Positions 1 to 12,096 of a stretch of DNA of 12,096 nt are shown one piece after another (within the stretch, counting starts at the first letter, position 1; each line of letters opens with the position of its first letter). Origin of the DNA: Myxococcota bacterium (lineage in GTDB: Bacteria; Myxococcota_A; Polyangia; Nannocystales; Nannocystaceae); the NCBI GenBank assembly GCA_039028615.1, contig JBCCHT010000088.1, forward strand, positions 1-12,096, in the 5' to 3' direction. The notes under the pieces are model-generated. The model saw only the letters and a list, made by a program, of their open reading frames with translations. It did not search any database and was not told the DNA's origin. A program made the translations under genes and the position numbers.

Positions 1-2047
1 CGCGGGCCTGTTTCGTCACCTCGTGAGAGGCCATGCTCGGCAACCCCAACGCGAGCAACGACTCGTGCAGTGGCTCTCCGCCTTCGTCGTCGAGCACGAA
101 CCGGTATCGCGACGTCATCAGAAGCCCTGACTTCGTTCGGTGTGCAAACCGAAACGCCCTCAGCACCACTCTCAGTCCATCGTGGTACGGCGTGCGAACT
201 CGGTGTGCACCGCCAGCGCTCGGCTCGAGCAGCTGCTCGAGGTCGTCGAGCACCAGCAGCAGCGGAGGGGCGTCTTCACTACCGAGGATGACCCCCAACG
301 CCGCTTCCAACGCGTCAGCATCCGAACCATCGGTTACCGTCACTTGCTCGGGCAATGCCCTGGCCAGCGCATCGAGCAGCTGTGGAGCGGTCCACGTACC
401 GTGCATCACCACGGGCGTATGCGTACGCATCCGTTGCACCACCCGGGCGGCGAGGCTCGACTTGCCTTGGCGCCCTACGCCATGCAAGAGCACGCCGCAG
501 GAGGAGCCCTCCCGGAGGGTGCGGACCACCGTCTGGAGCGGGCGTCGACGGCCCACGAATTGCTCGGGTCCGGCGATCGGCACCTGGCGTCCGGCATCGA
601 GGAACTGCGCTGGAGGGGCAGGACGAGGGCGAGGAGTTGCGCCGAGAGCCGCCAGGGGGCCGCCGCTCGAAGACCCGAGCAGCAGGCGTGCGAGGTGCCA
701 GTGATGACTGTGGCGGTTGTGGCGTTGCCACTGCTGGACGAGGACACGGCGAGCAACAGCCACCGCACGGGGCAGGGCATAGCCACCTGCGAGCCGAGTA
801 TACAGCGCCGCCGTGAACGCTGAGGCTTCGCCATCGTAGACGGAGCCAGCCCAGCCCAGAGCGGCGGGAATTCCTTCATCGACCAGGGCATGGGTGAGGC
901 TGTCAACTTCATCCCCTTGCGCGGTCAGGCACGCCGACAGGAACAGCAGACCGAGGTCCTTGATCGCGGGGCCAGTGTGTTCGAGTAGCGTCTCGGCATC
1001 GACCAGGTGCTTGCGCCCCATGTCGTCTTCGAGGGCGAGCACAGGGCGAGGCGGCTGGTCTCCATCGCGGACGATGGTGCCGTGACACGACAGATGCACG
1101 ACTCGTACGGGAGCTTGGGCGCCGAGCTGGCCGAGACGAACGCCGAGCTCCGCGGCGGTCCCCGTCTCTTCGACGAACAGCTCGAGGGGGAGGCCTTCGG
1201 TCGCCGTGAGGACAGCGGTTTCTTCCTGTTCGTAGTCCAACGCCGTGCTGCCTTCGGGCGCCGCAGCCATGAACAGCAAGGACAGCGCCTCTCGAGGTGG
1301 GGACGAGGGCGTGGGAGGGCCCAGGCGCCGCCATACGCTCAAGCGAATGCGGGGGTCGAGGGCTGCGCAGCCCATCGGGCCAGCGAGGAGCTCCCAGGGG
1401 GCGTGGTGGAGGGCCCGAGCTGCACTGTCCGTGGCTTTGGGCAGGACGACCTCGAGGCCGAGTGCCGTGGGGGTCTTTCGTAGGAGCGTCGACCACCAGG
1501 AGGACTCGCCATCGAGCCAGGCCGTGAGGCGGCGGCCGAGTTCTTCGAAGGTCTCGTGCTCTGCGTTGAGCTTGACGGCCTGCGCGTACTCTCGAGCCAG
1601 CTCGGTCAGAGCGGAGCCGTCGGCCTCGGCCCATGGGCGACGTATGGGTGCATTCGTGCCGTCGTCGATGTACAGCGCCCCCTCTCGGTATTCGACCCGC
1701 ACGAGGTGCAGGGCATCGCCGTCGTCGAGCTCGACCGCGGCGTTGAGCAGGCTGTGGGCATCGACCTCATGTAACGGGCGATGGACGAGCCAGCTGCCGT
1801 GGATGCGCAGCGAGTGCTGTGACTCGAGAGCATCGTGGGCCCACCGCTGAACCGCAGGCCAGCCCGCTTGAAACGACGAGCGAGCCCCTCGACCGACCTC
1901 GGCGAGCTGGGGCACCGACAACCGCAGTGTCGCGGTTGCCTCTCGTGCTTCCTTTTGTATCGCGTCGACCCCCAGCTCCGACCGCAACAACGCAGCAAGC
2001 TCCCGAGCGACCTTCGTCGCTTCTGTCCCTTCAACCTGGATCTCCAT
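1..2047 (-). CDS. CHAT (caspase/HetF) protease-STAND (NB-ARC/NACHT-like) NTPase protein, copy A; 3' end runs off the window
   Basis: Hand translation of the minus strand from ATG at 2047 (alternative in-frame ATG at 2059 with AAGGAGG upstream): MEIQVEGTEATKVAREL... No stop in the segments I translated, and colinear with open copy B. CHAT motifs HAPWELL, LSVLFMAAAPEG, LDYEQEE, VVHLSCHG, LLFLSACLT, GWAGSVYD. STAND motifs FVGRR, Walker A GVGRQGKSS, Walker B LLLVLDDLE, sensor-1 LLMTSR. Confidence 0.9.
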   Translation of the reverse strand, partial: MEIQVEGTEATKVARELAALLRSELGVDAIQKEAREATATLRLSVPQLAEVGRGARSSFQAGWPAVQRWAHDALESQHSLRIHGSWLVHRPLHEVDAHSLLNAAVELDDGDALHLVRVEYREGALYIDDGTNAPIRRPWAEADGSALTELAREYAQAVKLNAEHETFEELGRRLTAWLDGESSWWSTLLRKTPTALGLEVVLPKATDSAARALHHAPWELLAGPMGCAALDPRIRLSVWRRLGPPTPSSPPREALSLLFMAAAPEGSTALDYEQEETAVLTATEGLPLELFVEETGTAAELGVRLGQLGAQAPVRVVHLSCHGTIVRDGDQPPRPVLALEDDMGRKHLVDAETLLEHTGPAIKDLGLLFLSACLTAQGDEVDSLTHALVDEGIPAALGWAGSVYDGEASAFTAALYTRLAGGYALPRAVAVARRVLVQQWQRHNRHSHHWHLARLLLGSSSGGPLAALGATPRPRPAPPAQFLDAGRQVPIAGPEQFVGRRRPLQTVVRTLREGSSCGVLLHGVGRQGKSSLAARVVQRMRTHTPVVMHGTWTAPQLLDALARALPEQVTVTDGSDADALEAALGVILGSEDAPPLLLVLDDLEQLLEPSAGGAHRVRTPYHDGLRVVLRAFRFAHRTKSGLLMTSRYRFVLDDEGGEPLHESLLALGLPSMASHEVTKQAR
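1..2047. repeat. Left arm of 2047-bp imperfect inverted repeat (pairs with 10050-12096)
   Basis: Reverse complement aligns with 10050-12096 with no net indel (position p pairs with 12097-p). Bases 1-141 are identical to 11956-12096; first mismatch at 142/11955. Clear colinear similarity ends at about the start codons. Confidence 0.97.
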
Positions 2048-2088
2048 CTTCTTCTCCATGCTGCTGGCCCCCTCCTTCGTTGAATCCT

Positions 2089-4032
2089 TCACTCGCCGCT
2101 CTCCCGCTCGAGCCGAAGCTCCGGCAACGCGAACACCGAGAACGCCAACCGATCGGGATTCCCCTCCTCTCGCGCCCAGACCCGCGCCCGACGTGCCGCC
2201 TCCCCGAGCGTTACTCCTCCACCGATTTCGTCATAGAACGCCACCGCAAAACTCGAGGCGGTCGAGTCATACACAGACCACGAAGGAACGATCGTCGCCG
2301 CGACTCCAGCCTTGGACAAGACTCCCGCCCAACCGGCATGACCGGTCAACGAAGCCCGCCCACTGATTCCTGCTTGGCACGCGTTGATGAACACACAACT
2401 CCCGAGCAGTGGAGCTTTCTCTATGTCCTCCCCGATGCCGGGCGGAGCGACGTCCGTGACCAAGAGCGCCCGTTGGTCCTGCAAGAGGATCCGCCCCCCA
2501 TGCGGATCTCCGGTCGGCAGTACTCCGTGTGCCGCGAAATGCAGGAAGTGGCATCGGCCGTACTCCGCGTGCAGGTTGCCATCGAGGAAGTTTGAAACTT
2601 CGGCGAGACTGCGCATCTCGAGCGGGGCCTGCCCCAAGAGTCGTCGCAACGCCTTCCGCTCCTCGGTCACCGAAAGCCCGCCGTCGGTCGGCGCGACGAG
2701 CACGGCAGGCCCCACGCAAAGCCGGTCACGACGGCTACCTTCACGTAGCCATCGCGTGACTGCGAAACGTTCGCCGATGAAGAACCCCGAGTCCGAACCA
2801 CCGAGCCGGATCATCTCCCATGGGGCCCACGCATCGTCCGCTTCGATGTGCAGGGCCAGCTTCTCCGGGAGCTCGACCAACGCGTTCTGGATCTCGGGGG
2901 GTAGGAGAGTCTCTGCCAAGCTGAGGCCAACCCGCCGCAGTCGGCTCTCCAGCAATTCAGGTTTGAGCTGCGGATCGAAGTCGTGCTCGAACTTTCGGCA
3001 CTGCTCCACGAGAAGTTCCTGGATCGAAGCCGGTACTTCGTGCATCACGGAGATCCCAAAGGGAACGAGTTCGGCTGGGCCTAGCAAAGTCACTCGCCAG
3101 GCCACACTCGGCCCCTCGGAGAATCGACGCTCGATCCTCATCACGACCACGGGCTCCTTGGAGGTCGCCGACACCGCGAGTTCACCCGAGGCGACCCGAG
3201 GCTCCGAGGACGTCCGCTCCACCGCGCTGGCCTCTACGTAGATCGGGACCGCCAAGCGCAAGCGCTCGACGTGGTTGTACCGAAAGACAACGTCGACGCT
3301 GGCTAGCCCGCAGCGTCGACCCACCAGTCGAAAACTCAGCCGAGGCGATTGTCCGCTATCCGCGAGTCGAAGTTGTCCGATGGTCGGAACTCCATCCGCC
3401 TCGATGGCGGAGTCCTCGGGAAGGAGAACCTCGACCTCCATCTCCACTCGCTGGTCTTGTTCCACGACGACCGCCAGCTGCGGAGCACCCGGCGTCGACG
3501 GCTTGGAGTTGAAAACCACCGACACCTCGAAGGGTTCTCCCCGCACGACGGTGTCGGGGGCGTATACCTGGGGAAAGGCCTCCACGCGGCGAAGCGCAGG
3601 AGCGGGCTGGGGCTGAGGCTCCGTTTGCCCTTCGAGCTGGTCAATCTGGCTCGCGAGCACGTCAATGCGATGGCCCGACGGCTCCGCTTCGGAGTCAGGT
3701 CGAGCAACGGCATGGTCTCCATCTCCACGCCGAACCGTGGGGCCCTGGCCATGAGCACCCCCTCGACCGTGGGTGGCCGTACCGAGGAAGAGATCGCACT
3801 CGTACGCCTCGAAGAGTCGGTACAATGCGTGCAGGAGCCACTGCCAGTCCTCGTCCGTGGTCGGGCTCGGTACTCTTCGCAGCAATGAACCGAGCTCGCT
3901 GAGCAATGCCGACCATCGTGACTCCAGCCTTCGCTCGAGGTGCTCGCTTCGGGCGATGAAGGCATCGAGCGCTGACGAGACCCGGGCACTCGCAGAACCA
4001 GAAGAGTTTTGGGCGACATTGGATTGGGTCAT
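2089..4032 (-). CDS. CHAT domain protease (~647 aa) with an N-terminal helical region and a central beta-rich domain
   Basis: ORF 2089..4365 trimmed to the ATG at 4032 (MTQSNVAQ...) because the longer start overlaps the sigma gene; start uncertain. C-terminal CHAT motifs WAPWEMI, HFLHFAAHG, VFINACQAG, WSVYDSTASSFAVAFY, LGEAARRAR. Stop lies about 30-40 bp before the next gene, consistent with an operon. Confidence 0.88.
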   Translation of the reverse strand: MTQSNVAQNSSGSASARVSSALDAFIARSEHLERRLESRWSALLSELGSLLRRVPSPTTDEDWQWLLHALYRLFEAYECDLFLGTATHGRGGAHGQGPTVRRGDGDHAVARPDSEAEPSGHRIDVLASQIDQLEGQTEPQPQPAPALRRVEAFPQVYAPDTVVRGEPFEVSVVFNSKPSTPGAPQLAVVVEQDQRVEMEVEVLLPEDSAIEADGVPTIGQLRLADSGQSPRLSFRLVGRRCGLASVDVVFRYNHVERLRLAVPIYVEASAVERTSSEPRVASGELAVSATSKEPVVVMRIERRFSEGPSVAWRVTLLGPAELVPFGISVMHEVPASIQELLVEQCRKFEHDFDPQLKPELLESRLRRVGLSLAETLLPPEIQNALVELPEKLALHIEADDAWAPWEMIRLGGSDSGFFIGERFAVTRWLREGSRRDRLCVGPAVLVAPTDGGLSVTEERKALRRLLGQAPLEMRSLAEVSNFLDGNLHAEYGRCHFLHFAAHGVLPTGDPHGGRILLQDQRALLVTDVAPPGIGEDIEKAPLLGSCVFINACQAGISGRASLTGHAGWAGVLSKAGVAATIVPSWSVYDSTASSFAVAFYDEIGGGVTLGEAARRARVWAREEGNPDRLAFSVFALPELRLERESGE

Positions 4033-4163
4033 GGGATCGAGGCCGTAGTGGGCCGTCGTGACCCGTTTGATCAAATCGACGGTCGTTTTTCTTTCTTGGC
4101 TCGAGAACGCGGTTCTCGTGGATGCAGACGAGATTGCCGAGCTCGCCGCGGTACCATGGGGCA
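4033..4163. promoter_or_regulatory. Divergent promoter region with palindrome TTTGATCAAA (4066-4075) and a T-rich tract
   Basis: Intergenic space between head-to-head genes; locally AT-richer. Perfect 10-bp palindrome, flanking CCGTCG (4053-4058)/CGACGG (4077-4082) complementarity, and T tract at 4086-4097. No clear -10/-35 assigned. Confidence 0.4.
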
Positions 4164-4880
4164 ATGACGGAGAAGGGCTCTGTCCACCCCGAAGCACGAG
4201 CGCTGGCCTCCGAGCTCTACGCAAAACACAGCCAGGAGATCCTCGCGTTCTTTCGTCATACCCGCCGCATGACGATGGCGGACGCTGGCGACCTGATGCA
4301 GCAGACCTTTGCCGAGCTGCTGAAGACCCTGCGAAACAACCCGCAACTGAAGGTGGAGTACCCACGGGCGCTTTTGTTCAAGATCGCGCATCGACAGTTT
4401 GGGGCATACATCGAGCACAAAGGGCGCCACGGGGATCGCATGGTCGATGAGGAGATCGACGAACAACGATCCCTGGCCGAGTCGGATGACCTCCAGTTCC
4501 AGGCGAGCCTACGAGCGGACCAAAAGCTTCTACTCCGGGCGATGCGGCGACTGACCAAGGAGGATGGTGAGCAGGCCGATCGTGCGCGAGAGCGAGGCGA
4601 CGTCACCGAGAGTTGGACCATCAGCGAGCACCAACTGATCCTCTATCTGCGATTTTGGGTGGGCCTCACTCTGGCCCGAGTCGCTGAGATCTTGGATATC
4701 CCGCCCGGAACCCTCAGCGGCCGCCAGCGGCGTGCGCTGCAGCTGCTGCGGCATCGGGTTGCGGAGCTGGAGGCTCCAGACGAGGCTACCCGTGGTACCT
4801 CGACCACGATGCTCGAGCGCTGGCATGGGATCTTGGAGCGCGATGCGCTCGAGGTCCTCCCTGCGGAACCGAAGCCCTGA
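4164..4880 (+). CDS. ECF-type sigma-70 family RNA polymerase sigma factor (~238 aa)
   Basis: Region 2: ELYAKHSQEILAFFR...ADAGDLMQQTF...RALLFKIAHRQF. Region 4 HTH: LILYLRFWVGLTLARVAEILDIPPGTLSGRQRRALQLLR. Start placed at ATG 4164; upstream ATG at 4122 possible. Confidence 0.9.
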   Translation: MTEKGSVHPEARALASELYAKHSQEILAFFRHTRRMTMADAGDLMQQTFAELLKTLRNNPQLKVEYPRALLFKIAHRQFGAYIEHKGRHGDRMVDEEIDEQRSLAESDDLQFQASLRADQKLLLRAMRRLTKEDGEQADRARERGDVTESWTISEHQLILYLRFWVGLTLARVAEILDIPPGTLSGRQRRALQLLRHRVAELEAPDEATRGTSTTMLERWHGILERDALEVLPAEPKP

Positions 4881-4968
4881 CCGAGCGTTGAACTTTTTTG
4901 GGTTTGGAGTGATGGCTTCGGCGCCCGCGCCCACATAAGCAGCGAGCGGAGCAACAGTTCCCACGGCC

Positions 4969-7857
4969 ATGAGCACCACGAACCCACACGAGCCTTTCGG
5001 CGTACCGCCCGAGGACCTCGCCGCGCGCCGCCTCCGCGCTGATCGCGCGAAGGCGCTGTTCGGTGAGAACGGGCCGGATCCGATGAAGATCGGCCGGTTC
5101 ACGCTGACGCGGCAGCTCGGACGTGGGGGGCAGGGCTCGGTGTTTGTCGCCCACGATGACGAGCTCGATCGCAGCGTCGCGTTGAAGCGGCTGCACTCGT
5201 TCGATGCCAACAAAGGGCGCGATCTACGGGAGGAAGCCAAGACCCTCGCGCGCTTCAAGCACCCGAATGTGGTGACGGTACACGAAGTGGGACTCGACCC
5301 CATCGACGGTCCGTTCATCGTCATGGAACTCGTCGAGGGAAAACCCCTCGGGGACTGGCTCGAGGAAAAGCCAAGGCACTGGACCGAGATCGTGCGTGTC
5401 TTGATCCAGCTTGCGCGGGGCCTGGCGGCTCTGCACGAGCAACGTGTCATTCACCGCGACGTCAAGCCACCGAACGTCGTGATCGAGTCCACCGGACGAG
5501 TGAAGCTCGTCGACCTCGGCATCGCGTTTCTCGCACCCGATCCCACCACCGAAGTAGGGGCGGAGACTGACTTCGAGGCGAGGTCCCGCGGGTGGGGCAC
5601 GACTGGATACATGGCTCCCGAGCAAGTGGCGGGGGAGCGACTGGATCCTCGAACCGACCAGTACAGCTTCTTCGTTGTCGCCTACGAAGCCTTGTACGGA
5701 GCTCGGCCCCCGCTCGCCGTCAGCTCTGAGCTGGGTAGGCAACGTGGAGATGGTCGCAGCAACGGGGGCTCGAAACCTCGGACACGTGTGCCTCGGAGCC
5801 TGCGGCGCATTCTCGAGCGGGGTTTGGCCAAGGACCCATCGCATCGCTTCGAGGACATGGCGACCGTCGCGGCGCAGCTTGAGGACCTGGTTCGCAGGCG
5901 ACGGATGATTCCCTCCGCTGCTGTCGCGGCGGGGGCTTTGCTCGTAACCGCAGGGGTCGTCGCGACTTTGTGGCCAGGGGCGGAGTCTGCATGTGCACGC
6001 GGCGAGACTGGGGCATCGCTGTGGTCTCCCCAACGACGCAACGAAGTCCGGCACTCCTTCGTCGCGACCGGCTCCTCGTCGGCTGAATCGACATTCAGCG
6101 CGGTCGATGCCGTGCTCACCCGCTACACCGTCGAGCTGGACACGGCGCATGAATCGGCTTGCACCGCTCTGTCGCAGCGGGAAGAAGAACCCGCCGAGGC
6201 CCACGCCCGACTGGCCTGTATCGCGCGGGCGCAGGGGGTGGTCACCGACATGGTCGAACAGCTGGGCACGATCACTGCCGAAGAGCTCCCGGGCGCGCCC
6301 GAGAACCTGGCGTCGCTGCCCGAGTTCGCCTCGTGCACGCGGGTGGCTGGTCCAGAGCAGACCTGCGATCCCGGTCGGGCGGTGCCGGGATTCGCTGATG
6401 CGGTCCGAGCAATCGGTCTCAAGCTCCAGGCTGCGGAGGCGCGGATCATGCTTGGCCGTTATGCGGAAGGCATGGAGCTTGCCGAGGCTGCGATCGCGCT
6501 GGCGGAACCAGGACCGTTGACTCGACTGAGGGGGCAGGCTTGGCTCGTGCACGGACGACTCGCATACGAGAGCCAGCAGTTCGACATCGCCCTGCGCTCG
6601 CTCGAGGAAGCCTCGTCCCTGGCAGAGCAACAGGCCTGCGATGGGATTGCCGCCGAGTCCCTCGCGCTCATGGCCAAGGTTCGTGCGCTGCAGCCCAAGG
6701 GTGACGCAGAGGAGGCGTTACGTTGGTCTCAGCAGGCACTGGACAAGCTCGAGCGTCTGGGAGACGTGGGGCCTCGTCGTGCCGACGCCCTCAATAGCCG
6801 CGGCTTGGTGCTGCACCAGCGTCTGCAACGCTACGAGGAAGCCGACGTTCTGTATCGCGAAGCGGCGCGCCTGCGTGAGCAGTTTCTGCCGACGACTGCG
6901 TTGGCGTTGTCAGATACCCTGCTCAACCGCGGCGCGGTGCTGGCCGCGCTCGGTGACCTAGACCAGGCGGTCGAGGTGCTGGAAGATGCGCTGTCGATAC
7001 GAGAGGAAGCCCTAGGCTCCGATCACCCCGGCTTGTACAAGCTCCACCTCAACCTCGGGAACCGACGGTTGGAGCGAGGGCAGACGGCAGAGGCCGAGGC
7101 CTCGTTCCAGCGCGGCCTCGAACTCGCCAAGCTCGGCTTTGGTTCGCAGCACCACAAGATCGCAGCGCTTCATCTGAACTTGGCAGCAGCGCTGGACCAC
7201 CGTGGCGCGTTCGACCTCGCGCTGGAGCACGCGAGCGAGGCCATCGCGATCTACGACGACGCACTCGAAGCGGACGACCTGAGGCGAATCGATGCTTGGG
7301 GGGCGATGGCGCAAGTGCTGATCGATGCGAGCCGCCCCGTCGATGCCGTCCCGTGGGCGACCAAGACCTGGGAGTTGGTGCGCCAACATCCGCAGGCTAC
7401 GGCAATGGAGCGTACCCTCGGCGCGTATCGCCTTGGTTCCACGCATCGACAGTCGCCGAGCCCCGAGGCTGCGCTCGTTTGGTTCGACCGGGCGCTCGAG
7501 CTGTCCAACGAGCGAGCACCCGAGCCGGCCCAGGTCCCAAAGCAGATCGACGAGCTTCGGGCGCACGTGCATCTGGAACGGGGGGAGGTCTTGCTTTCGC
7601 TCGAGCGAGCACGCGAGGCGGTCGCTTCGCTGGCCGCAGCCGAACGCTGGTGGGCGGCGCAGGGCAGCAACCCCGAACGACTCGCTCACGCACGGTGGGG
7701 ACTCGGACAAGCGTTGGTGATGGAAGGCTCGAGCCCAACCGCCCGCGGACGTGCCGACGAACTCACACGCTCGGCGTTGTCATACTTCGAGAAAGGTGGC
7801 GACGAGAGGTGGATGCTTCGTGTCCGACAGTGGCGGACCGATCATGGATTGGAATAG
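4969..7857 (+). CDS. Hanks-type Ser/Thr protein kinase with a transmembrane helix and C-terminal TPR repeats (962 aa)
   Basis: Kinase motifs LGRGGQGSVF, VALK, HPNVV, HRDVKPPN, DLG, GTTGYMAPEQ, DQYSF. RRRR followed by hydrophobic AAVAAGALLVTAGVVATLW. TPR-like repeats, e.g. ADALNSRGLVL, AVEVLEDALSIREEALGSDHP, AEASFQRGLEL. Confidence 0.95.
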   Translation: MSTTNPHEPFGVPPEDLAARRLRADRAKALFGENGPDPMKIGRFTLTRQLGRGGQGSVFVAHDDELDRSVALKRLHSFDANKGRDLREEAKTLARFKHPNVVTVHEVGLDPIDGPFIVMELVEGKPLGDWLEEKPRHWTEIVRVLIQLARGLAALHEQRVIHRDVKPPNVVIESTGRVKLVDLGIAFLAPDPTTEVGAETDFEARSRGWGTTGYMAPEQVAGERLDPRTDQYSFFVVAYEALYGARPPLAVSSELGRQRGDGRSNGGSKPRTRVPRSLRRILERGLAKDPSHRFEDMATVAAQLEDLVRRRRMIPSAAVAAGALLVTAGVVATLWPGAESACARGETGASLWSPQRRNEVRHSFVATGSSSAESTFSAVDAVLTRYTVELDTAHESACTALSQREEEPAEAHARLACIARAQGVVTDMVEQLGTITAEELPGAPENLASLPEFASCTRVAGPEQTCDPGRAVPGFADAVRAIGLKLQAAEARIMLGRYAEGMELAEAAIALAEPGPLTRLRGQAWLVHGRLAYESQQFDIALRSLEEASSLAEQQACDGIAAESLALMAKVRALQPKGDAEEALRWSQQALDKLERLGDVGPRRADALNSRGLVLHQRLQRYEEADVLYREAARLREQFLPTTALALSDTLLNRGAVLAALGDLDQAVEVLEDALSIREEALGSDHPGLYKLHLNLGNRRLERGQTAEAEASFQRGLELAKLGFGSQHHKIAALHLNLAAALDHRGAFDLALEHASEAIAIYDDALEADDLRRIDAWGAMAQVLIDASRPVDAVPWATKTWELVRQHPQATAMERTLGAYRLGSTHRQSPSPEAALVWFDRALELSNERAPEPAQVPKQIDELRAHVHLERGEVLLSLERAREAVASLAAAERWWAAQGSNPERLAHARWGLGQALVMEGSSPTARGRADELTRSALSYFEKGGDERWMLRVRQWRTDHGLE

Positions 7858-7892
7858 CGACTCTGACAGACAACGGAAACAGCGAAAGAAAC

Positions 7893-8273
7893 ATGCCGCA
7901 AGAACAAGAAGTCGAGATCCTCGCCAAGATCGAGGGCAACAACGTGGTGTTCGATTCTGGACACGAGCAGCTTCGTCGCAACAGCGACGGCACCTGGACC
8001 TTCACCATTCTGGAGGGGACGCCCGCGCAAGTGGTGTTCCGGCTGGTTCCAACCGATGACGGTGGCTGCCAGCGAGTCGTGCAGTCCGCCGTTCGGGTGG
8101 ATGACAATACGTGGGGATCCTGGATTCCCTGGCCGAGCGACAAGCACCGCTCCCCGCCGTTCGAGCACGGCAAGGACTTTCGATTCGATGTCGCTCTATG
8201 CGACGGAACGCAGGATCCCCCTCGTGGAGGTGGGTTCTTCCAGGTTCGAGACGAAGGTGGAGGCGGAGATTGA
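7893..8273 (+). CDS. Hypothetical 126-aa acidic, beta-rich protein
   Basis: 3' part of ORF 7296..8273 from ATG 7893 (MPQEQEVEILAKIEG...), 35 bp after the kinase stop. Fills the gap between genes, has protein-like composition, and its stop overlaps the next start (TTGA). Confidence 0.8.
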   Translation: MPQEQEVEILAKIEGNNVVFDSGHEQLRRNSDGTWTFTILEGTPAQVVFRLVPTDDGGCQRVVQSAVRVDDNTWGSWIPWPSDKHRSPPFEHGKDFRFDVALCDGTQDPPRGGGFFQVRDEGGGGD

Positions 8274-10036
8274 CTCCGCGTCCCCCCGGGACTTCGCGAG
8301 CGCTGCTTCTGGGGGCACCGCTTGGCCAGCTCGGCGAGGTGCGAGAGAGTGTCAAACTCTTCGCCGAGCTGCTCGCGGAGCGGGGTTTCATCGTGACGGC
8401 GATCGTCGGCGACTCGGTAACCCACGCGACCGCGACCGCAGCGATGGGGAAGCTCCGTGACGATGCCCAGCCCGGGGATGCGATCGCCCTGTACTTCGCG
8501 GGGCATGGCTCGTTGTTTTGGGAAGAGGGCAACCCGGCGGAGGTGTATCCGGCATTGCTACCCATGGATGCTTACGAGTCGACAGCAGAGGATCTCCGCG
8601 TCATCGTTGGCATAGAACTCGAACGCTGGTTGGACGACGTGGTGCGGCGAGTCGCGGTGGACGGCAAGGCCAACGTCACCGTCGTGTTGGAGTGTTGCCA
8701 CTCCGCAGGGCTCGTCAGCGGCCGGGGGGTGGCCTCGGATGAACTCGAGCGCGTGCGAACGTTCGTAGGTCGAGTGCTGCAGGAGAAACAGACACGGCGG
8801 CGTCAGCGGAGGGACAGCGAAGGAGTTGGCTCTCAAGTTGTCCGGGTCGTCGCCGCGGGGACCTTCTCCCGTGCGTATGGTAGCGGGCCGCGAACAGTCG
8901 GCGGAGCCACGCGGGCAGTGATCGACTTGTTACGCAGGTTTCCGACCGAGCCGTGGCAGGCGTTGGAGTACCGCCTTCGAGCCAAGGTCCATCAGACCCA
9001 GCCTCACCAGTGGCCCGGGATCGAAGGTCCCCGAAAACGGCTTCCCTTCACGGTTGAAGAGCGCCCGTTGCCTGAGGGCGTTCTGCCGTGTGTCACGAGG
9101 GCAGGTGGTGGATGGACGTGTTTGCAGGGGGTGATGCTGGGCATCAACCCCGGGGGGCTCTACTGGATGACCCGTGATTTCGTGGCCTCGAACGGCACGC
9201 TGGCGCGGGTGAATGCCGACCGGATGTCGTTGACCCCGCTAGATGGCGAGAATGGTGCTCCGGGAAGGCTCGAGTGGGCGTTGCCGATGGCTCTGGCTAG
9301 CGGAGTCAGGGTTGCCGTTCGAGAGGAAGGAGCGAAACTCTCTTCGTCGATTCGGCAGAGGCTGGTCGATGTTGGCGTCCGGCTCGTGGGGCCGGAGCTG
9401 GCGCACCGCTCTTCTGGGCCGCTCATTCGGCTCGAAGTTCGGGCACGCTCATTCACGGTCATCGACTCCTGGGGGCAAACCGTTGGCCGGTGGACCGAAG
9501 AGCCAGAGTTGGAGGGGTTGTTGGCTTGCCTCGGTCGACTCGCTGAGATTGAGAGGTGGTTGTCAGTGAGCGACATGCCTTCGACACTCGCCGGGGAGTT
9601 CGAGTTACGGTGCCACGTTACAAGGGGGAACAATGGAGTCCGAGGGCAGAAGGAAGTTCTGACGCCTGGCTCCTTGCTGCACCAAGGGGATGAACTCTTC
9701 GTCGAGTTGCACAAAGTCGGATTCGAGCCCCGGCTTTTTCTCTCTGTGTTTCGTGTGACGGGGTCGCGCGAGATCGTGCACCTCACTGCGACCGAAGCAG
9801 GGGGGATACCATGCACGGGCGACTCCCCCGCGATGCTGCTGCCCGGAGAGAATGGGGTTCCTTTGCTCGGGCGCGATGAATTTGGCTCGGGAGAAGTCCA
9901 CGAAGCCTTGGTTGCGGTTGTAACGATACGGCCGTTCTCCATGCACTTGATGGAACGAGGGCCCGTCCGTCGGCGCCCCGGTGAGAGTCGCCCTGCTGTG
10001 GCCATGGTGGTTGTTCGATATCGACTGTCTGAATGA
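8270..10036 (+). CDS. Peptidase C14 caspase-family (meta/orthocaspase-like) protein (~588 aa) with a C-terminal DUF4384-like beta domain
   Basis: RALLLG first strand, DAQPGDAIALYFAGHGS (catalytic His), NVTVVLECCHSAG (catalytic Cys), QWPGIEG. Probable TTG start at 8270 with GGAGG at 8259-8263. C-terminal LHQGDELFVEL...LFLSVFRV...EALVAVVTIRP resembles DUF4384 by eye. Confidence 0.88.
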   Translation: MTPRPPGTSRALLLGAPLGQLGEVRESVKLFAELLAERGFIVTAIVGDSVTHATATAAMGKLRDDAQPGDAIALYFAGHGSLFWEEGNPAEVYPALLPMDAYESTAEDLRVIVGIELERWLDDVVRRVAVDGKANVTVVLECCHSAGLVSGRGVASDELERVRTFVGRVLQEKQTRRRQRRDSEGVGSQVVRVVAAGTFSRAYGSGPRTVGGATRAVIDLLRRFPTEPWQALEYRLRAKVHQTQPHQWPGIEGPRKRLPFTVEERPLPEGVLPCVTRAGGGWTCLQGVMLGINPGGLYWMTRDFVASNGTLARVNADRMSLTPLDGENGAPGRLEWALPMALASGVRVAVREEGAKLSSSIRQRLVDVGVRLVGPELAHRSSGPLIRLEVRARSFTVIDSWGQTVGRWTEEPELEGLLACLGRLAEIERWLSVSDMPSTLAGEFELRCHVTRGNNGVRGQKEVLTPGSLLHQGDELFVELHKVGFEPRLFLSVFRVTGSREIVHLTATEAGGIPCTGDSPAMLLPGENGVPLLGRDEFGSGEVHEALVAVVTIRPFSMHLMERGPVRRRPGESRPAVAMVVVRYRLSE

Positions 10037-10049
10037 GGGAGGAGACGAG

Positions 10050-12096
10050 ATGGAGATCGAGATTGAAGGGACAGAAGCGGCGAAGGTCGCTCGGGAGCTT
10101 GCGGTGTTGTTGCGGTCGGAGCTGGGCGTCGACGCGATGCTGGCGGATACGCGAGAAGGGGCCGCGACAGTACGGTTGTCGGTGCCCCAGCTCGCCGAGG
10201 TTGGCCGAGGGGCTCGTTCATCGTTTCAAGCGGGCTGGCCTGCGGTTCAGCGGTGGGCCCACGATGCTCTCGAGTCGCGGCACACGCTGAGCATACACGG
10301 TAGCTGGCTCGTGCATCGCCCGTTGCATGAGGTCGATGCCCACAGCCTGCTCAACGCCGCGGTCGAGCTCGACGACGGCGATGCCCTGCACCTCGTGCGG
10401 GTCGAATACCGAGAGGGGGCGCTGTGCATCGACGACGGCACGAATGCACCCATACGTCGCCCATGGGCGGAGGCCGACGGCTCGGCTCTGACCGAGCTGG
10501 CTCGAGAGTACGCGCAGGCCGTCAAGCTCAACGCAGACCTCCAGACCTTCGAGGAACTCGGCCGCCGCCTCACGGCCTGGCTCGATGGCGAGTCCTCCTG
10601 GTGGTCGACGCTCCTGCGCAAGACTCCGACGGCACTCGGCCTCGAAGTCGTCCTACCCGAAGCCACGGACGACACAGCTCAGGCCCTCCACCAAGCCCCC
10701 TGGGAGATCCTTGCCGGCCCCATGGGCTGCGCAGCCCTCGACCCCCGCATTCGCCTGAGCGTATGGCGGCGCCTGGGTCCTCCCACGCCTTCGCCCCCAC
10801 CTCGAGAGGCGCTGTCGGTGCTGTTCATGGCAGCGGCGCCCGAAGGCAGCACGGCGTTGGACTACGAACAGGAAGAAACCGCCGTCCTCTCGGCGACCGA
10901 AGGCCTCCCCCTCGAGCTCTTCGTTGAAGAGACGGGCACCGCGATGGAACTCGGCGTTCGTCTCGGCCAGCTCGGCACCCAAGCGCCGGTGCGAGTCGTC
11001 CATCTATCGTGTCACGGCACCATCGTTCACGATAAAGACGAGCCGCCTCGCCCTGTGCTCACCCTCGAAGACGAGGTGGGGGGCGAGCACTTGGTCGATG
11101 CCGAGATGCTGCTCGAACACACCGGCCCCGCGATCAAGAACCTCGGTCTACTGTTCCTGTCGGCATGTCTAACCGCGCAGGGGGATGAGGTCGACAGCCT
11201 CACCCATGCCCTAGTCGACGAAGGGATCCCCGCCGCTCTGGGCTGGGCCGGCTCCGTCTACGATGGCGAGGCCTCAGCGTTCACAGCGGCGCTGTATACC
11301 CGGCTCGCAGGTGGCTATGCCCTGCCCCGTGCAGTGGCCGTCGCTCGCCGTGTCCTCATCCAGCAGTGGCAACGAAGTGGAGGCCACAGTCATCACTGGC
11401 ACCTCGCACGCTTGCTGCTCGGGTCTTCGAGCGGCGCCCCCCTGGCGGCCCTCGGCGCAACCCCTCGCCCTCGCCCCGTGCCTCCGGCTCAGTTCCTCGA
11501 TGCCGGACGCCAGGTGCCGATCGCTGGACCTGAGCAATTCGTGGGCCGTCGACGCCCGCTCCAGACGGTGGTCCGCACCCTCCGGGAGGGTTCCTCCTGC
11601 GGCGTGCTGCTGCATGGCGTGGGGCGCCAAGGAAAATCGAGCCTCGCCGCCCGGGTGGTGCAACGCATGCGTACGCATACGCCCGTGGTGATGCACAGCA
11701 CGTGGACCGCTGCGCAGCTGCTCGATGCGCTCGCCAGTACCATGCCCGAGCGGGTGACGGTCCCCGACTGCCCCGATGCTGACGGGTTGGAAGCGGCGTT
11801 GAGGAGCATCCTCGACCCCGAGGATGGGCCCCCGCTGCTGCTGGTGCTCGACGACCTCGAGCAGTTGCTCGAGCCGAGCGCTGGCGGTGCGCACCGCGTT
11901 CGCGCGCCGTACCACGATGGACTGAGGGCCGTGCTGAGGGCGTTTCGGTTTGCAAACCGAACGAAGTCAGGGCTTCTGATGACGTCGCGATACCGGTTCG
12001 TGCTCGACGACGAAGGCGGAGAGCCACTGCACGAGTCGTTGCTCGCGTTGGGGTTGCCGAGCATGGCCTCTCACGAGGTGACGAAACAGGCCCGCG
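10050..12096 (+). CDS. CHAT protease-STAND NTPase protein, copy B; 3' end runs off the window
   Basis: ATG at 10050 after GGGAGGAG, 13 bp after the caspase stop. Hand translation is open to the edge (682 codons): MEIEIEGTEAAKVAREL...QAPWEIL...VVHLSCHG (His 11013-11015)...LFLSACLT (Cys 11166-11168)...FVGRR...GVGRQGKS (11616-11639)...LLLVLDDLE...LLMTSRY. Confidence 0.92.
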   Translation, partial: MEIEIEGTEAAKVARELAVLLRSELGVDAMLADTREGAATVRLSVPQLAEVGRGARSSFQAGWPAVQRWAHDALESRHTLSIHGSWLVHRPLHEVDAHSLLNAAVELDDGDALHLVRVEYREGALCIDDGTNAPIRRPWAEADGSALTELAREYAQAVKLNADLQTFEELGRRLTAWLDGESSWWSTLLRKTPTALGLEVVLPEATDDTAQALHQAPWEILAGPMGCAALDPRIRLSVWRRLGPPTPSPPPREALSVLFMAAAPEGSTALDYEQEETAVLSATEGLPLELFVEETGTAMELGVRLGQLGTQAPVRVVHLSCHGTIVHDKDEPPRPVLTLEDEVGGEHLVDAEMLLEHTGPAIKNLGLLFLSACLTAQGDEVDSLTHALVDEGIPAALGWAGSVYDGEASAFTAALYTRLAGGYALPRAVAVARRVLIQQWQRSGGHSHHWHLARLLLGSSSGAPLAALGATPRPRPVPPAQFLDAGRQVPIAGPEQFVGRRRPLQTVVRTLREGSSCGVLLHGVGRQGKSSLAARVVQRMRTHTPVVMHSTWTAAQLLDALASTMPERVTVPDCPDADGLEAALRSILDPEDGPPLLLVLDDLEQLLEPSAGGAHRVRAPYHDGLRAVLRAFRFANRTKSGLLMTSRYRFVLDDEGGEPLHESLLALGLPSMASHEVTKQAR
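10050..12096. repeat. Right arm of 2047-bp imperfect inverted repeat (pairs with 1-2047)
   Basis: Direct comparison with the reverse complement of 1-2047. The ORF track also shows mirrored shadow ORFs (33..704+ versus 11489..12064-). Confidence 0.97.

Follow-up and report, generated by a model that had tools for sequence, protein, structure and literature searches.

The window analysed here, 12,096 nt in length, is the entire contig JBCCHT010000088.1 (C88) of a Nannocystaceae myxobacterium (GCA_039028615.1). Each end carries the 5′ part of an NLR-like gene (genes L and R) lying in one arm of an inverted repeat, and between the arms are genes for a second CHAT protease, an ECF sigma factor, a Ser/Thr kinase, a small conserved protein and a caspase-family protease (Table 1). 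No tRNA was found in the window. The source is a short-read metagenome bin. The sequencing-run data compared with the window are short-read contigs from one study, and each species is represented by one genome.

Table 1. Features of the 12,096-nt window
Feature	Position	Strand	Basis
Start of identical tract (at least 141 bp) common to both arms; assembly fork	1..141	.	end comparison
Left arm of inverted repeat, ended by contig edge	1..2049	.	BLASTN / ungapped alignment
NLR-like gene L, 5′ part; possible start 2059; 3′ part beyond contig	2..2047	-	ORF, Pfam, motifs
Second CHAT-protease gene, immediately upstream of gene L; probable start 4032 in an ORF open to 4365	2089..4032	-	ORF, Pfam
Promoter-like motif GATCA-N17-CAY upstream of CHAT gene	4047..4072	-	motif search
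ECF sigma factor	4164..4880	+	Pfam, alignment
Ser/Thr kinase with hydrophobic segment (aa 316-334) and TPR repeats	4969..7857	+	Pfam, motifs
Small conserved 126-aa protein with C-terminal GGGxFxVxxEGG motif	7893..8273	+	homologue comparison
Caspase-family (Peptidase_C14) protease, His/Cys motifs intact; start uncertain	8111..10036	+	ORF, Pfam
Right arm of inverted repeat; 11956-12096 identical to 1-141	10048..12096	.	BLASTN / ungapped alignment
NLR-like gene R, 5′ part; 3′ part beyond contig	10050..12095	+	ORF, Pfam, alignment

Gene L encodes an N-terminal, unnamed domain (about 120 aa) followed by a CHAT protease and a STAND NTPase, and its product shares about 89-90.6% amino-acid identity with that of gene R. 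Both proteins score above the Pfam cut-off for CHAT and below it for AAA_16, both retain the CHAT His/Cys motifs together with Walker A/B, and both genes have full 5′ ends, with no truncated silent copy present. The pN/pS of the pair is 0.25, indicative of purifying selection, and both copies therefore look functional. Neither Pfam nor the atlas supported an EACC1 identity for the N-terminal domain, PADLOC contains no family matching the NLR, CHAT, ECF or small protein of the window, and a metagenome scan with the NLR yielded 0 confirmed cases in 204 stretches. The first-pass annotation had supposed that the 3′ parts encode TPR sensors. This is likely: a TPR family is present in 99 of 100 full-length homologues (in a search restricted to proteins of at least 1195 aa), and contig C82 of the same genome encodes, at its right end, a TPR end that is 67% identical to the closest homologue. 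This end, the single matching C-terminus found, is a candidate only; it matches 83 of 100 family homologues, and the stub at the left end of C82 matches 1 of 100. The missing gene middle and the second C-terminus were not found in assembly GCA_039028615.1; a search among shorter database proteins returned two matches, neither from the window locus, and among cluster members 4 of 9 queries were found, all on the same contigs.

The two gene parts are colinear across the inverted arms. BLASTN aligned 1-2057 with 12096-10041 at 91.2% identity, with 180 mismatches and one gap at the far upstream edge, and the ungapped blocks pair 1-714 and 723-2049 with 11383-12096 and 10048-11374, the sole split being an 8-nt mismatch block. 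The spacer between the arms is 7998 nt, and the arms share identical tracts of at least 141, 100, 62, 59 and 56 bp. A codon alignment of 2047..2 (-) with 10050..12095 (+) has 682 columns, 0 gaps and 64 amino-acid differences. These data bear out the first-pass description of two outward-pointing paralogues with intact CHAT-STAND 5′ parts, whose similarity ends at about the ATGs; in BLASTN it collapses just upstream of both. Since the frames align without a gap, a crossover within the arms would, as proposed there, preserve both frames and re-pair each 5′ half with the other 3′ half. In line with the statement that the window encodes no invertase, a Pfam domain search detected no recombinase among its six main proteins, and a genome-wide search for tyrosine recombinases gave 10 matches, none of them on C88 or C82.

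The contig ends themselves say nothing about inversion. Both stop inside the same 141 identical bases (1-141 = 11956-12096), and overlaps of exactly 141 nt occur at 27 contig-end pairs in the assembly, so that the ends mark an assembly-graph fork and no biological boundary; the matching ends were accordingly rejected as inversion evidence. Because the contig is broken where the arms enter an identical tract, the break is uninformative on inversion. Likewise, no strand-changing joint is listed among the contigs of a possible source run, which proves nothing, since such contigs are interrupted wherever a tract is shared.

The ECF sigma factor belongs to a subfamily confined to this genus among 73 family genomes (E 1e-18). 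It adjoins the Ser/Thr kinase, and the locus contains no anti-sigma gene. In this it resembles the ECF43 pair EcfP/PknT, in which the ECF gene lies directly upstream of the kinase gene, again with no anti-sigma gene; ECF43, as presented in the main text of PMC8999054, is defined by an STTA-type motif in place of DAED in region 2.2, whereas region 2.2 of the window protein reads DAGD (DAxD or EAxD in the alignment, without STTA) and the genes under its control seem to be those for proteases and NLRs. In related loci, too, a motif of the GATCA-N17-CAY type lies ahead of NLR genes and ECF genes. It has 5 matches against 0.78 expected at locus L017 and 4 against 0.56 at L023 (0 of 200 shuffles in each case), an enrichment that is partly circular because the motif was derived from these two loci; the single match in the window, against 0.51 expected, is not significant. 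The small protein occurs in 5 of 401 class genomes, all of one genus. It gives a weak DP-EP-like lead and is joined to a caspase-like region in homologue P0106; its 31 database matches come without genomic context, and a viral scan with it confirmed 0 of 44.

The caspase invites comparison with EACC1 and EACC2, caspase-centred conflict systems found in multicellular bacteria, which also join a constant caspase core to a variable effector slot. According to the main texts of PMC7159879 and PMC8195603, this slot holds STAND, TIR/SEFIR, PNPase or EAD1 modules, and EACC2 neighbourhoods include a sigma factor of the ECF type as well as a TPR protein. The window departs from EACC1 in that Pfam EACC has no match at the locus, that its caspase scores 23.9 against the EACC1-type cut-off of 140, and that no EACC1 membrane gene lies upstream of a caspase of that type (main text of PMC7159879). 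Unlike both systems as described there (PMC7159879, PMC8195603), the window core contains an unnamed small protein in addition to a membrane kinase, and its effectors are separate paired genes.

The core occurs twice in the source genome, and each copy is bracketed by an inverted NLR-like pair of a different family, 91% identical in the window and 73% identical at the C14 locus. These are the top two opposite-strand paralogue pairs within 25 kb in a genome-wide ranking of 32 rows, with 89% and 68% amino-acid identity, respectively; inverted paralogue pairs on contigs C1 and C4 were considered and set aside as unrelated to this core. A third inverted pair, inward-pointing, lies at L023 in a same-genus genome and is 74% identical in its 5′ halves and 95% in its 3′ halves. 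At the metagenome locus L049 the pair is in direct tandem, and the system therefore does not require invertibility. A homologous pair is present in all five cores with both flanks visible (three inverted pairs bracketing the core, one inverted SEFIR-domain pair and one direct tandem), while the L020 core, whose upstream side is cut at about 2.7 kb, has a single NLR. Partners within a locus are 48-91% identical and NLRs between loci 23-32%, except for one TPR-only match of 39%, and gene order around the core varies among relatives. Among 20 loci fetched around caspase homologues, no large inverted pair was found outside the genus. Thus the inverted twin layout recurs with three unrelated NLR families around the same core, and a constant core (ECF sigma factor, membrane Ser/Thr kinase with TPRs, small protein and caspase) is combined with a variable effector slot, usually two paralogous NLR-like or TIR/SEFIR genes of a different family at each locus.

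In Y-chromosome palindromes, inverted arms are homogenised by arm-to-arm conversion, and the inverted arms studied here appear similar in this respect. Clustering of differences at fourfold sites was tested in three inverted pairs, with L049 as the single direct-repeat control, and gave p = 0.0002 for L023, 0.0018 for C14, 0.031 for the window and 0.46 for the direct pair. The window signal is weak (sum-of-runs p = 0.031, longest-run p = 0.062), and its tract is ended by the contig edge: divergence is fairly even up to codon 600, with 2-9 differing sites per 50 codons, and falls to 2 of 28 sites in codons 601-650 and 0 of 17 afterwards. Under random placement of all mismatches, uncorrected for selection, the 141-bp identical run has p = 0.0005. 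The L023 pair is two-tiered, with a pS of 0.39 in codons 1-760 and 0.05 in codons 800-1290. Such patchiness of synonymous divergence, present in the inverted pairs and absent from the direct one, points to gene conversion concentrated in the sensor half. It also qualifies the earlier idea that inversion swaps differing C-termini. The C14/C13 TPR ends do still differ, at 51 of 250 aa, but in C14 and L023, the inverted pairs with visible 3′ halves, similarity is higher in these halves than in the rest, so that flipping would alter less than supposed. Changes in the L023 TPRs are clustered (pN/pS 1.59), but not significantly so (p = 0.096), and positive selection on them is thus not supported. 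Short-read assemblers can merge isolated SNPs of near-identical copies, which could inflate the long identical runs at L023, among them those of 337 and 192 bp.

Taken together, these results make it more likely than not that the window holds one copy of a conflict or immune island, restricted to one genus of Nannocystaceae, with paired effectors and occasional recombination. Judging from gene context, the kinase would sense a cue and activate the ECF sigma factor. This would use GATCA-N17-CAT promoters to transcribe the effector genes, and the outcome would be defence or cell death brought about by proteases. The pair would arise by local duplication, and the twins would keep exchanging DNA by general homologous recombination, mostly as gene conversion in the 3′ sensor half; inverted copies may persist because the core cannot be lost when they recombine with each other. 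Some exchanges should end in crossovers, flipping the core and giving effector and sensor variants new partners; inversion of this kind would be an occasional side effect, not a programmed switch. The core, together with its candidate ECF promoter, has the look of an inducible conflict system of marine myxobacteria that is new to the literature: no earlier description of it was found in the literature, consulted as main texts, and the main text on the short-read draft genome of Paraliomyxa (PMC9960870) mentions neither caspase nor sigma. It is possible, though doubtful, that the genus runs an invertase-free device, in which whichever NLR family stands beside the core is duplicated in inverted orientation and RecA-dependent conversion and inversion shuffle effector and sensor halves within a population. 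If true, bacteria would have an equivalent of the way NLR clusters evolve in eukaryotes, here placed under a single sigma-factor regulon. The window offers a concrete locus for asking whether bacterial immune receptors gain diversity through exchange between paralogues or through inversion.

The first-pass annotation had likened the locus to a shufflon that diversifies receptors. Arms of this kind do appear to exchange DNA, and the layout recurs, but three marks of programmed inversion are missing. According to the main text of PMC9881135, programmed gene-altering inversions have a short spacer (at most 2588 bp), a truncated silent copy and a nearby recombinase. The window is like them in having long inverted repeats (at least 44 bp) inside two homologous coding sequences, and in that inversion would swap gene ends in frame. 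It is unlike them in having no recombinase nearby (among the six main proteins or, for the tyrosine type, on C82), a spacer well above that limit and no copy missing its 5′ end, the arms being whole, 91%-identical gene halves (main text of PMC9881135). With no recombinase found nearby, no silent copy and an 8-kb spacer, the locus does not look like a programmed shufflon. That same main text contains no mention of CHAT or Myxo and names no NLR or CHAT targets.

A working switch that needs no invertase, with RecA crossovers flipping the 8-kb core so often that populations contain it both ways round, with four combinations of receptor parts, and selection keeping the inverted layout for that reason, is unlikely. 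The colinear frames, the identical tracts within the arms, the inverted pairs at three loci with unrelated NLR families, the varying gene order and the residual differences between related 3′ halves (C14/C13, and L023 non-significantly) would all suit it. A divergence of 9% should slow RecA exchange, however; the direct tandem at L049 and the full 5′ ends of both copies, which leave no silent cassette, also count against it, as does a spacer of about 8 kb against the 2588-bp threshold (main text of PMC9881135). The opposite view, a static and fairly recent inverted duplication that undergoes no further exchange and is kept for dosage or as mixed-oligomer subunits, the identical tract being a conserved stretch, agrees with a synonymous divergence that is fairly even over most of the length of the window arms, with the low pN/pS and with the marginal window p-values; we consider it quite improbable given the fall in fourfold differences beyond codon 600, the p-value of the 141-bp run (with its stated proviso) and the clear mosaicism of the sister pairs.

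Two further explanations concern the contig rather than the genes. Closure of C88 and C82 to form a circular element some 32 kb in size, with two genes bearing very different sensors, would account for the inward-pointing TPR stub at each end of C82, the two being of different classes, and for the fact that no other contig end has an open STAND-TPR gene without a partner; the disparity between its stubs in matches to family homologues and the synteny of C82 10-16.7 kb with sequence flanking the L023 locus on an 80-kb contig, a hint at a chromosomal site, make this very improbable. An assembly artefact that placed a single gene's alleles from two strains on either side of the core could be suspected in a short-read metagenome bin whose contig ends at a fork, but is largely refuted and hardly credible: an independent contig of the probable source run covers 1847-10250, including both arm starts, with 0 differences at a depth of 19.8; in that run the left-arm and right-arm pieces assembled separately and the collapsed arm piece has a depth of 36.6, about twice that of the core; and the layout is repeated on C14 and at L023.

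The twins that flank the proposed island also resemble known receptors. They combine an N-terminal effector with a P-loop NTPase (AAA_16 below cut-off, Walker motifs present), the combination by which STAND receptors are recognised, and share with Avs-type NLR-like proteins an N-terminal enzymatic effector, a STAND NTPase and a probable C-terminal TPR sensor (main text of PMC13581612). They differ from Avs-type proteins in forming paralogous pairs around a kinase/ECF/caspase core and in lacking a PADLOC match; the main text of PMC13581612 has no mention of CHAT or recombination. Plant head-to-head paired NLRs are likewise two genes in inverted arrangement, but are adjacent and consist of a highly diverged sensor and helper (main text of PMC12258605), whereas the window twins lie 8 kb apart, are 90.6% identical and both carry catalytic residues.

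The first-pass annotation described the window as an inverted repeat made of two coding paralogues, and this observation is real: the two arms share 91.2% identity in nucleotide alignment, the codons of gene L (leftward) and gene R (rightward) align colinearly over 682 positions with no gaps, and the similarity stops at the start codons. Each product combines an unnamed N-terminal domain with a CHAT protease and a STAND NTPase, both of which keep their motifs, and the pair evolves under purifying selection (pN/pS 0.25). Between the arms lies a second CHAT gene, leftward and upstream of gene L, followed by the core proper: an ECF sigma factor, a kinase with a hydrophobic segment and TPRs, a 126-aa protein and a caspase, the last directly upstream of gene R. 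A search of 73 genomes from the family turned up the ECF subfamily in five, and one of 401 genomes from the class turned up the small protein in five (seven places); all of these belong to the window's genus. Named records with the same ECF subfamily come from Myxococcota and Nannocystaceae, including Paraliomyxa miuraensis; taken with the marine origin of the probable source run, this suggests that the host is a marine Nannocystaceae myxobacterium. The closest NLR homologue, P0001, opens with sequence resembling the caspase C-terminus, and thus the caspase-NLR link recurs. In the database protein P0106, the small protein is fused via tandem repeats to a caspase-like region, which suggests that the two act together. 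Two stand-alone small genes encoding a hydrophobic helix lie upstream of CHAT-STAND genes at other loci; their products are weakly similar to the fused N-terminal domain of the window NLRs and had no match in a Pfam search, and they may be EACC1-like.

Coordinates of the features discussed in the text
Feature	Coordinates	Content
Window arms	1-2057 and 12096-10041	
Second core locus	G000:C14:1-14979 (L017) with C13:1-760	two divergent ECFs and outward-pointing SIR2-like-CHAT-STAND-TPR twins
Remnants upstream of a kinase	L020:2611-3060	small-gene remnant (66 nt, 91% to intact copy) and ECF remnant
Small gene	L023:4032-4445	E 8e-5 to NLR N-terminal domain
Small gene	L019:6253-6639	E 4e-10 to NLR N-terminal domain
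Left end of contig C82	L072:3-434	TPR C-terminus of another class
Surroundings of the L023 island	L044:906-2078, L045	helicase-like genes; tyrosine integrase, then FHA-sigma54 activator and kinases
Repeated element, 10.4 kb	C10:142-10581 and C64:34071-44497	two copies, 88% identity
Divergent paralogue pair	G000:C4:68752-79681	~800 aligned aa, 51%

Paired effectors recur around related cores. The second core of the genome, on contig C14, is bracketed by twins of 73% identity over 3600 nt, the TPR end of the left twin being located at the start of contig C13 (86.6% nucleotide identity to the right gene). Among 32 genome-wide rows of opposite-strand paralogue pairs within 25 kb, some of which are shadow frames, the window and C14 pairs rank as the most similar. 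The core at L023, in another genome of the genus, has CHAT-STAND-TPR twins from a third family on its two sides, both pointing inward, with 74% identity over 2236 nt and then 95% over the next 1543 nt. L026 has two inverted SEFIR-domain effectors between core modules (70% over 207 nt), and the metagenome locus L049, whose core is closest to that of the window (kinase 54%), has two genes in direct tandem upstream that read from their sequence as TIR-like-STAND-WD40. A homologous pair is thus present at all five cores with both flanks visible, three of them inverted pairs bracketing the core; two further cores on short contigs fall outside this count. L020 shows one NLR, its upstream side being cut at about 2.7 kb. 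Since NLR partners share 48-91% identity within a locus and NLRs of different loci 23-32% (bar one TPR-only match of 39%), the pairs of different loci arose separately. The remnants upstream of the L020 kinase adjoin an insertion-sequence-like gene and look like signs of local rearrangement.

Gene order and PMC8999054 suggest that the kinase may control the ECF; unlike the kinase-linked ECF43 described there, the window ECF lacks the ECF43 motif in sequence alignment. The motif GATCA-N17-CAY lies upstream of each NLR, each ECF and the kinase on C14 (5 matches versus 0.78 expected), three gene starts in L023 (4 versus 0.56) and the CHAT-gene-L operon in the window (1 versus 0.51). Because it was derived from the C14 and L023 loci themselves, it is a lead for a candidate ECF promoter.

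The window makes up all of contig C88, one of 94 in a 12.3-Mb genome. Its two ends run into one shared stretch of 141 bases, and an overlap of exactly 141 nt also joins 27 further pairs of contig ends in the assembly; the window ends therefore mark an assembly fork, at an identical tract of 141 bp or more, and such a fork would be expected whether or not inversion happens. In the probable source run, a marine metagenome, an independently assembled contig spans 1847-10250 without differences at depth 19.8, and a collapsed arm piece has depth 36.6; hence two arm copies are linked to one core. At window position 1403, the run's contig (depth 22.5) has T, the right-arm allele, in place of the window's G, a change of His to Gln, with neighbouring left-arm alleles apparently retained; candidate explanations are a population variant, an assembly error and a micro-conversion. 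A candidate for one of the missing C-termini is a 134-aa TPR end encoded at the right end of contig C82. It shares 67% identity with the P0001 terminus and has matches in 83 of 100 family homologues, and no second one of its kind is present in the assembly. Synteny between C82 and the sequence flanking the L023 locus makes it probable that the two islands occupy the same chromosomal site. Helicase-like genes border the L023 island on one side and a tyrosine integrase on the other, with an activator gene and kinase genes beyond the integrase. At the left end of C82 is another TPR C-terminus, and no contig end shows an N-terminal partner for it.

Identical fourfold sites cluster in the inverted twins of L023 (p=0.0002), C14 (p=0.0018) and, more weakly, the window (p=0.031; longest-run test, p=0.062), and the direct pair of L049, the single direct-repeat control, gives p=0.46; these and the other exchange signals carry the caveat that short-read assemblers can fuse isolated SNPs of near-identical copies. 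The 3′ half is more alike in the L023 and C14 twins irrespective of whether it points towards the core or outward, and in the window fourfold differences drop to 2/28 and then 0/17 in the last visible codons. The C14 and C13 TPR ends differ at 51 of 250 residues; in the L023 twins TPR changes are clustered, with no significant excess over synonymous ones.

We lean towards an inducible conflict island, in which the effector pair would persist in inverted orientation and trade DNA now and then via general recombination, with inversion of the core as a possible by-product. The first-pass annotation went further, proposing that invertase-free inversion of the 8-kb core swaps the NLR C-termini. Such a working population-level switch seems unlikely to us: the marks of programmed inversions set out in PMC9881135 are absent from the window locus. 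A static duplication is a little less likely again. A circular element formed with C82 would be very improbable, and an artefact, given the spanning contig, is hardly credible; each of these four is less likely than a conflict island. NLR-like STAND receptors, kinase-linked ECFs and caspase-centred conflict systems are known parts, the last already described in PMC7159879 and PMC8195603. Their combination, with repeated inverted twinning around the core, had no match in the literature searched, which covered few subscription papers and no supplements.

Elsewhere in the genome, a divergent paralogue pair on contig C4 flanks two genes that, read from their sequence, encode a sigma54-type activator and a prenyltransferase-like protein; the pair is unrelated to the window core. 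A 10.4-kb element occurs twice, each copy adjoining a tyrosine integrase.
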